DNA from: Nautiliaceae bacterium
GTDB taxonomy: Bacteria > Campylobacterota > Campylobacteria > Campylobacterales > Nautiliaceae
DNA: 64,000 nucleotides
NCBI GenBank assembly: GCA_039831155.1
Contig: JBDONT010000009.1
Location: 1 to 64,000 of the forward strand
Reading direction: 5' to 3'
Shown here: positions 1 to 64,000 of the stretch, one piece after another
Position numbering within the stretch: the first letter of the stretch is position 1
Layout: each line of letters begins with the position of its first letter
Position numbers and translations under genes: made by a program
The notes under the pieces: generated by a model
What the model was told of the DNA's origin: nothing
The model's input: only the letters and a program-made list of their open reading frames with translations
Database searches by the model: none

Positions 1-35
1 GTCGCAATCCCCTTAAATCGGGTCGGTGTTTCAAT
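1..35 (-). CRISPR. Leader-proximal CRISPR repeat (array presumably continues left of the window); transcribed orientation ATTGAAACACCGACCCGATTTAAGGGGATTGCGAC
   Basis: GC-richer 35-mer with CCC-GATTTAA-GGG hairpin followed by a 3' ATTGCGAC handle typical of type III-associated repeats; adjoins an AT-rich leader and cas1. Only one copy is visible. Confidence 0.8.
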
Positions 36-245
36 AGTCCTAAATTTCGGACTTTTGAAAGCGAATATTAAATTAATATTAAAAATTTTTAATGCGACTT
101 TTTGCGACAAAATACCTAAATTTCGGGTTTTCAAGGAACTTTTTTAAATTCGGCAAAAAATGCTAAAATTGTACGAAATTTATAAAAAAAGCAATATTTT
201 GCCCGATTTAAAATATATTAATATTATACCAAAAAGGAAGAAAAA
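36..245 (-). promoter_or_regulatory. CRISPR leader / divergent cas1 promoter region
   Basis: AT-rich non-coding 210 bp between repeat and cas1 start; contains direct and inverted repeats. Confidence 0.7.
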
Positions 246-1094
246 TTGAAAGATTTATTTATAACTCGCCCTGTTAAAATATCCAGAGATGCTAAAAGTT
301 TAAAAATAGAAGAAGGAAACTTTAAAAAAATTCCCGTTTCTTTGATAAGAAGCGTTTATATTTTTGGAAATGCGGAATTAAACAACAGTGCAAGAAATTT
401 ATTGTTAGAATATTCAAAACCTATTTATCTTTTTTCTTCAAAAGGAGAGTTTAGGGGGATTATTCATAATGCGAAATTAAAAAGCAATTATAAAAACAGA
501 ATTTTGCAGTATAAAAACATAGATAACTTAGATATCGCAAAATTTATTGTAAAAAAGAAAATCGAAACAATAGAGCACTATATAAAAAGGTCGTTAAACA
601 GATATAAAGAAAAACTTGAAAGTGCAGAAAAATTAAATGAAATTTTAGGAGTTGAGGGGAGTTGCAGTAGATATATGTTTGAAAAGATAAAAGATGACCT
701 TGCAAAAGCAGGTATAGAATTTAAAGGCAGAGAGTTTAGACCCGTTAAAGACAGAGTGAATTCTCTTTTGAGTTTTTCGTATTCCCTTTATTATATGTTT
801 TTGCATACCATTATTTTAGAAGAAGGTTTTGATCCGTATATCGGGTTCTTGCATAAAAAAAGGGGCACTCATATGGCTTTTGTAAGCGATGTTATGGAAG
901 GGTATAGGGTTTATCTTAGTGCTTTTGTAGTTAAAATTTTGAAAAAAGGAATAATGAAAGATGAAGATTTTAAAGACGGGATTTTTTTAAACTATGAAGG
1001 GAAAAAGAAGTTTATAAGTTACTATTTGGATTTTATAAAAATTCTTGATAATTCCTATTTTCTTGAAGAGATAAAAACTAAATTAAACGATTAG
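246..1094 (+). CDS. cas1: CRISPR-associated endonuclease Cas1
   Basis: ILGVEG, NSLLSFSY, GFDPYIGFLH, SDVME motifs (catalytic E/H/D-E); next to CRISPR repeat. Confidence 0.95.
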   Translation: MKDLFITRPVKISRDAKSLKIEEGNFKKIPVSLIRSVYIFGNAELNNSARNLLLEYSKPIYLFSSKGEFRGIIHNAKLKSNYKNRILQYKNIDNLDIAKFIVKKKIETIEHYIKRSLNRYKEKLESAEKLNEILGVEGSCSRYMFEKIKDDLAKAGIEFKGREFRPVKDRVNSLLSFSYSLYYMFLHTIILEEGFDPYIGFLHKKRGTHMAFVSDVMEGYRVYLSAFVVKILKKGIMKDEDFKDGIFLNYEGKKKFISYYLDFIKILDNSYFLEEIKTKLND

Positions 1095-2187
1095 TTATGA
1101 AGGTTTTGTCTAAGTTGCCATTTATTAAGAGTTCGTTTATATCTTTTCCATATTTTGCATCCCAGTTTAAAAACTTCACATTTACGTCATATTCTCTTGC
1201 TTTTTTGGCAAGGTTTAAGCTTCCTTGAAGACCGGCTTTATCTTTATCAAATGCTAAAATTATGGTTTTTCCCGTAAAATATGAAAAATTTATAGGGTTA
1301 AAGCTTCCGATTCCCTCAACTCCCACTACATTGATTTTTTTTAGTGAGAGTGCGTCGATATGACCTTCTGTGAAATAGAAAGTATCGAATTTTTTAAGTT
1401 TATTTAGTGTTAGTGGATATGGGAGTGGATTTAAAAATCTTTTGTTTGACATTTCAAGTTCTTTAAATTTTCCGGGGTATATGTTTCTGAATCTAAGAGC
1501 CGTTAGTAAATTTGAATGTAAATCAAAAGACGGTATTACCGTAAATGAAGAGAAACTGAATTTGAATTTTCCTTTGTGTAATATCCCGAATTGATTTAGG
1601 TATTTATAATCAAAAAGGTCTAAAAGTTTATCCGTTAAATTAAAAGTGTCTTCTTTTGATAAAAAGCCTATGTTTTTGAAATAAGTGATTTTTCTATTTA
1701 GATAATAAGCGTTTTTTAGAGTTTGGTCGGTTTTTAGAGAGAAGCTATAAATATAGGAGATAATGGTTTGAAATTTTTCTTCTAAATCAAGATATTTAAA
1801 GTTTTTTATATTTTCGCTAAGAGAGTAAATTTTTTGCTTTTCGGGGACTTTTAGAGGTTTTAGGATTATTTTTATTTTAATTTTTGTGGATTGATTATTT
1901 GATGGTACTTTATAGTTTTCTTCATAACCTTTTAAGAGATTAAAAATATCTTTATTGCTAAGCCCTCTAAATTCTTTGAGGTATGTCCAGATAGGGATAA
2001 TTTCTCCACATTTGTTTTTTCTGTTGCATATGATGATTGGTTTTAGTTCTGTTTTGTTTGGAATATATGCTTCTTTTTTGTGGCAAAAAGGACATCTTAA
2101 ATGATAATATGTAGCACGTTTTTTGGGTTCTAATTCCGGAAGTAAAAGTTCTATATCAATATTTTGAAAAAGTTTATTTAGATCCAT
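1078..2187 (-). CDS. DnaG-like primase: N-terminal Zn finger plus TOPRIM domain, no helicase
   Basis: CPFC...CNRKNKC Zn ligands; FTEGHIDALS, AFDKDKAG (DxD) and KDINELL TOPRIM primase motifs. Confidence 0.85.
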   Translation of the reverse strand: MDLNKLFQNIDIELLLPELEPKKRATYYHLRCPFCHKKEAYIPNKTELKPIIICNRKNKCGEIIPIWTYLKEFRGLSNKDIFNLLKGYEENYKVPSNNQSTKIKIKIILKPLKVPEKQKIYSLSENIKNFKYLDLEEKFQTIISYIYSFSLKTDQTLKNAYYLNRKITYFKNIGFLSKEDTFNLTDKLLDLFDYKYLNQFGILHKGKFKFSFSSFTVIPSFDLHSNLLTALRFRNIYPGKFKELEMSNKRFLNPLPYPLTLNKLKKFDTFYFTEGHIDALSLKKINVVGVEGIGSFNPINFSYFTGKTIILAFDKDKAGLQGSLNLAKKAREYDVNVKFLNWDAKYGKDINELLINGNLDKTFITNRLI

Positions 2188-2194
2188 AGAGACT

Positions 2195-2220
2195 CTTTTT
2201 TGTATAATTATACAAAAAAG
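2195..2220. promoter_or_regulatory. Perfect 26-bp palindrome containing TATAAT on both strands (putative bidirectional promoter for primase and cas2 genes)
   Basis: CTTTTTTGTATAATTATACAAAAAAG equals its own reverse complement; occupies most of the 41-bp gap between divergent start codons. Confidence 0.75.
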
Positions 2221-2228
2221 GATAAAAA

Positions 2229-2474
2229 TTGCGTTTTGTTGTTGCGTATGATGTAGAAGATGATAGAAAAAGGGTAAAAATTCAAAAGTTTATTTCATCT
2301 TTTAGCGATGATTTTCAAAAATCGGTGTATGAAATTGATGTGAAAAAATCTCAAATTAAAGAGATTTTTAAATTTTTAAATGAAATCTGTGAAGGAGATG
2401 ATAAATTTTTAATATTTCCGGTTATTGAAAGTTTCAGTTTCGGTAAGAAAAACAGAGTGGAGTTTATTATATGA
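2229..2474 (+). CDS. cas2: CRISPR-associated endoribonuclease Cas2 (copy 1)
   Basis: VVAYDVEDDRKRVKI and QKSVYE motifs, 81 aa. Confidence 0.9.
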   Translation: MRFVVAYDVEDDRKRVKIQKFISSFSDDFQKSVYEIDVKKSQIKEIFKFLNEICEGDDKFLIFPVIESFSFGKKNRVEFII

Positions 2475-2719
2475 ATTTAATAATTTCATATGACATCAGT
2501 GATGAGAAAAGATTAAGAAAGGTTGCTAAATATTTAGAAAAAGTTGGTCTTAGAGTTCAGTATTCTGTTTTTTTGTTTCCAAATCCTAAAAAGGAACATT
2601 TACAAAAAGTTATAAGGGATTTAGTTAAAATGATAGGGGAAGAAGATAGTATAAAAGTGTATAAATTCAGTATGAAATATGCTATTTCGAATTATGAAAT
2701 AGAAAAATTTATAGTATAG
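2471..2719 (+). CDS. cas2: CRISPR-associated endoribonuclease Cas2 (copy 2)
   Basis: ISYDISDEKRLRKVAKYLE and RVQYSVF motifs; ATGA overlap with copy 1. Confidence 0.95.
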   Translation: MNLIISYDISDEKRLRKVAKYLEKVGLRVQYSVFLFPNPKKEHLQKVIRDLVKMIGEEDSIKVYKFSMKYAISNYEIEKFIV

Positions 2720-2727
2720 GGATAAAA

Positions 2728-3081
2728 ATGGATGATATTTTTGTAAAAATAGATGAAATGTTTGAAAACGAAAATGTGGCTAAAGGGATTTTGAATGAGC
2801 TTAGAAATATTAAATTTGTTTTGACATCGGGAAGAGAATTTCAAAAAGAAGAAAAAAGGAAATTAAACAAAGCCTATTATAAGTTTTATTATGAGTTTAG
2901 AGAAAGAATGAAAGAAAGACCAAGAGAAGGGTATTTTCCAGAATTTGAAATAGATGGGAAAACATATGCCATTAATAAAAACGGACTTTTGTATGAAAAA
3001 ACTTCTAATAAAGTTTTGCCAAAATCAGAAGCGTTTAAAATTTATGAAAAGATATTTTATGAAGGATATTTTATAATGTGA
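2728..3081 (+). CDS. Hypothetical protein co-transcribed with cas2-cas2
   Basis: 117-aa ORF 8 bp after cas2 with AGGGA RBS; no motif recognised. Confidence 0.75.
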   Translation: MDDIFVKIDEMFENENVAKGILNELRNIKFVLTSGREFQKEEKRKLNKAYYKFYYEFRERMKERPREGYFPEFEIDGKTYAINKNGLLYEKTSNKVLPKSEAFKIYEKIFYEGYFIM

Positions 3082-3129
3082 CGTTTTTTGTCGTAAAAAT
3101 TTATTATTATTTTGGAAAAAAGGATTGAT

Positions 3130-3507
3130 ATGAAAAGAATGTTTTTGATTTTTTCTCATAAATTAACTGATGAGCAGATAAAAGATGCAAAAGGAAACTT
3201 GGGTATTGAGGAGTTTGTATATTTGCCGGAAAATCTTCAAAAAATTTGGTCGAATATCCCACCGGAAATTGAAGATATAAAGCCGTTGCTTGAAGATATT
3301 AAGCAGTTTTTAAGAGAAAACGCAAATAGTGGCGATGTTGTTTTGATTCAGGGGGATTTTGGAGCTGTTGTTGGGATGGTTGAGTTTGTAAGAAATTGGC
3401 TAATCCCTATTTATGCCACTACGAAGAGAGTATCAAAAGAGATAGAAAAAGATGGTAAAATTGTAAAGGTTAGCGAATTTAAGCACGTAAGATTTAGGAA
3501 ATATTAA
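3130..3507 (+). CDS. csx20: CRISPR-associated protein Csx20 (putative cyclic oligoadenylate ring nuclease)
   Basis: MFLIFSHKLT..QIKDA, WSNIPP, LIQGDFG, YATTKR, FKHVRFRKY motifs; ATG at 3130 has AAGGA RBS (track starts at TTG 3112). Confidence 0.85.
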   Translation: MKRMFLIFSHKLTDEQIKDAKGNLGIEEFVYLPENLQKIWSNIPPEIEDIKPLLEDIKQFLRENANSGDVVLIQGDFGAVVGMVEFVRNWLIPIYATTKRVSKEIEKDGKIVKVSEFKHVRFRKY

Positions 3508-3516
3508 GGAGATGGA

Positions 3517-4668
3517 ATGAAATTAATTGCAACACTTGGAACCACACCAGCAAATCATACTCATACTTATTATTTAGATAATAAAGAGTATAGAGAAGTT
3601 TTTTCATTTTTTGCTTTAAAGAAGCATTTTAATATTAAAGATAAAGATGTAATTATTGTAGGAACTTCTGGGACTAAACAATTTCAGGAAAAATTTATTA
3701 AAAATTTTGAATTTGTAGAAGTTGATGCGGATAATTTTGAAGATGTTTTTGCTAAAACTTTACACTCGATAGAAAATAACAGTATTGTCGATTTAACCCA
3801 GTCTTTTAAAAGTCTTGGATTTGGGGCTTTGCTTTCTTATAGTTTTTCAAAAAGCATAGGAAACAAAGTAAAAGATATTTATTATGCACAGGTTCAGAAT
3901 AATTGTAGTCCTGGTGGTAGTGAATGTAAATTTGTTTTTCAGTCTCTTAAAAAATATGAGGATATTGTTGAGCTTGTGAGGGAGATAAGTATTTTTATTG
4001 ATTCTTGGTATGTGTTGAATCAGGAAAAAGATGAGGAATTTAAAGTAATTCATAATAATTTACTTGAAATGTCCCAGATGTTGAGCGTGAATGATTTGGA
4101 TATTGAAGATAATGTTAAGAATTTAAAAAACGAAATAGATAGACTATTAAATAAAAAAGAGTATGCATACTTATATGAACATCTTAAAAAGTTACAAGAA
4201 GAAATTTTAAAAATTGATAATGCATTAGATACTTTTGAGCATAAAAAACTGATTAAATTTAGTAGGTTATATTTAGAAAAAAATTTTTTGCTTCAATCTC
4301 TTACTATGCTTTTTGAGGCTGCCAGTGCTTATTTGGAATTTAAGACAAAAGATTATTTTGAGTGTAAAAAGGGAGAGTTTAAAATTAAAAAAGGGGATGA
4401 TAAATATAAATTTAGGAATTGTTTAAAGTCAAAAATTTCGACAGTAAGATACGGGAAAAAAGTACCTGGTTATTTATTTAAGTTTATCGACATAGAAAAT
4501 TTAGAGAATTTTGCTAAACATTTAGTAAAAGTTGATGAACTTAGAAACAATTCAGCTCATGCGTTTATTAACGGAAAAAAAGAGGAATTTGAAAATAAAA
4601 AAAGCAAGTTTAAAGAAGATATAGAAAAAGAGTTAAAATATTTTGAAGAAATATTGTTAAGAAAATAA
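3517..4668 (+). CDS. csx1: Csx1/TM1812-like CARF-HEPN ribonuclease (type III effector)
   Basis: N-terminal IATLG, IIVGT, VDLTQSFKS (DxTxx CARF motif); C-terminal RNNSAH HEPN Rx4H. Confidence 0.8.
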   Translation: MKLIATLGTTPANHTHTYYLDNKEYREVFSFFALKKHFNIKDKDVIIVGTSGTKQFQEKFIKNFEFVEVDADNFEDVFAKTLHSIENNSIVDLTQSFKSLGFGALLSYSFSKSIGNKVKDIYYAQVQNNCSPGGSECKFVFQSLKKYEDIVELVREISIFIDSWYVLNQEKDEEFKVIHNNLLEMSQMLSVNDLDIEDNVKNLKNEIDRLLNKKEYAYLYEHLKKLQEEILKIDNALDTFEHKKLIKFSRLYLEKNFLLQSLTMLFEAASAYLEFKTKDYFECKKGEFKIKKGDDKYKFRNCLKSKISTVRYGKKVPGYLFKFIDIENLENFAKHLVKVDELRNNSAHAFINGKKEEFENKKSKFKEDIEKELKYFEEILLRK

Positions 4669-5022
4669 ATGAAAGCAATAGTTATAAGATATAAAACCCT
4701 TTCAAATCCAAAAAAATTAAAAGAGTATGATTTAGTGTTGCCTCAAGAAATGGGAAAAAGCGGTAATCATATTTTGGAGCAAGAGATAAAAGAAATTCAA
4801 AAATGGGTAAATGAAAATAATATAAAAGAGATTTTTATAACTAATTTGTCTAAAAAAGAAGCCGAGAAACTTCAAAAAAAGCTTGGTATAGACGTAGAGA
4901 TAATAAAAAACAATAAAAATATTTCAGATAAAATATTTGCTCTTTTATTGCTTTTAAAAAGACTTTCCATAAAAGGAACTTTAAAAGTAGGACTATTAGA
5001 AATTCCGTGTCAGTCTGGATAA
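4669..5022 (+). CDS. Hypothetical protein abutting csx1 (C-terminus possibly truncated)
   Basis: ATG immediately after csx1 stop; 117 aa; ends close to the IS end fragment. Confidence 0.65.
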   Translation: MKAIVIRYKTLSNPKKLKEYDLVLPQEMGKSGNHILEQEIKEIQKWVNENNIKEIFITNLSKKEAEKLQKKLGIDVEIIKNNKNISDKIFALLLLLKRLSIKGTLKVGLLEIPCQSG

Positions 5023-5229
5023 AATACTAAAAATCTTTGTAGCTGTTGGGTATGGCCTTATATCCCTACGGATAAATCCGAGGGCTTTACGGCGGTTTTT
5101 TGGTAATTCTATATCTCCACCTTTTAAGCTATCATCAACGCGACTCCCAAAAAGGTATATTTGGGCATCGTTTAAAACTTTATGAACCTGGGCTTTTATG
5201 ATTTCAATTTCTTTTGATGTTAGTCTCAA
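4996..5229 (-). pseudogene. MNT (minimal nucleotidyltransferase) antitoxin, interrupted after GGDI(E)L
   Basis: MRLT..EI..IK, IYLFGSRVDDSLKGGDI motif; remainder of the ORF reads into IS-end sequence. Confidence 0.8.
5055..5106 (-). mobile_element. Solitary IS200/IS605-family (IS608-like) left end with TTAC target
   Basis: Minus strand TTAC|CAAAAAACCGCCGT-AAAG-CCCTCGGATTTATCCGTAGGG-ATATAAGGC: target tetranucleotide, AAAG guide and bulged hairpin as in the IS608 left end; no tnpA/tnpB or right end seen. Confidence 0.75.
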
Positions 5230-5660
5230 TTTTTTCCTTTATTTTGAATTAGATAATTTATAGCTTCTATTTTTTCGTCATTATTGTAAGGATAGTCGTG
5301 GGCGATGCTGTTTCTGACTGCTCTAAATTCTGCCCATTTATCGATATCTACTATGTTTTTTTTGCTTAATTCTTTTAGTATTTCTAAAAAATTTTTATCT
5401 TGAACGGGATAATTTGGGTATTCTAAATATTTTCTGAAGATTTTTGCTACTAAAATATCTTTGAGTTTTGAAAATCTAAAAGCCAAAACATCCAGTTTGT
5501 CTTTTTGGGAAGTAGTGAAATTTTCTAATTTATCATAATCGATAGGATATAGTTTTTTTAACTCGGTTAAGACCTCTTTTAATCTGTTTATGTGAATATC
5601 ACACTCTTTAAGGTAAAAAATCAATCTATTTTTTGTAGTCATTATTTGCCTTTTACACAA
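5226..5660 (-). CDS. HEPN-domain toxin of MNT-HEPN pair, probably C-terminally truncated
   Basis: AFRFSKL.D, RNSIAHDYP (Rx4H); ends a few residues after NYLIQN, overlapping the MNT start; likely start ATG 5642. Confidence 0.75.
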   Translation of the reverse strand: MCKRQIMTTKNRLIFYLKECDIHINRLKEVLTELKKLYPIDYDKLENFTTSQKDKLDVLAFRFSKLKDILVAKIFRKYLEYPNYPVQDKNFLEILKELSKKNIVDIDKWAEFRAVRNSIAHDYPYNNDEKIEAINYLIQNKGKN

Positions 5661-5782
5661 AGTTTCATTGTTTAAGTTATATTTAAAAATTTTCTAAACG
5701 AAAAATCTCTTATTTAAAAGTGGCTTTTTTAAAATCTAAAAGAGTGTTATAATTTAGGTTAAAAAATTTTTAAGAGGAAAGA

Positions 5783-6829
5783 ATGAAAATTTTACATACT
5801 TCGGATTTACACATAGGGCATAATGTAAACGGAATAGACAGAACGGATGAATTTAAAAGACTTTTTGAGTGGTTTTATGAGACGATAGAGAGAAAAAAAG
5901 TTGATGTTTTGATTATCAGTGGAGATGTTTTTGATGTTTATTATCCTTCAAACGAAGCGATTAAGCTTTATTATGATTTTTTGGTATCTCTTAAAAACAG
6001 ACTTCAAAAAGTAATAGTAATAGGCGGCAATCACGACTCTCCCAAACACTTAAGAGCCCCTAAGGATGTTTTAAAATATCTTAATATAGTGGTTGTGAGT
6101 GGAAGTGAGGACGATTATTTGGAGGTTGTGGAGTTTGATGATTTTGAGGTTGTTTGTGTGCCTTATTTGAGAGAGGGGATTTTAAAAAAATACGATAGTG
6201 ATTTTAAAGAAGCGTTTAGGAAAATATACGAAAGAAAAAGTCGCAAAAAATCGATAGCTACCGGGCATTTTAGTGTTTACGGAAGTGATTTGGGAGGGAG
6301 TGAGAGAGATATTTATATAGGCAAAATAGAAGCCGTCCCAAGCAGTGTTTTTGAGGAGTATGATTATGTGGCTTTGGGGCATATTCACAAACCTCAAGAG
6401 ATAAAAAAAGGTATAGTTTACAGTGGTTCTCCTTTGCAGCTGGGGTTTAATGAGAATTATCAAAAAAAGGTTGTTTTGCTTGATAGCGAAAGTATGGAAT
6501 ATGAGTTTTTGGATGTACCGAAATTTAGGGAGTTTTATTCTTTAACGGGTAATTTTGAGGAGGTTTTAAAAGAAATAGAAGATTTAAAAGACGCTTTTGT
6601 TGAGATTGAATTAAATGAGATTGTCTCTTCTTTTGATTTGGAGAAGTTAAGAGAAAATGAAACCCTTGATATAGTAAAAATAAAAATGCCTATAAAAATA
6701 GCAAAAACCGAAATGAATATAAAAAACGTAGCTCCTAAGGATTTTATAAAAGAGATTTTTAAAAATGAGGATGATTTGGAAGAGATTTTAAAAATAATAG
6801 ACGAAATTAGGAGAGAAGATGAAGATTAA
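5783..6829 (+). CDS. sbcD: Exonuclease SbcCD subunit D
   Basis: MKILHTSDLHIG, SGDVFD, GNHDS, GHF, ALGHIH, YSGSP metallophosphoesterase motifs. Confidence 0.95.
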   Translation: MKILHTSDLHIGHNVNGIDRTDEFKRLFEWFYETIERKKVDVLIISGDVFDVYYPSNEAIKLYYDFLVSLKNRLQKVIVIGGNHDSPKHLRAPKDVLKYLNIVVVSGSEDDYLEVVEFDDFEVVCVPYLREGILKKYDSDFKEAFRKIYERKSRKKSIATGHFSVYGSDLGGSERDIYIGKIEAVPSSVFEEYDYVALGHIHKPQEIKKGIVYSGSPLQLGFNENYQKKVVLLDSESMEYEFLDVPKFREFYSLTGNFEEVLKEIEDLKDAFVEIELNEIVSSFDLEKLRENETLDIVKIKMPIKIAKTEMNIKNVAPKDFIKEIFKNEDDLEEILKIIDEIRREDED

Positions 6830-9410
6830 GAGGCTTTATTTGGAGAATGTTAACTCTTTTTACGGTGGGTTTGAGATTGATTTTGATAAGTTTGATGGGC
6901 TTTTTTTAATCTCCGGTCCTACCGGCAGTGGTAAAACCACCATAATAGACGCTATTTTGGCAGCTCTTTACAATAAAACCCCACGGCTTAAATCTTCTAA
7001 GTATCTTTTAAACAAACACGCTAAAAATGGAAAAATAATACTTGATTTTGAAATAAAAGGAGAAGTTTATACTATAACCTGGGAAGCTAAGCTTATAAGA
7101 AGAGGCAAAGAGATTGAGTTAAAAAGAAATCTTTATAAGGGAGATAGCCATATAGCGGATTCAAAAGCTATAAAAGAGGAACTTTTAAAACTTATAAAAC
7201 TTGATTTTAACCAGTTTACCAAATCCGTAGTACTGGCTCAAGGTGAGTTTGACGCGTTTTTGAGTGCCGATTCGAATGAGAAAATGAGTGTGCTTGAAAA
7301 GATTTTGAATGTGGAGGAGTTTGAGAAAATTTCTGTTAGGGTTTATAACAAAACCAAAGAGTTAAAAGAAAAAGCGAAAAATATTTTGGATGAGATAAAC
7401 GGTTTAAGGGTCGATGATTTGGATAAATTGTCAAAAGAGTTTGAATCAAAAAGTGAGGAGCTAAAAAGAGTTGATAAAGAGTTATCGGAAATTGACAAAA
7501 CGATTTTGCTTATAAAAGAAAAAGAAAAACTCTTAAAGGATAAAGGAATTTTAAGTGAAGAGATAGAAGAGATAGTTAAAGAGCTTGAAAGTGTGGATTT
7601 TGACGAAGAGGAGTTTTTAGTAAAAAAAGAGGAGTTTTTAAAGAGAAAAAAAGAGTATGAAAAAGAGTGTAAAATCCTTGATGAAGAGATTTTAAAAGAG
7701 AGTAAACTCCAACATCTGAATAAAAACTTAAGCTTAAAAACTAAAGATATCGATTCGGTTTTTTCTCAAATTAAGAAGTTAAAAAAAGAACTTTCTTTTT
7801 TGGAGGCTAAGAAAGATGATTTAAAAAGTGAGATTGAAAAAACAGATTTGAAATTTCATAAAGACAAAGCTCTTGAAAATTTTGACGAGGTAAGTGAGAT
7901 ATTTAGTGAAATCTCTTTTTTAAGGGATGAGTATTTAAAAACCGAAAAAGGAATAAAAGAGCTTAATTTAAAAAAAGAATCCAAAATAAAAGAGTTTTTT
8001 GAACTAAAAAAGAGTCTTGATGAGTTGAAAAAAGAGTTTGAATATTTAGAAGCCAAAACGCTTGTATTAAAGTATGAAAAAGAGAGAAGTGTTTTAAAAG
8101 AAAATACCCCCTGTCCTTTGTGTGGAAATAAAGAACACCCTTTTGTAAAAGACCCTCCCTCAATTGAAAAAGACGTAAAAAAAAGATATGAAAACCTAAA
8201 AAAAACGATAGAGGAAAAAGAGGCTTTTTTAAACGCCGTTGATACGGAAATTAAAAATATAGAAGCGATTTTAAAAAATGAAAACGAAAAACTTTTTGAG
8301 ATTAAAAAAGAGGACGAAAAGTTAAAAGAAAAACTTGATAAATTTTCTTTAAAAGAAGATGAAATAGAACTTTTGCAAAAGAAAAGGGCTCAAAACGAAC
8401 TTTTACAAAAAGAAAAAAACAGACTTGAAAAAGAACTTTTAAAAACGGAGTCGGCTTTTGAGGAAAAAAAAGGGGTTTTAAAAGAAAAAGAGGAATTTTT
8501 AAAAGATTTAAAACTTCAAAAAGAGACTCTTTTAAAAGAGATGGAAAAAATAGATTTAAACATAAAAAATCCTTCTTTGAAAAAAGAGTCGATAAAAAAA
8601 GAGTTTGAAAAAACGGAAAAAGAGTTTTTCAAGTATCAACAAGATATAGAAAAACTCAAAAATAAAATAACTGTGCTTGAGAGTAAAAAGAGCGAAAAAG
8701 AGAAACGTTTAAGAGAGATTGAAAACCGTTTAAAAGAGATAGTCGTAAAAGATGAGGATGTTTTTTCAAAAAAAGAGGAGTTGAGTTTGAAAAAAGACTC
8801 TTTAAATCAGCAACTCGGATATCTGAAAAAAGAGATAGAGGAGATTAAAAGGGATTTTCAAAAAAAAGAGACTCTTTTAAAAGAGTTTGACGAACTTAAC
8901 GGACGTTTAAACCTCTATGAAAAAATAAACTCCAAAATAGGAAGTGCTGACGGAAAGTCGTTTAAAAGAATAGCTATTAATTATATGATGGACTCTTTGC
9001 TTTTTATGGCTAATGAAGAGCTTTTTAAACTTAGTGAGGGCAGGTATGTTTTGGAGAAGTCGGAAAATTTGGAAAAGCTTGATTTGTTTGTAACGGATAC
9101 GTTTTATTCCAGCAAAAGAGAAGTGAATACTTTAAGTGGCGGAGAGAAGTTTTTGGTCTCTTTGGCTTTGTCTTTTGGGCTTAGTAATATGTTAAGAGAC
9201 AGCGTTAAGATTGAAAATATGTTTTTGGATGAAGGGTTTGGGAGTTTGGATGAGAGAAGTTTGAATAGGGCGTTGGAAGTTTTGATGAGTGCGAATAAAG
9301 GAAGTATAGGTATAATCTCTCACGTTGAAAAATTAAAAGACGAAATCGATAAAAAGATTTTGGTGAAGAAAAAATCGGGAGGTAAAAGTTTTATTGAATT
9401 TATTGTTTAA
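6819..9410 (+). CDS. sbcC: Exonuclease SbcCD subunit C (Rad50-like ATPase)
   Basis: GPTGSGKT Walker A, LAQGEF, CPLCG Zn hook, LSGGE, FLDEGFGSLD, ISH; long coiled coil. Confidence 0.95.
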   Translation: MKIKRLYLENVNSFYGGFEIDFDKFDGLFLISGPTGSGKTTIIDAILAALYNKTPRLKSSKYLLNKHAKNGKIILDFEIKGEVYTITWEAKLIRRGKEIELKRNLYKGDSHIADSKAIKEELLKLIKLDFNQFTKSVVLAQGEFDAFLSADSNEKMSVLEKILNVEEFEKISVRVYNKTKELKEKAKNILDEINGLRVDDLDKLSKEFESKSEELKRVDKELSEIDKTILLIKEKEKLLKDKGILSEEIEEIVKELESVDFDEEEFLVKKEEFLKRKKEYEKECKILDEEILKESKLQHLNKNLSLKTKDIDSVFSQIKKLKKELSFLEAKKDDLKSEIEKTDLKFHKDKALENFDEVSEIFSEISFLRDEYLKTEKGIKELNLKKESKIKEFFELKKSLDELKKEFEYLEAKTLVLKYEKERSVLKENTPCPLCGNKEHPFVKDPPSIEKDVKKRYENLKKTIEEKEAFLNAVDTEIKNIEAILKNENEKLFEIKKEDEKLKEKLDKFSLKEDEIELLQKKRAQNELLQKEKNRLEKELLKTESAFEEKKGVLKEKEEFLKDLKLQKETLLKEMEKIDLNIKNPSLKKESIKKEFEKTEKEFFKYQQDIEKLKNKITVLESKKSEKEKRLREIENRLKEIVVKDEDVFSKKEELSLKKDSLNQQLGYLKKEIEEIKRDFQKKETLLKEFDELNGRLNLYEKINSKIGSADGKSFKRIAINYMMDSLLFMANEELFKLSEGRYVLEKSENLEKLDLFVTDTFYSSKREVNTLSGGEKFLVSLALSFGLSNMLRDSVKIENMFLDEGFGSLDERSLNRALEVLMSANKGSIGIISHVEKLKDEIDKKILVKKKSGGKSFIEFIV

Positions 9411-9485
9411 ATGGTAAAACTTTAGTTTATCAGACTTAGAAAAATTGAATTAATTTTGGTATAATTAACGAAAAAAGGAGTGTGG

Positions 9486-10634
9486 ATGAGGAAGTTTGTT
9501 TCGATTGTAGCGGCTGCTAGTTTAGTGGCATTTATAGCCGGATGTGGTAAAAAAGAAGAAAAACAAAAAGAGATAAAAGTAGGTATTTTGCAACCTCTAA
9601 CGGGACCTATTGCTAATTTCGGTCAAAAAACTCTTGACGGGATTAAAGTCGTTTATGATAAATACAACACTTTACCGGACGGGACTAAAATTAAACTGGT
9701 TGAGGTTGATAATCAGTTTGATAAGGTACAAAACGTAAACGGATATCAAAGACTTGTAAGTAAAGAAAACGTAATTGCAGTTGAAGGGCCTTTAGCTTCT
9801 AGTATGGCAAAAGCGGTAAAAAGATTTGCGGAAAAATCAAAAACTCCGACCGTTGTTCAGATAGCTACGAATCCGGACGTTACAAAAAATACAAAATATA
9901 TGACAAGGGCGTGTTTTACGGATGATTTTCAAGGGAAAGTGGGAGCAGTTTATGCAATTAAAAACGGATATAAAAAAGCTGTAATTTTATTTGATGCGGC
10001 TCAAGATTATTCAACGGGACTAAAAAAAGAGTTTGAAAAAGAGTATAAAAAAGACGGAGGAAAAATCTTAGCGGTTCTTCATATCAATACGGGAGATAAA
10101 GACTTTAACGCTCAAATAGCACAGATTAAAAGATTAAACCCGGATATTGTTTATGCACCTATTTATGCTCCGGAAGGTGGGCTTTTTGTAAAACAGCTTA
10201 GGGAAAACGGAGTAAAAGCACCGGTACTAGGAGGAGACGGACTTGCCGATGTTTCTCAAATGACAAAACTTGCCGGAAAAGCAGCAAACGGGGTTATGTT
10301 TACCGACCATTTCGATGCTCAAAAACCGCCTACGAATCTTTCAAAAGAGTTTATTAAAGAGTTTGAAAACAAATATCACAGAGTTCCTAGTGCATTTGCG
10401 GCAACCGGGGCTGACGGGTATATTTTAATTTACAACGCACTAAAAACTTGTGATAAAAAACACGATTTAACAAAAGAGTGTGTAAACTATGAAATAAGAC
10501 ACGCAAAAAATGTAGAGGCAGTTACCGGAAATCTTACAATTGACACTAAAACAGGAAATCCAATCAACAAACCGGCGGTTATTAAAAAAATCGAAGGAGG
10601 AAAGGCTGTATTTGTGGAGTTGGTTCAGCCTTAA
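9486..10634 (+). CDS. livJ: Branched-chain amino acid ABC transporter substrate-binding lipoprotein (LivJ/K family)
   Basis: Lipobox IAGC; IKVGILQPLTG; RACFTDDFQG; precedes livHMGF. Confidence 0.9.
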   Translation: MRKFVSIVAAASLVAFIAGCGKKEEKQKEIKVGILQPLTGPIANFGQKTLDGIKVVYDKYNTLPDGTKIKLVEVDNQFDKVQNVNGYQRLVSKENVIAVEGPLASSMAKAVKRFAEKSKTPTVVQIATNPDVTKNTKYMTRACFTDDFQGKVGAVYAIKNGYKKAVILFDAAQDYSTGLKKEFEKEYKKDGGKILAVLHINTGDKDFNAQIAQIKRLNPDIVYAPIYAPEGGLFVKQLRENGVKAPVLGGDGLADVSQMTKLAGKAANGVMFTDHFDAQKPPTNLSKEFIKEFENKYHRVPSAFAATGADGYILIYNALKTCDKKHDLTKECVNYEIRHAKNVEAVTGNLTIDTKTGNPINKPAVIKKIEGGKAVFVELVQP

Positions 10635-10640
10635 CTCCTC

Positions 10641-10685
10641 TTTGTGATTTTTTAAGGGTTATATAAATCTTTAGGAAATCACAAA
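10641..10685 (+). other. Intergenic RNA hairpin (20-bp stem including G-U pairs) between binding protein and permease genes
   Basis: TTTGTGATTTTTTAAGGGTT-ATATA-AATCTTTAGGAAATCACAAA pairs fully only with G-U wobble on the + transcript. Confidence 0.7.
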
Positions 10686-10695
10686 AAGGGTAAAA

Positions 10696-11604
10696 ATGGA
10701 GTTTTTTATTCAGCAGCTTATAAACGCGTTTTCGCTTGGAAGTATGTACGCTTTAATTGCCATCGGGTATACGATGGTTTATGGGGTTTTGAGACTTATT
10801 AACTTTGCTCACGGAGACTTTATGATGGTGGGTGCTTTTTTGGTTTACCTTTTTATCGCTTTGTTGAAGCTTAATTTTTTCGTAGCCGTAGGATTTTCTA
10901 TAGTGTTTACAGCACTTATTGGGGTTTTGAGTTACAAAGTGGCTTATAAGCCTCTTTTGGATAAGGACGCTCCTAAAATTTCTCTTTTAATTACGGCTAT
11001 TGGGATTTCGTTTTTTCTAGAGTCTTTGTTTAATCTCCTATCAAATCAGCTGGTAGGAGAAAATACTTTGGCTTTTATGGCTCCAGGATTTTTTTCAAAT
11101 AGAATAGAAATAGGAGGGGTCGGATTTTCGGTTTTAAATGCGATAGTGCCCCTACTTACTCTTTTGATTTTGGGTGGAGTGTTGTTTATTCTTTACAAAA
11201 CAAAAATAGGAATAGCTATTAGGGCTTTGGCTTTTGATATTTCTACGGTAAAACTTATGGGGGTTGATTCTAATAAAATAATAGCTTTCGTGTTTGCACT
11301 TGGGGCTTCTTTAGCTGCTTTAGGAGGGATTTTATATGCAATTGCCTATCCTAGTATAAGTCCTTATATGGGGCTTATGATAGGACTTAAGGCTTTTGCC
11401 GCGGCGGTTGTAGGAGGTATAGGTAGCGTAACGGGTGCCGTGATTGGTGGTTTTATTTTGGGTATTGTAGAGATTTTAATTCCCGGGTTTTTCCCTTCTC
11501 TTGGAGGGTATAAAGACGCTTTTGCTTTTATATTGTTAATTTTTGTTTTACTGTTTAAACCTACGGGTATTATGGGAATAGACTTTGAAAAGAAAAGGTT
11601 TTAA
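10696..11604 (+). CDS. livH: Branched-chain amino acid ABC permease LivH
   Basis: GSMYALIAIGYTMVYGVLRLINFAHG; KAFAAAVVGGIGS. Confidence 0.95.
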   Translation: MEFFIQQLINAFSLGSMYALIAIGYTMVYGVLRLINFAHGDFMMVGAFLVYLFIALLKLNFFVAVGFSIVFTALIGVLSYKVAYKPLLDKDAPKISLLITAIGISFFLESLFNLLSNQLVGENTLAFMAPGFFSNRIEIGGVGFSVLNAIVPLLTLLILGGVLFILYKTKIGIAIRALAFDISTVKLMGVDSNKIIAFVFALGASLAALGGILYAIAYPSISPYMGLMIGLKAFAAAVVGGIGSVTGAVIGGFILGIVEILIPGFFPSLGGYKDAFAFILLIFVLLFKPTGIMGIDFEKKRF

Positions 11605-12615
11605 ATGAGTGTGAAAAAGTATTTCGGTTTAATTGCTTTAATTACCGTTTTGTATGTGGCGTTTTTGTTTTTGACAAACGCTTCTTTGGATTTTTATACC
11701 ATAACCGTTCTTAGTAATATCTATATTTTTGTAATTTTAGCAGTAAGTTACAACCTCATAAACGGGGTTACCGGGCAGTTTAGCCTTGAGCCTAACGGTT
11801 TTGTAGCGATAGGAGCGTATGTAACGGCTCTTTTGATTTTAACTCCCGGCGAAAAATTTGACACTTTTACACTTGCAAAACCACTTGATTTTATAGCCGC
11901 TATTCATATTGGTAATCCTTACTTGGTGCTTTTAATAAGTGGGGCGGTGTCTTCTCTTGTGGCACTTACCCTTGCTTTTCCGGTTTTTAGGGTAAGAGGA
12001 GATTATTTGGCTATTGTAACTCTAGGATTTGGGCTTATTATCAGGTTTATTCTTATAAACAATCCTCAAATTTCAAACGGTTCTAGTGGGATTAGCGGCA
12101 TTGATGATTTTGCAAATTATATTATGGTTGGGGTTGTTGCTTTAATAACCGTTATTTTGGTTTATAATATAGTTTATTCAAAATTCGGTAGAGCCATGAA
12201 AGCCGTAAGAGACGATGAAGACTCGGCACTTGCTATGGGAGTTAATACGATGAAAATAAAAACTTTGGCTTTTGTTAGTTCTGCGTTTTTTGAGGGAATG
12301 GCCGGAGGACTTCTTGCAAGTTCCATAGGTTCTATTTCACCGGATCAGTTTTCGTTTATGTTAACTTTCCAGCTACTTGTAATTATCGTCCTTGGTGGGC
12401 TTGGAAGTATCAGTGGAAGTATTATCGCTACGTTTTTAGTGATGGGAGGAATGGAAGTTTTAAGAGTGCTTGATGATAGAAACTTTGAATTTTTAGGACT
12501 TCACGGGGTACCCGGGCTTAGAATGGTCGTATTTAGCGTGCTTTTAATCGTTATTATGATTTTTGCCAGAAGAGGGCTTTTGGGAGATAAAGAGATTTGG
12601 GAGTTTAAAAAATGA
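11605..12615 (+). CDS. livM: Branched-chain amino acid ABC permease LivM
   Basis: RGDYLAIVTLGFG; GRAMKAVRDDE; VLGGLGS. Confidence 0.95.
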   Translation: MSVKKYFGLIALITVLYVAFLFLTNASLDFYTITVLSNIYIFVILAVSYNLINGVTGQFSLEPNGFVAIGAYVTALLILTPGEKFDTFTLAKPLDFIAAIHIGNPYLVLLISGAVSSLVALTLAFPVFRVRGDYLAIVTLGFGLIIRFILINNPQISNGSSGISGIDDFANYIMVGVVALITVILVYNIVYSKFGRAMKAVRDDEDSALAMGVNTMKIKTLAFVSSAFFEGMAGGLLASSIGSISPDQFSFMLTFQLLVIIVLGGLGSISGSIIATFLVMGGMEVLRVLDDRNFEFLGLHGVPGLRMVVFSVLLIVIMIFARRGLLGDKEIWEFKK

Positions 12616-13379
12616 TAGAGCTTAAAAACGTCACTATGAAATTCGGAGGGGTTGTTGCGATAAATAATCTCTCTTTTAAAGTCTCTTTGGGAGAGACTTT
12701 TGGGCTTATAGGACCTAACGGAGCCGGGAAAACGACGGTTTTTAATATAATTACCGGGCATTATAAACCTACAAGCGGAAAAGTTTTTTTTAAAAACGAA
12801 GATATTACGGGTAAGAGTCCAGATTATATAGTAAAGCTAGGGATTGCAAGAACGTTTCAGAATATTAGGCTCTTTGGCAGTATGAGTGTACTTGAGAATG
12901 TGCTTATAGGGTTTCATAACCATATGGATTATAACTTTTTTGAAGCTCTGTTTAGATTTCCTAAATTTTTTAAAGAAGAGGAGAGGTTTAAAAAAGAGGC
13001 TTTATTAATTCTTAAAATTTTAGGACTTGAAAAAAAGGCTAATTACAAAGCTACATCCCTTAGTTACGGCGAACAGAGAAAAGTCGAAATAGCCAGGGCT
13101 CTTGCGACGAGTCCTTCACTGTTGTTGCTTGATGAACCGGCAGCCGGGATGAACCCTAAAGAATCGGATGAACTTGCTAATATTTTGGATATTATTAAAA
13201 AAGAGTTCGATTTGACAATTTTACTTATAGAACACGATATGAAGTTTGTTCAAAAAGTATGTAACAGAGTACTGGTGCTTGATTACGGAAAAACGATATT
13301 TGAGGGTAAACCTAGTGATATGTTAAAAGATGAAAAAGTTATAAAAGCTTATTTAGGAGATTTTGATGTTGAGAGTTAA
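12612..13379 (+). CDS. livG: ABC ATP-binding protein LivG
   Basis: GPNGAGKTT, RTFQNIRLF, LSYGEQR, LLDEPAAG. Confidence 0.95.
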   Translation: MIELKNVTMKFGGVVAINNLSFKVSLGETFGLIGPNGAGKTTVFNIITGHYKPTSGKVFFKNEDITGKSPDYIVKLGIARTFQNIRLFGSMSVLENVLIGFHNHMDYNFFEALFRFPKFFKEEERFKKEALLILKILGLEKKANYKATSLSYGEQRKVEIARALATSPSLLLLDEPAAGMNPKESDELANILDIIKKEFDLTILLIEHDMKFVQKVCNRVLVLDYGKTIFEGKPSDMLKDEKVIKAYLGDFDVES

Positions 13380-14061
13380 AGGGCTTGAGGTAAAATACGG
13401 TGTGATTGAAGCCGTTAGAGGGATTGATTTTGAGGTGGGGGTTGGAGAGATTGTGACTATTATAGGAAGCAACGGAGCCGGGAAAACTTCTACATTAAAC
13501 GCTATTATGAATTTAGTTCAGAAAAAAGGGGAGGTTGAGTTTTTTGAGAGTGACATCTCAAAACTCCCTACCGATAAGATAGTAAAAAGAGGACTTGCTT
13601 TAGTACCGGAGGGTAGGAAAATTTTTATAAATTTAACGGTTGATGAAAATCTGGATATCGGAGCTTACAACAACGAAGAAAACAAAGACGAATTAAAAGA
13701 GAAAATGTATGAGCTTTTTCCAAGACTTAAAGACAAAAAAAATCAGTTCGGAATGAATTTAAGCGGGGGAGAGCAGCAGATGTTGGCAATAGCTAGGGCT
13801 TTGATGAGTGAGCCTAAAATGCTTATGCTTGATGAGCCTTCTTTAGGGCTTGCCCCGAAAATCGTAATGGATGTTTTTGAAATTATAAACAGATTAAGAG
13901 AAGATGGGATTACTATTTTGCTTATCGAGCAAAACGCCTCTTTAGCTTTAAAAAATTCCGATTACGGGTATGTAATGGAAAACGGTAAAATCGTTTTAAA
14001 AGACAAATCAAGCAATCTTTTAAATAATGAAGAAGTTATTAAGAAATATTTGGGTGGTTAG
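13366..14061 (+). CDS. livF: ABC ATP-binding protein LivF
   Basis: GSNGAGKT, VPEGR, LSGGEQQMLAIARAL, LDEPSLGLAP. Confidence 0.95.
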   Translation: MLRVKGLEVKYGVIEAVRGIDFEVGVGEIVTIIGSNGAGKTSTLNAIMNLVQKKGEVEFFESDISKLPTDKIVKRGLALVPEGRKIFINLTVDENLDIGAYNNEENKDELKEKMYELFPRLKDKKNQFGMNLSGGEQQMLAIARALMSEPKMLMLDEPSLGLAPKIVMDVFEIINRLREDGITILLIEQNASLALKNSDYGYVMENGKIVLKDKSSNLLNNEEVIKKYLGG

Positions 14062-14570
14062 AGTTTAAAGAGGTCGTTTTGATAATATTTAAAATCACTA
14101 AATTTAGGTTCTTTTTCTTCTCTAAACGCGTCTCTTAAAAGCATTAAAAGTTTCCCTAGGTTGTTTTTGCCTTTTTTTAGGTTTATATCATATCCCCAGT
14201 AAGTATCTTTCCAGGTGTTGTATTCGACAATAGGTCATTCTATTCTTGTTAATTTAGGAATTAAATAGGTGTGTTGGTAAAACTTTAATCTAAGTACGTC
14301 AAACATAACTTTTAATTTTATCTCTTCCCAATCGTCTCTTACGGGTAGTTTTCTTGTGATTTTTCTTGCGGTAAAAGGGTTCATTTTCGGGAATCTGTCT
14401 ATATATTCGGGTTTTAAGTTATCAGGAAGTTTTGAGAATTGATACACGTTTTCAGACGCCCTAAAAAATCTTCCTTGATAGAAGATTTTATAAAGACGCA
14501 TATTGCTTAAAAACTCAAATCCTTCCTGGTGAGTAAATATCGTAAAAGGTTTTTGTCTTATTGTTTGCAT
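14058..14570 (-). pseudogene. NADAR (YbiA-like) protein interrupted by one in-frame TGA at 14235-14237
   Basis: FLSN, SENVYQ, DWEEIKLKVM..VLRLKF; after the TGA the same frame continues PIVEYNTWKDTYWG..GKNNLGKLLMLLRD to TAA at 14058. Confidence 0.85.
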
Positions 14571-14899
14571 TTCTTTTCAAACTCTTGGTAAAGTTTTTCG
14601 TTTTCCATACATCCGCTTGCACACACTATTCCTACGGCTTCAACTACTTTTTTTTGAGACTCCTTGCTCATATTCGGGTTTTTTTCTTTTAATTTGGCTA
14701 CGAAAGAAGTCCCGGCAACCAGACCCAGTTGTACGCATTTGTCTTTGTTTTTTGTAATGTTTTCTTTTATAGCTTGTTTTTTACAAAGAGAGTATATTTT
14801 TGCATAAAAGCAAGCCGCATTTTTTGTTGAGTTCATATTGGTATCTTTTGCAAATGAAAAAGATATTGCTACAACTCCTATTAGTAATAATTTTTTCAT
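14558..14899 (-). CDS. Secreted Cys-rich hypothetical protein
   Basis: Signal peptide MKKLLLIGVVAISFSFA; six cysteines; AAGGA RBS. Confidence 0.8.
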   Translation of the reverse strand: MKKLLLIGVVAISFSFAKDTNMNSTKNAACFYAKIYSLCKKQAIKENITKNKDKCVQLGLVAGTSFVAKLKEKNPNMSKESQKKVVEAVGIVCASGCMENEKLYQEFEKKCKQ

Positions 14900-14926
14900 A
14901 TCGTTCCTTTCAAAAAATAAAAAGCG

Positions 14927-15034
14927 TTATTTCGCAAACGCTTTTATGTAGTTTATAACCACTGCTATTGTAAATAACCAAAATCCGCTTACCATTGTAA
15001 TCTCAAGACATTGATGTAGTTGCGGTAATTGCAT
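14927..15034 (-). CDS. Small 35-aa putative membrane peptide (not in ORF track)
   Basis: AAGGAGG RBS 4 nt before ATG; MQLPQLHQCLEITMVSGFWLFTIAVVINYIKAFAK with one hydrophobic helix. Confidence 0.65.
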   Translation of the reverse strand: MQLPQLHQCLEITMVSGFWLFTIAVVINYIKAFAK

Positions 15035-15085
15035 TTTTCCTCCTTTTTTTGTTTATTGTAGCATATATGAAAAAATAAAAAAAGC

Positions 15086-17704
15086 TTATTTAAGTTCCCC
15101 CCATCTTTTACCAAAACTTATACCTACTTTTAAAGGCACTTTTAGTTTAAATACGTTTTGCATAATTTCCTGGTATTGATACGCTTCTTCTTTTGATGTT
15201 ATATCAAAAATTAGTTCGTCGTGGATTTGTAAAATCATTTTGGATTTTGGGAATTGGGTTTTTATCTCTAACATCGCTTTTTTAATGATATCCGCCGCAC
15301 TTCCTTGGAAAATCGTATTTACGGCTTCCCTTTCGAAGTTTGCTATAGTCCTTGCGTTTGCCGCTGCAAAATCAAAAAATCTTCTTCTTTTAAGAAGAGT
15401 TTCAACATATCCTCTCTCTCTTGCCAGGGCTTTTGTTTTTTCCAAAAAGCTTTTAACGGTAGGGAAAGTGGCGAAATATTTTTCGATAAACTCTTTTGCC
15501 TCTTTTGTGGAGACGTTTATGGTTTCACTAAGTTTTTTAGGTCCCATTCCGTAAATAAGTCCGAAGTTTATCGATTTTGCTATGTGGCGTTTTTCTTTGG
15601 CTTTTTCTTCTCCGAAGATTTTTATAGCCGTTTCAAGGTGAATGTCTTTATCTTCTAAAAAGGCGTTTATTAAATGTTCGTCTTCACTGAAATGAGCGAG
15701 AAGCCTTAATTCTATTTGAGAGTAATCAAGGCTTACGAATAGGTTTTGGGCTATGAAGGCTTCACGAATGTTTATATCTGTTGATGTAGGGATGTTTTGG
15801 AGGTTCGGGTTTTTGCTAGATAGTCTTCCGGTAGCCGTTCCGGTTTGTAAAAAGTTTGTGTAGATTTTATGGTTTTTGTCTTTTTTTGCATATTCTTGAA
15901 GAGGTAAAATGTAAGTGTTTAGAAGTTTTTCAAGTTTTCTGTATTCTAAGATTTTCGGAATTATAGGATGGGTTTTTTTTAAAGAGTTTAAGACTTTTTC
16001 ATCTGTAGAATAGCCGGTTTTTGTTTTTTTCTTTGCCGGAAGTTTTAAGACTTCAAATAAAACATAAGAGAGTTGTTTTGTGGATTTGATGTTAAATTCT
16101 CTTCCTGCTAAAGAGTATATCTCTTTTGTAAGCTCTTCAAGTTTTGAAGAAACTTTTTTTTCAAGGGTTTGCATATATTCGATATCTAGTGTGATTCCCT
16201 CAAGTTCCATATCTATTAAAAGATTTATAAAAGGCATTTCAATGTTTTCTATATCCCATTTAATCTCATCCCATATTTTTTCTTTTAATAATTTATAGAG
16301 TTTTAGAGTGATTATTGCATCTTCTGCTGCGTATTTTGTAGCTTCTTTTATATCTACTTCGGAGAAGTTTTTGTTTTTACCTACGACTTCTTTGTATTTT
16401 ATGTTTTGGTGGTTTAGGTATCTTTTTGCTACACTATCAAGTCCTACTGGTGAATCCGGGTCTAAAATCCACGCCAAAATCATCGTATCGGATAGAGGGG
16501 TGGGGGTTTTTAGGTTGTATTTTCTTAACATTTTAAAATCGAATTTTAAGTTATGGCCTATTACTTTTTTTTGCAAAATAAGTTCTATGGCTTTTAGGGC
16601 ACTTTCTTGATTGATTTGTTGGGTAACTCCTAAATAAAAATGGTTTATCGGTACATAGTAGGCTTTGTTTTCTTCAAAAGCGAAGCTAAATCCTACGATA
16701 TTAGGATTTTCAAGAGAGTCGGTTTCCGTATCAAAAGCTACTATTTTATCTCCTATTTTTTCTATCGTTTCGAAAAGCTCTTTTTCGTTTTCGATTAAAA
16801 CGGCGTCAAATTTTATTTGGCTGTTTGGCATTTGGGTTTTGACATAAAGCCCTTCTTTTTTTACTCTGTTTAAAACCGAAGTTATATCCAAATCCATAAG
16901 TTTATCGGCTACTTTTAAAATAGGGTTTATTTGAGGGTATTTAAACTCTTCTAAGTTTATATTATCAAAAAGGTCTGTTTTTAGGGTTACCAGTTTTCTG
17001 CTTAAAAACGCGTTTTCTTTGCCTTCTAGCAGTTTTTTCTTTAAAGCCCCTTTTATTTCGTCTATGTGAGCATATATGTTTTCTAGGGTGTGGTATTTGT
17101 TTATAAGTTTTGCGGCGGTTTTTACTCCTATTCCTTTAACGCCCGGGATATTGTCGCTGCTATCTCCCACAAGTGCTTGGAAATTAGTAAAGTCTTTAGG
17201 GTGAACTCCGAATTTTTCCATACATTTTTGTTCGTTTATTTCTACTTTTTTGATAGGGTCGAAAATTACTATTTTATCGTCGTCTATTAGCTGGTACATA
17301 TCTTTATCGTGGCTTACTATTTTAACTTTTATGCCTTTGCTTGCCGCTAGTTTTGCAAGACTTGCTATTATATCGTCGCTTTCGTATCCCGGTATTTCTA
17401 GCATTTTAAAGCCCATATCTTTTATAAGCTCAACGGCTACGGGAAGTTGGGCTTTTAGCTCTTGAGGGGCTTCCGGGCGGTTGGCTTTGTAGTCTTTGAA
17501 AATCTCTTTTCTGAATGTCTCTTTTTCTTTACTGTCTAAAGTAAAGACGATATAGTCCGTTTCAAAATCTCTTCCAAGCGAAGCTATAAAGTTTAAAAAC
17601 CCGGTTAGCATTCCGGTTGGAAAGCCTTTTTTGCTTTTTAGAGGAGGAAGGGCATAAAAGTTTCTAAATAAAAATCCGAAAGTATCGATTATAGTTAAAG
17701 TCAT
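15086..17704 (-). CDS. polA: DNA polymerase I
   Basis: 5'-3' exo (YKANR, GDSSDNIPGV), 3'-5' exo (FDTET), polymerase motifs DYSQIELR, KSINFGLIYG, QIHDEL. Confidence 0.99.
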   Translation of the reverse strand: MTLTIIDTFGFLFRNFYALPPLKSKKGFPTGMLTGFLNFIASLGRDFETDYIVFTLDSKEKETFRKEIFKDYKANRPEAPQELKAQLPVAVELIKDMGFKMLEIPGYESDDIIASLAKLAASKGIKVKIVSHDKDMYQLIDDDKIVIFDPIKKVEINEQKCMEKFGVHPKDFTNFQALVGDSSDNIPGVKGIGVKTAAKLINKYHTLENIYAHIDEIKGALKKKLLEGKENAFLSRKLVTLKTDLFDNINLEEFKYPQINPILKVADKLMDLDITSVLNRVKKEGLYVKTQMPNSQIKFDAVLIENEKELFETIEKIGDKIVAFDTETDSLENPNIVGFSFAFEENKAYYVPINHFYLGVTQQINQESALKAIELILQKKVIGHNLKFDFKMLRKYNLKTPTPLSDTMILAWILDPDSPVGLDSVAKRYLNHQNIKYKEVVGKNKNFSEVDIKEATKYAAEDAIITLKLYKLLKEKIWDEIKWDIENIEMPFINLLIDMELEGITLDIEYMQTLEKKVSSKLEELTKEIYSLAGREFNIKSTKQLSYVLFEVLKLPAKKKTKTGYSTDEKVLNSLKKTHPIIPKILEYRKLEKLLNTYILPLQEYAKKDKNHKIYTNFLQTGTATGRLSSKNPNLQNIPTSTDINIREAFIAQNLFVSLDYSQIELRLLAHFSEDEHLINAFLEDKDIHLETAIKIFGEEKAKEKRHIAKSINFGLIYGMGPKKLSETINVSTKEAKEFIEKYFATFPTVKSFLEKTKALARERGYVETLLKRRRFFDFAAANARTIANFEREAVNTIFQGSAADIIKKAMLEIKTQFPKSKMILQIHDELIFDITSKEEAYQYQEIMQNVFKLKVPLKVGISFGKRWGELK

Positions 17705-17754
17705 AAAAAAACCTTTTTTGATAAAATGTTAACATAAATTTACAAGGAGTTATT

Positions 17755-19914
17755 TTGCAGCCTATAAAAATTATTAATTTAAAAGCGGCGGTTAGCAAGA
17801 TTAGATATATAGGAGAGGGGAGAATTTGTGTAGTTGATGAGGATAATACGGTTAGAATTTACGATTTGAAAGAGTTTAAATTAGTAGGGGGATTTAGAAT
17901 TAAACTTCCTAAAAATAATGTTTTTTCAAATGAAACTTCTATTTCTAAAAACGGTAATTTCGTAGCTATTGCCGTAAGAGGAAAACATAAAGCGACTGTT
18001 TGGGATGTAAATAAAAAACAACTTTTATATACGCTAGGTTGGCATAAGGGAGATATATTAAGTGTGGATTTCGATTCGGAAGAGAAGTATCTTTTAAGCG
18101 GAGGAGAAGACGGAAGAGCTTATATGTGGTCTATGAAAACGGGGAAAATGGTCTCGTCTTTGCCTCCTCACGCAGATTACGTAACAAGTGTCGCTTTTTC
18201 TAAAAATTCTTTGTGGGCGGCTACCGGAAGTTACGATAAATCGGTTTGTATTACGAATATATCCTCAATGGGGGTAAGTTATAAAAAAAGAGTCCACAAA
18301 GGTGCTGTTACTTGTTTGAAATTTTTAAGTAAACAAAAACTTATAAGCGGCGATAAAAGCGGAGAGATGGCTTTATGGAATTATGCTAAAGGAACGGTTG
18401 AGAATAGATTTATCGGTATGACGGATATGATAGTTAGCGTTGTTTTCGATGTAAATGAAGAGTATATGTTTGTTGTGGCTAAAGGAAATAAAAAAATAGC
18501 TCTTTATTCTTTAAAAAATAGCGAATTAATAACGGATTCTTTTATTAAAGTGCTTGAAACTCCTAGTGAATTGGAGTATATAGCGGAGTTTAATTATCTG
18601 GTAATAGGGACTGTTGACGGAAATATATATGTTTATGATTTGTATTCGGATGAGAAAAGATTAATTTCGTTTATTTCTTCCAACGATTTGTCCGCGGCTT
18701 ATGAATTGGTAATCCGTAATCCTTTTTTAAAATCTACGAAAACATATGAACTTATGGAAAAGAAATGGGAAGAAATTTTAAGTAAATCTCAACAACTTTT
18801 GGAAAGAGGAGAAATAAACGCCGCAAAACAGATATTGTCTCCTTATTTAAAAGTGGCTTTAAAAAGAAATTTTATTCAATCTTTAATTAACGATTTTAAC
18901 GAATTCGAAAAATTTAAAAACGCGGTAATAAATAAAAGATATCCTTTAGCTTACTCTATAGCCGCAAAATATCCTTTTTTAAAAAATACAGTTTATTATA
19001 AAAAAATGGAGAATATTTGGAAACAGGCCTTTAATAAAGCTAAAACTTTGATTATGAAAAAAGGAAGTGACGAAGAAGTAAAAGAGCTTTTAAAGCCTTT
19101 TAGAGGAGTTACTCAAAAGACTCCTTTTATTCAGTCTCTTTTTAATCAAAAACAACTCTTTCATCTTTTGTCCCAAAAGCTTGCTAAAAGGGATTTTACC
19201 GAATTTTTTATGTTGGTAAACAGATACCCTTTTTTATCGGAAAGCGAAGAGTATCAAAAAGCGGTTTTATACGGAGAAAATTTACTGAAAAAAGCTTACG
19301 AGTTGTTAAAAAAGGGAGAATATAAAAAAGTATTGCATATAGCGGAGATGTTAAAAAGTTTTCCTAATTATAAAGAAGAAGTGAAAGAGTTGGAAAAACA
19401 AGCCGAAACTCTTATAGAGTTTCACAGACTTTTAGCCGAAAAAGATTTTAGTAAAATAGAAAAATTCGTATACGAACATCCGTTTTTAGAAGATAACGAA
19501 GATTATAAAAAATTGCAAAAAGAGTGGTCGGAGGCACTTGAAAGAGCCGAAAAATTTGCTTCTAAAGGAGATATATCAAGTATTTTCGAAACTGTTAAAC
19601 CTTATATAAATGTAAAAGTAAAAGCGGCGAAAATAGGTCAAATTTTAAGAAGTGCTTATTTAAATCAGATTTTATCTTTGCTTGCTAAAGTTTTAAAAGG
19701 AGAAAAAAAAGAGACTATTCAAGCTTATCTTCAAAAAGCGGTTGATAATTATATTAAACTTTTCGGATACGATTCGGAGATAGAAGATTTAGTGCAAAAA
19801 GCTAATAAATTGGGTATGAAAGTAAAAATTTTTCACACTAACGAATCGAACGTTTTAAATTGGGTTTCTTATAAACTTCCACCTAAAATCTGGAACGATT
19901 TAAAAGAGGTTTAA
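17755..19914 (+). CDS. WD40-repeat protein with C-terminal alpha-helical region
   Basis: Repeated H-x-G-D/SGGEDG/TGSYDK/SGDKSG WD40 units in first ~300 aa. Confidence 0.85.
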   Translation: MQPIKIINLKAAVSKIRYIGEGRICVVDEDNTVRIYDLKEFKLVGGFRIKLPKNNVFSNETSISKNGNFVAIAVRGKHKATVWDVNKKQLLYTLGWHKGDILSVDFDSEEKYLLSGGEDGRAYMWSMKTGKMVSSLPPHADYVTSVAFSKNSLWAATGSYDKSVCITNISSMGVSYKKRVHKGAVTCLKFLSKQKLISGDKSGEMALWNYAKGTVENRFIGMTDMIVSVVFDVNEEYMFVVAKGNKKIALYSLKNSELITDSFIKVLETPSELEYIAEFNYLVIGTVDGNIYVYDLYSDEKRLISFISSNDLSAAYELVIRNPFLKSTKTYELMEKKWEEILSKSQQLLERGEINAAKQILSPYLKVALKRNFIQSLINDFNEFEKFKNAVINKRYPLAYSIAAKYPFLKNTVYYKKMENIWKQAFNKAKTLIMKKGSDEEVKELLKPFRGVTQKTPFIQSLFNQKQLFHLLSQKLAKRDFTEFFMLVNRYPFLSESEEYQKAVLYGENLLKKAYELLKKGEYKKVLHIAEMLKSFPNYKEEVKELEKQAETLIEFHRLLAEKDFSKIEKFVYEHPFLEDNEDYKKLQKEWSEALERAEKFASKGDISSIFETVKPYINVKVKAAKIGQILRSAYLNQILSLLAKVLKGEKKETIQAYLQKAVDNYIKLFGYDSEIEDLVQKANKLGMKVKIFHTNESNVLNWVSYKLPPKIWNDLKEV

Positions 19915-20386
19915 TTTTTTTAAACTCTTCTTGAGTGTTTATGTTAAATGTGTTTTTAATTTCTGTTTTTTTAGGATTTATCGGAAAAACTCTTAAGGAG
20001 GTAAAATTTTTAAGCATTGTGTAGTCGTAGTATCCTATTAAGGGGTTGTCTTTTGCGACGGCTTTTTGTTTTAAAAGTTTTTGTAAAGACTTGATATCTA
20101 CAAACGGAGTATCCACACTTAAGACAAATACTTTTTTGTGTTTTTTTATTATCTCTTTTAAAGCGAAAACGGGAGCGTAAGTTTTTGATTTTTCTATAAA
20201 AAAGGGATAGTTTTTAAATTTTTTTTCTTTTGCTACGAAGTAGACGTTTTTAAATAGTTTTTTACATTTTTTGTATTGGGACTTGTAAAAGAGTTTGGAT
20301 TTGTCTTTTTTAAATCTGGATGATTTTCCTCCTACTAAAATAAAACATGGGATATTAGTCTCTTTTGAATATCCCACTTTTCCCAC
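19883..20386 (-). CDS. mobA: Molybdenum cofactor guanylyltransferase (short MobA-like; start uncertain)
   Basis: [23 protein letters not shown]; downstream of moaC. Confidence 0.8.
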
Positions 20387-20819
20387 CCTCTTTATATAAA
20401 AGTTTAATATCGCTTATAACCATTTCTCTATCTATAGCCTTTGCCATATCGTAAATTGTTAAAAGTCCTATTGAAGTTGCCGTTAGGGCTTCCATTTCTA
20501 TACCGGTTTTGGATGAGGTTTTTGCAGTAACTTTTATTTCGAATCCTTCTTCAAACTCTTCCACATCAACATCCACGCCGTCAATTAGTATGTTATGACA
20601 CATAGGGATTAATTCGCTTGTTTTTTTACTTCCCATAATAGCCGCTATTATTGCAGTTTGAAGTACGGCTCCTTTTTTTGTTTTTTCGTTTAAGATAGCC
20701 TCTTTTGTCTCTTTTTTCATATATATTTTTCCACTTGCTATTGCTACTCTTTTGGTAACTTCCTTATCTCCTACATCTACCATTTTTGGATTGTGTTTTT
20801 CGTTTATGTGTGTTAGCAT
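20355..20819 (-). CDS. moaC: Cyclic pyranopterin monophosphate synthase MoaC
   Basis: [34 protein letters not shown]. Confidence 0.98.
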
Positions 20820-20850
20820 TCTAAATCCTTTTTTAAAATGATACTAAATA

Positions 20851-22815
20851 TTAGCCCTGTTTCATATCAATAGCTCTTTTTATCATCTCGTCGCTTGTTG
20901 TAACGGCTTTTGCCGCGGATGAAAAGGCTTTTTGAGTTACTATAAGTTCGGTCATAGCTTGAGTAAAATTGACGTTTGAGTCTTCAAGAGTGGATGAGAG
21001 TACTTTAGCCCCGGGTATATAGGTGTTGTTGTTTTGGTATAAAAACGCTTGATTTGAATTATCGGTTTGTTTGAAAAGACTATCTCCCATACTCTCAAGA
21101 CCTTGGTCGTTTTGAAAATGAAATATCGGAATTTGACCGAACGTTACGGTTTGATTGTTGGAAAAAATCCCTTTTATTTCTCCGTTTTCGGTTATTTCAT
21201 AATTTTTTAAATGTCCCTCTTCCATGCCGTCTTGTTCGAACGTATAGGTAGGTGCGTTTTGGTCTTTTTGGTATGCGGTAAGGTTTAAAGTAAGAGTTAT
21301 ATTTTGAGGAGAAGATATTTTTACGGTATTTGAGGAGACTAAGTTTCCTAGCGAATTAAAAGTAAAATCTTGGGTTTGAGATGATATTAAATTACCTTCG
21401 TTGTCCGAAATATTAATTTTTCCTTCCCAAATAATAGAATCGTTTAAAACTTCTTTTTTCGTAAAAGTAACGGATAAAGTGTTTTTATTGCCGTTTGTAT
21501 CGTAAATCACTCCTCCGAAACTTTGAGAATTCGATAAAAACTCCGAACTTTTCGCACTTGTGCGGGCTATTATTGTATTTGCCGCATTGTATAGATTATT
21601 AAAAAATTCTTCGTTTGTATTCGAAGCTTTCAAAATTCTAGTGTCTATCGTATCATTTGATAAATTACTGACCGTAATCTGTCCGTTATCTTCTAGATAT
21701 ACTTTACTCATACTGGGATAAACGTCGTTTAGTACGCTTTGCATTTGGGATATTAAATCGTTTACGGTTGAGAATTCGTTATTGTTTATAGGGTTGTTTT
21801 TATAAACTAATACTTTAGCTTCTGAACTTTTGGTAAATAATGAGTTTGATATTAGTTTTAAATCGTTATCGGTTGTTGAGAATGTAATTCCGTTTGTTGT
21901 TTTTTCGTATTTGATGTTTGCTTCTTGTAGTTTGGTTGAAATATCCGGGCTTTGGAGGTAATTATATAAAGCGTTTTGAATCTCTTCTTTTGTAGAACCG
22001 TCCGGGAGGTTTAATTTTATATCAACCCCATTTACGCTAAAGTCTATATTTACTTCTTTTCCGTCTTTAAAATCATCGTTAATACAAACTTCTCTTGATA
22101 AAACGCCGTTTGAATAATCGCTTTTTTCTCCTACATTATATACGAAGTCGTCATAATCTCTTATATTCATATTTTCGCCGTCTTTATTGTAAAGGGCACT
22201 AAAGTAACTATTCGTTGAAGCAGGTTTAACGGATCTTATTTGATTTGCATCGTTTAAATTTGTAGCGATTTTTACGTTTTTGGTTGCAAGTGCGGGAAGG
22301 ATTACGTTATTAGGAAGAGATATTTTTGATAGAGGTTTTGTTTGGGTTAGGTTTGTCGTGTCAACGTTTCTATCCACTATATAGCCGTTTTGAGTTGGAA
22401 TTAGATTGTTTGCGTTTGCTACTAGTAAATATCCTCCGTTATCGTTTACCAAATCACCGTTTGCGTCTCTTGTAAAACTTCCGGTTCTTGAATAAAAAGT
22501 CTGATTGTTTTTTAAAATTCTAAACCAACCTTCGCCATCTAATGCCAAATCGAAAGGATTGTCGGTTTTTATTAAGCTGCCTTGAGAAGTGTCCATAGCA
22601 GTTGATGAAAGTTTAGAACCTATTCCTATATCTGAACTTACGGCGTTGGTTCCTAAAGTCTGGGCAAAAAGCGTAGAAAATTCGGGGATACTTTTTTTAT
22701 ATCCTACGGTATTTACGTTTGATATATTATCTCCCCAGATATCTATTCCGTTTTGAAAACTTTTAAGTCCTATAACTCCGTTATAAAAAGATGTCGTCAT
22801 CTTTATCCTTGCCAC
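20851..22815 (-). CDS. flgE: Flagellar hook protein FlgE family (true start probably ATG ~22800)
   Basis: NISNVNTVGYK, FDLALDGEGWF, SRTGSF, LEDSNVNFTQAMTELIVTQKAF; follows flgD. Confidence 0.9.
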   Translation of the reverse strand: MARIKMTTSFYNGVIGLKSFQNGIDIWGDNISNVNTVGYKKSIPEFSTLFAQTLGTNAVSSDIGIGSKLSSTAMDTSQGSLIKTDNPFDLALDGEGWFRILKNNQTFYSRTGSFTRDANGDLVNDNGGYLLVANANNLIPTQNGYIVDRNVDTTNLTQTKPLSKISLPNNVILPALATKNVKIATNLNDANQIRSVKPASTNSYFSALYNKDGENMNIRDYDDFVYNVGEKSDYSNGVLSREVCINDDFKDGKEVNIDFSVNGVDIKLNLPDGSTKEEIQNALYNYLQSPDISTKLQEANIKYEKTTNGITFSTTDNDLKLISNSLFTKSSEAKVLVYKNNPINNNEFSTVNDLISQMQSVLNDVYPSMSKVYLEDNGQITVSNLSNDTIDTRILKASNTNEEFFNNLYNAANTIIARTSAKSSEFLSNSQSFGGVIYDTNGNKNTLSVTFTKKEVLNDSIIWEGKINISDNEGNLISSQTQDFTFNSLGNLVSSNTVKISSPQNITLTLNLTAYQKDQNAPTYTFEQDGMEEGHLKNYEITENGEIKGIFSNNQTVTFGQIPIFHFQNDQGLESMGDSLFKQTDNSNQAFLYQNNNTYIPGAKVLSSTLEDSNVNFTQAMTELIVTQKAFSSAAKAVTTSDEMIKRAIDMKQG

Positions 22816-23468
22816 TCGTATATTTCTTGAATTTCACTAAACGGATAGTAATTATTTCCCAATTTTGCGTAAGGCTCTCCGTTTTCGAATTTTACGGATT
22901 CAATTGGATAGGCTCCCAGTTTCGTTTCGTGTTCGGTGCCGTCCGGTGATGTATAAGTTGCCGTTACTTCGTATGTATCGCTAGGTACTCTCTCTCCATT
23001 GTCTCCTATTAAATCCCAATCGAAGTTTAATACGCCTTTTGTATGGGCTTCTAGAGGAAATGTTTTTACTACGTTTCCGGATTTGTCTTTTATTTGAATT
23101 TCTCCGTTTGAGATGTCGTCTCCGAAGTATAAATCAAAATTAATACTGCTGTCATCGTCCGTTACGTTTATGTATCTGTATCCGGTATCTCCCATTTTAC
23201 CGATAGCGGCTATTGTATTAAACTGTGTTGAAGTGCTTAGGGTTTTATTTAAAGAATCAAGGGTTGTTTGCATATTTTGGTTCATTTCCATTGTGGATAG
23301 TTGAGCTGTTTGCTCCAGCATTTTATCTGTATCCATAGGGTCTGTAGGGTCTTGGTATTGAAGTTCGGTTAAAAATAGTTGCATAAATTGGTCGTTTGTT
23401 AGTTGAGAGTTCGGGTTGTATACGAAATCACTTGTAGAAGTTGTTTGAGATACTGAAGTAACTGCCAT
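22803..23468 (-). CDS. flgD: Flagellar hook capping protein FlgD
   Basis: FMQLFLTELQYQDPTDPMD..QTAQLSTME. Confidence 0.95.
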   Translation of the reverse strand: MAVTSVSQTTSTSDFVYNPNSQLTNDQFMQLFLTELQYQDPTDPMDTDKMLEQTAQLSTMEMNQNMQTTLDSLNKTLSTSTQFNTIAAIGKMGDTGYRYINVTDDDSSINFDLYFGDDISNGEIQIKDKSGNVVKTFPLEAHTKGVLNFDWDLIGDNGERVPSDTYEVTATYTSPDGTEHETKLGAYPIESVKFENGEPYAKLGNNYYPFSEIQEIYEWQG

Positions 23469-23491
23469 AGTAAACCTTTTTTGTTTAATTA

Positions 23492-23507
23492 AGCAAAAAG
23501 TGTGCCG
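23492..23507 (-). promoter_or_regulatory. sigma54 (-24/-12) promoter of flgDE
   Basis: Minus strand CGGCAC-ACTTT-TTGCT (GG-N10-GC) ~24 nt upstream of flgD. Confidence 0.8.
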
Positions 23508-24761
23508 TTAGGCGTATTGATAAGGTATTTCTATTATTAGTTCTTCATCTTCTTGAGTATATTTTTTTTGTTGGTTTTGGTTGTTGTGTTTTTGTTGCTG
23601 ATTTTGGCTGTTTGAATTAAAACTCATATTTACTTCGTTGTAGCCCATATTGATTAGGTTTTGTTTTAGTTCTTGTTGGTGGGTGTTTAAAAGGTTTATT
23701 GCCGTATTGTTTGAATTTATCTGAATTTGAAGATTGTCTCCTCTGTGAATTAGGGTGACTTCGACTTTTCCTATCTCTTTAGGATTCATTTCTATTGATA
23801 TTTTAGAAATTGGAGGTTTATACTCTTCGATGCTTTTTTGTAAGGATGTAGCGAAATGTTTTATTGTTTCTTTCGCTTTTTTGATGTTGGTTTTTAGTTC
23901 GTTTATAATATTAACGTTTTGCGGTCGGTTTTCTAAATGAGTGGTCGGGGGTTTTTGATTTTTAGTTTCTTTGCTGTCCGTTTTTTCGATTTTATCCGGT
24001 TTATTAAAATTTTTGTCCGTACTTTTCATATTTTCTTCAAGAGAGTTTAAACGGAAATTTTCCGTATTTTCTTGAGAATTTTTAGTCGAAAGTTTAGGAT
24101 GCTTTTTGGTGGAAGAATCTTTTTGTAGTAAAACGGATAGGGCGGAGGGTAAAGAATTTAATTTTTTATTTTGAGATTGATGTTTAGGGATTTCGGTTTT
24201 TTTTAGATTAAGAGTTGTTATTTTGGGTTTGGGAGAATTGATTTTTAGTTGCAATTTTGATTTTGAAGTATTGTTTTTAGAATGTTCGATTACTATTTTT
24301 TTAATATTTAATTTTTTCTTATCGGCAAAAGCGATTAATTCTTTAAAAGATTTAATATTTTGAAACTCTTTAGTTTCTTTTTCGTTTAATATTGTATATT
24401 TTAACTTTATTTCCGATTCGACTATTTTTTTTGTAAATTCAAGTTTCTCCTCTTTGGATAGGGTTTGAAGTTGGGTGGATGTATTTAGTATTTTTAAAAT
24501 TTCTTCTTGAGTAATTTGTGAGAGTGGATTTTGTAAATGCTGGTTATTTGATTTTTTCGGTTCTTTTGTAAGCGGTTTGTCTTCCGTTTTTTTTATATTC
24601 GTATCGATATTTAATTTTATACTTTTGGATGTTTTCGGGTTTTCTTTTGAGAGTTTTAATAATTCGTCTAAAAAGTTTATATTTTCGGAGTTGTTTTTTT
24701 TAGTTGATTTTTGTGGTTTTAAAGACAAAAGAGATTCCAATACCCCCTCGATTATCGACAT
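23508..24761 (-). CDS. fliK: Flagellar hook-length control protein FliK
   Basis: C-terminal IEMNPKEIGKVEV FliK domain, Q-rich tail; upstream of flgD. Confidence 0.9.
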   Translation of the reverse strand: MSIIEGVLESLLSLKPQKSTKKNNSENINFLDELLKLSKENPKTSKSIKLNIDTNIKKTEDKPLTKEPKKSNNQHLQNPLSQITQEEILKILNTSTQLQTLSKEEKLEFTKKIVESEIKLKYTILNEKETKEFQNIKSFKELIAFADKKKLNIKKIVIEHSKNNTSKSKLQLKINSPKPKITTLNLKKTEIPKHQSQNKKLNSLPSALSVLLQKDSSTKKHPKLSTKNSQENTENFRLNSLEENMKSTDKNFNKPDKIEKTDSKETKNQKPPTTHLENRPQNVNIINELKTNIKKAKETIKHFATSLQKSIEEYKPPISKISIEMNPKEIGKVEVTLIHRGDNLQIQINSNNTAINLLNTHQQELKQNLINMGYNEVNMSFNSNSQNQQQKHNNQNQQKKYTQEDEELIIEIPYQYA

Positions 24762-24783
24762 AAAAAAGCCTTTTTAGGAAACA

Positions 24784-24799
24784 AGCAAAACTTGTTCCT
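24784..24799 (-). promoter_or_regulatory. sigma54 promoter of fliK
   Basis: Minus strand AGGAAC-AAGTT-TTGCT (GG-N10-GC) ~23 nt upstream of fliK. Confidence 0.7.
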
Positions 24800-24805
24800 A
24801 AAAGA

Positions 24806-25090
24806 TTAAATTTTTTTTACGTTGAAGGTATGAATAAGGTTGAGGTTGTCTAAAAGTTCATATAAAATATCAGAACCTATTTCAAGTGAGATTTGTTTTC
24901 CTTCGTCTTTTAGTTTTACAAGATATCCTATAATACTACTTGGCATTCCGAAACTGTCTTTTACTTTAAGAATAATATAATCGCTGTCGATACTTTTTAA
25001 AGCGTCTATTACGCTTTCGGCGTTTGCTATGGTTTTAATTACACCTTCTATTTCTATCGTATTTCCGTGTTGATGAATATTAAATTCCAT
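24806..25090 (-). CDS. STAS-like anti-anti-sigma factor
   Basis: 94 aa, MPSSIIGYL resembling the STAS phospho-Ser motif; follows PP2C/kinase gene. Confidence 0.7.
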   Translation of the reverse strand: MEFNIHQHGNTIEIEGVIKTIANAESVIDALKSIDSDYIILKVKDSFGMPSSIIGYLVKLKDEGKQISLEIGSDILYELLDNLNLIHTFNVKKI

Positions 25091-26600
25091 AATTTCTCCT
25101 TATAAAAAATTTGACCGTGTCTCCGTTGGGAGAGTATGCGGTCGCACTGGTAAAAAAATTAACCATTAATATTCCTCTGCCGGAATATTTTTTTAATCTT
25201 TCCTGTTTGAAAATTTCGCTTATGTTAAAGTTTGTTTTTTTGTTTTCTTTAATTTCGAATTTTACGTATTCTTTTGATAAGAAGACCGATATTTTAACAT
25301 AAGTTTTTTCATTTTCTATAGTTTTGTTTTCTTTAATAAGTTTTTCTTTATTTATGATTTTTTGGTGTTCGAATATGTTTAGTAAAAGTTCTATTAAAAT
25401 GAGGGATATTATCTCGAAATTTTCAAGATTTAGATTTTTTATATCTTCTAAAATTATATCGACGTCTTGTTTTTGAAACGAATACTCTTTTTCAAATATT
25501 TTTCGGTATTTGAAATTTTCTTTCGTAACGGATATTATAGTGACGTCGTCGTCGAAATCTTCTATTTGTTTATTTATTTCTTTAATAATATCGTTTAAGA
25601 AATAGTGTTTTTTTAAAAGTTGAGGAAAAATTGTAAAAAGTAAAGTTCCGTTTATCTCCTTTTCTAAAAGACCGTCCGATAACATAAGCATCATATCGAA
25701 ATTTTCTTTGTATTCGTTTATTTGTATGTTGTTGGAATTAAAAGTATCTATTAGCGGGAGATTATTGGGTTTTAATTTTATGATGTTTTGATTTCTTTTT
25801 ATATAAATAGGAGGCATTGAAAAGTTTACGTATTTTACTTTTTTTTCTCCGCATTCCACGAACATAATACATAAAGCTTCGTCTTTTAAAAGAATCGTTT
25901 TTATGTAGTCTATGGTTTTTTTTATGTATGTTTCGAAGTTGTATCTTATAGTTTGGAAAAGATAAGATAAAAAACTTATACTAAGCATTGCGGTAAGAGA
26001 TGCACTAAGTCCTTTACCCATAGAGTCCACTATACAAAAGAAGTTTTTCGAATTGTTTATTCTTATGGCGAAATAGGAGTCCCCGCTTAAAATATCTTTC
26101 GGTTGAAAATAGATACTTACTATTTTATCTTTAAAAAATTTCATATTGACGTCGTCTTTGATAATTTTTAATTGTTTATTAAGAGCTAAGTCTTCTTGTT
26201 TGTCCTTATATTTTATTACTTGTTGCAGTTCTTTTGCGTAGCGGATTATTTTATTTTCAAGTTTTTTAAATGAATTTAACGTTTCTAAACTCAATGTGAA
26301 GTCGTCTTTATCGGCACTTTTTAATAAAACCGATTTTGCTCCTTTTTTTATATATTTTAAAAATCTGTCTTTGTCTATAGTTGAAGTTAAAACCGCAAAA
26401 ATCAAAGTGTTGTTTATCAAATGTCTATAAGTTCGGAAATATTCTTCGTCTATAAAGAGCAAATCCAGATTATTTATAAATTTGCAAAAGGAAGTGAAAG
26501 TGTAAATATTTTTAAAACCTTCTTCTTTTAAATAAGTTTCGAATTTATAATTTAAAAATTTGGATGTAAAAATTCCTATTTTTAAATCTTCTCTTTTCAT
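25080..26600 (-). CDS. Degenerate REC + SpoIIE/PP2C phosphatase + RsbW-like Ser kinase fusion
   Basis: LSGDSY, VDSMGKG, LSDGLLE, DDDVT (PP2C); ELLLNIFEH and SGRGI (HATPase_c anti-sigma type). Confidence 0.85.
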   Translation of the reverse strand: MKREDLKIGIFTSKFLNYKFETYLKEEGFKNIYTFTSFCKFINNLDLLFIDEEYFRTYRHLINNTLIFAVLTSTIDKDRFLKYIKKGAKSVLLKSADKDDFTLSLETLNSFKKLENKIIRYAKELQQVIKYKDKQEDLALNKQLKIIKDDVNMKFFKDKIVSIYFQPKDILSGDSYFAIRINNSKNFFCIVDSMGKGLSASLTAMLSISFLSYLFQTIRYNFETYIKKTIDYIKTILLKDEALCIMFVECGEKKVKYVNFSMPPIYIKRNQNIIKLKPNNLPLIDTFNSNNIQINEYKENFDMMLMLSDGLLEKEINGTLLFTIFPQLLKKHYFLNDIIKEINKQIEDFDDDVTIISVTKENFKYRKIFEKEYSFQKQDVDIILEDIKNLNLENFEIISLILIELLLNIFEHQKIINKEKLIKENKTIENEKTYVKISVFLSKEYVKFEIKENKKTNFNISEIFKQERLKKYSGRGILMVNFFTSATAYSPNGDTVKFFIRRNYGI

Positions 26601-26603
26601 TTT

Positions 26604-28457
26604 TCACTCTTTTATTTTTAAAATTATAATTAAAGAATCGGGTTGCGTTTGGAGTTTAAAAGAGATATCGAACTCTTGGGTCAATATGTTTTTGGCTACT
26701 AGCATTCTTATATCTTTAGAACGTAGCGATAAAATATTTTTTAAATTCGGAAGTGTTGAAGCGGTTATTGTTATAGAGTGATTTTCTGTTGTTATTGTGA
26801 TTTTTTTTTCTTTTTTATTTTGGACTTCGTCTCTTAAGTAAAAAATAATTCCTATTAATGCCGAATGAAACAAAGATATGTTTCCGCATATATAAAAATC
26901 GTCTTTTATTTCTATTTTGAAGTCTATTTTTCTGTTGTATAGTTGAATGGAGAGTATTTTGCTTATTTTTAATAAAATTTTAGATATTTTTATATATTCG
27001 GTTTTATTATCGAAAGGAAAGAAATCGTTAATCGTTTGAGATATGCTTACGCATTGGTTTTGAACGAATTTTGAAATTTCTTCCACTTCTTTCGGGTCTA
27101 ATTTATTGAATTTGGTATTTAAGGATAAATTACTCATAGCTATGGCTATGGAATTTAAAGGTTGCCTTAATTGATGTGAAAATAAAGCCACTGTTTCTTT
27201 TGTGTAAATTTCGTTTAATTGAGTGTAAAAAAGTCTTTGGAGTTTTAATAATTTTTTATACTTTTTACTTATGATTTTTTGAGCTTGAAGATTTTTCTTG
27301 TTTAATTCCGATGAAATTTTAACCGCTGCTTTTAATAAAAAATATTTCGTAACTTCCGGGTCGTCGAAATAAACTTCGTCTTCAAACGAGAAATTTTTAT
27401 CCGATTTTAAAGCTAAAAGCGATAAAGAATTAGTAACGAAAATATATTTGTTTTCTTTTAAAAACATTTCTCCGTACCCTATGAAACCTATTATTTTAAT
27501 ATCAAGTTTTTGAAGCTCTTTTTTTATTTCTTCTTCCATAATTAATTTTTTTCCGTAAGAGAAGGTTAAAAGACCTTGTTTTATTTCTTTCGCTTCTATT
27601 TGTTTTAAGGTTTGAAATTTATTTATAAAAGATATTACGTCCGGAAGACCGAATGAGGCTATTTTGGATAAGACATTTCCTAGTAAAACTATATGTGATT
27701 TATTGATTTTTAGTATACTTCTTGGAATTTTGTTAAACATAACTGGAATGGAAAAAGCCGATTTTATATTTGCGTTTTCTATTTTTTCTCCGAAATATTC
27801 TTTTAAAAACTCCAGTGCCGGTTTATTGTTAATCGAATATATTTTGTTTTTTTTATGTTTGTTAATTTCAAAAAACGCTTTGGCGTTTATGTATTCTAAA
27901 ATCGAAAAATTGAAAGTACTTATGTTTTCTATTAAAGCCACTACCGCTGCGTGTTTGTATATTTTATTTTTGCTTATTATCATACTTCCCGGGAATATGC
28001 CGTTATCCGCCGCTAAAGCTCCGAAAAGAGGAGGCTTGAATTCGGATTCGTTTAATTCTTTTAAAAAATCGTCCGGATTAAATTTATAAGGGTCGGCGTA
28101 TATTATCATAGCGGATGTGGAAGGGGAGATTAGCGATTTTGTTTTTTTCCCTATTTCTTCCGAAGATATTTTTAAAAGGTCGAATTCTTTTACCGTTATG
28201 GGGTTGTTCGTAAAAGTAAAAGATATTAAAATTTTTTCGTTTAGGATTTCTTTATTGTAAATTTCTCCGGCACTGCTAAGTCCTATTATTTCTGCTTTTT
28301 CAAAATACTCTTTTAAAGTTTTTATAATCTTTCGCAAAACTTGTTTTTCATAAACCCCCGTAAAAATTTGTATAAAGCAAAAATCATTTTTATCGAATTT
28401 TAATAAAAACCTTTCCAAATCTTCTATTGATGAGAATATTTTATTAAAAATTTTCAA
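26604..28457 (-). CDS. FIST-domain protein fused to histidine-kinase-like region with degenerate ATPase domain
   Basis: IIGLSSAGEI, FGALAAD, GFIGYGE (FIST); H-box SHQLRQPL; no N/G1/G2 boxes. Confidence 0.8.
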   Translation of the reverse strand: MKIFNKIFSSIEDLERFLLKFDKNDFCFIQIFTGVYEKQVLRKIIKTLKEYFEKAEIIGLSSAGEIYNKEILNEKILISFTFTNNPITVKEFDLLKISSEEIGKKTKSLISPSTSAMIIYADPYKFNPDDFLKELNESEFKPPLFGALAADNGIFPGSMIISKNKIYKHAAVVALIENISTFNFSILEYINAKAFFEINKHKKNKIYSINNKPALEFLKEYFGEKIENANIKSAFSIPVMFNKIPRSILKINKSHIVLLGNVLSKIASFGLPDVISFINKFQTLKQIEAKEIKQGLLTFSYGKKLIMEEEIKKELQKLDIKIIGFIGYGEMFLKENKYIFVTNSLSLLALKSDKNFSFEDEVYFDDPEVTKYFLLKAAVKISSELNKKNLQAQKIISKKYKKLLKLQRLFYTQLNEIYTKETVALFSHQLRQPLNSIAIAMSNLSLNTKFNKLDPKEVEEISKFVQNQCVSISQTINDFFPFDNKTEYIKISKILLKISKILSIQLYNRKIDFKIEIKDDFYICGNISLFHSALIGIIFYLRDEVQNKKEKKITITTENHSITITASTLPNLKNILSLRSKDIRMLVAKNILTQEFDISFKLQTQPDSLIIILKIKE

Positions 28458-29101
28458 TTTCTCTCCTTAAATATTGTAATCTCTTTAATAAGAGGTTTGG
28501 ATATGAAATTTTCTTCTTTTATATTACTTTCGTATTTTTCGAAACATTTGTCGTTTATAAAGAATATTTCGTCCTTATCTTTTGCGAACATAGGAATATC
28601 GCAAAAATTCATCAAATCTATTATTACCGATTTGATTTCTTCTTTTCTGGCTTTTTGAGTGTTAAGGTATGAATAAGTTTTTACGAAATCTCTATTGTGA
28701 AATTTAATAAGCTCTTTTGAGAGAACTTCTAAGAAGTTGTCAAGAATTATAGGTTTTACTAAGAAACCGTCCACTCCTATTTTTATTAAATTTATCAAAT
28801 CTTCGGTTTGAGTGTAAGCCGTAATTATTATAACCGAAATATCTTTATTTAAGTTTTTTATAAATTCGGTCAGTTCTATTCCGTCCATTCGAGGCATTTT
28901 TAAATCCGTAATTACGATGTCTATGTGATTTTCTTGCAAAATTTTTATCGCTTCTTCTCCGTTTACGGAGAGATATATGTTTTTGAATGAAAAGTTGGAT
29001 AAAAGTTTATTCATCTGTTCGAGTATCGATTCGTCGTCATCCACTACTAATACCGAATATTGAGAAGCTAAGCTTTTTATATCTTCAATTTTCAAAATCA
29101 A
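28454..29101 (-). CDS. Response regulator receiver protein
   Basis: VLVVDDD, ITDLKMP, ITAY, FLVKP. Confidence 0.92.
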   Translation of the reverse strand: MILKIEDIKSLASQYSVLVVDDDESILEQMNKLLSNFSFKNIYLSVNGEEAIKILQENHIDIVITDLKMPRMDGIELTEFIKNLNKDISVIIITAYTQTEDLINLIKIGVDGFLVKPIILDNFLEVLSKELIKFHNRDFVKTYSYLNTQKARKEEIKSVIIDLMNFCDIPMFAKDKDEIFFINDKCFEKYESNIKEENFISKPLIKEITIFKERN

Positions 29102-30755
29102 TCTCCTTTTTAGGTTTTGAAAAATAGTATCCTTGAGCGTACTCTATTCCCATTTCCTCTATTATTTTTAATATGGTTTCGTTTTCTACGAATTCGGCTA
29201 TAACCTTAGCTCCTATTGAGTGAGCTAAAATATTAATGGACATTACTATTTTATGCGAATTTTTTTCGTTGGGTAAAGTTTTTATGAATTTGCCGTCTAT
29301 TTTTATGTAATCCGGAGAAATTTGTAAGATTCTTTCGAAATTCGAATATTCGCTTCCGAAGTCGTCTATTGCTATTTTAAAACCGTTTTTTTGGAGTTTT
29401 TTTAAGTTGTTCATATTTGTTTTGTTAAAGGTTGAAATATCTTCTAAAATTTCTAAGGTTATGTTTTGAGGCGGAATGTTTTTTCTTTGAGTTTCTTTAA
29501 TCATAAAGTCGATTAATTCGCAATGGTTTAAATCCATATCCGTAATATTTACGGATAAAGGAAAAATTTTAGCTTTATCTAAAGATTTGATAAAAATTTG
29601 TTTGGTTAATTCGTGAATAAGTCCAGCTTTTTTTATATCTTCTATAAATTCGAAAGGATTATACGTTTTTTCTTCGTCTATAATTCTTGCTAATACTTCG
29701 TATTTAATCGTTTTTTTTGTTTTTATATCCACTATGGGTTGAAAAAAAGGTACGATTTTTTCTTCTTTTAGAAGCTTTAATATACAAGAGAGTTTTTTGT
29801 TTTTAAAAGAAGCGTTTTTTAGTTTTTGTTCGTCTAAAAAAACCGCGTCGTTTACAAGACAGTTTTCTTTTAAATAATCGATTACTTTTGTTATGTTGTT
29901 TATTACATCTTGAGCGTTTGAAAAAAAACCTGCTATCGAATAAGTGATAATTACCGTAAAATCGTTAAAATCTATTTTGATATTTTCAAGAGAGCGTTTT
30001 ATTGTTTCAAAATCTTTTACGTTTTTTAAAATTAATATGAATTGGTCGCTTCCTATTCTGTATATTTTGTCCGAAAAAGGTTTTAATTTATCGGTGGTTT
30101 CTTTTAACACTCTGTTTCCGAATTCAAATCCGAAAGCCGAATTTATTTTTCTAAATCTGTTTATATCCGTTAAAACTACGAAATGTTTGTTGTTATCGTT
30201 TAGTTCCATATTCATTTTAGCTATATTTCCTATACCGGTAATAGGGTCGGTTACAAGTTCTTTATTTTTTTCTTCTATAATCTTTAACAGGTTTTTTTTC
30301 AAATTTTCGTTTTCTTTTTCTATTTGTATGATTTTTGCGATTTTATTTAAAATTTTTAAAAAGTCTTCGAGTAAAAAAGGTTTAAATAAAAAACCGTCCG
30401 CTCCCACTTCTATGGCTTTTAGTAAAAATTCACTGTCGTTATATGCGGATATGAATATGACTTTTAATTTTTGAGATTTTTTTTTGAATTCTTTAGCCAA
30501 TTCGATTCCGTTTTTTTCAGGAAGTGAAATATCGGTAATTAAAAGCTCTATTTCGTCGTTAAATATCTCTTTAGCTTCCGAATAAGAGCGAACGGAAAAT
30601 ACGTTTTTAAATAATTTTTTTAGTAAAACGGTCGTGGTTTTATTCGTTTCTTCGTGGTCTTCTATGTATAAAACCGATATTTTTTTCGAAACTTCCAATA
30701 GTTCTTGCACTTTTTTGCCTTTTTTATTACAATATTTATACATAAATGATATCAA
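29085..30755 (-). CDS. REC-GGDEF(degenerate)-EAL c-di-GMP phosphodiesterase
   Basis: LYIED/TDISLP/FLFKP; RIGSDQF; YEVLAR, IDDFGS, IKIDG, AEFVE, QGYYF. Confidence 0.92.
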   Translation of the reverse strand: MISFMYKYCNKKGKKVQELLEVSKKISVLYIEDHEETNKTTTVLLKKLFKNVFSVRSYSEAKEIFNDEIELLITDISLPEKNGIELAKEFKKKSQKLKVIFISAYNDSEFLLKAIEVGADGFLFKPFLLEDFLKILNKIAKIIQIEKENENLKKNLLKIIEEKNKELVTDPITGIGNIAKMNMELNDNNKHFVVLTDINRFRKINSAFGFEFGNRVLKETTDKLKPFSDKIYRIGSDQFILILKNVKDFETIKRSLENIKIDFNDFTVIITYSIAGFFSNAQDVINNITKVIDYLKENCLVNDAVFLDEQKLKNASFKNKKLSCILKLLKEEKIVPFFQPIVDIKTKKTIKYEVLARIIDEEKTYNPFEFIEDIKKAGLIHELTKQIFIKSLDKAKIFPLSVNITDMDLNHCELIDFMIKETQRKNIPPQNITLEILEDISTFNKTNMNNLKKLQKNGFKIAIDDFGSEYSNFERILQISPDYIKIDGKFIKTLPNEKNSHKIVMSINILAHSIGAKVIAEFVENETILKIIEEMGIEYAQGYYFSKPKKEIDFEN

Positions 30756-30770
30756 AAAAATCGACGAAAA

Positions 30771-32519
30771 GTGAAAGAAATGAAAAAATTTTTAAAAATA
30801 ATAATGCTTTTAACGGGATTTTATCTATTCGGGGTTATCGTTTTACTTTTTATCAATTCCCAAATAAATTCTTACAAATTTATTAGCGAACTTCAAAAAA
30901 TTATTTTAAAATTCGAGAAAACTCATACTAAAGAGTGTCTTGAAAATATTCAAGTTGTTTATAAAACTCTTCTTTATCAAAATTTTCCTCCGGAAAAGAT
31001 AAAAAAAGTTTTGCAAGAAATAATAGAAAAGAAAAATTCTAAAGAAGTGCATAGGTATATTTTCGTTTATGAAATTTATAATATTAACGGAGGAAAAAAA
31101 TTTGCTAAAATGCTTATTAATCCGAATGTGAAAAATTTGGAAGGCAAATTTCTTGATAGCGATTTTAAAGATGTAAAAGGTAAAGCTTTTAGAGAGGAGA
31201 TGTTAAAAATCGCAAGAAGCGTTCAAAAAGGTTTTATCACTTATTATTATTTAGACCCTTTAACCGGAAAAGTTTTTAAGAAATTGACTTATATGATTTA
31301 TTTGCCTAAAATTCATTGGATTGTGGCATCCGGAATTTATATGAATTATATAAACGGTATTACCGAACATTATAAAAAATGCCTTTTGAGATATATTTTT
31401 ACGACGATGGCTATAGTGTTCGGTTTTATGATTGTTACGGCGTTGATAATTTTTTATTGGCATAAAAAATTATTGGACGAATTACAAGAAGAGATAACTC
31501 ACGAAAAGGATATTTTAACTTTAATTCCTTTAATGGATGAAGATATTATGGGATTTAATTTTGATTCCCCTTATTTAAAGGGGATTTTTAATTTAATGGA
31601 GATTAAAAGATTCGGAATTTTTGAAAACGGGAAAAAAATTTTCGGAGATGCTTTATGGGATGATAAAAACGCTATTAGATATAGGAATTATCATTTTGTA
31701 TTCGAAGAAAAAAAAGATGAGTATCTTCCTATTTTAAACCATATAGCTTCTATTTTTTATTTGGCGTTTAATAAGAAAAAGTATGAAGAAAAATTAAGAG
31801 AAAAAATTAAACGGCAAATAGAAGAGATAAAACAAAAAGACAGAGAACTTATTTTAAAAGAAAAAACGGCGGCTTTAGGAGAAGTTGTCGGAAATATCGC
31901 TCATCAATGGAAACAGCCTTTAAATGCTATTTCAAATGTTATAAATAACGTTTTATTGGACATTGAGCTCGGAGTGTGTGATAAGGAGGGGTTTAGGGCT
32001 TCTTTGAGAGAAGTTCACAAAATTACTAAAAATATGGCTTGTATTATTGATATTTTTAAAAATTTATATAAAATTTCCGGAAAAAAAGAGTTGATTACTT
32101 TAAAGGAGGTTTTTGATAACGTGTTTTTGATTTTTGATACTTCCGATGTTAAAATACATAAAAATATAAAAGATTGTGAGTTTTTAGGTTATTTAAATGA
32201 ACTGGAACAAGTGATTTTGACTATTTTAAGTAACGCTAAAGACGAATTTAAAAGAAAAAATATAAAAGGCGAAATTTTTATTACCAGTTATTGTGACGAT
32301 AAAACGGTAAGAATAGAAATAGAAGATAACGCTGGAGGAGTTCCTGAAGAACTTAAAGAAAAAATATTTAAAGAATTTTTTTCCACTAAAGATTCAACTG
32401 GTTTGGGGCTTGCTTTTAGTAAAAAGATTATAGAGCAGAGTTTTAAAGGAAAAATTTGGGTTGAAAACACCCAAAGAGGAGCTAAGTTTATTATAACTTT
32501 TTTACCCCCCCCCGATTAA
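30771..32519 (+). CDS. Cache-domain sensor histidine kinase
   Basis: Two TM segments flanking Cache domain (KDVKGK, WIVASGIY); AHQWKQPL, ILSNAKD, DNAGG, TGLGL. Confidence 0.92.
   Translation: MKEMKKFLKIIMLLTGFYLFGVIVLLFINSQINSYKFISELQKIILKFEKTHTKECLENIQVVYKTLLYQNFPPEKIKKVLQEIIEKKNSKEVHRYIFVYEIYNINGGKKFAKMLINPNVKNLEGKFLDSDFKDVKGKAFREEMLKIARSVQKGFITYYYLDPLTGKVFKKLTYMIYLPKIHWIVASGIYMNYINGITEHYKKCLLRYIFTTMAIVFGFMIVTALIIFYWHKKLLDELQEEITHEKDILTLIPLMDEDIMGFNFDSPYLKGIFNLMEIKRFGIFENGKKIFGDALWDDKNAIRYRNYHFVFEEKKDEYLPILNHIASIFYLAFNKKKYEEKLREKIKRQIEEIKQKDRELILKEKTAALGEVVGNIAHQWKQPLNAISNVINNVLLDIELGVCDKEGFRASLREVHKITKNMACIIDIFKNLYKISGKKELITLKEVFDNVFLIFDTSDVKIHKNIKDCEFLGYLNELEQVILTILSNAKDEFKRKNIKGEIFITSYCDDKTVRIEIEDNAGGVPEELKEKIFKEFFSTKDSTGLGLAFSKKIIEQSFKGKIWVENTQRGAKFIITFLPPPD
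32505..32513 (+). repeat. C9 homopolymer in last codons of the kinase gene
   Basis: TTACCCCCCCCCGATTAA; stands out in a very AT-rich window. Confidence 0.8.
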
Positions 32520-32531
32520 AAAGGAGTAAAT

Positions 32532-33575
32532 GTGAAAAGTAGGGTGTATTATAGTTCTAAAGATGTTTTGTTTTTAGCTCTTGAGGAACTTTATACCAAG
32601 ATTAAAGAAGATGAATTTTTAGAAGATTATGATTTTATTTTTTTTGCGATTTCTCCTAAATATAATCCGAACGATGTGAATAATAGTATAAAAAAAATAT
32701 TTAATACGGATAACTATTTCGCTTTTAACGCTATTAACGCTTTTAATAACGATAAAGTCGTAGAAGGTGTGGTAGGACTTTTTATCAAATTTGAAAGAAA
32801 AGGGGAAATTTTAATAAACGAACCGGATAAAAACGGATTGAATTTGGTTTTTTTACCTTATGTGGAAAATAGAAGCGAGTGTGAATTTTTAAATAAAATA
32901 CCTCATTTGAGTATAGGCGGGATAGCTTCAGGGGAGAGGGCTTATTTATATTATGATAATAAAATCGTTAAAGACGATTATGTGGTGCTTACTTTTAAAA
33001 ATGTCGATTATCGATTCGGAATATCTTTAGGGTATAAGCCAATGGGTCCCACTTATAAAGTTCAAGTTGCGAAAAAAAGAAAAGTTTACGTTATTAATTA
33101 TGAAGATGCTTCCTTGATAGCAAAGAGACTTTTAAAAAATATTGATAACGATATAAAAAATTTATGGTATTCTCCCGTCATTATTATCTCAAAGAAAGGT
33201 TATGTGGATTTTGTAAGGACTTTTAAGGAGATAAAGGATAACGAATATGTCGAATTTTTCGGAAATATAGAAGTAGGAGATATGTTAAAACTCTCTTTTG
33301 CTACGGAAAAAATGCTATTGGAAGAAGATAAAAAAGTGGCTCTTAATTTAAGAGAAAAAATTGAATATGTGGAGCTTGCTTTTAATTTTTCTTGTGTGGC
33401 TAGAGAGTATGTTTTAGGTAAATATCAAGAAGAAGAACCCAAAATCTATTCTCAAATTTTAAATGCTCCTCTTTTCGGATTTTTTACATACGGAGAAATA
33501 GGTCCTAATTTCGATTTTTCGTCGCTAAGACTTTATAATCAGTCTTCATTAGTAGTAGCGTTAAAGGAGAAATGA
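32532..33575 (+). CDS. Stand-alone FIST-domain (NosP-like) protein
   Basis: GGIASG, GYKPMG, FSCVAR, GFFTYGEIG, YNQS FIST_C motifs. Confidence 0.85.
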   Translation: MKSRVYYSSKDVLFLALEELYTKIKEDEFLEDYDFIFFAISPKYNPNDVNNSIKKIFNTDNYFAFNAINAFNNDKVVEGVVGLFIKFERKGEILINEPDKNGLNLVFLPYVENRSECEFLNKIPHLSIGGIASGERAYLYYDNKIVKDDYVVLTFKNVDYRFGISLGYKPMGPTYKVQVAKKRKVYVINYEDASLIAKRLLKNIDNDIKNLWYSPVIIISKKGYVDFVRTFKEIKDNEYVEFFGNIEVGDMLKLSFATEKMLLEEDKKVALNLREKIEYVELAFNFSCVAREYVLGKYQEEEPKIYSQILNAPLFGFFTYGEIGPNFDFSSLRLYNQSSLVVALKEK

Positions 33576-34141
33576 TGAAAGACGTTCAAATTCAAGTTTT
33601 GCTTAATATTTTGGATGAGGTTACCCAAAGATACGATGAAATTTTCGAAATTAAAGAGAGACTTTTAAGAGAGGCTAATTATAAATCGACTCACGATTTA
33701 TTGACGAATTTGTATAATAGGTCTTATTTCGAAGCTAAGGTTAAAACTTTAATTAGAAAAAAAGAGCCTTTCGCTTTGGCGTTTATGGATTTGGATAATT
33801 TTAAATTCGTAAATGATACTTACGGACATAAAGTGGGAGATGAAGTATTGATTCAAGTTTCAGAAATTTTAAAGAAAAATTTAAAGGGCGGTGATATTAT
33901 AGCTAGATTCGGGGGTGATGAATTTTTGATTGCGATAAAGGAGTGTTCTAAAGAAGATGCTTTTAAATTGTTTCAAGAGATAATAAACGAAATTAAAAAA
34001 GTATTAAGAATTTATCATCTAACGGCTAGTGTTGGTATTTCTTATTATCCGGAAATAAAAGAGTATAAAGAATTGTTAAAAACTGCTGACGAGAAAATGT
34101 ATGAGGCTAAAAGAAAAGGGAAAGATAGGATAGTTTTTTAA
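33572..34141 (+). CDS. Diguanylate cyclase
   Basis: [31 protein letters not shown]. Confidence 0.95.
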
Positions 34142-35838
34142 ATTACGAATTTGCCTGTTTTATTTTCCAAATCTTGAATTATATGTTTTAAAGAGGATGA
34201 AATCTGTTTTAATTGTGTTGATATCTCTTTTGAGGTTTTGCTCTCTTGCACAAGTCCTTCTACCGCTTCTATAAGCATTCTTACGTGGGTGTTGATTTTG
34301 GTTGTTTCGTTTAGGGCTTTTTGAGATATATCTATAGTAACGTCTAAAGAATTTTTAGTATTGTCCGTTTTTTCCATTAATTTTACCGTTTCTTCCGATA
34401 ATTTGCCGAACTCTTTGGAATTTCTTTCGATTTCTCCTTGTGCTTCCAGCACACCTTGGACTATTAAATTAACCGCCGCATCAATTTCTCCTAGAGATTT
34501 TTGGGTACGTTCTGCTAGTTTTCTGACTTCGTCGGCAACTACCGCAAAACCTCTTCCGTGTTCTCCTGCACGTGCCGCTTCAATAGCCGCGTTTAAAGCG
34601 AGAAGGTTTGTTTGGTCCGCTATCTCTTTAATTATTGAGATAACGTCTTTAATTTGATTTGATTGTTGAGCTAAAGAAGAGATTTTATTTGAAATTTCAA
34701 TCTCTTTTTGAGAATCTTTTTTTATCTCTTCTATAACTTTATGTAAAGAATTAATCATATCTTCTAGAGAATTTCTTGTATTTTGAATGTCTTCTACCGT
34801 TTGAATAACTTTTTCTTCTGCTACTTCCAAATCTTCTTCTATTTCGGATGTGTGAGATTTCACTTTATTTACCAATTCGACTTGAGTTTGAACGTTTTTA
34901 TCTATTTTGTTAGAAATATCGTCAGTTTTTTGAGCTAAAGATAAAGTGTTTTGAATCGTAAGTTTTATCTCTTTGATAATTTGAGCTAAATTTTCTATAA
35001 ATTTGTTTATAGCTCTTGCGATTAAAGTAATTTCTTTAGAGCCTTTTTCCTCTAAGTGAATTGTTAAATCGTCTTCTTTTTGAGTAAGTATTTCGGCATA
35101 TTCTTTTACCGGTTTTATAATAGTTTTTTCAAAGAATATGTTTATGGCTATTATAATTACCATTATAAAAACGATAACGGAAATTATTCCTCCTGTAATC
35201 ATATATTTTTCCGTTTTTCGGATAGATTTTTTCACTTGTACCATAGGAACTTCCACGCTTACCATTCCTCTAACATCGCCTACTTTATAATTAAACGCTA
35301 CGTTTCCGTAATCTTTTACCAACGCTTTATAAAGATTTGCCGGTACGTCTTTGTAAGGCACACCATGACATTTTAAACAGACCGGTTTTATAAAAAGAGG
35401 TTTTGCGTATCTAATTACCGTTTCACCCTTAGAGTTTTTGCCTATTTCCCAATACTCTTTTAGATGTTTTTGTTCGATTAATTTTAGGATTTTTGCCTCT
35501 TCCTGGGTAGGTTTGTTTAGAGGATTTCTGTATTTAAGAGAAGTTTGTTTAATATAAAATCCGGATTTTTGAGTAACTTCTTTTGCTACTTCTTTACCAG
35601 AGAATGCCGGTGTTGCCGCCCATCTTGACATATTAGGATTTATGATTTTTACGTTTGGGGCTAGTTTTGCCATATAATGACGCATTGCTATAAGTTCTTC
35701 AGCCGCTTTTCTGGCTTTATCTATGTTTTCTTGTTCGGCTAGGTTGAAAATTTGTTTTTTTACTACTATATATCCGGGAATTAAAATTAGAATTAAGGAT
35801 ATTACCACTATTAAGATAATTTTAACTTTCGAGCTCAT
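34138..35838 (-). CDS. Methyl-accepting chemotaxis protein with periplasmic c-type heme (DUF3365-like) sensor domain
   Basis: [61 protein letters not shown]. Confidence 0.93.
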
Positions 35839-35991
35839 ATCAACCCCTTTTTTCTAATTATAACAATTTTTGTAATGTTGTATTTAGATTTTTCAATCTA
35901 AAGCGATTAAAAAACGTACGTTTTGTAATAATAGTGTCAAATTTTTTATATTTAGGGAATTGATGTATAATTTCGAAAAAAAAGGTATTAT

Positions 35992-37800
35992 ATGAAGAAC
36001 ATTAGAAATATAGCGGTTATAGCTCACGTTGATCATGGAAAAACTACATTAGTGGATGAATTACTAAAACAATCAGGTACTCTTGATGAGAGAAAAGAGC
36101 TTGGTGAGAGAGTTATGGATAGTAACGATTTAGAAAAAGAGAGAGGAATTACCATTCTTTCTAAAAATACTGCAATTAAATGGAAAGATTATAAAATCAA
36201 TATTATTGATACACCGGGGCATAGCGATTTCGGTGGTGAGGTTGAGAGGGTTTTAAAAATGGTTGACGGGGTTTTACTTCTTGTAGACGCTCAAGAAGGT
36301 GTTATGCCACAGACTAAATTCGTTGTAAAAAAGGCTTTGTCTCTTGGGCTTAAGCCGATTCTTGTAGTAAATAAAATCGATAAACCGGCAGCAGAACCGG
36401 ATAGAGTGGTGGATGAGGTTTTTGATTTGTTCGTAAGTATGGGGGCTGATGAAGACCAGCTTGATTTTCCTATAATTTACGCAGCGGCAAAAAACGGTAT
36501 AGCAAAATGGGATTTGGAAGATGACAATGAAGATATGACTCCGATTTTTGAAGCGATTGTAGAGCATATTCCGGCACCGGCCGGGGATGAAAACGCTCCA
36601 CTTCAAATGCAGGTATTTACGCTTGATTACGATAATTATGTAGGAAGAATCGGAATTGTCAGAATTTTTAACGGACGCGTTAAAAAAGGTGAAAACGTAA
36701 CTTTGGTAAAAGCCGACGGAGAAAAAATAAACGGAAGAATTACAAAGCTTTTAGGATTTATAGGACTTGACAGAATGGAAATAGACGAAGCTAGTGCCGG
36801 GGATATCGTAGCGGTTGCCGGGTTTGATGCACTTGATGTCGGAGATACGATTGCCGATAAAGATAATCCGGTAGGACTTGACCCGCTTCATATAGAAGAG
36901 CCTACAATCAGCGTAATTATGAGTGTAAACGATTCACCACTTGCCGGGACTGAAGGTAAAAACGTAACGGCTCCGAAACTAAGAGATAGACTATTTAAAG
37001 AGATGGAAACGAATATTGCGATGAAAATAGAAGAGCTGGGCGAGGGTAAATTTAAAGTTAGCGGAAGAGGTGAACTTCAAATTGCCATCCTTGCGGAAAA
37101 TTTAAGAAGAGAAGATTTTGAATTTTCGCTTTCACGTCCTGAAGTAATTATAAAAGAAGAAAACGGCGTAAAACTTGAGCCTTATGAGTATGTTGTTGTG
37201 GACGTTCCGGAGGAGTATAGCGGAGCGGTAATTGAAAAGCTTGGAACGCGTGGTGGAATTATGAAAAATATGATGCCCCTAAGTGACGGTAGTACAAGAA
37301 TCGAATTTGAAATGCCGGCACGTGGGCTTATAGGTTATAGAGGCGAATTTATGACAGATACGAAAGGTGAAGGGGTGTTAAACTCAAGCTTTTTGGAATT
37401 TCGTCCGGCAACCACTAAGCCTTACACAAGAAAAAACGGAGCGTTAATTTCTATGGAAAACGGAGTTGCCGTCGGATATGCGATATTTAACCTTCAAGAG
37501 AGAGGTAGAATGTTTATAAAACCGGGCGATAAAGTTTATAACGGAATGATAGTGGGAGAGCACAGTAGAAGTAACGACCTTGAGGTTAATCCTATTAAAG
37601 GTAAAAACTTAACAAACGTTCGTGCTAGCGGAAGTGACGAGGCTATAAAACTTGTACCTCCCGTTGAAATGACGCTTGAAAAAGCTCTTGAGTGGATTGA
37701 AGAGGATGAACTTGTGGAAGTTACTCCAAAGTCAATTCGCGTTAGAAAAAAATATCTTGACCCTACGGTTAGAAAAAGAATGAGTAGAAATAAAAAATAA
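35992..37800 (+). CDS. typA: Translational GTPase TypA/BipA
   Basis: [41 protein letters not shown]. Confidence 0.99.
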
Positions 37801-37894
37801 CTCCTCTTTTCTCTTCTTGTTATAATTTTTTCTTATATTTATTCGAAACTTTAAAGCTTTTGATAAAATTCGACAAAATGATTAAAGGAGCGGT

Positions 37895-39325
37895 ATGAGA
37901 AAGTTTTTCATTCTTTCAGCCGCTTTGTCGAGTATGCTTTTGGCTAAGAGTGTAAATTTTGATACGGTTTTAAAAGAGACGTTACAAAATAACCTTGAAT
38001 TAAAGGCAAAAAAGCTTAATATCGACAAAGCGAAAGCACAATTGGAAGAAGCTAAGGGATATGATTGGGGTAAATTGATATTTAGTGAGGAAATAAGTAG
38101 GACTAATAACGCTATGTATGTATTCGGAATGAAACTTGAAAGTCGTGAGGCTACTTTTAAAGATTTCGGGTTTGCAGACTTTTTGGGTGGAGTAGTTAAT
38201 GTTTTAAATCAATCGAATACATTTACCGATTTTAAAAACAAAATGACCGATCCGGCAATGGCTGCTCAACTTTTATCCACACAGCCTAAAGATTTAAATT
38301 ATCCGGATGCTAGAACCAATTTTAAAACAAAGTTTGTGTATGAAGTGCCTCTTTTTACCGGTTTTAAATTAAAATATGCAAAAGAGATGGCAAAACTTCA
38401 AGTATTTGCCAATAAATTTAAATACGCACACGATAAAAATAAACTTGCGATAGAGGTTTTAAAAGCTTATAACGGGGCTGTAGCTGCTAAATATTTTATA
38501 CACGCTTTAGAAAAAGCAAAAGAGACAACCTCTAGTTTTGTAAAAATGGTACGAGATTTTAAAAATGTGGGAATGGCTACCGAAACTGATTTGTTACAAG
38601 CTGAAAAAAGAGAGAGTGAAGTTGATGCAATGCTTACAGAATCTAAAAACAAATACGTTTTAGCACTTTCTTATCTTAAATTTTTAAGCGGAGATAAAGA
38701 GATAAGCGATGTCGGAGATTTTAAAGTGATAGTGTCTCCGAAATCGGATTTAAACGATTTGAAAAAAGAAGCCTTAAAAAATAGAAACGATTTAAAATGG
38801 ATGCAAAAAAACGTAGAAACTATGCAAAAGAAAGTTAAAATGGACGAATCAGTAAAATATCCTATGGTAGGGGCTCATCTTGAATACGGATGGAATGACG
38901 ATACGTTTAAACTTAACCGTAATAAAGATTACTATTTAGGTGCTATAGGAATTAATTACGCTATTTTGGATAAATCTCAAACCGCAAGACTTCAAAAAAG
39001 TAAAATAGAAGCTATGCAAACGGGGTATTATTATAAATATATGAAAAAAGGTATAGCCCTTGAAGTTGAGCAAAAATATCTTGATTTAAAATCAAAAGCT
39101 TCCGTGCTTAAAAATAAATTTTTAAATAAAGAGTTGGCTCAAGAGATACTTAAAAAGTATGAATTTATGTATAAACAGGGAATGGTAAACGTAACTATGT
39201 TGCTTATGAAAGAGGCTGATGCAAGAAAAGCGGAAGCCGAACTTATAAAAGCAAAATATGACGAGGCTTTGGCTGCTGCTGAACTTAAAGCGGCACTAGG
39301 AGATTTAGTAAAGGAGAGTAAATGA
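37895..39325 (+). CDS. TolC-family outer membrane efflux protein
   Basis: Signal peptide, OEP helical repeats (PLFTGF); first gene of RND operon. Confidence 0.9.
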   Translation: MRKFFILSAALSSMLLAKSVNFDTVLKETLQNNLELKAKKLNIDKAKAQLEEAKGYDWGKLIFSEEISRTNNAMYVFGMKLESREATFKDFGFADFLGGVVNVLNQSNTFTDFKNKMTDPAMAAQLLSTQPKDLNYPDARTNFKTKFVYEVPLFTGFKLKYAKEMAKLQVFANKFKYAHDKNKLAIEVLKAYNGAVAAKYFIHALEKAKETTSSFVKMVRDFKNVGMATETDLLQAEKRESEVDAMLTESKNKYVLALSYLKFLSGDKEISDVGDFKVIVSPKSDLNDLKKEALKNRNDLKWMQKNVETMQKKVKMDESVKYPMVGAHLEYGWNDDTFKLNRNKDYYLGAIGINYAILDKSQTARLQKSKIEAMQTGYYYKYMKKGIALEVEQKYLDLKSKASVLKNKFLNKELAQEILKKYEFMYKQGMVNVTMLLMKEADARKAEAELIKAKYDEALAAAELKAALGDLVKESK

Positions 39326-40359
39326 TTAAAAAGTTAACTTTAATTTCAATGGCGGTTGCCGGTTTGTTTGCGTTTGAAACGGCTGTCGCTCAAAAAAAAG
39401 AGATAGAAATAAAAAAAGAGTATGTAGCGGATATCTATTCGCCAAAACAAATTATGGTGGCTACCAGAGTTATGGGATACATTAAAAAAATAAATGTAGA
39501 AGAGGGTGATGTTGTAAAAAAAGGTCAAGAACTTTTTGTAGTTGACCCTAGTGACGTTTATTCTATGTTAAATCAGGCAAGAGGAGCGTTGCTTCAAGCG
39601 AAAAGTGGTGTATTAATGGCTGAAATGTCTTATGCTGATGCTAAAAAAGATTATGAGAGATTTAAAAATCTCTATTCTCACGGAGCGGTTAGTAAGAGAG
39701 ATTTTGAAAAAATGAAACTTATGATGGATATTAGAAAAAAACAAGTGGATATGGCAAAAGGTATGCTAAAACAAGCCGAAGCCGGTCTTAGTATGGCTAA
39801 AAATCAATTAAAATACGCAAAAGTGGTATCTCCGATTGACGGGGTTGTAACTTCAAAAATGAAAAAAGTTGCCGAAATGTCTTTACCCGGATATCCGGTT
39901 TTAGTATTAAGCGATATTCACAGTTTAAAAGCAAAAAGTTTCGTAAAAGAGAGCGATATAGATAAATTTAAACTAAATATGCCGGTTATTATAAAAGTTC
40001 CGGCGTTAAAAAAAGAGTTTAACGCAACAGTCGCTACGATTATTCCTAGTGCGGATTCGGCTACACATTCTTATATCGTAAAGTATGCGTTTAAAAACGT
40101 AAAAGGTCTGCTTCCGGGGATGTATGCAAAAGCTCAAGTGGTAGTGGATAAAAAAGAGGCGGTTTTGGTACCTTTTAGTGCTTTGACTACAAGAAGCGGT
40201 ATTGTGGGTGTGTTTGTGGATGATAATTCGGTAGCCCATTTTGTACCTGTTAAACAAATTGCACAAGAGAAAGATTTTATAGCTGTTAAAGGTTTAAAAG
40301 GTGGGGAGAGAGTTATTTTATATCCACCGGCTAATTTAACGGACGGACAAAAATTATAG
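39322..40359 (+). CDS. RND efflux membrane fusion protein
   Basis: VMGYIKKINVEEGDVVKKGQ.L lipoyl half, SPIDGVV, LLPGMY. Confidence 0.92.
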   Translation: MIKKLTLISMAVAGLFAFETAVAQKKEIEIKKEYVADIYSPKQIMVATRVMGYIKKINVEEGDVVKKGQELFVVDPSDVYSMLNQARGALLQAKSGVLMAEMSYADAKKDYERFKNLYSHGAVSKRDFEKMKLMMDIRKKQVDMAKGMLKQAEAGLSMAKNQLKYAKVVSPIDGVVTSKMKKVAEMSLPGYPVLVLSDIHSLKAKSFVKESDIDKFKLNMPVIIKVPALKKEFNATVATIIPSADSATHSYIVKYAFKNVKGLLPGMYAKAQVVVDKKEAVLVPFSALTTRSGIVGVFVDDNSVAHFVPVKQIAQEKDFIAVKGLKGGERVILYPPANLTDGQKL

Positions 40360-40367
40360 GAGTGGCA

Positions 40368-43300
40368 ATGGAGCGTCTTGAAAAATTAAAAGCTCAATTC
40401 GAAGAAAAAAGAAGAGAGCTGGAAGAAAAAAGAAGTTTTTTTGATGAAGAAGAGATGATAAAAAAAGAAGAGGAACTTAAAAGTATTGAAAAAGAAATAA
40501 AAAAACAAGAAAGAGAACTTAAGGCTATTGAGGAGGAGTTGTCTTTAAATATTGCCGGTAAACTTGCCAGAACATTTCTTAAAAACCCTTTAACGCCGGT
40601 AATTGCTTTAACTCTTATGTTAATGGGGTTTATTGCGGTTCTTTTTACACCAAGAGAGGAAAACCCTCAAATAGACGTACCCGCTGCAAATGTCATTGTT
40701 ATGTATCCGGGGGCTAGCTCTAAAGAGGTTCAAAATATTATTGTAGACCCTCTTGAGAGAACGTTAAAAGCTATGACCGGAGTTAAACACGTTTACGGTA
40801 TGGCTATGAATAGTGTTGGGATTGTAACGGTTAGATTTAAAATCGGAGAAGATAAAGTTAGAAGTATGTCAAAACTCTACGATAGAGTTATGCAAAACTT
40901 AGACAAACTTCCAAAAGGTATAATGCCACCTCTTGTAAAACCGATAGATATTGACGAAGTACCTATTGTTACGTTGGCACTTTCAAGTAAAAAATATAAC
41001 GATGCCCAGCTTTACAGAATAGCTCAAAGACTTTTATCTCCGTTAGCGGCTGTTAAAAACGTAAGTATTATAGGAATAAAAGGTGGACATAAAAGGCAGT
41101 TTAATATAATTATAGACCCGGAAAAACTTGAGGCTTATCATTTATCGATTGGTCAAATAGCTATGGCTCTTAAAGGAGGTAACGTCGATTATTCTTTAGG
41201 AGGGGTGGATAATAAAAAATATTCTATTCCCGTTGAATTTGACGGATTTATAAAATCAATTAAAGACGTAAAAAACATTATAGTTGCAAACTATATGGGA
41301 AGACCTGTTTATATTAAAGATATAGCGAAAGTTGAAGACGGGGTTGATTTTCAAAACAAACACGAAACGACTTTTGTTGGTGGAAAAGCGTTTTATGAAG
41401 ATCCTAAGTTAACCGGAAAAGTTGAAGAAAAATTCCCGGTGGGAGAAAAACTTAATCAAGTTACTATTTTCTTAGGTAAAAAAAGAGGAACAAATGCCGT
41501 ATTTGTGGCAAATGACGTACTTAAAAAAGTTGAGGAACTTAAAAAAACTCTTCCAAAAGACGTTGAAATTTACGTAACTAGAAATGACGGTAAAAAAGCA
41601 AATCACGCAGTAAACGAGCTGATTTATCACTTATTGATTTCTCTTGGAATTATCGTAATTTTACTTATTGTAATGCTTGGATGGAGAGAAGCGTTAATTG
41701 TTGCATTTACAGTGCCACTTATTCTTTCGATTACATTATTTATAGGTATGCTTGCCGGACAGACAATTAATAGAATTACATTATTCGCACTTATTTTATC
41801 ACTTGGTCTTTTGGTTGACAGTGCTATTATCGTTATTGAAAATATACATAGACACTTTGAAATTGGAGATAAACCAAGAGAATGTGCGGCGATTTACGCA
41901 ACCAATGAAATAGGAAATCCTACAAATATTGCTACTCTTGCGATTATTTTAGCATTCGTTCCTATGTTTTTCGTAACGGGAATGATGGGCCCTTATATGA
42001 GACCGATTCCGTTTAACGTACCGGTAGCAATGATATCTTCACTTGTAATTGCTTATATGTTTACGCCGTGGGCTGCAGTTAAATTTTTACCGGAACATAA
42101 AAAAGAAGCTAATCACGGACCTTTTGATATCAGAGAAACAAAAACTTATAAGATTTTTTACGGTATTTTAAATCCTTTATTGACTTCTACTTCAAAAAGA
42201 GTGATATTCTTTGTGGGATTAATAGTACTTCTTGTAGGTTCTATGGCACTTCCGGCATTTAAGATAGTTTTATTTAAAATGCTTCCGAGTGCCAATAAAA
42301 ATACATTCAATATTACTATCGACCTTCCAAAAGGAAGTAGTATCGAATCAACTAAAGAAGTTAGCGACTGTGTGGCTTCTATATTGAAAAAAGAACCGGA
42401 AATTCACGATTTCGAACAGTTTATAGGAACTGCCGGAGTGGTTGATTTTAACGGTCTGCTTAGAGGTAGCAGTATGAAAAGAGGGGAAAATATAGGTGAG
42501 ATTAGAGTAAATCTTTTCCCTAAAGAAGAGGGCAGAATTGAAAGTTCAATCGATATGGTTTCACGTTTAAGACCTATTATTCAAAATCAGTGTAGTTTCC
42601 ATAATGCGAACATTAAACTTGTAGAAGACCCTCCGGGACCACCGGTAATTGCCACATTACTTATGCAGGTATTCGGTGGGGATGAAAACGGAAGGGTAAA
42701 ACTTGCAGAAGAGATAGAAAAACTTTATAAACACACAAAAAAAGTTGTTGATATAGATATTATGAGAGATAGGGAAATTGTTAAGTATAAAATAGTTCCC
42801 GACAAAGAAAAAGCCGCTTTAGCCGGAATTTCTACGGAACAGATAGCGAAAGTGTTAGGAGCGGGATTAAGAGGAGCAGTGGTTAGTGTCGCTCATATTC
42901 CTAATGAAAAAGACCAGGTAGGAATATTCGTAAGATTTGAAAAAAATGCAAGAAATTCAATCGAAGCACTTGATAAGATTAAATTAATGTCTATGACAAC
43001 GCACAGGTTGGTGCCTTTAAAAGAGGTTGTGAAAGTAGTGCCAGTTGCGTATGACGGAATGATTACGAGTAAAGATTTAAGACCTATGGTAATGGTTACG
43101 GGCGAAATGGATAAAAGAGGTAGTTTATATGCATTGCTTGATATATTCAGCGAATTAAAAGACAAAGGAATAGCGGGGTATAAAATCACTTATGACGGTG
43201 ACCCTAGACTTAACCTTAAAGCTATTGACGAAAAAACCGGTAAAACATATGATTTAATCTGGGGAGGAGAATGGGAGCTTACGTTTGACGTATTCAGAGA

Positions 43301-43841
43301 CCTAGGAAGTGCGTTTGGTGTTGCGGTTGTTTTAATTTATCTGTTGATGGTAGCATATTATAAAAACTTCAGAGTCCCTAGAATCGTACTTGCGGCAGTT
43401 CCGCTTACATTTATAGGTGTGCTTCCGGGGCACGCTGTTATGAACTGGATAACATTAACGTTTTTACATTCTAAAACATACTTTACCGCAACAAGTATGA
43501 TTGGATTTATTGCACTTGCCGGTATTGTCGTTAGAAATTCGTTGCTGCTTATAGACTTTACAAACGAACTTATAAAACAGGGCAGAACTATTAATGAAGC
43601 AGTAATTGAAGCCGCGGCTACAAGATTCAGACCGATTATTTTAACGGCGTTTGCTATTATTCTAGCATCGTTTGTAATAGTTCTTGACCCGGTATGGCAG
43701 GGACTTGCGGTTGCACTAATTTTTGGTGTGCTTGCTTCTACATTGCTTTCGGTAATTGTAGTACCGGTGCTTTACTGGAGATATCTCGTATCTAAACACA
43801 AAAAAGAAAAACACGTAAAATACGGACTAGGAGAAGTTTAG
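40368..43841 (+). CDS. AcrB/CusA-family RND efflux permease
   Basis: PREENPQID, LGLLVDSAIIVIENI, GIVVRNSLLL, TRFRPIILT; ATG 40368 has AGGAG RBS. Confidence 0.95.
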   Translation: MERLEKLKAQFEEKRRELEEKRSFFDEEEMIKKEEELKSIEKEIKKQERELKAIEEELSLNIAGKLARTFLKNPLTPVIALTLMLMGFIAVLFTPREENPQIDVPAANVIVMYPGASSKEVQNIIVDPLERTLKAMTGVKHVYGMAMNSVGIVTVRFKIGEDKVRSMSKLYDRVMQNLDKLPKGIMPPLVKPIDIDEVPIVTLALSSKKYNDAQLYRIAQRLLSPLAAVKNVSIIGIKGGHKRQFNIIIDPEKLEAYHLSIGQIAMALKGGNVDYSLGGVDNKKYSIPVEFDGFIKSIKDVKNIIVANYMGRPVYIKDIAKVEDGVDFQNKHETTFVGGKAFYEDPKLTGKVEEKFPVGEKLNQVTIFLGKKRGTNAVFVANDVLKKVEELKKTLPKDVEIYVTRNDGKKANHAVNELIYHLLISLGIIVILLIVMLGWREALIVAFTVPLILSITLFIGMLAGQTINRITLFALILSLGLLVDSAIIVIENIHRHFEIGDKPRECAAIYATNEIGNPTNIATLAIILAFVPMFFVTGMMGPYMRPIPFNVPVAMISSLVIAYMFTPWAAVKFLPEHKKEANHGPFDIRETKTYKIFYGILNPLLTSTSKRVIFFVGLIVLLVGSMALPAFKIVLFKMLPSANKNTFNITIDLPKGSSIESTKEVSDCVASILKKEPEIHDFEQFIGTAGVVDFNGLLRGSSMKRGENIGEIRVNLFPKEEGRIESSIDMVSRLRPIIQNQCSFHNANIKLVEDPPGPPVIATLLMQVFGGDENGRVKLAEEIEKLYKHTKKVVDIDIMRDREIVKYKIVPDKEKAALAGISTEQIAKVLGAGLRGAVVSVAHIPNEKDQVGIFVRFEKNARNSIEALDKIKLMSMTTHRLVPLKEVVKVVPVAYDGMITSKDLRPMVMVTGEMDKRGSLYALLDIFSELKDKGIAGYKITYDGDPRLNLKAIDEKTGKTYDLIWGGEWELTFDVFRDLGSAFGVAVVLIYLLMVAYYKNFRVPRIVLAAVPLTFIGVLPGHAVMNWITLTFLHSKTYFTATSMIGFIALAGIVVRNSLLLIDFTNELIKQGRTINEAVIEAAATRFRPIILTAFAIILASFVIVLDPVWQGLAVALIFGVLASTLLSVIVVPVLYWRYLVSKHKKEKHVKYGLGEV

Positions 43842-43887
43842 TCTCCTAATTTTTCTTTGATATAATTCCCCCAAAAAAGGTTATAAA

Positions 43888-44847
43888 TTGAAATTTATAA
43901 TTTTGTTGTTTGCTGTTTTTTTGTATGCCGAAGATTATGTGCAGCTTTATAGGTTAAAAGGAGAGAAGGCGGTCGTTAATTATCTGGAAGCTCTTTTGCA
44001 AAGCAAATCTTACTGGATGAATAGATTAAAAGACGAAAATGTCAGTTTCGGATATTACGAATCCCCCAAAGATATTTTGGTATGTATTAAAAGAAGCAAA
44101 GTTTTGAATGTTTATAAATTTAAGAATTTGAGTTTGAAAAAAGTGGATACCATTAAGGTACTGACCGGACTTGACGGGGATAAAAAGGAAGAGGGAGATT
44201 TGAAGACACCTATAGGTGTGTATAAATTAACGGCTTTTTTAGACAAAGTGGACTCGTTTTACGGACCTTTTGCGTTTAAGACTGGGTATCCCAATTTGTT
44301 TGACAAAATAAGGGATAAAGACGGACACGGTATTTGGATACACGGGGTGCCTTTGGTCGGGAAGAGGGATTCCAATAACACCAAAGGCTGTATCGTTATG
44401 CAAAACGATAAATTGGAAAATTTAAAAAATGAAATAGACTTCAAAGACACTTATCTTTTGATAAGCGAAAATAAACCTTTTAAAAGCACCAAAAACGAAA
44501 TAGCTTCATTGCTTGCTTTTATTTATAAATGGAGATATGCGTGGGAAAAGAGCGATTTTGAAAAATATAAAAACTTTTATGATAAGACGTTTAAAAGATT
44601 TGACGGTAAAAATTTAAAGGAGTTTTTGGAGTATAAAAAAAGGGTGTTTGAAAATAAAAAAAACCAAAAAGTCAGTATAATTTTTAAAGATATAAGCATC
44701 ATTCCCTATCAAAACCTTTTTAATGAAAAAATTTTCAGGATTAATATGTATGAAATTTACTCTTCGAGAAGTTTTAAATACAGGGGAAATAAAGAGCTTT
44801 ACGTAAAAATGGATAAAAACGGTATAAAAATTTTAACGGAGAAATAG
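43888..44847 (+). CDS. pgp2: L,D-transpeptidase-family L,D-carboxypeptidase (Pgp2/Csd6-like)
   Basis: EGDLKTPIGVY, GIWIHG, TKGCI; C-terminal NTF2-like region; adjacent to pgp1-like gene. Confidence 0.8.
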   Translation: MKFIILLFAVFLYAEDYVQLYRLKGEKAVVNYLEALLQSKSYWMNRLKDENVSFGYYESPKDILVCIKRSKVLNVYKFKNLSLKKVDTIKVLTGLDGDKKEEGDLKTPIGVYKLTAFLDKVDSFYGPFAFKTGYPNLFDKIRDKDGHGIWIHGVPLVGKRDSNNTKGCIVMQNDKLENLKNEIDFKDTYLLISENKPFKSTKNEIASLLAFIYKWRYAWEKSDFEKYKNFYDKTFKRFDGKNLKEFLEYKKRVFENKKNQKVSIIFKDISIIPYQNLFNEKIFRINMYEIYSSRSFKYRGNKELYVKMDKNGIKILTEK

Positions 44848-44849
44848 TA

Positions 44850-46127
44850 ATGAAAAAGCTGTTGATTTTTTTTGGTGTAATATTGTTCGGGGCGAATTTG
44901 CATTTTAGTTTATACAAAAAAGAGGCACTTCCGGGAAATACCCTTCTTATTATAGGCGGTATTCACGGAAACGAACCGGGAGGGTATTACGCGGCTTCTT
45001 TTTTGGTAAAGTATTACCATATAACAAAAGGGGCTTTGTGGGTTGTACCTAATTTGAATTTTGATTCTATTATTAAGTTTAGAAGAGGAATTTACGGGGA
45101 TATGAACAGAAAATTCGCTTTTATATCCGTTAAGGATAAAGATTATAAGATAGTTCAGGATATAAAAAAGATTATCTTAAATCCTCAAGTTGATATGATT
45201 TTAAATCTTCACGACGGGCACGGGTTTTATAGGTATTCCTGGCAAAATTCCATTTTCAATCCTTCCGCGTGGGGACAGACGTGTATAATAGACCAGGAAA
45301 AAATAAAAACCAATAAATTCGGAAATTTGGGGGATATCGCAAGAAAAGTCTCTCAAAACTTAAATGAGGATTTAAAAAAAGATTATCACTATTTTAATGT
45401 AAAAAACACAAAAACAAAGTTTAAAGACGAGCAGATGAGGCTTTCTTTAACATATTTTGCCATTACTCATAATAAACCGGCTTTTGCGATTGAAACAAGT
45501 AAAAACATAAAAGAGCTGCCTCTTAAAATTTATTATCAGTTGAGGGCAATTGAAGAGTATATGAAAATTATGAATATAGGGTATAAAAGGGATTTTAATT
45601 TAAGTGTGGAAGAGATAAAAACTTTGCTGAAAAAACAAGAGTATGTAGTTATTAACAATAATACGATTTTGCCTCTTAAAGGTTTGGTTAAAGTTATAAG
45701 ATATTTTCCTTTGAATTCCAGAAAAATATCTTATTATTCCAAAAATCCTTTGGTTGCCGTGGTAAAAGAACACGATTATTATGTATTGTATGAAGGAAAC
45801 CACCGTTTGGCGGTTATTTACCCTCAATATTTTAATAATTATTGCAGATTAAAATCTCTAAAGGTTATTGCGGACGGAGAAGAGAGGGATGTCAAGTTGC
45901 CTTCCGTTATAGAGGTAAAAGATTATTTTGAAGTTAAAAATCTTAACAGAAGAGTTAACGTTATAGGTTTTAGTTCCAAAGACGGCGAGACGGGTGTAAA
46001 AATTACCAGAAATATGTTGCCGCCGAAATTCAGTGTGGATGTGAATCATTCTGTTTATAGGGTGGAAATTTATGATAAAAAAAGTTTTTGCGGAATGTTT
46101 TTAGTCAGATTTAAAGGAGAAAAATGA
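44850..46127 (+). CDS. pgp1: M99-family DL-carboxypeptidase (Pgp1/Csd4-like)
   Basis: [30 protein letters not shown]. Confidence 0.85.
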
Positions 46128-46708
46128 AAATAGTAGTCGCAAGTTCCAATAAAGGGAAAATTAAAGAGATTAAAAGTTTTTTTAAAGATATGGAAGTTGT
46201 CTCTTTTTCGGAAATTATGGAGCCTTTTGAAATAGAAGAAAACGGAAAAAGTTTTAAGGAAAACGCCGTTATAAAAGCAAAAGCCATTTATGAAAAAATA
46301 CCGGGAAATATTGTTTTAGCTGATGACAGCGGTATAAGCGTTCCTGTTTTAGGGGGAATTCCCGGGATATATTCCGCAAGATTCGCCGGAAAGAATGCGG
46401 GCGATAAGGATAATTTATACAAACTTATAAATGAGTTGAAAAAGCATAACTTAAGAAAAACACCGGCTTTTTATACTGCCGCAATAGCCCTTGCAACCCC
46501 TTACGGGGTTTTTACAACCCACGGCTTTATGAGAGGGGATGTTATAGATGAAGCGAGGGGCGATAAAGGTTTCGGATATGACCCTATGTTTATCCCCAAA
46601 GGTTTTGAGAAGACTTTAGGTGAATTGGACGAAAGTGTGAAAGCGAAAATTTCTCATCGTTTTAAGGCTTTGAGTTTAGCTAAGATTATTTTAAGTACTA
46701 TAAAATAA
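46124..46708 (+). CDS. rdgB: Non-canonical purine NTP pyrophosphatase (RdgB/HAM1)
   Basis: [31 protein letters not shown]. Confidence 0.96.
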
Positions 46709-47183
46709 TCTCTATTTTTCCTTTATCTTCTTTTATTATTCCGATTTTCGAGAAAATTTCTTTTGCTAAGTCTATATAAATCGGTTCGTTACAAAAAAGA
46801 AAAATAATTTTTAATTGATTGTCTTTAAAAGAGAGCATTATTTTATACTCTTTTATTTGAGTTAAAATATTGTTAAAAGCCTTTTCCAGCCATATTTTAT
46901 CGAAAAAAATCGCCTTATCTTCACAATTTAAGTTAACATTCGTTAATTTTTGCAGTAAAGATACGATATAAATTTTTTCTTTGTTTAAAGTTGATTTTTT
47001 AAATTTGTCTATTTCCGAAAATATTTCGAAAAGTTCGATAGCTTCGTTTGCTGCTTCTTTGAGATTGTTGATAATGATGTCTTTTTTATGAGAAGGGATG
47101 TTTTTATTGTTTAAAACGGAGGAAGCGAACTTTATAGCTCCTAATTTGTTTTTAATCGTATGTACAAGTCTTCTTTCCATCAT
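46698..47183 (-). CDS. Short histidine-kinase-like protein (DHp-like His, degenerate ATPase domain)
   Basis: [13 protein letters not shown]-box-like, [10 protein letters not shown]-box-like, no G boxes; co-transcribed with OmpR-type regulator. Confidence 0.6.
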
Positions 47184-47189
47184 TTTCTC

Positions 47190-47828
47190 TTAAAATAAAA
47201 TATATCCTAAATCTCTTTTTGAGATTATTATACCTTTTTTTCCTATTTTTTCTCTTATTCTTTTTATTAGTACCGTTAAAGTGTTTTTAGGTACCGGTTC
47301 TTCCCATATGGCGTTTATTAAATAATCGGGTGATAAAATTTGACCTCTATTTTTTAAGAACAGTTCTAATAGTTTGGATTCTTTTTTTGTAAGAAGAATA
47401 TTTCTGCCGTTTTTAATTAATGCTTTCGAATTAAAGTCATAATAGATATTATCGGTAATTTTTTGTTTTTTAAGATGAAAAATTTTGTTTATTCTTAAAA
47501 TTATCTCTTCATAATCAAAAGGTTTTTTAATGAAATCTTCCGCACCTACGTTAAAGGCTTTTTTTATATTTTCTATATCCGTTTTGGCGGATATTATTAT
47601 GACTTTTACGTTTTGAGCCAAATGAGGATATTTTTTTAATTCTTGTAAGAAATTTCCGTCGGGTAAAAGCACGTCCGCTATTATTAAATCTATGTCTTGA
47701 TAATTTTTTATAGATGAAAAAAACTCTTTTAAGCTGTAAAAAGATTTTACCTCATATCCTTCGCTTTCAAGATAGATAGTTAAGGCGTCGTTTAAATTTT
47801 TCTCATCTTCTAATACCGCTATTTTCAT
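47190..47828 (-). CDS. OmpR-family response regulator
   Basis: VLEDE, ADVLLPDG, FIKKPF; wHTH LTKKE..LL, IKRIREKIG, GY. Confidence 0.93.
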   Translation of the reverse strand: MKIAVLEDEKNLNDALTIYLESEGYEVKSFYSLKEFFSSIKNYQDIDLIIADVLLPDGNFLQELKKYPHLAQNVKVIIISAKTDIENIKKAFNVGAEDFIKKPFDYEEIILRINKIFHLKKQKITDNIYYDFNSKALIKNGRNILLTKKESKLLELFLKNRGQILSPDYLINAIWEEPVPKNTLTVLIKRIREKIGKKGIIISKRDLGYILF

Positions 47829-47899
47829 AAACCCCCTTTTGTAGCTTAGAATTCAGAATTATAACAATCGGATTGTTATAATTCAAGGTGTTTTTAGCG

Positions 47900-48553
47900 T
47901 TATAAAATTAATTTCGAACTAACTGAACATACTGCGGTTTCACTTCTTAAAATAAAACCGTTTAAACGTAAGATTTTTGTAAAATATATCCTTTCTTTGT
48001 CACTAAATCCCCCTTCCGGTCCTATTAAAACCGGAGAGTTTATATTTTCCGTTATTTCTTTTCCGTTAAAGTCTAAAGCGTAAAAATCGGGATATTTTTT
48101 AAAAAACTCTTTTGAAGAGTTTAAAATTTCTATTTCTATTATATCGCTTCTTCCGCATTGTTGAGAAGAATTTATTAAAATTTTTTCAATTCTGGATAAT
48201 TTTAATTTGAAATTCTTTTGAGAAAAATCACAATATACGAAACTTATTTTACTTACTCCTATTTCGTTTAAAGAAGGTAAAATTTTTTCTATATTTTTAG
48301 GGTCTATTATGCACCAGCCGATATGAAGAAATTTATGAGGTTTATTTGGTTTTAGTTCTTTATCTATTAAAGATAAATAAGCTTCTTTTTTATTAATTGC
48401 GGTTATTTTGTATATATAAAGATAATCGTCTTTTAAGTTTCTTATGTTTACCGATTCGTTCGGTTTCGTTCTTCTTACTTTAAAAAGATATTTATGTTCT
48501 TCCCCGGTTAGAATTAAGTTCGTTTTAGGGTCTGGATGATAGAGAAACTGCAT
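47900..48553 (-). CDS. rsmE: 16S rRNA m3U1498 methyltransferase RsmE
   Basis: HKYLFKVRR, SSQQCGR, IGPEGGFS, ILRSETA. Confidence 0.96.
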   Translation of the reverse strand: MQFLYHPDPKTNLILTGEEHKYLFKVRRTKPNESVNIRNLKDDYLYIYKITAINKKEAYLSLIDKELKPNKPHKFLHIGWCIIDPKNIEKILPSLNEIGVSKISFVYCDFSQKNFKLKLSRIEKILINSSQQCGRSDIIEIEILNSSKEFFKKYPDFYALDFNGKEITENINSPVLIGPEGGFSDKERIYFTKILRLNGFILRSETAVCSVSSKLIL

Positions 48554-48603
48554 ATCGAACCTTTTTTTGATAGAATTATAATATATTCGTTTAAAGGAAA
48601 TTA

Positions 48604-50307
48604 ATGCTAAAAGAAATAAGACTGTTTTTAACTAATCCGGAACAAAGTAATATAACGAAAATTTTAAATTCGGATTATAATGAATTAAAAATTCTTCAAA
48701 AAATGTTAAGCGTTTATTTGGAATCGGGGGAAGAGGTTAAAGTTAGGGAAATTTTAAGAGAAGTATTTAAAGTCGAAGGACTGGAAGCTTTGGAAAAAAC
48801 GGAGCATATAACAACTCTTTTAAAAGAGGGATGGATTGTTTTGGACTCTTTTAATAGAGTAAACGATAATTTGACTACGCTTGAGCTTTTTAACTCTTAC
48901 GTTTCTTTATCCGTCTCTTTTTTAAAACTTTTAGAAGGAAAGTCCGATTTGGTAATTCCCGAAGAAACGCCTTATAAAGAACATTCGGAGTTTTTACACG
49001 ACGAATTTTTAAGGGTGGAACTTTACGAGCGATTATACTCTTTAAAATCCGATTTTTTAAAAGAATCTGCAAGTATAAAGAGAGTGAAAAATAAATTAAA
49101 ATTGATAGAAGATATAATTGAGGAAAAAATAAAAAAAACTAAAATAGATTTACCGGTTTTAAATTTTATCCGAAAACGTGAATTCGATGAAAAAGAGGAA
49201 CTGATATTTTGGGCTCTTTTAAAAGAGGAATATACTTCCGGTAACGAACGACTAAGAGAACAAAATTATCTTTTGAGTTTAATTAGTGAGAATGAAATAG
49301 AAAGGATAAAAAACAGAAGTTTGCTTGATGATAATTCGAAATTAGTGGGAGATGGTGTTTTGGAATATGATGAGCTTTTTAACGTAACGGGAAGATATAC
49401 GAAAGTGTTTTTTATTAATGAGGATATTTTAAAAGAACTTATTTATCCTAAGAAAAAGCATAAAATAGAACATATTGTAAAAGAGAGTATATTTGATTTT
49501 TATGAGCCGGTAAAAGGATTTGAAGAGGTGGTGTTGCCTAAAGCTACGAAAGAGAGCGTTGTTAGACTTTTAAAGCAAGCGGATAAAAAGGTTCTTAAAC
49601 TTTTAAGAGAGTGGGGGATTAAAACCTCAAACGATATTGAAGCGAAAGTTATATTTTACGGACCGCCGGGTACGGGTAAAACTTTAACCGCTTATGCTAT
49701 TGCTAAAGAACTTGATAAGCCGATTTTGAGTTTGGATTCTAGTAAAATACTTTCGATGTATGTAGGAGAGAGTGAAAAAAACGTAAGAAGAATGTTTGAT
49801 GAATATTATTCCATATGTGAAAAATTAAAGACCAAACCTATTTTACTGTTGAATGAAGCCGACCAATTTTTAAGTACAAGAACGAGTGCTTCTTTTAGCA
49901 GTGCGGATAAAATGCATAATCAAATGCAAAATATTTTTTTGGAGCAATTGGAAAAATTCGACGGATTTTTAATAGCAACTACCAATTTGCTCGAAACTTT
50001 GGATAGTGCTTTTTCAAGAAGATTCGATTATAAAATAAAATTCGAAAAACCTTCTTTTAAAGAGAGAAAAAGGTTGTGGGATATTAAACTTCCTAAAAAT
50101 GCCGAATATGAAAAAAACTTTAGTACGGAAATTTTAAGTCGATATGAATTAAGCGGTGCCCAAATAGAGGTTGTTATTAAAAATACCGCTTTAAAAACGG
50201 CTTTAAAAAAAGAACCGGTATTTAAAGTGAAAGATTTTACGGAAGAGATAGAAAGAGAACAAAAAAACGCTTTTGATTCTCAAAATGAATTGGGCTTTAA
50301 GATTTGA
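48604..50307 (+). CDS. AAA+ family ATPase
   Basis: GPPGTGKT, SMYVGESEKN, LLNEAD, ATTN, AFSRRF. Confidence 0.92.
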   Translation: MLKEIRLFLTNPEQSNITKILNSDYNELKILQKMLSVYLESGEEVKVREILREVFKVEGLEALEKTEHITTLLKEGWIVLDSFNRVNDNLTTLELFNSYVSLSVSFLKLLEGKSDLVIPEETPYKEHSEFLHDEFLRVELYERLYSLKSDFLKESASIKRVKNKLKLIEDIIEEKIKKTKIDLPVLNFIRKREFDEKEELIFWALLKEEYTSGNERLREQNYLLSLISENEIERIKNRSLLDDNSKLVGDGVLEYDELFNVTGRYTKVFFINEDILKELIYPKKKHKIEHIVKESIFDFYEPVKGFEEVVLPKATKESVVRLLKQADKKVLKLLREWGIKTSNDIEAKVIFYGPPGTGKTLTAYAIAKELDKPILSLDSSKILSMYVGESEKNVRRMFDEYYSICEKLKTKPILLLNEADQFLSTRTSASFSSADKMHNQMQNIFLEQLEKFDGFLIATTNLLETLDSAFSRRFDYKIKFEKPSFKERKRLWDIKLPKNAEYEKNFSTEILSRYELSGAQIEVVIKNTALKTALKKEPVFKVKDFTEEIEREQKNAFDSQNELGFKI

Positions 50308-50486
50308 AGATTTTGTATGTTTAAACGAAAAGATAAGTTTGTTAAATCTGGACGCTTCACTGAATAGTTATTTATTACCCAGGGTAACTAGCTTGAAAAT
50401 AACTTTCAAAATTCGGATAATATTTGTTTTATTAAGTTTTTTCTTTTATAATATGAGAGTGCTTACATCTTTAATAAGGAGTGATA

Positions 50487-50825
50487 ATGGGAACAATTAT
50501 GTTTTTTGCATCGGGTATTTTATTGGGAGTAATATTATTATATTTCATAGGTATAGCGGTTGCACCTTTAAATCCGGGGGAAATTAAAAACGACCACTTT
50601 GAATGTGGTTTGCCACCTAGTTCTGAAGTACCTATGAAGGCTAATTTCGGATATTTTATTTTTGCTATTGCCTTTATCGTATTTGATATGGCAGGGTTAT
50701 TTTTTAGTCTGTTTGTATTTGCCGATACAACTGAAGCTTTAAACTGGGCTATGGTGTTTGGAATCTTATTATTTGCAGCTATTACGATTAGTATGAAGGA
50801 GTATAGAAATGCTAAAAGTGCTTGA
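50487..50825 (+). CDS. nuoA: Complex I-like subunit A
   Basis: FECG, FIVFD, three TM helices; ATG 50487 after AAGGAG. Confidence 0.85.
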   Translation: MGTIMFFASGILLGVILLYFIGIAVAPLNPGEIKNDHFECGLPPSSEVPMKANFGYFIFAIAFIVFDMAGLFFSLFVFADTTEALNWAMVFGILLFAAITISMKEYRNAKSA

Positions 50826-51282
50826 TTTTTTTAATTATGCAAGAAGTAAGTCGCCGTGGATTGTGCATTTTTGTAGTGGTTGTTGTTCTCTTGAAATGTT
50901 GGCGGCTATGGGACCTAGATACGATTGGGAGAGATACGGTTATATTATGACTCCGACTCCAAGACAGGCTGATATTATGTTTATTACAGGGCTTGTTAGT
51001 AAAAAAATTCTTCCGGCTCTTCTTAGAACTTATGAGCAAATGCCAGAACCAAGATATGTTGTAGCAATTGGTGCTTGTGCGTATGATGGTGGTCCTTATA
51101 ACGATTCTGAAGCCGTTATTAAAAATATGACGGAAATTCTTCCGGCTGATGTGTTTGTTGCCGGATGCCCTCCAAGACCGGAGGCTATTATTGCCGGACT
51201 TGAAGAATTGAAAGAAAAAATCAAAAAAGGCGAACCCTCCGCATCCAGTCAAGGCGGACTTTGGAAACAAATGAAATTTTAA
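50809..51282 (+). CDS. nuoB: Complex I-like subunit B (Fe-S; NuoB/MbsJ/FpoB family)
   Basis: CSGCCSLEM, RYDWERYG, PRQAD, GACA, VAGCPPRPE. Confidence 0.9.
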   Translation: MLKVLDFFNYARSKSPWIVHFCSGCCSLEMLAAMGPRYDWERYGYIMTPTPRQADIMFITGLVSKKILPALLRTYEQMPEPRYVVAIGACAYDGGPYNDSEAVIKNMTEILPADVFVAGCPPRPEAIIAGLEELKEKIKKGEPSASSQGGLWKQMKF

Positions 51283-51291
51283 GGAAAGACT

Positions 51292-52941
51292 ATGGAGAAA
51301 ATTAAAGAGATTTTAAACAAATACGATACGGAATATGTAGAAGATTACAAAACTACGTGGGTTAAAGCAAAACTTAAAAATAAAGAAGATTTATTAAAAG
51401 TCGTTCAAGATTTAATAAATGAAGGTGTAAAAACTTGTTCTACGGTTTCTCCTACCGATTTTATTGATGAAAATAAAATAGAAGTTAATTATTTCCTTGA
51501 AGATTTATTCAATAAAAGAAACGTATGGTTAAAAGTGGATATTCCAAGGGAGCTTGAAAGTTGTGAAATTGATTCAATTACCCCTTTAATGCCCAGTGCC
51601 AATTGGCACGAACTTGAAGCTTATTCCACTTACGGAGTTAAGTTTAAAGGACATCCGAATCTTAGATACTTTTTAATCAGTAGAGACTATTATGGAAAGT
51701 TTCCTTTTAGAAAAGATTTTGACTGGAAAAAACACGAAGAAAATTTAGTTGAAAATGTAAATGCAATTACTGAAGAATATTTTGAAGAGTATGACGAACA
51801 CGAAAAAGATTTCGGACACGAAGGAAGTAAAACAGTTCTAAACTGGGGACCTACGCATCCGGCTAGCGGACCTATTAGATTAAAAGTTTATATAGACGGA
51901 GAAAAAATAGAAAAAGTTCAACCGGATATAGGTTATGTATGGAGAGCTTTGGAGCATTTGGCTGAGAGAAAAGACTTTATAGGGACTATCGTTGCTGTTG
52001 AGAGAATCTGTTTTATGGATAATCCGAATCCAATGATTTGCTATTCTCAAGCCGTTGAAGAAATTGCCGGGAAAGAGATTACACCGTTTGCTAAATATAT
52101 GAGAGTGATTTTAGGTGAAACGGGAAGGATTGCGTCTCACTTAATTTCTCTTGGTGGTTTTTTCGGTACTATGGGGCTTCACACTTTTATGATGTGGTGT
52201 CTTGATATCAGAGAATATTTCCTTGATGTTTTGGAAGATTACAGTGGAGCCAGAATCGCAACAGCTTGTATAGAACCGGGAGGAGTTAGATATCCACTTG
52301 AAGACCCTCAAAAATGGTTTGATTCTTTAGATAGGGCGATGAATAAATTTGAAGAAACAAAAGATGATATTACCGATATTTTCTTAAAAAACCCTCTTAT
52401 GAATACAAGGGCAAAAGGGGTTGGTGTATTTACACTTGAAGATGTTGAAAAATATTATTTAGCCGGTCCGATTGCTAGGGCAAGTGGAGCTAAAATTGAT
52501 GTGAGAATAGATGAGCCTTATGCCGGATACGGTGATTTAAAAATGGATTATGTAACTTGTGAAAACGGAGATGCAAGAGATAGACTGTTTATTATCTTTA
52601 AAGAAATTGAGCAATCTATTGATTTAATTAAACAGGCTCTTGAAAGAATTAAAGCGGGAATAGAAGCAGGTGAAATGGATCCTAAAAAGGATCATTTAAT
52701 CAGAATGCCAAAAAGAATGCCGGCAGGTGAGGCTGTAACTAGGGTTGAATGGGCAAGAGGTGAGATGCTTATGCATCTGGTTACAGGGGAAAAAGCGACA
52801 AGCCCTTATAGATTAAAACTTAAAGCACCTAGTGTAAACCATACTATGGTACTTGATAAATTATTAAAAGGTAAATCCCTATCGGATATTCCGCTTCTTT
52901 ACGGAAGTATGCATATCTGTCAGGGTGACCTTGATAGGTAA
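51292..52941 (+). CDS. nuoCD: Fused complex I-like subunits C/D with CxxD motifs (MbsKL/FpoCD-like)
   Basis: ANWHELE..GVKFKGHP..PFRKDF (C); GPTHP, ERICFMD, C-terminal ICQGDLDR (D). Confidence 0.85.
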   Translation: MEKIKEILNKYDTEYVEDYKTTWVKAKLKNKEDLLKVVQDLINEGVKTCSTVSPTDFIDENKIEVNYFLEDLFNKRNVWLKVDIPRELESCEIDSITPLMPSANWHELEAYSTYGVKFKGHPNLRYFLISRDYYGKFPFRKDFDWKKHEENLVENVNAITEEYFEEYDEHEKDFGHEGSKTVLNWGPTHPASGPIRLKVYIDGEKIEKVQPDIGYVWRALEHLAERKDFIGTIVAVERICFMDNPNPMICYSQAVEEIAGKEITPFAKYMRVILGETGRIASHLISLGGFFGTMGLHTFMMWCLDIREYFLDVLEDYSGARIATACIEPGGVRYPLEDPQKWFDSLDRAMNKFEETKDDITDIFLKNPLMNTRAKGVGVFTLEDVEKYYLAGPIARASGAKIDVRIDEPYAGYGDLKMDYVTCENGDARDRLFIIFKEIEQSIDLIKQALERIKAGIEAGEMDPKKDHLIRMPKRMPAGEAVTRVEWARGEMLMHLVTGEKATSPYRLKLKAPSVNHTMVLDKLLKGKSLSDIPLLYGSMHICQGDLDR

Positions 52942-52950
52942 GGAGAGAAA

Positions 52951-53922
52951 ATGAGTGTAGGAAGTATGTTATTTTATATTTTTGTTTTTCCGGGATTACT
53001 TTTTTTGCTTGCTTGGACGTTTTTTGTATTTTATTTTGCAAGAAAGGCGTTAGCTTATATTCATAAAAGAGTAGGACCTCACTTTAACGGACCGGCGGGT
53101 ACTTTACAAACTTTTTACGATATAGTGAAACTTTTGACTAAAGAATCGATTACTCCTAAAAGTGCCGACCCTTATCTTTTTAATATTATTCCGATTATTA
53201 CACCTCTTGTAGCGGCACTGCCGGTTATTTTGATTCCTTGGACTCCGCTTATTAATAACGGACACGGGATTTTGGATACTCAATACGGAGTGCTCGGACT
53301 TGTCGTATTAATTGGGGTTGAACCTTTCTTACTGTTCTTAACGGGGTTCGGTTCCGATAATAAATATTCTTTTTTAGGAGGTATGAGAATCTTAGCTCAA
53401 ATGCTTTCAATGGAAGCACCGTTTTTCTTAGCCGCACTTTCACCGGCACTTCTTTTTGGTACGATGAATTTATATGATATTATGTATTCGAATACGTGGC
53501 TTACGACTTTAATTTTACTTCCGGGAGCTATTATATTTATTATAGCAATGCTCGGAATTCTTGAACAGCCTCCTTTTAATATTCCGGATGCGGAACAAGA
53601 GATTGTTTACGGGTTTTATACCGAATATTCGGGAACTAATTACGTACTTTTAAAATTTGCCGAATTTACTGAAATGTTAGTGGTAAGTGCAGCTGCGGTT
53701 ACTCTTTTTTTCGGAGGGTATAGAGGGCTGTTTTTTGACAGTTTTTGGTGTTTGTTTTTAAAAATCGTTTTACTTGCATTGGTAATGGTTGCTATTAGGG
53801 CGGCAAACCCGAGACTTAGACTTGATCAGATGCTTAAATTCTGTTGGAGTTGGTTGACACCTCTTGCGGTTTTAAATTTAGTTTGGATAATTTTTGCGAA
53901 AATTTATATTTTAGGAGTATAA
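52951..53922 (+). CDS. nuoH: Complex I-like subunit H
   Basis: RVGP, DIVKLLTKE, NKYSFLGGMR, PFNIPDAEQEIVYG..TEYSG. Confidence 0.92.
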   Translation: MSVGSMLFYIFVFPGLLFLLAWTFFVFYFARKALAYIHKRVGPHFNGPAGTLQTFYDIVKLLTKESITPKSADPYLFNIIPIITPLVAALPVILIPWTPLINNGHGILDTQYGVLGLVVLIGVEPFLLFLTGFGSDNKYSFLGGMRILAQMLSMEAPFFLAALSPALLFGTMNLYDIMYSNTWLTTLILLPGAIIFIIAMLGILEQPPFNIPDAEQEIVYGFYTEYSGTNYVLLKFAEFTEMLVVSAAAVTLFFGGYRGLFFDSFWCLFLKIVLLALVMVAIRAANPRLRLDQMLKFCWSWLTPLAVLNLVWIIFAKIYILGV

Positions 53923-53923
53923 G

Positions 53924-54418
53924 ATGTTTTTTAATATTATTGAAAAAGCTTTTAAAGTTACGAAAGCTTTTAAAGAACCTAGAATCGCTACGAAAAATGT
54001 TAGTAAGGACGTTATGCATCATTCTCCTATGTTTAGAGGAAAACACGAAATTAAATATGAAATTTGTACCGGATGTGAAGCGTGTGCCAAAATTTGTCCG
54101 GTAGATGCTATTGTAATGGCACCTCTTCCTATTAAAAGACCGAAAGCTTTGCCGGAAGTGAATTTGGCTATTTGTATTTTTTGTGGTCTTTGTGAGGATG
54201 TTTGTCCCACTAAGCCGGAAAAAGCTATTAAGCTTAGCGGCGGTACGTTTGAAATGATTACCGGTGGTACGAATGAGGATTTGGATAAATATTGGGTTAA
54301 ATGTGATGTACCTAAAGAGTGGATAGAAGAGAAGAAAAAAGAAGAAGAAGAAAAAGCTAGAAAAAAAAGAGAAATGATGGCTAAGAAAAAAGCTGAAGCT
54401 GCTAAAGGAGAGGCGTAA
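53924..54418 (+). CDS. nuoI: Complex I-like subunit I (2x[4Fe-4S])
   Basis: CTGCEACAKICP and CIFCGLCEDVCP. Confidence 0.92.
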   Translation: MFFNIIEKAFKVTKAFKEPRIATKNVSKDVMHHSPMFRGKHEIKYEICTGCEACAKICPVDAIVMAPLPIKRPKALPEVNLAICIFCGLCEDVCPTKPEKAIKLSGGTFEMITGGTNEDLDKYWVKCDVPKEWIEEKKKEEEEKARKKREMMAKKKAEAAKGEA

Positions 54419-54885
54419 TGAGTGTATTGATTTTAGCGTTAGCGGTAATACTTGCCGTTATGTCTTTAACTCAAAAAAATACGGTACCGGCGGTACTTGC
54501 GTTTGTTATGATGATGTTTTTATTGGGGATTTACTATATTCTAATGGATGAAAAACTACTTGGACTTTTCCAAATTTTCGTATATACGGGCGGTATTGTA
54601 GTTTTAACCCTATTTGGTGTTACTGTAATAGGGTCTAAGTTTCCTAAGTTTGAAATAAGACCTTGGGCTGTAGCTGTTGTTACTGTAGTAGTTATAGGGC
54701 TTTTAATTATTCCGTTTATTTTACCTCCTATTCAGTATGAAGTCAAAGCTTTACCTTTGAAAGAACAAGTGAAAATTTTTACTGATTTTTATTCTGAAAT
54801 TGCAATTTTTATGGGTGTGGTAGCGGCTAGCGTATTATACGGAAGTATTAGAATGTTACATACTTTAAAGCATGAAAAGGAATAA
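54418..54885 (+). CDS. nuoJ: Complex I-like subunit J
   Basis: QIFVYTGGIVVL; multi-TM; operon position. Confidence 0.88.
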   Translation: MSVLILALAVILAVMSLTQKNTVPAVLAFVMMMFLLGIYYILMDEKLLGLFQIFVYTGGIVVLTLFGVTVIGSKFPKFEIRPWAVAVVTVVVIGLLIIPFILPPIQYEVKALPLKEQVKIFTDFYSEIAIFMGVVAASVLYGSIRMLHTLKHEKE

Positions 54886-54887
54886 AA

Positions 54888-55196
54888 ATGATAGGTTTTT
54901 ATATTGATACGATTTTTGCGATTATTTTGTTTGGAGTGGGATTATACGGGGTAACGAGCAAAAGCGATTTTTTAAAAATTTTCTTTTCTTTGGAAATTTT
55001 ACTTAATGCGGTTATTTTATTTCTAGCTAGCGGTGCTTATCATTTCGGATTAACTAAAGGTTTGGCGATAGCTTATGTAATTATAGTGATAGCTACTTTA
55101 GAAGCTGCGGCGGGAGTACTTATTTTCTTATTGAGTTATAGAATAACCGGAGAAATTATTCCGGATAAATTAGATAAGGCGGTGAGCGATGAGTAA
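54888..55196 (+). CDS. nuoK: Complex I-like subunit K
   Basis: GLYG, SLEILLNA, LEAAAG. Confidence 0.9.
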   Translation: MIGFYIDTIFAIILFGVGLYGVTSKSDFLKIFFSLEILLNAVILFLASGAYHFGLTKGLAIAYVIIVIATLEAAAGVLIFLLSYRITGEIIPDKLDKAVSDE

Positions 55197-57042
55197 TGCG
55201 GTATTAGTGTTATTAATGGCTCCGTTTATAGGGGCTGTTTTAGCATATGTATTGGGAAAAATTAAAATCAATTTAGCGTTTTGGGTAGCGGAAATTGTAG
55301 GTATTATGCTTTTTGCCGCTAGTTTAGTGATATTTACGATTCATAGCGGGTCACCGATTGATATTGACTATACGTGGATAGCGTATGGGGACTTGAAACT
55401 TCCTTTTGGTATTTATATTGACCATTTAAGCATAGTAATGCTTTTAATTGCAACAGGTCTTGGATTGGCTGATATTCATTTTGCCCATGATTATATGGGA
55501 GATGACCCGGATCAACCTAGATATTATGCAAAAGTTCTTTTCTTTATCGGTGGGATGATTTTACTTGTTATTACAAAAGACTTGATCGGTGCTTTTGTCG
55601 GTTGGGAATTTATGGGGCTTGCTTCTTATGCACTAATTAGTTTTTGGTATTATAAAAATTCAGCTGCAGATGCTGGTATGCAGGCGTTTTTATATACGAG
55701 ATTCGGTGATATCTTTATTTTAGCGGCTATCGGTTTACTTGTTTATTATGTAGGTACCTTAAATTTAGTTGAGTTAAATGAGCTTGCAAATGCAGGTGAA
55801 ATAAATAAAACCGTAGCTTTAGTAGTGGCACTGTTTATTTTTATGGGTGCTGTCGGTAAATCAGGTCAGTTTCCACTATACCCTTGGCTTATGAACGCAA
55901 TGGAAGGTCCGACAACCGTTTCGGCACTTATTCATGGTGCTACAATGGTTAACTCCGGTATTTATATCGTAGCTAGACTTTTTGATTTCTTTGCATATAC
56001 CGATGCTTTATTTATAGTTGCGAACGTTGCGGCACTTTCAGCGTTTATCGGTGCTACTTCGGCTCTTGTTCAAAAAGAGATTAAAAAAATCCTTGCATAT
56101 TCAACTATGTCTCACTTATCAATAGCATTTGTGGGGCTTGGAGTTGGAAGTCTTGCAGCCGGAATGCTTCATCTTGTAAACCATGCAATTTTTAAAGCGT
56201 TACTTTTCTTAAGTGCTGGGGCTGTAATTTATATAGCACATCATACAAAAGATGCTTGGAAACTTGGTGGTCTTATTAAAACGGCTCCGTTTGTGGCGTT
56301 GTTTATGGCTATGGGGTCACTAAGTCTTGCCGGTGTACTTCCTTTTAGTGGATTTTTCTCAAAAGAGATGGTTGTTTCTGCGGCTTGGGCTCACGGAAAC
56401 GAATTTACAAAAGTGTTTGTAACTATTGCGGCACTTTTATCAATTGCATATATTACAAGACTTTGGATTTTAATCTTCTTAGGAGAACCTAGAAACGAAG
56501 ATATAGCGGGAAGCGTTCATGCTCCAAGTAACCTTTGGATGAGATTACCTCTTGGTGTTTTAGCGGTAATAACTTTGGCAATTTCAATTTGGCAAAGCGA
56601 TATAGTTCGTTTTATTTTAAACGGAAAAGAGGAAGTTGAACCTCATATTGTAGGTTTAACGGCATTTATGTTAACAGGAATGCTTATTATTTTCTTAATT
56701 GTGGTTGGGCTTTATGTTAAAGGTCTTAACTTACTATATAAAATTGCATCACACCATTTTGTACAGACAATCCATCAAATTCTGTTTAACGGATACTATG
56801 TAGAAAGAATAATTACGTGGATTTCAAAAACAATTGTTGTAAACTCTTTAGCAAAAGCGGCTAGATGGTTTGATACTAATGTTATTGATTATCTGGTTAA
56901 CGCTACAATTCCGGCTACTCAAATGGTATACAGAGTATTTAGAGCCGGTCATAGCGGTAAAATAGGGACTTATATGGGGCAATTCGTAATTGGTGTCGCA
57001 ATTATAGTTATTGCTATCTTAATAATTGTAAAGGGTCTGTAA
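55189..57042 (+). CDS. nuoL: Complex I-like antiporter subunit L
   Basis: GWEFMG, GKSGQFPL.PWL.NAMEGPTTVSALIH, HAIFKALLF. Confidence 0.94.
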   Translation: MSNAVLVLLMAPFIGAVLAYVLGKIKINLAFWVAEIVGIMLFAASLVIFTIHSGSPIDIDYTWIAYGDLKLPFGIYIDHLSIVMLLIATGLGLADIHFAHDYMGDDPDQPRYYAKVLFFIGGMILLVITKDLIGAFVGWEFMGLASYALISFWYYKNSAADAGMQAFLYTRFGDIFILAAIGLLVYYVGTLNLVELNELANAGEINKTVALVVALFIFMGAVGKSGQFPLYPWLMNAMEGPTTVSALIHGATMVNSGIYIVARLFDFFAYTDALFIVANVAALSAFIGATSALVQKEIKKILAYSTMSHLSIAFVGLGVGSLAAGMLHLVNHAIFKALLFLSAGAVIYIAHHTKDAWKLGGLIKTAPFVALFMAMGSLSLAGVLPFSGFFSKEMVVSAAWAHGNEFTKVFVTIAALLSIAYITRLWILIFLGEPRNEDIAGSVHAPSNLWMRLPLGVLAVITLAISIWQSDIVRFILNGKEEVEPHIVGLTAFMLTGMLIIFLIVVGLYVKGLNLLYKIASHHFVQTIHQILFNGYYVERIITWISKTIVVNSLAKAARWFDTNVIDYLVNATIPATQMVYRVFRAGHSGKIGTYMGQFVIGVAIIVIAILIIVKGL

Positions 57043-58469
57043 TGGTAGCTGTAGATATAATTTTCGCTCCGATTTTTTTGTCGGTGCTTTTGTATTTTAT
57101 AACAAGAAATAATCAAGAACTTGCAAAGTATATTGCACTGGGGTGGTTTGTCGTTCAGTTAATTATTGCGATTAGTTGGTATAACGCTTTACCGGCGGAG
57201 GGTTTTTATAATTTGGGTACGTTTTTAAAAGTGCCTTATTTTGATTTTTCTTTAACTTTAAAAATTGACGCTTTAAGTGTAGCGATGCTTATATTAACGG
57301 CTGCACTTCTTATTTTGGTTGTATTTACATCTTGGGAAGAAAAAAACCAAGCGGCTTATTTTAGTTTATTGGTACTATTTAGCGGTCCGATTTTCGGTGT
57401 ATTTATGACTACGAACGTATTATGGTTTTTTATGTTTTGGGAATTGACTTTAGTTCCTATGTTTTTTCTTGTCGGTTTTTGGGGTGGTGAGAGAAGAATT
57501 TACGCAGCTGTTAAGTTTTTCTTATATACACACCTTGCTAGTATGTTTATGTTTGTAGGTTTTTATCTTCTTTATAAACAAACCGGTTATTGGGACTTAA
57601 GCGAAATAAAAGAAGTTATGCTTGCAACTCCGGCACTTATTTGGTGGTTGATGTTTATAGGGTTTGCAGCAAAACTTCCTGTATTTCCGTTTCATACGTG
57701 GCTACCTGATGCACACGTTGAGGCACCTAGTTCTATTTCTGTACTTCTTGCCGGGGTACTTCTTAAAATGGGTGCTTACGGTTTAATTAGATTTACGGTT
57801 GAACTTATGCCTTATACAACAACTGACTTTTCAAACTGGATGTTGATTATCGGTATTAATACTACACTTTTTGCCGGTATGCTTGCGATTTATGAAAAAC
57901 ATATCAAAAAAATGGTTGCATATAGTTCCATTTCGCATATGGGGCTTGTTGTGGTTGCAATTGCTACAATGACTTATGACGGTTTAAGTGCGGCATTTTA
58001 TGAAATGATAGGACACGCACTTGTGATTTCGCCACTGTTTTTAATTGCCGGATGGCTTCACCATAAAACTCATACGTGGTATATGGATGAGATGGGCGGA
58101 ATTATGAAAAAAGCTCCTTATGTGAGTGCGATTTTTATTTTAGCCGGTATGGCGGCTCTTGGACTTCCCGGTACTATGGGATTTGTAGGAGAACTTACCA
58201 TTATAGTTTCGGCTATTAAATCGTTTGGTTGGTGGGTTGCGGTAATTGCAATAGCTTCGTTAATCAGTGCCGGGTATATTATTTGGGCGGTTAGACGAGC
58301 AATTCACGGAGAGATGTCTCCGATTGTACAAAAAGCGGATTTTACTATGAGTTTTCCTGAAAAACTTGCTTTAGCTATATTTGCAATTATGATTGTATAT
58401 TTTGGTATTCAACCACAACCAATCTTTGATTTAGCAAACAAAGCATTTAGCTTTCTTGGAGGGATGTAA
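57042..58469 (+). CDS. nuoM: Complex I-like antiporter subunit M
   Basis: FWELTLVP, KLPVFPFHTWLPDAHVEAP, LLKMGAYG, PGTMGFVGE. Confidence 0.95.
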   Translation: MVAVDIIFAPIFLSVLLYFITRNNQELAKYIALGWFVVQLIIAISWYNALPAEGFYNLGTFLKVPYFDFSLTLKIDALSVAMLILTAALLILVVFTSWEEKNQAAYFSLLVLFSGPIFGVFMTTNVLWFFMFWELTLVPMFFLVGFWGGERRIYAAVKFFLYTHLASMFMFVGFYLLYKQTGYWDLSEIKEVMLATPALIWWLMFIGFAAKLPVFPFHTWLPDAHVEAPSSISVLLAGVLLKMGAYGLIRFTVELMPYTTTDFSNWMLIIGINTTLFAGMLAIYEKHIKKMVAYSSISHMGLVVVAIATMTYDGLSAAFYEMIGHALVISPLFLIAGWLHHKTHTWYMDEMGGIMKKAPYVSAIFILAGMAALGLPGTMGFVGELTIIVSAIKSFGWWVAVIAIASLISAGYIIWAVRRAIHGEMSPIVQKADFTMSFPEKLALAIFAIMIVYFGIQPQPIFDLANKAFSFLGGM

Positions 58470-59806
58470 TGAGTTTTATAATATTAGTAGCGGCGGGATT
58501 ACTCGTACCGGTATTTTATAAAAGCAATATCTTTATTGCTAAGCTAATAGCTATAGTGGCGTTTATTGCCAGTGCTATAGCGATTTATAACGGTGCTAGT
58601 TTAAATAGTGTGTTTCCTTTTTTTGTATCGGATGATTCGACTAAGTTAATGGAGTATGTATTGCTTGCGACTCTGGCGGCGGTTACTCTTTCTTTAACGG
58701 GATTCGAAAGACCTTTAATCGCTCAAATGCTTTTTGTGGCAAGTGCAAGTATTGCGATTTTAGAGACAAACAACTTTTTCTTATTTATTGTTTTGTTTGA
58801 GGTAATTGCTATTATTTCTTATGTTTTAGTTGCAAATATCAGAAACTTTTATAATGCCGAAGGTGCTATAAAAGCGTTTATAGCAGGTGCGGTTGCGAGT
58901 GGTATTATTTTGCTTGGTTTTGCTCTTTTTAGTTTTGTAACGGATAGTTTTAATTACGAAACTATGAATGTAGAGGGAAAATTTACTTTAATTGCGGTTG
59001 CCATTATGCTTGCCGGTATTTTTTATAAACTTACAGTTGTTCCTATGCACGGATGGGCGGCTGATGCTTACGCTCAAGTAAACCACGCGGCGGCCGCTAT
59101 TTTAAGCGGGGTTATTAAGAGTGTAATGTTAGTGGCTGTATTTAAAGCGTTTTATAAGTTTTTAATCGCTTATCCTTTATCAACCGTTTTAATTTTCAGT
59201 TTCTTTGCAATTCTTACAATGACGCTTGCAAACTTTATGGCGTTGTGGCAAAAAAGAATTTCAAAAATTCTTGCTTATTCTTCAATCGCTCACAGTGGAT
59301 ATGCGTTAATCCCTTTTGCGGCAGCAGCTAGTATGTACGCTTATACAGGGGTTCTTTATTATGCGATTGCATATATCTTTATGCAAACGAGTGTATTTTT
59401 ACTTCTTAACGATTTAAGAAGAGAAGCGGGTGTTAAATATCTTGAAGATATTAAAGGACTTGGTGAGAGAGCACCGGTTCACGCACTGTTTTTTACTTTA
59501 CAACTCTTCTCACTTGCCGGTATTCCTTTACTTGCAGGATTTTTATCTAAAGCAGTAGCGTTTTATGCGGGTGTTGATGCCGGACTTTGGTGGGTTGTAT
59601 TGATTGCTCTTTTAAATTCGGCTTTGGCAGTTGCTTATTATGCTTGGATAATAAAACATATTTACTTTGATAAAGCTATTGTAAAAGATAAAATCAATAT
59701 TTCAAGTGGAAGCTTAATAGGTCAGTTGATCTTATTAGCGGGTACTATCTATTTCGGTATCGTAGCCGCCGATGTTTTTGCTACGACGGTTCCACTTTCA
59801 ATGTAG
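58469..59806 (+). CDS. nuoN: Complex I-like antiporter subunit N
   Basis: AEGAIK, KLTVVPMHGWAAD, LAYSSIAH, SLAGIPLLAGF.SK. Confidence 0.93.
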   Translation: MSFIILVAAGLLVPVFYKSNIFIAKLIAIVAFIASAIAIYNGASLNSVFPFFVSDDSTKLMEYVLLATLAAVTLSLTGFERPLIAQMLFVASASIAILETNNFFLFIVLFEVIAIISYVLVANIRNFYNAEGAIKAFIAGAVASGIILLGFALFSFVTDSFNYETMNVEGKFTLIAVAIMLAGIFYKLTVVPMHGWAADAYAQVNHAAAAILSGVIKSVMLVAVFKAFYKFLIAYPLSTVLIFSFFAILTMTLANFMALWQKRISKILAYSSIAHSGYALIPFAAAASMYAYTGVLYYAIAYIFMQTSVFLLLNDLRREAGVKYLEDIKGLGERAPVHALFFTLQLFSLAGIPLLAGFLSKAVAFYAGVDAGLWWVVLIALLNSALAVAYYAWIIKHIYFDKAIVKDKINISSGSLIGQLILLAGTIYFGIVAADVFATTVPLSM

Positions 59807-59839
59807 TCTTTTGATATAATTATCAAAAAAAGGCTACAT

Positions 59840-62068
59840 TTGAGAGTTTTTTTCTCTTTTTTATTATTTGTATTTTCTTTCGGATTAGAAATTAATGTGG
59901 ATTATGCAAAAAATTATGAAATACTAACTCTTTATAATACTTTTCCTTTTCATTGTATGCGTTTACAAAAAGAAGTTGTTTGTGAATTTGATAAAACTCC
60001 TTCGACACCGGTTTTTAAGGCGAATACTATTTATTTTAATATTATTCCCGTTTTTAAAAAGGGCTTTTTTTTGGATATAAAAGTTAAAAAATCTTTTATT
60101 TTAAAACCCTTAGGAGACAATTTGTATAACGCTCCTTTAATTGGAAAACATATTGTAAAATCTAAAAAATGGGTTATTTTGGTTGGAGTTAGTTTAGAAG
60201 AAGACAATAAAGGGCTTAATTTTTATTACCGTAATTCTCCGAAACTTTATGTCGGAACAATTGATGAAAACGGAAATCCTATAAACATCAATAAAGAATC
60301 GGCTGATGTGGTAAGGTATTTTGAGCTTCAAAAAGCTTTTTTACAGGGTAAAGATATTTCGGATGATTTGGATTCTTTTTTAAAAGAGTATCCTCATTCC
60401 GTTTTTGTGCCGGATGTTTTGTTTATGAAACTTGAGCTGCTGGATAAAAAAAATATGCCAGATGATGTAATTCAACTTGGAAAAGAGTGGATTAAAAAAT
60501 ACTCTTTTAATGAAAATCTGCCTAAAGTACTTCTTTTAATTGCAAAAAATTATACAAAACTGGGCTTTTTAACGGATGCCAGTTATTTTTATCAAAGGAT
60601 AATTACCGAATATCCAAAAAGTGATGAGGCTTACTTAGCTATGATTTACTGGGCGGACCAGCTTTATATGACAGGGGAGAGTAAAAAAGCTTTGGATTTA
60701 TATAAAAGAGCTTTGTATTCTACTAAAAATATAGAGGTTGCATCACTAGCAGCTATGAGACTTGCCCAAAGATATATGGATAAAGGCGATATAAAAACTG
60801 CGATTGAATACTACAAAAAAGTGTATGAAGCTAATAAAGAGTTTGTTTTAAGGGATAAATTAAAAGCTTTTGATTTGGCTAAAAACCTAGCTTCTCATAA
60901 AATGTACTCTTTTGCTATTGATATAGGTTCTGATTTGTTAAAAAGACTTAAAAAACTTGATGATTTGTATGAGCCGTTGGAGTATTATTTGGCTCTTTGG
61001 GCTTATGAAGATAAAAATTATAAATTATCCGCTTATTATATAAATGAATATTTGAAAAATTTTCCTTATGGAGATTATAGCGATAAAATAGACGATTTAA
61101 GAGATAAGGTGCTTTTTGAAGTGCCGGACGATAATGTAACGGCTCAATTGCAAAAGATAGATGAAGTAATTGAAAAATATAAAGGTCTTCCTATAGCCAA
61201 AAAGGCACTTTATAAAAAAGTTATGCTTTTGTATAAGCTTAAGAAATATAAAGAAATTTTAGATTTAAAAGATGAAATTTTAAAGTTTGACGAATTTAAA
61301 GACGGTAAGTTTTTGGAAAAAGTGGCAAAAGAGTACGCAAAAGAGCTTTTAAAAGAGAAAAAATGTTTTAAGATTGTAAAACTTTTAAAAGAGTATAAAA
61401 TAAAACTTGAAAAAAAATATGACGATGAAATATATAAGTGTGCTATGAAAACAAAAAATTACTCTTTAGCTTCAATTGTCTGTAATAAATATTTAACTTC
61501 ACCCGATGATAAAGTGTTTGTTAAGTGGATGAAAAGAAAAATAGACGCTTTATGGGGAATGGGGGATTATGAAGATGTTATCACGGGGGTTGATGATTTA
61601 TGTGAAGCGGCTAAGGAGTGTTTGGAGTATAAATTTAAAAAGTTTTTTGCTCTTTGGAAATTAAAAAGATTTAAAGAAGCTTTAAAGGTTGCTTATGAGC
61701 TTAATAAATATGACGATATAAGAGTAAGTGACGTATTTATTAAAGTGGTAAATTACGCTTTATCTCATAATAATCCTCTATTAGCCGTTCAATATGCAAA
61801 AAAAATTATAGATTTACAAAACAGATACCATACTTATGTTTATTCCCCTTTTGTTGAGTTCACTTACGCTCAATATACTAAAAACAAAAAAGAAGCTATT
61901 AAAGTTTTAAAATCTCTGCTTAAAAGAGTAAAAGGGGAAGATAAGGCGAGGGCTTATTATATGCTTGCTAGTTTGAGTGAAAATAAAGAGTATCTTAAAA
62001 AATGTATAAAGGTAAAAGGTTCTAAGTTATGGAGAGGTCTTTGTAAAGATGCTTTAAATCTTTTTTAG
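59840..62068 (+). CDS. pflA: Paralysed flagellum protein PflA-like TPR protein
   Basis: Signal peptide, N-terminal beta region then TPR repeats; position directly after nuoN as in Campylobacter/Helicobacter. Confidence 0.75.
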   Translation: MRVFFSFLLFVFSFGLEINVDYAKNYEILTLYNTFPFHCMRLQKEVVCEFDKTPSTPVFKANTIYFNIIPVFKKGFFLDIKVKKSFILKPLGDNLYNAPLIGKHIVKSKKWVILVGVSLEEDNKGLNFYYRNSPKLYVGTIDENGNPININKESADVVRYFELQKAFLQGKDISDDLDSFLKEYPHSVFVPDVLFMKLELLDKKNMPDDVIQLGKEWIKKYSFNENLPKVLLLIAKNYTKLGFLTDASYFYQRIITEYPKSDEAYLAMIYWADQLYMTGESKKALDLYKRALYSTKNIEVASLAAMRLAQRYMDKGDIKTAIEYYKKVYEANKEFVLRDKLKAFDLAKNLASHKMYSFAIDIGSDLLKRLKKLDDLYEPLEYYLALWAYEDKNYKLSAYYINEYLKNFPYGDYSDKIDDLRDKVLFEVPDDNVTAQLQKIDEVIEKYKGLPIAKKALYKKVMLLYKLKKYKEILDLKDEILKFDEFKDGKFLEKVAKEYAKELLKEKKCFKIVKLLKEYKIKLEKKYDDEIYKCAMKTKNYSLASIVCNKYLTSPDDKVFVKWMKRKIDALWGMGDYEDVITGVDDLCEAAKECLEYKFKKFFALWKLKRFKEALKVAYELNKYDDIRVSDVFIKVVNYALSHNNPLLAVQYAKKIIDLQNRYHTYVYSPFVEFTYAQYTKNKKEAIKVLKSLLKRVKGEDKARAYYMLASLSENKEYLKKCIKVKGSKLWRGLCKDALNLF

Positions 62069-62905
62069 GATAATCTCCTCAAGATTTTCAAGAGGGGCTG
62101 AAATTTTTTGGGGGAATTGGGTTTTGTTGAAAATTTGTTGTCTTTTTGCCAGTCTGCTTGTATTTGTGATAATTTTTTCTTTTAGTTCTTTTAAAGAGTG
62201 TTTTCCGTTAAAGTATTCGAGCACTTCTTTAACTCCTATGGCTTTTAGTGCCGGAAGTCTTCTGTCTTTATAGGTTTTTTCTAAAAAAGAGACCTCTTCT
62301 ATTAAACCTTTTTGAAACATCTTTCGGGTTCTTTTTTCTATTCTTTTTCTTAGAACGTCTCTTTTTACGTCTATTTCAAAAATCGGAATATTTTTGATTA
62401 TGGGTGTTGGAGGTTTTTTTTGAAAATATAATGTAGGAGGCATATTTGTAGCTAAGTATATTTCTAAGCCTTTTTGAATTCTATAAGTATCTTTAGAAGA
62501 TATTTTAGAAGCAAAAAGAGGGTCTATTTTTTGTAAAAATTCATAATTTAATTTCTTTGCTTGTTGTTTTATCTCTTCGCTTATTTTAGGCATAGGAGAA
62601 ATGCCCTCTATCATCGCTTTTAGGTAAAAGCTACTACCTCCTACTATAATGATGTTTTTATGAGGGATTTTTTTGTATATTTCTATAAATTTTGAAACGT
62701 CAAATTTCTCATTAGGATAAATTTCATCTATTCCGTAATGTTTAACTAGTGCTAATTCTTCTTTTGAAGGTTTGGCGGAAGCGATGTCTATTTGTTTATA
62801 AATACTTAAAGAATCAAGAGATAAAATTTCATAATTTAGTTTTAGTGCCAGTTTTATGGCTAAATCGCTTTTTCCGCTTGCAGTAGGACCTATTATAGCA
62901 AACAT
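62054..62905 (-). CDS. miaA: tRNA dimethylallyltransferase MiaA
   Basis: GPTASGKS, SLDSLSIY, SAKP, VGGSSFY, AIGVKE, LAKRQ. Confidence 0.97.
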   Translation of the reverse strand: MFAIIGPTASGKSDLAIKLALKLNYEILSLDSLSIYKQIDIASAKPSKEELALVKHYGIDEIYPNEKFDVSKFIEIYKKIPHKNIIIVGGSSFYLKAMIEGISPMPKISEEIKQQAKKLNYEFLQKIDPLFASKISSKDTYRIQKGLEIYLATNMPPTLYFQKKPPTPIIKNIPIFEIDVKRDVLRKRIEKRTRKMFQKGLIEEVSFLEKTYKDRRLPALKAIGVKEVLEYFNGKHSLKELKEKIITNTSRLAKRQQIFNKTQFPQKISAPLENLEEIILKKI

Positions 62906-62951
62906 TGTTACCTTTTTTGTTACAATTATACAATAAATCCAAAGGAAAAAG

Positions 62952-63788
62952 ATGTTAAAAAAATATATGGAACTTGTAAAATTTTCTCATACGATTTTTA
63001 GTATACCTTTTATTTTAATTTCTATGATTGTTGCAGCTAACGGTTGGTTTGGATTTAGGCTGTTGTTTTTGGGTATTTTGGCGGCTGTTAGTGCCAGAAA
63101 TTTTGCCATGGCGGTAAATAGGCTTGTAGATAAAGATATAGACGCTAAAAATCCTCGAACTCAAAATAGAATTTCGGTAACGGGAGAGATTAGTGAATCT
63201 CAAATAAAGCTTTTTATTATTGCAAACGCTTTGATTTTCATAGAAATCGCTTATTTGATTAATCCTTTGGCTTTTAAACTCTCTATTCCTATTTTGGCAG
63301 TGCTTGGAGGGTATAGTTATTTTAAACGTTTTAGCGAGTACGCTCATTTGGTTTTGGGCGTTGCTTTAGGACTTGCTCCTATTGCGGGTGTTATAGCGAT
63401 AAAAGAGTCTATTCCTTGTTGGTCCGTGTTTTTAGCGTTGGGGGTTATGTTTTGGGTTGGAGGATTCGATATTTTATATTCTCTTCAGGATATGGAGTTT
63501 GATAAAAAAGAGGGGCTTTATTCGATTCCGTCGGTTGTCGGAGAGAGGGGAGCTATTTTTATTTCGGGGATGTTTCATCTTTTTAGTGTTGTATTTTGGG
63601 CTTTGTTTGCAGCTTACGCAAAGCTTGGATTTTTCGGATGGCTTGCTGTATTTGTAGCCGCTTTAATGCTTTATTACGAACACAGATTGGTAAAAAAAGA
63701 TTTTAAAAATATTCCAAAAGCATTTTTTGACGTAAACGGGTTTTTGGGAATTATATTTTTAATTTTAATTATTCTAGATAAGGTTTGA
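62952..63788 (+). CDS. mqnP: UbiA-family prenyltransferase of futalosine menaquinone pathway (MqnP)
   Basis: KFSHTIFS.PF, AMAVNRLVD..IDAKNPRT, YSYFKRF, FDILYSLQD. Confidence 0.88.
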   Translation: MLKKYMELVKFSHTIFSIPFILISMIVAANGWFGFRLLFLGILAAVSARNFAMAVNRLVDKDIDAKNPRTQNRISVTGEISESQIKLFIIANALIFIEIAYLINPLAFKLSIPILAVLGGYSYFKRFSEYAHLVLGVALGLAPIAGVIAIKESIPCWSVFLALGVMFWVGGFDILYSLQDMEFDKKEGLYSIPSVVGERGAIFISGMFHLFSVVFWALFAAYAKLGFFGWLAVFVAALMLYYEHRLVKKDFKNIPKAFFDVNGFLGIIFLILIILDKV

Positions 63789-63789
63789 T

Positions 63790-64000
63790 ATGCCAAGACT
63801 TATACCGGCTTATATAGATTTTGAGTTTAGTGTTTATAACGATGAGTTAAAAGAGGAGTTTGATAAATTAGGAAGTGAAACCGACGACCCTATAGGTCAA
63901 TATATAAAACTTGCAAAAGCAAGAGGAGAAACAAAAGATACCGACCCGGTTTTACTGGAACTTTTAATAGCACTTCACAGAAAAGTGGACGAACTTAGTG
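63790..64000 (+). CDS. Hypothetical protein, runs off window end
   Basis: Open frame MPRLIPAYIDFEF..DDPIGQYIKLAKARGETKDTDPVLLELL..LHRKVDEL starting 1 bp after mqnP stop. Confidence 0.75.
   Translation, partial: MPRLIPAYIDFEFSVYNDELKEEFDKLGSETDDPIGQYIKLAKARGETKDTDPVLLELLIALHRKVDELS

What the first reader, a model, noticed from the sequence alone, without database searches (positions are those of the whole stretch)
246..3081. DnaG-type TOPRIM primase embedded in the CRISPR adaptation module (cas1 - primase - cas2 - cas2 - unknown)
Seen: an intact 369-aa Zn-finger + TOPRIM primase with catalytic E and DxD motifs lies antisense between cas1 and the two cas2 genes, overlapping the cas1 stop region by 17 bp and leaving only 41 bp to cas2. 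No integrase, helicase or other mobile-element gene accompanies it, and it lacks the C-terminal region of housekeeping DnaG. Known: described CRISPR-associated primase-polymerases (CAPP) belong to the unrelated AEP superfamily. Inference: this may be a distinct DnaG-fold CRISPR-associated primase acting in spacer acquisition, for example priming second-strand synthesis on ssDNA prespacers or repeat gap-filling. I am not aware of this being characterised.
Basis: partly seen in the sequence, partly recalled or inferred. Interest (0 to 1): 0.9.

Follow-up and report, generated by a model that had tools for sequence, protein, structure and literature searches.

The report
Primase inside a CRISPR adaptation module
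A small group of deep-sea vent bacteria keep a DnaG-type DNA primase gene, taken from plasmids, together with a small unknown partner gene inside the cas1-cas2 genes that add new spacers to CRISPR arrays, which suggests a third, independent way of coupling primer synthesis to CRISPR memory formation.

Summary
Window 1078-2187 (-) encodes a 369-aa protein lying antisense between cas1 (246-1094) and two cas2 paralogues (2229-2719), 17 bp into cas1 and 41 bp from cas2. The window starts with a CRISPR repeat and leader.

The protein is a DnaG-type primase: a Cys4 zinc ribbon plus an RNA-polymerase domain with a TOPRIM fold, and no helicase-binding C-terminus. The genome has its own dnaG elsewhere.

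The gene is not a stray insertion:
- In 26 of 27 related loci (16 groups at 90% identity, down to about 45% identity) it lies beside cas1, cas2 or the unknown ORF 2728-3081.
- The loci show two gene orders, with Cas1 lineages only about 30-35% identical to each other.
- The cas-linked proteins form one clade, next to primases of Campylobacterota plasmids.
- dN/dS is 0.04-0.12, like cas1.
- A near-identical relative has csm1-5 across the array, so the system is type III-A.

Most likely this is an accessory adaptation primase that, with ORF117, makes primers on invader ssDNA to produce duplex prespacers. It would be a functional analogue of the AEP-type CAPPs. Activity and binding are untested.

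A 2023 catalogue's figure legend lists "Toprim" among adaptation-linked domains, so this may not be the first sighting.

The parts
1..35 (.). Terminal (leader-proximal) CRISPR repeat, cut by the contig end
   Evidence: The same 35-nt repeat forms arrays of 11-26 copies next to cas1 in L016, L005 and L021. It is the only copy in the assembly. It is deep in RNA-library contigs, joined to different spacers.
36..245 (.). AT-rich leader between the array and cas1
   Evidence: Relatives have the same roughly 190-210 bp spacing between cas1 and the first repeat. Degenerate repeats lie at the far end of the arrays in L005 and L021. The leader role is inferred.
246..1094 (+). cas1 (282 aa)
   Evidence: Cas_Cas1 8.6e-52; TIGR00287 1.6e-47. 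The Glu, His and Asp/Glu catalytic motifs are kept.
1078..2187 (-). CRISPR-linked DnaG-type primase: zinc ribbon about residues 27-65, linker about 88-120, RNA-polymerase domain with TOPRIM about 120-365
2188..2228 (.). 41-bp divergent control region with a 26-bp palindrome (2195-2220) centred on a palindromic -10-like element
   Evidence: The promoter role is inferred; the promoter scan was no better than shuffles.
2229..2474 (+). cas2a (81 aa)
   Evidence: CRISPR_Cas2 5.3e-12. A conserved paralogue lineage; Y7, D8 and others invariant in 13 sequences.
2471..2719 (+). cas2b (82 aa)
   Evidence: CRISPR_Cas2 3e-18. A second conserved paralogue lineage.
2728..3081 (+). ORF117, a small protein of unknown fold that always accompanies the primase
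   Evidence: Present in every related locus where the region is visible. 26 clusters in 5.8 billion proteins, several with the same longest-contig length as a primase cluster. dN/dS 0.02-0.10. No family or fold match.
3112..3507 (+). csx20 (ring-nuclease family), type III accessory
   Evidence: NF040559 1.6e-48. Csx20 degrades cA4 according to bioRxiv 10.1101/2024.09.24.614671 (passages read).
3517..4668 (+). Csx1/Csm6-type CARF+HEPN effector, type III accessory
   Evidence: PADLOC Csx1/Csm6 4.4e-24; weak Csx1_CARF hit.

Best explanation
Window 1078-2187 encodes a helicase-independent DnaG-type primase. It was taken over from a plasmid replication or establishment primase and is now a dedicated accessory of a type III-A CRISPR adaptation module, together with the small protein ORF117.

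Proposed mechanism:
1. The zinc ribbon and RNA-polymerase domain bind single-stranded invader DNA, such as a conjugative or rolling-circle strand, ssDNA phage DNA or nuclease and helicase products.
2. The primase synthesises a short primer on it.
3. A host polymerase extends the primer.
4. The resulting duplex is captured as a prespacer by the Cas1-Cas2a-Cas2b integrase and inserted at the leader-proximal repeat.

ORF117 is proposed to tether or regulate the primase at the integrase.

Shown here: the fold and family of the protein, its conserved linkage to cas1/cas2/ORF117, its single origin, and purifying selection.

Inferred: primase activity, physical contacts, and the step of adaptation that is served.
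For: **Identity**
- hhalign of the family profile against a 796-aa primase-DnaB helicase relative (P0098): probability 99.5%, E 3e-23, 318 columns. That relative carries DNAG_N, Toprim and DnaB_C.
- Against the genome's own DnaG: probability 81.8%, E 1.1e-5, collinear over the zinc-binding and polymerase domains.
- PHROG 'DNA primase' 1.2e-17 over residues 6-355.
- AlphaFold model pLDDT 88.7. Its best PDB matches are DnaG-type primases: 2au3 at 2.9e-11, then B. subtilis, S. aureus, E. coli, P. aeruginosa and M. tuberculosis DnaG, T4 gp61, T7 gp4 and Twinkle. TOPRIM-only proteins (small TOPRIM protein, RNase M5, RecR) appear only at E 6.7e-3 or worse and cover 125 columns or fewer.
- Invariant residues in 28 sequences: four Cys, R232/R234/K242/R250 in the segment that aligns with the DnaG basic motif, E274, D314/D316, D349.

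**Linkage**
- 26 of 27 close-clade loci have cas1, cas2a, cas2b or ORF117 within 5 kb. Of the 63 other loci with a hit, only 1 has a Cas1 hit (L074, a type II locus).
- Two gene orders occur. In the second (L026, L029) Cas1 is only 29-37% identical to the window-type Cas1 while the primase is 45-53% identical. That kind of module (cas2-cas1-cas2) also exists without the primase and ORF117.
- One locus is flanked by housekeeping genes.
- Arrays start about 200 bp from cas1. csm1-5 lie across the array in L016.

**Evolution**
- The 14 cas-linked rows form one clade, SH-aLRT 96.
- dN/dS is 0.038-0.118 for the primase against 0.046-0.094 for cas1, in pairs where dS is not saturated.
- The outgroup primases lie on plasmid-like DNA with RecT/Bet, a PD-(D/E)XK nuclease and ArdC-like genes.

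**Precedent**
AEP-type CAPPs and CRISPR-associated reverse transcriptases that prime DNA synthesis are linked to type III cas1-cas2 (PMC8211822, passages read; PMC10415136, start of the abstract in a search listing only).
Against: - No biochemical or genetic data exist.
- The complex prediction could not be run, so nothing supports a physical contact.
- The gene is antisense to cas1 and cas2 in every locus, so it is not co-transcribed with them.
- DnaG-type primases make RNA primers and do not extend them. A polymerase must be supplied by the host, and no polymerase gene is linked.
- After integration the gaps already have 3'-OH ends, and Cas1-Cas2 systems in general work without a dedicated primase, so the need for one is not obvious.
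- The distribution is narrow: 6 of 25 sampled Nautiliaceae species genomes and none of 276 genomes of other families of the order.
- Only contigs of RNA libraries, which cannot prove transcription, cover the gene.
Confidence: 0.55

Rival explanations
1. The primase acts after integration. It primes or helps fill the single-stranded repeat gaps left by Cas1-Cas2, or restarts replication through the integration intermediate, rather than making prespacers.
For: The CAPP paper lists gap filling after integration among three possible roles of CRISPR-linked primase-polymerases (PMC8211822, passages read). The module sits directly at the leader and first repeat.
Against: The staggered integration product already offers 3'-OH ends for a polymerase (established knowledge of the Cas1-Cas2 reaction). 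A DnaG-type enzyme has no known gap-filling or strand-displacement polymerase activity. No polymerase or ligase gene is linked.
Confidence: 0.15
2. The protein is used as a TOPRIM nuclease or nucleic-acid-binding factor, for example for prespacer trimming in place of Cas4 or DnaQ, and has lost primer synthesis.
For: TOPRIM domains serve as nucleases in OLD, RNase M5 and AriB (papers listed). Two database members carry a source name of 'ribonuclease M5'. No Cas4 or DnaQ gene lies in the module.
Against: The whole zinc-binding plus polymerase architecture of primases is kept. This includes the N-terminal subdomain and its invariant basic residues, which TOPRIM nucleases lack. Fold matches to TOPRIM-only nucleases are far weaker than those to primases.
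Confidence: 0.12
3. The gene serves defence or regulation rather than adaptation. It could be a plasmid-derived primase that interferes with replication of the related plasmids, or a sensor of foreign ssDNA that only happens to be parked in the cas locus.
For: The nearest non-cas relatives are plasmid primases. Three of 116 spacers from these arrays match plasmid-like contigs that carry such a primase. PADLOC has an RT-associated DnaG-like model, which the protein hits at 8.5e-8. Other defence genes (DarT-Macro, PDC-M16) do get inserted at these loci.
Against: Its position between or beside cas1 and cas2 is kept through two gene orders and two Cas1 lineages, always with ORF117. Unlinked defence genes in these loci vary from locus to locus.
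Confidence: 0.1
4. The gene is a selfish or decaying remnant of a mobile element inserted into the adaptation operon, with no function for CRISPR.
For: It has a plasmid ancestry and an antisense orientation.
Against: The frame is intact in all full-length copies. dN/dS is 0.04-0.12. The clade is monophyletic and has diverged to about 45% identity while staying cas-linked. No integrase, repeats or other element genes accompany it in the window. One locus has housekeeping flanks. No close member was found in viral contigs, phage records or plasmid records.
Confidence: 0.05

Closest known systems
CRISPR-associated primase-polymerases (CAPP; AEP superfamily), Zabrady et al. 2021, PMC8211822
   Same: The gene sits in an operon-like association with cas1-cas2 of type III systems. 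It derives from mobile-element primases and is proposed to act in prespacer synthesis or gap repair.
   Different: The fold is unrelated: DnaG/TOPRIM here against AEP. No polymerase or strand-displacement activity is expected. The gene is antisense to cas1/cas2 and is accompanied by a small unknown partner. It is restricted to Nautiliaceae.
CRISPR-associated reverse transcriptases that prime DNA synthesis (PMC10415136; only the start of the abstract was seen, in a search listing)
   Same: A priming enzyme is attached to type III adaptation.
   Different: That enzyme has a reverse-transcriptase fold, is often fused to Cas1 and takes spacers from RNA. Here there is no RT and no fusion.
Bacterial DnaG and the phage primases T7 gp4 (primase half) and T4 gp61
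   Same: Zinc-binding domain plus RNA-polymerase domain with TOPRIM. Acidic E and DxD motifs and a basic motif are present. Best fold matches: 2au3, 5guj, 8dvf_H, 1eqn, 1nui.
   Different: It lacks the C-terminal helicase-binding domain and any fused helicase. It has a Cys4 ribbon (CxxC...Cx5C) rather than the CHC2 pattern of the Pfam model. It scores far below the dnaG equivalog cut-off. The genome has a separate housekeeping dnaG.
'Toprim domain-containing proteins' of large Campylobacterota plasmids, for example Nitrosophilus labii pHRV44, Campylobacter and Malaciobacter plasmids
   Same: They are the nearest non-cas relatives, at 32-36% identity over the catalytic core, with the same stand-alone size.
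   Different: They lie among Bet/RecT, PD-(D/E)XK nuclease and ArdC-like genes with no cas genes, and form a separate clade in the tree.
'Toprim' entry among new associations of CRISPR adaptation modules, Altae-Tran et al. 2023, Fig. 6B legend (PMC10910872)
   Same: A Toprim-domain gene linked to adaptation modules. A zinc-finger (SWIM) abbreviation stands next to it in the legend.
   Different: It cannot be compared: the figure, Fig. S14 and Data S2 were not viewable. The main text does not discuss it, and no characterisation is reported in the passages read.

Membership tests
DnaG-type (TOPRIM) primase superfamily | N-terminal zinc-binding domain | tested here: met
   Four invariant Cys in 28 sequences. 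The region aligns with the DnaG zinc-binding domain. The model shows a zinc-ribbon-like set of strands at residues 27-65. There is a weak match to 1d0q (E 2.6e-2) and a full-length match to 2au3.
DnaG-type (TOPRIM) primase superfamily | RNA-polymerase domain: N-terminal subdomain with a basic motif, followed by TOPRIM with a conserved Glu and DxD | tested here: met
   E274, D314/D316, D349 and R232/R234/K242/R250 are invariant. The segment aligns with the Aquifex DnaG motif region. hhalign 99.5% to a DNAG_N+Toprim protein. Foldseek matches to DnaG catalytic cores reach TM 0.47-0.55 (normalised by target) over 267-289 columns.
DnaG-type (TOPRIM) primase superfamily | Template-dependent primer synthesis | not testable with these tools
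   Needs a biochemical assay.
Housekeeping DnaG (NCBIfam TIGR01391 equivalog) | Score above the curated cut-off and a C-terminal DnaB-binding domain | tested here: not met
   29.6 bits against a cut-off of 283.6, and only residues 262-356 match. The protein has 369 aa against 540 aa for the genome's own DnaG at G000:C34 (428 bits).
CAPP (CRISPR-associated primase-polymerase, AEP) | AEP / PrimPol catalytic fold | tested here: not met
   No AEP or PrimPol family hit in Pfam, NCBIfam, PHROGs or PADLOC. The fold is DnaG/TOPRIM.
CRISPR-associated (cas-linked) accessory gene | Conserved adjacency to cas genes across diverged loci, beyond close kin | tested here: met
   26 of 27 close-clade loci, 16 groups at 90% identity, two gene orders, two Cas1 lineages.
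Type III-A CRISPR-Cas locus | csm1-csm5 effector genes with the array and adaptation module | tested here: inconclusive
   Met in the 97%-identical relative L016, which has csm1-5 across the array. In the window's own assembly the contig ends in the first repeat, and only diverged csm-like genes were found, on contig C19.

The most novel reading that the evidence does not exclude
The primase and ORF117 form a portable two-gene cassette that can plug into unrelated Cas1-Cas2 integrases. It gives a type III system a route from single-stranded invader DNA to spacers by priming on the incoming strand. This would be a third, convergent solution, after AEP PrimPols and reverse transcriptases, to a general and still unexplained need for primer synthesis in type III adaptation. 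The primer, or the primase's template-recognition site, might then define where prespacers begin, acting as a PAM-like selector in a PAM-less system.
Probability: 0.3. Interest if true: 0.8.

Novelty: new variant of a known kind. Interest (0 to 1): 0.66.

Why it matters
How type III systems obtain prespacers, and why primases or reverse transcriptases keep being recruited to their cas1-cas2 genes, is unresolved. A DnaG-fold primase recruited independently of the AEP-type CAPPs argues that primer synthesis itself, not some side activity of one enzyme family, is what is selected. It also offers a compact set of five proteins (Cas1, Cas2a, Cas2b, primase, ORF117) in which the question can be tested in vitro. 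The two tandem Cas2 paralogues and the fold-less partner ORF117 are further handles on the same system. The finding is also a clean example of a plasmid gene taken over by the very immune system that targets that kind of plasmid.

Tried and rejected
- **Complex prediction** (Cas2a, Cas2b, ORF117 and the primase as partner): never ran. The queue was full at all 16 hand-ins. Nothing can be said on binding.
- **ORF117:** no hit in Pfam, NCBIfam, PHROGs or PADLOC. The PDB profile search gave only E 0.14 or worse. The Atlas gave no usable hit. Foldseek best E was 1.6. VIA-align wide best Z was 3.9, and 0 of 48,161 chains reached Z 5. This does not show a new fold.
- **RecD-like helicase next to the primase in L022/L025:** considered as a primase partner and rejected. 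With its TPR neighbour it matches the PADLOC candidate system PDC-M16 (2.5e-225; TPR-CSD 1.1e-38) and the TBP-TOTE domain, so it is a separate inserted system.
- **Phage records:** no match. **Viral contigs:** only partial matches of 34% identity or less, plus one 30-residue zinc-ribbon match at 53%.
- **Array of L005 against plasmids:** only a repeat-like hit.
- **Rfam on window 1-6000:** nothing.
- **Promoter scan:** no better than shuffles.
- **Tandem-repeat scan and k-mer scan:** no assembled array in this genome.
- **RNA-library contigs** identical to the window cover parts of the primase gene, cas2b and csx20-csx1. Contigs cannot show transcription or strand, so this is a hint only.
- **A DNA-run joint** skipping 1084-2733 has 21 letters on its shorter side at low likeness and was not interpreted.
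- **Literature searches** found no characterised DnaG-type CRISPR primase. Shah et al. 2018 (PMC6546367, passages read) has no occurrence of 'toprim'.
Full report
**1. The observation**

The six-frame ORF list gives cas1 at 246-1094 (+), a 369-aa ORF at 1078-2187 (-), two cas2 genes at 2229-2474 and 2471-2719 (+) and a 117-aa ORF at 2728-3081 (+).
- The convergent overlap of cas1 with the antisense ORF is 17 bp.
- The divergent gap to cas2a is 41 bp.
- Pfam and NCBIfam confirm Cas1 (8.6e-52; 1.6e-47), both Cas2 (5.3e-12; 3e-18) and a Toprim_2 domain at residues 272-354 (2.1e-8). ORF117 has no family.
- Downstream lie csx20 (1.6e-48) and a Csx1/Csm6 CARF+HEPN protein (4.4e-24).

The window is the start of a contig. 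Its first 35 bases are a CRISPR repeat: the same repeat forms arrays of 11-26 copies about 200 bp from cas1 in near-identical loci. The layout is therefore array, leader, cas1, antisense primase gene, cas2a, cas2b, ORF117, csx20, csx1.

**2. What the protein is**

The sequence evidence points to a primase, not merely a TOPRIM protein.
- The family profile aligns over 318 columns with a 796-aa protein that carries DNAG_N, Toprim and DnaB_C domains (probability 99.5%, E 3e-23).
- It aligns over 280 columns, collinearly through the zinc-binding and RNA-polymerase domains, with the genome's own 540-aa DnaG (probability 81.8%, E 1.1e-5).
- PHROGs gives 'DNA primase' at 1.2e-17 over residues 6-355.
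- A profile search of PDB sequences finds, apart from two chance-level rows (ribosomal protein S27E, E 0.51; a 118-residue 'putative protein', E 0.61), only DnaG primases and T7 gp4, weakly (best E 1.5e-3). It aligns the family's invariant Arg/Lys segment with the motif region of Aquifex DnaG.
- The language-model Atlas places the protein among stand-alone viral primases.

The structure evidence agrees.
- The AlphaFold model built on 28 sequences has mean pLDDT 88.7, with one disordered linker at about residues 91-100.
- Foldseek against the PDB gives 35 matches at E 0.001 or better. All those listed are DnaG-type primases or their kin: Aquifex ZBD+RPD 2au3 at 2.9e-11, B. subtilis, S. aureus, E. 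coli, P. aeruginosa and M. tuberculosis catalytic cores, T4 gp61, T7 gp4 and Twinkle.
- TOPRIM-only proteins (small TOPRIM protein, RNase M5, RecR) come only at E 6.7e-3 or worse and cover 125 columns or fewer.

In 28 aligned members the four Cys of the ribbon, R232, R234, K242, R250, E274, D314, D316 and D349 are invariant.

The protein ends about 15 residues after the TOPRIM domain, so it has no helicase-binding domain. It scores far below the dnaG equivalog cut-off, and a normal dnaG sits on another contig. It is a member of the DnaG-type primase superfamily but not a housekeeping DnaG. Its activity is inferred.

**3. Is it linked to CRISPR?**

A search of 5.8 billion proteins found 29 clusters, all of 234-392 aa. 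A filter-free search of 1.84 billion representatives found 317 relatives, of which only three representatives belong to the close family.

Pattern scans returned 12 genome loci and 80 metagenome loci. I called ORFs in all loci and searched them with the window's proteins.
- Of 27 loci of the close clade (L004-L008, L016-L034, L040, L058, L059; some are the same contig held twice), 26 have cas1, cas2a, cas2b or ORF117 within 5 kb.
- The exception, L025, has the gene at a contig edge.
- Of the 63 other loci with a hit, only one has a Cas1 hit (L074, E 8.8e-4). That locus is a type II locus next to a 789-aa primase-helicase.
- The close clade falls into 16 groups at 90% identity. This is an upper bound, because fragments may belong together.

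Two gene orders occur.
- Order A is the window's order. The 3' ends of cas1 and the primase gene overlap by 17-46 bp, and cas2a-cas2b-ORF117 diverge from the primase start.
- Order B (L026, L029 and probably L059) has the primase gene divergent from ORF117-cas2a-cas1-cas2b.
- In order B the Cas1 is only 29-37% identical to order-A Cas1, whereas the primase is 45-53% identical.
- Modules of the order-B type (cas2-cas1-cas2) also exist in Nautiliaceae genomes without the primase and ORF117.

So the primase and ORF117 travel together and have joined two different integrase lineages. ORF117 is present in every locus where its position is visible. A profile search finds only 26 clusters of it, several with the same longest-contig length as a primase cluster.

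**4. Ruling out a mobile element**

- One locus (L008) is flanked by tlyA, gpsA, trkA, gatB and ilvA.
- The window has no integrase.
- No close member is in phage records, viral contigs or plasmid records.
- dN/dS, in pairs where dS is not saturated, is 0.038-0.118 for the primase, 0.046-0.094 for cas1 and 0.019-0.095 for ORF117.
- A maximum-likelihood tree of 47 near-full-length stand-alone proteins puts the 14 cas-linked rows in one clade, SH-aLRT 96. Fragments under 330 aa, fused forms over 520 aa and identical rows were left out.

The neighbouring clades are 30-38% identical proteins of Sulfurimonas, Campylobacter, Helicobacter and Nautiliales. They lie on plasmid-like DNA among RecT/Bet, a PD-(D/E)XK nuclease, ArdC-like, methylase, helicase and beta-clamp genes. 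Annotated examples are 'toprim domain-containing proteins' of 70-170 kb Campylobacterota plasmids.

Distribution among one-per-species genomes:
- The close family is in 6 of 25 Nautiliaceae (the window's genome included) and in none of 276 genomes of other families of the order.
- All five intact Cas1 of 64% identity or more to the window's Cas1 have the primase adjacent.
- A sixth is a cas1 pseudogene on a 2.3-kb contig.

**5. System type and activity**

In L016 (primase 97% identical) csm1-csm5 lie on the far side of the array. With csx20 and csx1 this makes a type III-A locus. In the window's own assembly only diverged csm-like genes were found, on contig C19.

Cas1 keeps its catalytic motifs in both lineages.

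Of 116 unique spacers cut from arrays beside these modules, three (all from L021) match plasmid-like contigs L043/L045 at 94-97% identity. Those contigs carry an outgroup primase. All lie antisense to the predicted mRNAs if the array is read from the cas1-side leader, as type III targeting requires.

RNA-library contigs identical to the window cover parts of the primase gene, cas2b and csx20-csx1. This is a hint of expression only.

**6. How it most likely works**

The ancestry is a stand-alone plasmid primase. From recall, conjugative plasmids use such enzymes to prime the complementary strand of incoming ssDNA. Taken together with the retained template-binding and catalytic residues, the lack of any helicase module and the fixed place at the integrase genes, this makes priming on invader ssDNA the best reading. 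A host polymerase would then produce duplex prespacers for Cas1-Cas2a-Cas2b, and ORF117 would act as adaptor or regulator.

This parallels what was proposed for AEP-type CAPPs (PMC8211822, passages read). I put it at 0.55.

Rivals:
- Priming or repair after integration (0.15).
- Use as a nuclease or binding factor (0.12).
- A defence or regulatory role unrelated to adaptation (0.10).
- A selfish remnant (0.05).

Points against the favoured model are the antisense orientation, the absence of a linked polymerase, and the complete lack of functional data. The complex prediction could not be run.

**7. Novelty**

Known CRISPR-linked priming enzymes are AEP PrimPols (PMC8211822; PMC6546367 cluster 227) and reverse transcriptases (PMC10415136). 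Seven literature searches found no characterised DnaG-type one.

The legend of Fig. 6B of Altae-Tran et al. 2023 lists 'Toprim' (and 'SWIM' zinc finger) among new associations of adaptation modules. The figure and supplements could not be seen, so this family may already be catalogued there as one of 188 unnamed modules.

I rate it a new variant of a known kind: real, conserved, rare, and worth an experiment.

Noticed in passing
L021:1680-2440 (array); L043:2584-2617 and 13812-13843; L045:12391-12426 and 13453-13484: Three spacers at the trailer end of an array beside a primase-linked cas1 match plasmid-like vent contigs at 94-97% identity. Those contigs carry the related, non-cas plasmid primase plus RecT and a PD-(D/E)XK nuclease. 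All are antisense to the predicted mRNAs. The system therefore targets the kind of element its primase seems to come from.
   Followed up: partly
L022:1224-4393 and L025:984-3271: In two relatives a two-gene candidate defence system is inserted between the primase gene and cas1. It consists of an SF1B helicase with a C-terminal TBP-TOTE domain (PADLOC PDC-M16A, 2.5e-225) and a TPR/DUF7017 protein (TPR-CSD, 1.1e-38). The helicase C-terminus also hits the C-terminal part of the NCBIfam model for CAPP type B (9.3e-6), hinting that CAPP_B ends in a TBP-like domain.
   Followed up: partly
window 2229-2719, and all related modules: Two tandem, clearly distinct Cas2 paralogues are kept in every module of these Nautiliaceae. 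This includes modules without the primase (cas1-246aa-cas2-cas2, and cas2-cas1-cas2), which suggests a Cas2 heterodimer.
   Followed up: partly
L005:3117-5165 and 6136-8672 (same record as G172:C111): A second adaptation module (cas1, a 246-aa protein with no family, two cas2) lies 4 kb from the primase-linked one, next to WYL-domain and Csa3-like proteins. The window's genome also has a second cas1 at the end of contig C11.
   Followed up: no
L030:7645-9006: A DarT (1.8e-45) and Macro-domain pair (DarTG-like toxin-antitoxin) lies directly after ORF117 in one relative.
   Followed up: no
window 4996-5660 (-): Two small overlapping minus-strand ORFs follow the type III accessory genes. The 144-aa one hits NTase_sub_bind weakly (8.1e-5), and the pair looks like a HEPN/MNT-type toxin-antitoxin. 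The ORFs at 5783-9410 look like sbcD/sbcC from their sequence motifs (my reading, not scanned). ORFs of the same sizes (348 and 863 aa; 344 and 839 aa) stand at the same place in L016 and L007, though these were not compared.
   Followed up: no
L074:117-7138: A 789-aa primase-helicase relative lies divergent from a type II locus (a 1071-aa Cas9-like ORF, cas1, cas2) beside ParA-like genes. This is probably adjacency on a mobile element, not the same association.
   Followed up: partly
window 2195-2220 and G000:C21:5245-5302: A 26-bp palindrome centred on a palindromic -10-like element fills the 41-bp gap between the divergent primase and cas2a starts. A similar sequence stands between another divergent gene pair on contig C21.
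   Followed up: partly
window 1078-2187: PADLOC's 'RTasDnaG-like' model (associated with defence reverse transcriptases) hits residues 183-358 at 8.5e-8, so DnaG-like domains have been recruited to other defence systems too.
   Followed up: no
window 1084-2733 (run X3): One DNA-run contig joins 1084 to 2733, skipping the primase gene and both cas2. It has only 21 letters on the shorter side at 90% likeness, so it may come from another organism or a repeat.
   Followed up: no
G000:C2:11753-12150: A short run of about 6 direct repeats at 55-95 bp spacing was picked up by the k-mer scan for arrays. It was not examined.
   Followed up: no

Follow-up and report, generated by a model that had tools for sequence, protein, structure and literature searches.

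An nuo operon without nuoE, nuoF, and nuoG was reported for Nautilia profundicola by Campbell in 2009 (PMC2628731). According to Degli Esposti (2015; PMC4758237), the NUO10/NUO11 enzymes of the Nautiliales and Desulfurobacteriales, encoded by the same operon, have a NuoCD fusion that keeps two vestigial NiFe cysteines (ligands 1 and 3, Thermus positions 86 and 403) and has lost H38, Y87, and D139. MBS of Pyrococcus furiosus (PDB 6U8Y) is also fed by ferredoxin and has no N-module; its proximal cluster is held by three Cys, and its membrane arm, which has two pumps, derives from Mrp. In Methanosarcina, the F420H2:methanophenazine oxidoreductase Fpo has an arm of the complex I type and can reduce a lipophilic analogue of quinone with an incomplete ligand set; its FpoD keeps Cys 1 and Cys 3 (ICYLVAL ... 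CTSEADR) and lacks H38 and D139. Cyanobacterial NDH-1 and the Desulfitobacterium Nuo have the same EFG-less subunit set and are proposed to pass electrons from ferredoxin to quinone; the 11-subunit Desulfitobacterium enzyme is inferred to make menaquinol (PMC11238625). In the same phylum as the Nautiliaceae, complex I of Campylobacter and Helicobacter is also NADH-independent, being fed by flavodoxin and having NuoG and two replacement subunits.

We analyzed a window of 64,000 nucleotides from a Nautilia. Positions 50487-59806 hold ten nuo genes, all on the + strand, with neighbors abutting or overlapping (Table 1). The order A-B-CD-H-I-J-K-L-M-N, without E, F, and G, had been read from the letters in a first-pass annotation, and the ORF list, Pfam, and a profile search of the genome all agree with it. 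By its gene content, the operon is the Nautiliaceae version of the "ancestral" N-module-less complex I-like enzyme, NUO10 (A, B, CD, H, I, J, K, L, M, N). Nothing essential separates it from the described NUO10/NUO11; it comes from another species of the same family, and the feature, already known since 2009 and 2015, is not new. For nuoA the ATG, which gives MGTIMFF..., is a likelier start than an alternative GTG at 50481. Promoter-like sites in the operon region are no more common than in shuffled sequence (30 versus 32.3), and terminator-like sites number 13 versus 8.4 in the shuffles.

Table 1. Genes of the nuo operon, with positions in the window
Gene	Product	Position	Strand	Family match
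nuoA	membrane subunit	50487..50825	+	PF00507, 47.8 bits
nuoB	carrier of proximal [4Fe-4S] cluster	50809..51282	+	PF01058
nuoCD	fused NuoCD, 549 aa	51292..52941	+	PF00329 + PF00346
nuoH	peripheral-arm membrane anchor, substrate-cavity wall	52951..53922	+	PF00146, 285.7 bits
nuoI	2x[4Fe-4S] subunit	53924..54418	+	Fer4 families
nuoJ		54418..54885	+	PF00499
nuoK		54888..55196	+	PF00420
nuoL	antiporter-like, long C-terminal extension	55189..57042	+	TIGR01974, 418 > 407.5
nuoM	antiporter-like	57042..58469	+	TIGR01972, 409 > 263.8
nuoN	antiporter-like	58469..59806	+	PF00361; TIGR01770, 211 bits, under cut-off 332.6

A profile search of the whole genome gave no match to PF01512 (NuoF) or PF10588 (NuoG), so that no nuoG turned up elsewhere in the genome. 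PF01257 (NuoE) had a single match, on another contig, that scored 21.1 bits, below the cut-off of 24.8. The nuoA-N set thus lies in one cluster with no nuoE, nuoF, or nuoG in the cluster, and these genes are likely absent from the genome, whose completeness of 96.73% limits what missing genes mean. Since the genome lacks an NADH-binding module, the annotation "NADH-quinone oxidoreductase" is a misnomer here. The true group 4 enzymes of this genome are encoded elsewhere.

The probable docking site for the electron donor is NuoI, which scored 67.4 bits against the NuoI subfamily model, under its cut-off. The first-pass annotation had offered ferredoxin or flavodoxin as the donor. Ferredoxin is the likelier of the two because no flavodoxin_1 gene was found in the genome (no match to PF00258), which weakens the flavodoxin half of that proposal. 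The lack of both NuoG and flavodoxin_1 also sets the genome apart from Campylobacter and Helicobacter. The extra ferredoxin-binding subunits of NDH-1 were not found here.

An operon without its own donor or acceptor module would also suit an enzyme with a partner encoded elsewhere, through which NAD(P)+ or some other soluble carrier exchanges electrons with ferredoxin or the quinone pool. For N. profundicola such a role was proposed as reverse electron flow that yields NAD(P)H (PMC2628731), PMC4758237 makes a proposal of this kind as well, the old model of Mbx provides an analogy, and PMC11238625 presents 11-subunit enzymes as probably docking varied partners. The analogy is outdated, however, as Mbx is now the sulfur reductase MBS, and the genome search gave no NuoF-type NAD(H)-binding domain. 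Nor does a conserved extra gene or a donor or acceptor module flank the operon: its neighbors are an AAA ATPase, a TPR/DUF7494 protein, and miaA in the window, and trigger factor, an aminotransferase, CinA, a urea transporter, and a tRNA ligase fragment in Aquificota locus L026. We consider a soluble-carrier enzyme of this kind improbable.

In NuoCD, which shares 86% identity with its counterpart in N. profundicola AmH, the C domain lies at about residues 31-148 and the D domain at about 180-549. The translation contains GPTHPASGPIRL, VERICFMDNP, and, at its C-terminus, HICQGDLDR; the key D-domain motifs are GPTHPASG, ERICFMD, and CQGDLDR. Counting from the start at 51292, the codons of Cys240 and Cys543 fall at 52009-52011 and 52918-52920, where the first-pass annotation had placed them. 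Cysteines accordingly occupy NiFe positions 1 and 3 and acidic residues positions 2 and 4 (CFMD, CQGD). In an alignment of 150 D-type subunits, hydrogenases have CxxC twice (44 rows), while canonical NuoD has DY at the first motif, a second loop His, and no Cys (57 rows), both in line with the first-pass annotation. Cys 1 and Cys 3 are kept in 21 rows. With only these two cysteines, and not four in two CxxC motifs, the window protein differs from a group 4 [NiFe] hydrogenase. The Cys/acid pattern is invariant in the Nautiliaceae and their Aquificota sister group at 47% identity, which makes a chance occurrence implausible. MbsL has Cys-x-x-acid twice as well (6u8y_L, RICVPEPD ... CPPDIDR, with CVPE and CPPD) and neither H38 nor Y87, and the sequences bear out the earlier statements that MBS keeps one Cys per motif with an acidic residue and that FpoD retains its cysteines.

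The D domain lacks all three canonical quinone head-group ligands, His38, Tyr87, and Asp139, in a Thermus numbering adopted from PMC4758237 and not from a direct Thermus alignment. Its loop, GPTHPAS-GP, is one residue shorter than the canonical one with the second His deleted, and Phe241 stands at the Tyr87 position, so that the loss of the His and the Tyr, first noted from the letters, is borne out by the 150-subunit alignment. The Asp139 column has Thr in NuoCD and Thr or Asn in its group, and position 401 is His or Tyr in the group, not the canonical ligand. The C-D fusion, the retained Cys 1 and Cys 3, and the absence of H38, Y87, and D139 are those of the Nautiliales subtype. NuoCD scores under every NCBIfam NuoD and FpoD equivalog cut-off, including NF004739 (319.5 < 360), TIGR01962 (256.1 < 459.35), and the FpoD model NF040602 (245 < 600). 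FpoD, unlike the window protein, has Tyr87. The window enzyme also differs from NDH-1 and the Desulfitobacterium Nuo (PMC11238625), whose NuoD or NdhH has the canonical ligands for quinone and carries no vestigial Cys. Canonical Campylobacterota NuoD is 30-35% identical to the window D domain.

A D-domain phylogeny had been proposed to check whether the protein nests within canonical NuoD. Such nesting is rejected (AU p 5.9e-5), and in the careful tree a 100/100 split separates the D domain from the hydrogenases. The Nautiliaceae and Aquificota proteins, as judged from these D-domain sequences, form a deep clade that is neither canonical NuoD nor hydrogenase. In the careful tree this clade is apart from the MbsL-like clade, on a deep backbone without resolved order; joining the two costs 3.6 lnL and is not rejected (AU p 0.408). 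Fpo groups nearer the canonical clade in a quick tree and its place is unresolved in the careful one.

The tolerated join with MbsL-like proteins, the shared Cys-x-x-acid motifs, and the absence of H38, Y87, and D139, as in MBS, are all points in favor of a ferredoxin:sulfane-sulfur (polysulfide or persulfide) reductase with an MBS-like chamber on a complex I arm, in which either the proximal cluster or Cys240 and Cys543, cycling between dithiol and disulfide, would carry out the reduction. NuoB and NuoD also match the MBS subunits as well as those of complex I (NuoB, 145.9 bits to MbsJ versus 145 to PSST, both gap-free; NuoD, 169.8 bits to MbsL versus 170-178 to complex I), and the known holders are vent H2 oxidizers that PMC4758237 calls sulfur reducers. 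Against this, both MbsL cysteines are dispensable in MBS itself: according to PMC7684303 the C85A/C385A mutant is still active, and catalysis is assigned to the proximal [4Fe-4S] cluster held by three MbsJ cysteines. Nautilia can already respire sulfur with its periplasmic PsrABC (PV-1 paper), and the approximately 41 kJ per 2e would be small for four proton paths. Such a reductase is in our judgment unlikely, though less so than the soluble-carrier enzyme.

The NuoB cluster site also differs from that of MBS. NuoB, which passed the NCBIfam NuoB subfamily models (190 > 116; 167 > 142.7), has the motif FC22SGC25C26SLEM plus C90 and C120. In the alignment with bovine PSST, C25 and C26 fall on its CC, the tandem cysteines that ligate cluster N2 in canonical enzymes. 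MbsJ has C28, C93, and C123 and no Cys at 29; C22 (MbsJ C25, an upstream Cys at equal loop length) and C25 are MbsJ-like, whereas C26 sits where MbsJ has Gly (G29). NuoB would therefore have four cluster ligands available, a fourth Cys counting against a sulfane-sulfur reductase of the MBS kind. Every one of the eight related Campylobacterota loci keeps the FCSGCC motif, as do all six Aquificota loci that hold the region. Beyond its own clade, the nearest relatives of NuoB are tandem-Cys proteins (G..CC, mostly GLACC) and not the MbsJ type; canonical Campylobacterota NuoB reads G(L/H)ACC. The first-pass annotation had combined an MBS-like site with a complex I membrane arm. Its arm and the vestigial MbsL signature hold up, but the Cys pair as a polysulfide site is not supported, given the CSGCC of NuoB and cysteines that are noncatalytic in MBS. 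The tandem Cys of NuoB is said in PMC4758237 to appear abruptly in Fpo. The Nautiliaceae/Aquificota clade has it within a CxGCC motif, which is not evident in the main text of that paper.

Cys22 would be spare in such a site and would permit ligand exchange at the cluster. One could then picture an extant form midway from MBS to complex I, a ferredoxin-fed pump with four proton paths whose acceptor is a sulfane-sulfur or thiol compound and not quinone, with Cys240/Cys543 acting as a dithiol-disulfide couple beside an N2-type cluster. We think this quite doubtful; if true, its reaction-site chemistry would be undescribed for any member of the superfamily.

The membrane subunits NuoH and NuoL are clearly of the complex I and not the Mrp/MBS type by their matches, a further difference from a sulfane-sulfur reductase like MBS. 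The best models are those of NuoL, M, N, H, A, J, and K and not MbsA-E, G, H, and H'. NuoH scored 153 bits to T. thermophilus Nqo8, 62 to MbhM, and 60.6 to MbsM, and by E-value exponent it is four times closer to Nqo8 than to MBS. It keeps the PDAEQE loop and acidic residues at Nqo8 E163, E235, and E248, whose roles we assume, and has Ala where Thermus has E35. NuoL aligns over its full length to E. coli NuoL (residues 6-614 to residues 5-612, 261 bits; MbsH 104, MbsH' 84), with NdhF as its top PDB match (282 bits). It keeps GWE, GKS.Q.PL, SALIH, H..NHA.FKALLF, and FSKE, which we take to be relevant to pumping.

A metagenome study speculated on a pH role for complex I membrane subunits (PMC10696704), and the operon could likewise encode a leftover or repurposed module that only moves ions, for instance in the control of pH or sodium, and carries out no productive redox chemistry. 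The Fe-S ligands of NuoB and NuoI are all present, however, NuoB is 95-98% identical across the family, and the whole operon is retained in two phyla. We regard a purely ion-translocating role as highly improbable.

The operon encodes a full membrane arm of the complex I type plus an Fe-S Q-module, with no NADH module. The likeliest reading is that it pumps protons as a reversible ferredoxin:menaquinone enzyme whose quinone site is divergent, with the menaquinol-making Desulfitobacterium enzyme inferred in PMC11238625 as a precedent; we put the chances that this is correct at about even. Reduced ferredoxin would dock at NuoI, and electrons would pass through its two clusters to an N2-type NuoB cluster with C25, C26, C90, and C120 as ligands. 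Menaquinone would be reduced in the NuoB/NuoD/NuoH cavity, where Cys240, Cys543, Asp243, and Asp546 may stand in for the usual Tyr/His as polar or proton-donating groups. Protons would be translocated via NuoH/A/J/K and NuoL, M, and N. The host makes menaquinone, as indicated by MqnP 3 kb downstream of the operon (447 > 375 bits) and MqnA/D family genes elsewhere in the genome. From standard potentials, transfer from ferredoxin (about -450 mV) to menaquinone (-74 mV; PMC10734219) yields approximately 73 kJ, which would fit three antiporter-like subunits and the NuoH/J/K channel. The reaction is probably reversible. In this H2-oxidizing, reductive TCA autotroph it may run in reverse, with menaquinol and the proton-motive force yielding reduced ferredoxin.

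The menaquinone reading is weakened by the absence of all canonical head-group ligands from NuoD, by the Ala of NuoH at the Thermus E35 position, by scores below the cut-off for every NuoD equivalog model, and by an energy argument built on standard potentials. Degli Esposti took the same ligand losses as pre-dating quinone reactivity (PMC4758237). Both Cys and both Asp stay unchanged across a deep divergence, which suggests a role beyond what a quinone site needs. The clade combines a full complex I pumping arm, an N2-type tandem-Cys site, and leftover NiFe cysteines, and is found in culturable vent bacteria. It bears on whether quinone reduction pre-dates the Tyr/His site and on the step of the hydrogenase-MBS-complex I series at which the tandem Cys arose.

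The operon is conserved and is expressed in a sister species. Nautilia sp. PV-1 was grown on nitrate without sulfur (PV-1 paper, main text), and the supplement of that paper gives spectral counts for the homologous chains L (617 aa), M, and N (445 aa); nuo is not discussed in its main text. Expression without sulfur speaks against a sulfane-sulfur reductase, though weakly because Psr was likewise made without sulfur in that study. For the window operon, metatranscriptome contigs (two runs of one vent sample) match it exactly in pieces from 50469 to 58842, the stretches between the listed pieces carrying no meaning. In these two RNA runs, contig depth is several-fold higher over 50179-59730 than over the flanks, with no step in the DNA-type run; as contig depth is a poor gauge of expression, the step is a weak hint of it. 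A metagenome scan of 80 loci, built on one generic pattern from five aligned D subunits of other deep, Cys-keeping types, gave mostly canonical NuoD and hydrogenase, and the deep type in loci L034 and L066 only.

The ten tightly packed genes of the operon were identified with Pfam and NCBIfam as nuoA, B, fused CD, H, I, J, K, L, M and N, the gene order of the first-pass annotation. A GTG two codons 5′ of the nuoA ATG at 50487 is an open-frame artefact. The host genome is 1.53 Mb in 43 contigs and 96.73% complete. Searched in full, it gave no match to the NuoF and NuoG domains and a single sub-threshold NuoE match, on another contig, so E, F and G are probably absent genome-wide. Three PF00346 loci are encoded elsewhere in the genome. 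As two are true group 4 [NiFe] hydrogenases, each with its pair of CxxC motifs, and the third is an Ehr-like complex, a search for a second canonical nuo operon, proposed earlier, comes out negative for this genome. The large subunit of the Ehr-like cluster (454 aa; ERISGNES ... SYAGNDL) lacks all four NiFe Cys, whereas Cys motifs are retained in the small subunit, and the cluster looks like an Ehr-type complex, hydrogenase-related but not a hydrogenase.

Coordinates of the operon, its neighbors and the other loci discussed
Feature	Location	Strand	Remarks
M99 carboxypeptidase, Csd4/Pgp1 cell-shape type	44850-46127	+	228 bits
AAA ATPase with winged-helix domain, 567 aa	48604-50307	+	directly upstream of nuoA
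GTG, open-frame artefact	50481		5′ of nuoA
nuoA-B-CD-H-I-J-K-L-M-N	50487-59806	+	ten genes
Cys240 codon, NuoCD	52009-52011	+	
Cys543 codon, NuoCD	52918-52920	+	
TPR/DUF7494 protein	59840-62068		between nuoN and MqnP
miaA	62054-62905	opposite to MqnP	between nuoN and MqnP
MqnP, menaquinone prenyltransferase	62952-63788	+	NCBIfam 447 bits > 375; 3 kb downstream of nuoN
Ehr-like cluster, same genome, outside the window	L004:829-2193 (G000 C20:185633-186997)		
Fused NuoCD locus, second family	L016 (G004:C51:140-4240)		
MBS/Mbx-like candidate	L020 (G075:C1:1317114-1321190)		2.4 Mb genome
Hydrogenase-like clusters, Aquificota	L023:2612-6870; L024:48-1028		directly upstream of nuo operon
Operon on metagenome contig	L034:64-7784		A-B-fused CD-H-I-M-L

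The NuoCD translation contains GPTHPASGPIRL, VERICFMDNP and the C-terminal HICQGDLDR, and the codons of its two leftover NiFe-site cysteines had been placed exactly. We aligned 150 D-type rows after dropping nine, six of them as fragments and three as near-duplicates from Nautiliaceae. The 57 canonical rows carry no Cys; their first motif has Asp/Asn-Tyr, and the second His of the loop is present. The 44 hydrogenase rows have four Cys, and in 21 rows the Cys of NiFe positions 1 and 3 are retained. In the clade formed by the D domains of the Nautiliaceae and an Aquificota sister group, the column of Thermus Asp139, a canonical quinone ligand, is Thr, Asn or Ala. [quoted passage not shown]

A tree of 57 rows and 364 columns (IQ-TREE, LG+C20) splits the hydrogenases from the rest with 100/100 support and recovers the Nautiliaceae and Aquificota clade with 100/99. 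It does not fix the deep branching order of this clade, MbsL-like rows, Fpo, several Cys-keeping lineages and canonical NuoD. In topology tests, weakened somewhat by groups chosen after the first tree had been viewed, a union of this clade and the MbsL-like rows was not rejected (delta lnL 3.6, AU p 0.408) and forcing it inside canonical NuoD was (delta lnL 60.3, p 5.9e-5), the latter being the nesting that the first-pass annotation had raised against its own reading.

The best 120 of 733 NuoCD matches are all fused, 547-557 aa long and 72-88% identical, with Nautilia, Lebetimonas and Caminibacter named among them (N. profundicola AmH at 86%). Among 151 Campylobacterota genomes sampled, a high-identity NuoCD (82-100%) is encoded in 7 of 7 genomes of the same family, including the host itself. 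One genome from another family codes for a 65%-identical NuoCD and a canonical NuoD, so the two NuoD types are able to coexist; all remaining matches listed are at most 35% identical. The fused form in that genome lies with a NuoB carrying FCTGCC, the canonical NuoD being on another contig. Searched exhaustively, 1.84 billion cluster representatives yielded only two close clusters, one fused (62% identity) and one unfused (47%) whose named members are Aquificota MAGs; all others are at most 38% identical. The Aquificota loci number seven complete ones, and the four that were examined (L022, L023, L024 and L026) all share the match order A, B, C, D, H, I, L, M, N. NuoJ and NuoK had no match in these four, but L026 has size-matched ORFs between I and L. 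Identity to the Aquificota operons runs from about 34% (NuoA) to 62% (NuoB). The hydrogenase-like clusters in two of these loci resemble group 4, with L-, H-, B- and D-like genes and CNGC in the small subunit.

NuoH scores 153 bits with Thermus Nqo8 and 148 with E. coli NuoH, versus 62 with MbhM and 60.6 with MbsM. NuoL scores 282 with NdhF and 261 over full length with E. coli NuoL, versus 104 with MbsH and 84 with MbsH'. NuoB is equidistant from MbsJ, the MBS small subunit (145.9), and PSST, its complex I homologue (145), as is NuoD from MbsL (169.8) and complex I (170-178). With an equidistant Q-module and complex I-like NuoH and NuoL, the enzyme has a basal Q-module on a pump that is unmistakably of the complex I type. 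In the alignments, NuoL and the TM5-6 loop of NuoH retain their conserved charged motifs; these we take to be functional residues of complex I.

The Cys pair of NuoCD had been read as an MBS-like catalytic site. According to the MBS structure study (PMC7684303), dimethyl trisulfide reductase activity survives C85A/C385A in MbsL and C25A in MbsJ, and the authors place catalysis at the proximal cluster, ligated only by MbsJ C28, C93 and C123 with one iron left open. NuoB aligns with MbsJ without gaps and has the motif FC22SGC25C26SLEM, with C22 at MbsJ C25 and C25 at MbsJ C28. In complex I the tandem pair (PSST FGLACCAVEM) has its second Cys at the position of C26, where MbsJ differs in having Gly29. 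Adding C90 and C120, four ligands are available in the complex I arrangement. With dispensable MbsL cysteines, a three-Cys catalytic cluster in MBS and a fourth Cys in NuoB, the MBS-like site is not supported, and we regard sulfane sulfur as an unlikely acceptor.

All 8 related Campylobacterota loci carry the C(S/T)GCC motif in NuoB, as do all six Aquificota loci that cover this stretch of nuoB (a contig end truncates a seventh, and an eighth is outside the count) and, among the matches listed, all 17 nearest NuoB clusters at at least 62% identity. The other 103 clusters listed divide into 92 with a G..CC-type tandem, two with YC(I/V)ACC and nine without a pattern match. Within the family, NuoB is 95-98% identical versus 82-86% for NuoCD. 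L020, from a different Campylobacterota family, has a D-type subunit at 33% identity and may be a true MBS/Mbx-like complex within the phylum, because its NuoB-like neighbor (YGTGCGAIEM) carries just one Cys at the N2 site, like MbsJ. L034, from an unrelated deep lineage, combines D motif class CICCD (three Cys) with a NuoB reading HFCFGCCSTE; a CxxCC small subunit thus accompanies a large subunit with retained Cys beyond the Nautiliaceae and Aquificota clade as well.

MqnA/D family genes elsewhere in the genome join MqnP as menaquinone synthesis genes, and no flavodoxin_1 gene was found in the genome. In the Nautilia sp. PV-1 supplement, chain L (617 aa), chain M and chain N (445 aa) each have spectral counts, and the lengths equal those encoded here; per the main text, nitrate was the only acceptor in these cultures, which contained no sulfur. 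Two metatranscriptome runs of one vent sample contained 0.96 and 0.94 of the sampled words, and both had contigs identical to the operon, possibly through DNA carry-over. From the earlier interpretation we retain a deep-branching, predicted ferredoxin-fed and probably ion-pumping enzyme, without the MBS-like site. In our estimate there is about an even chance that it is a proton pump working reversibly between ferredoxin and menaquinone, with a divergent site.

The first-pass observation is correct, yet the feature is already known from two papers. Campbell et al. 2009 (PMC2628731) described nuo without E, F and G in N. profundicola, with K missed there too, and suggested that the enzyme serves reverse electron transport to NAD(P)H. 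Degli Esposti 2015 (PMC4758237) ranked 'NUO10' of the Nautiliales and NUO11 of the Desulfurobacteriales as the most ancestral nuo operons, with NiFe Cys 1 and 3 (positions 86 and 403) kept and H38, Y87 and D139 missing, and guessed a ferredoxin:NADP+ role by analogy to Mbx. An NAD(P)-type partner would here have to be encoded unlinked to the operon, which we consider very unlikely; the rest of the probability goes to something not yet thought of. No later reassessment in light of MBS was found in open-access papers and bioRxiv. Near the operon, the AAA ATPase weakly resembles IteA, an anti-phage ATPase (113 bits; cut-off 510), and the M99 carboxypeptidase is consistent with a helical Campylobacterota cell.
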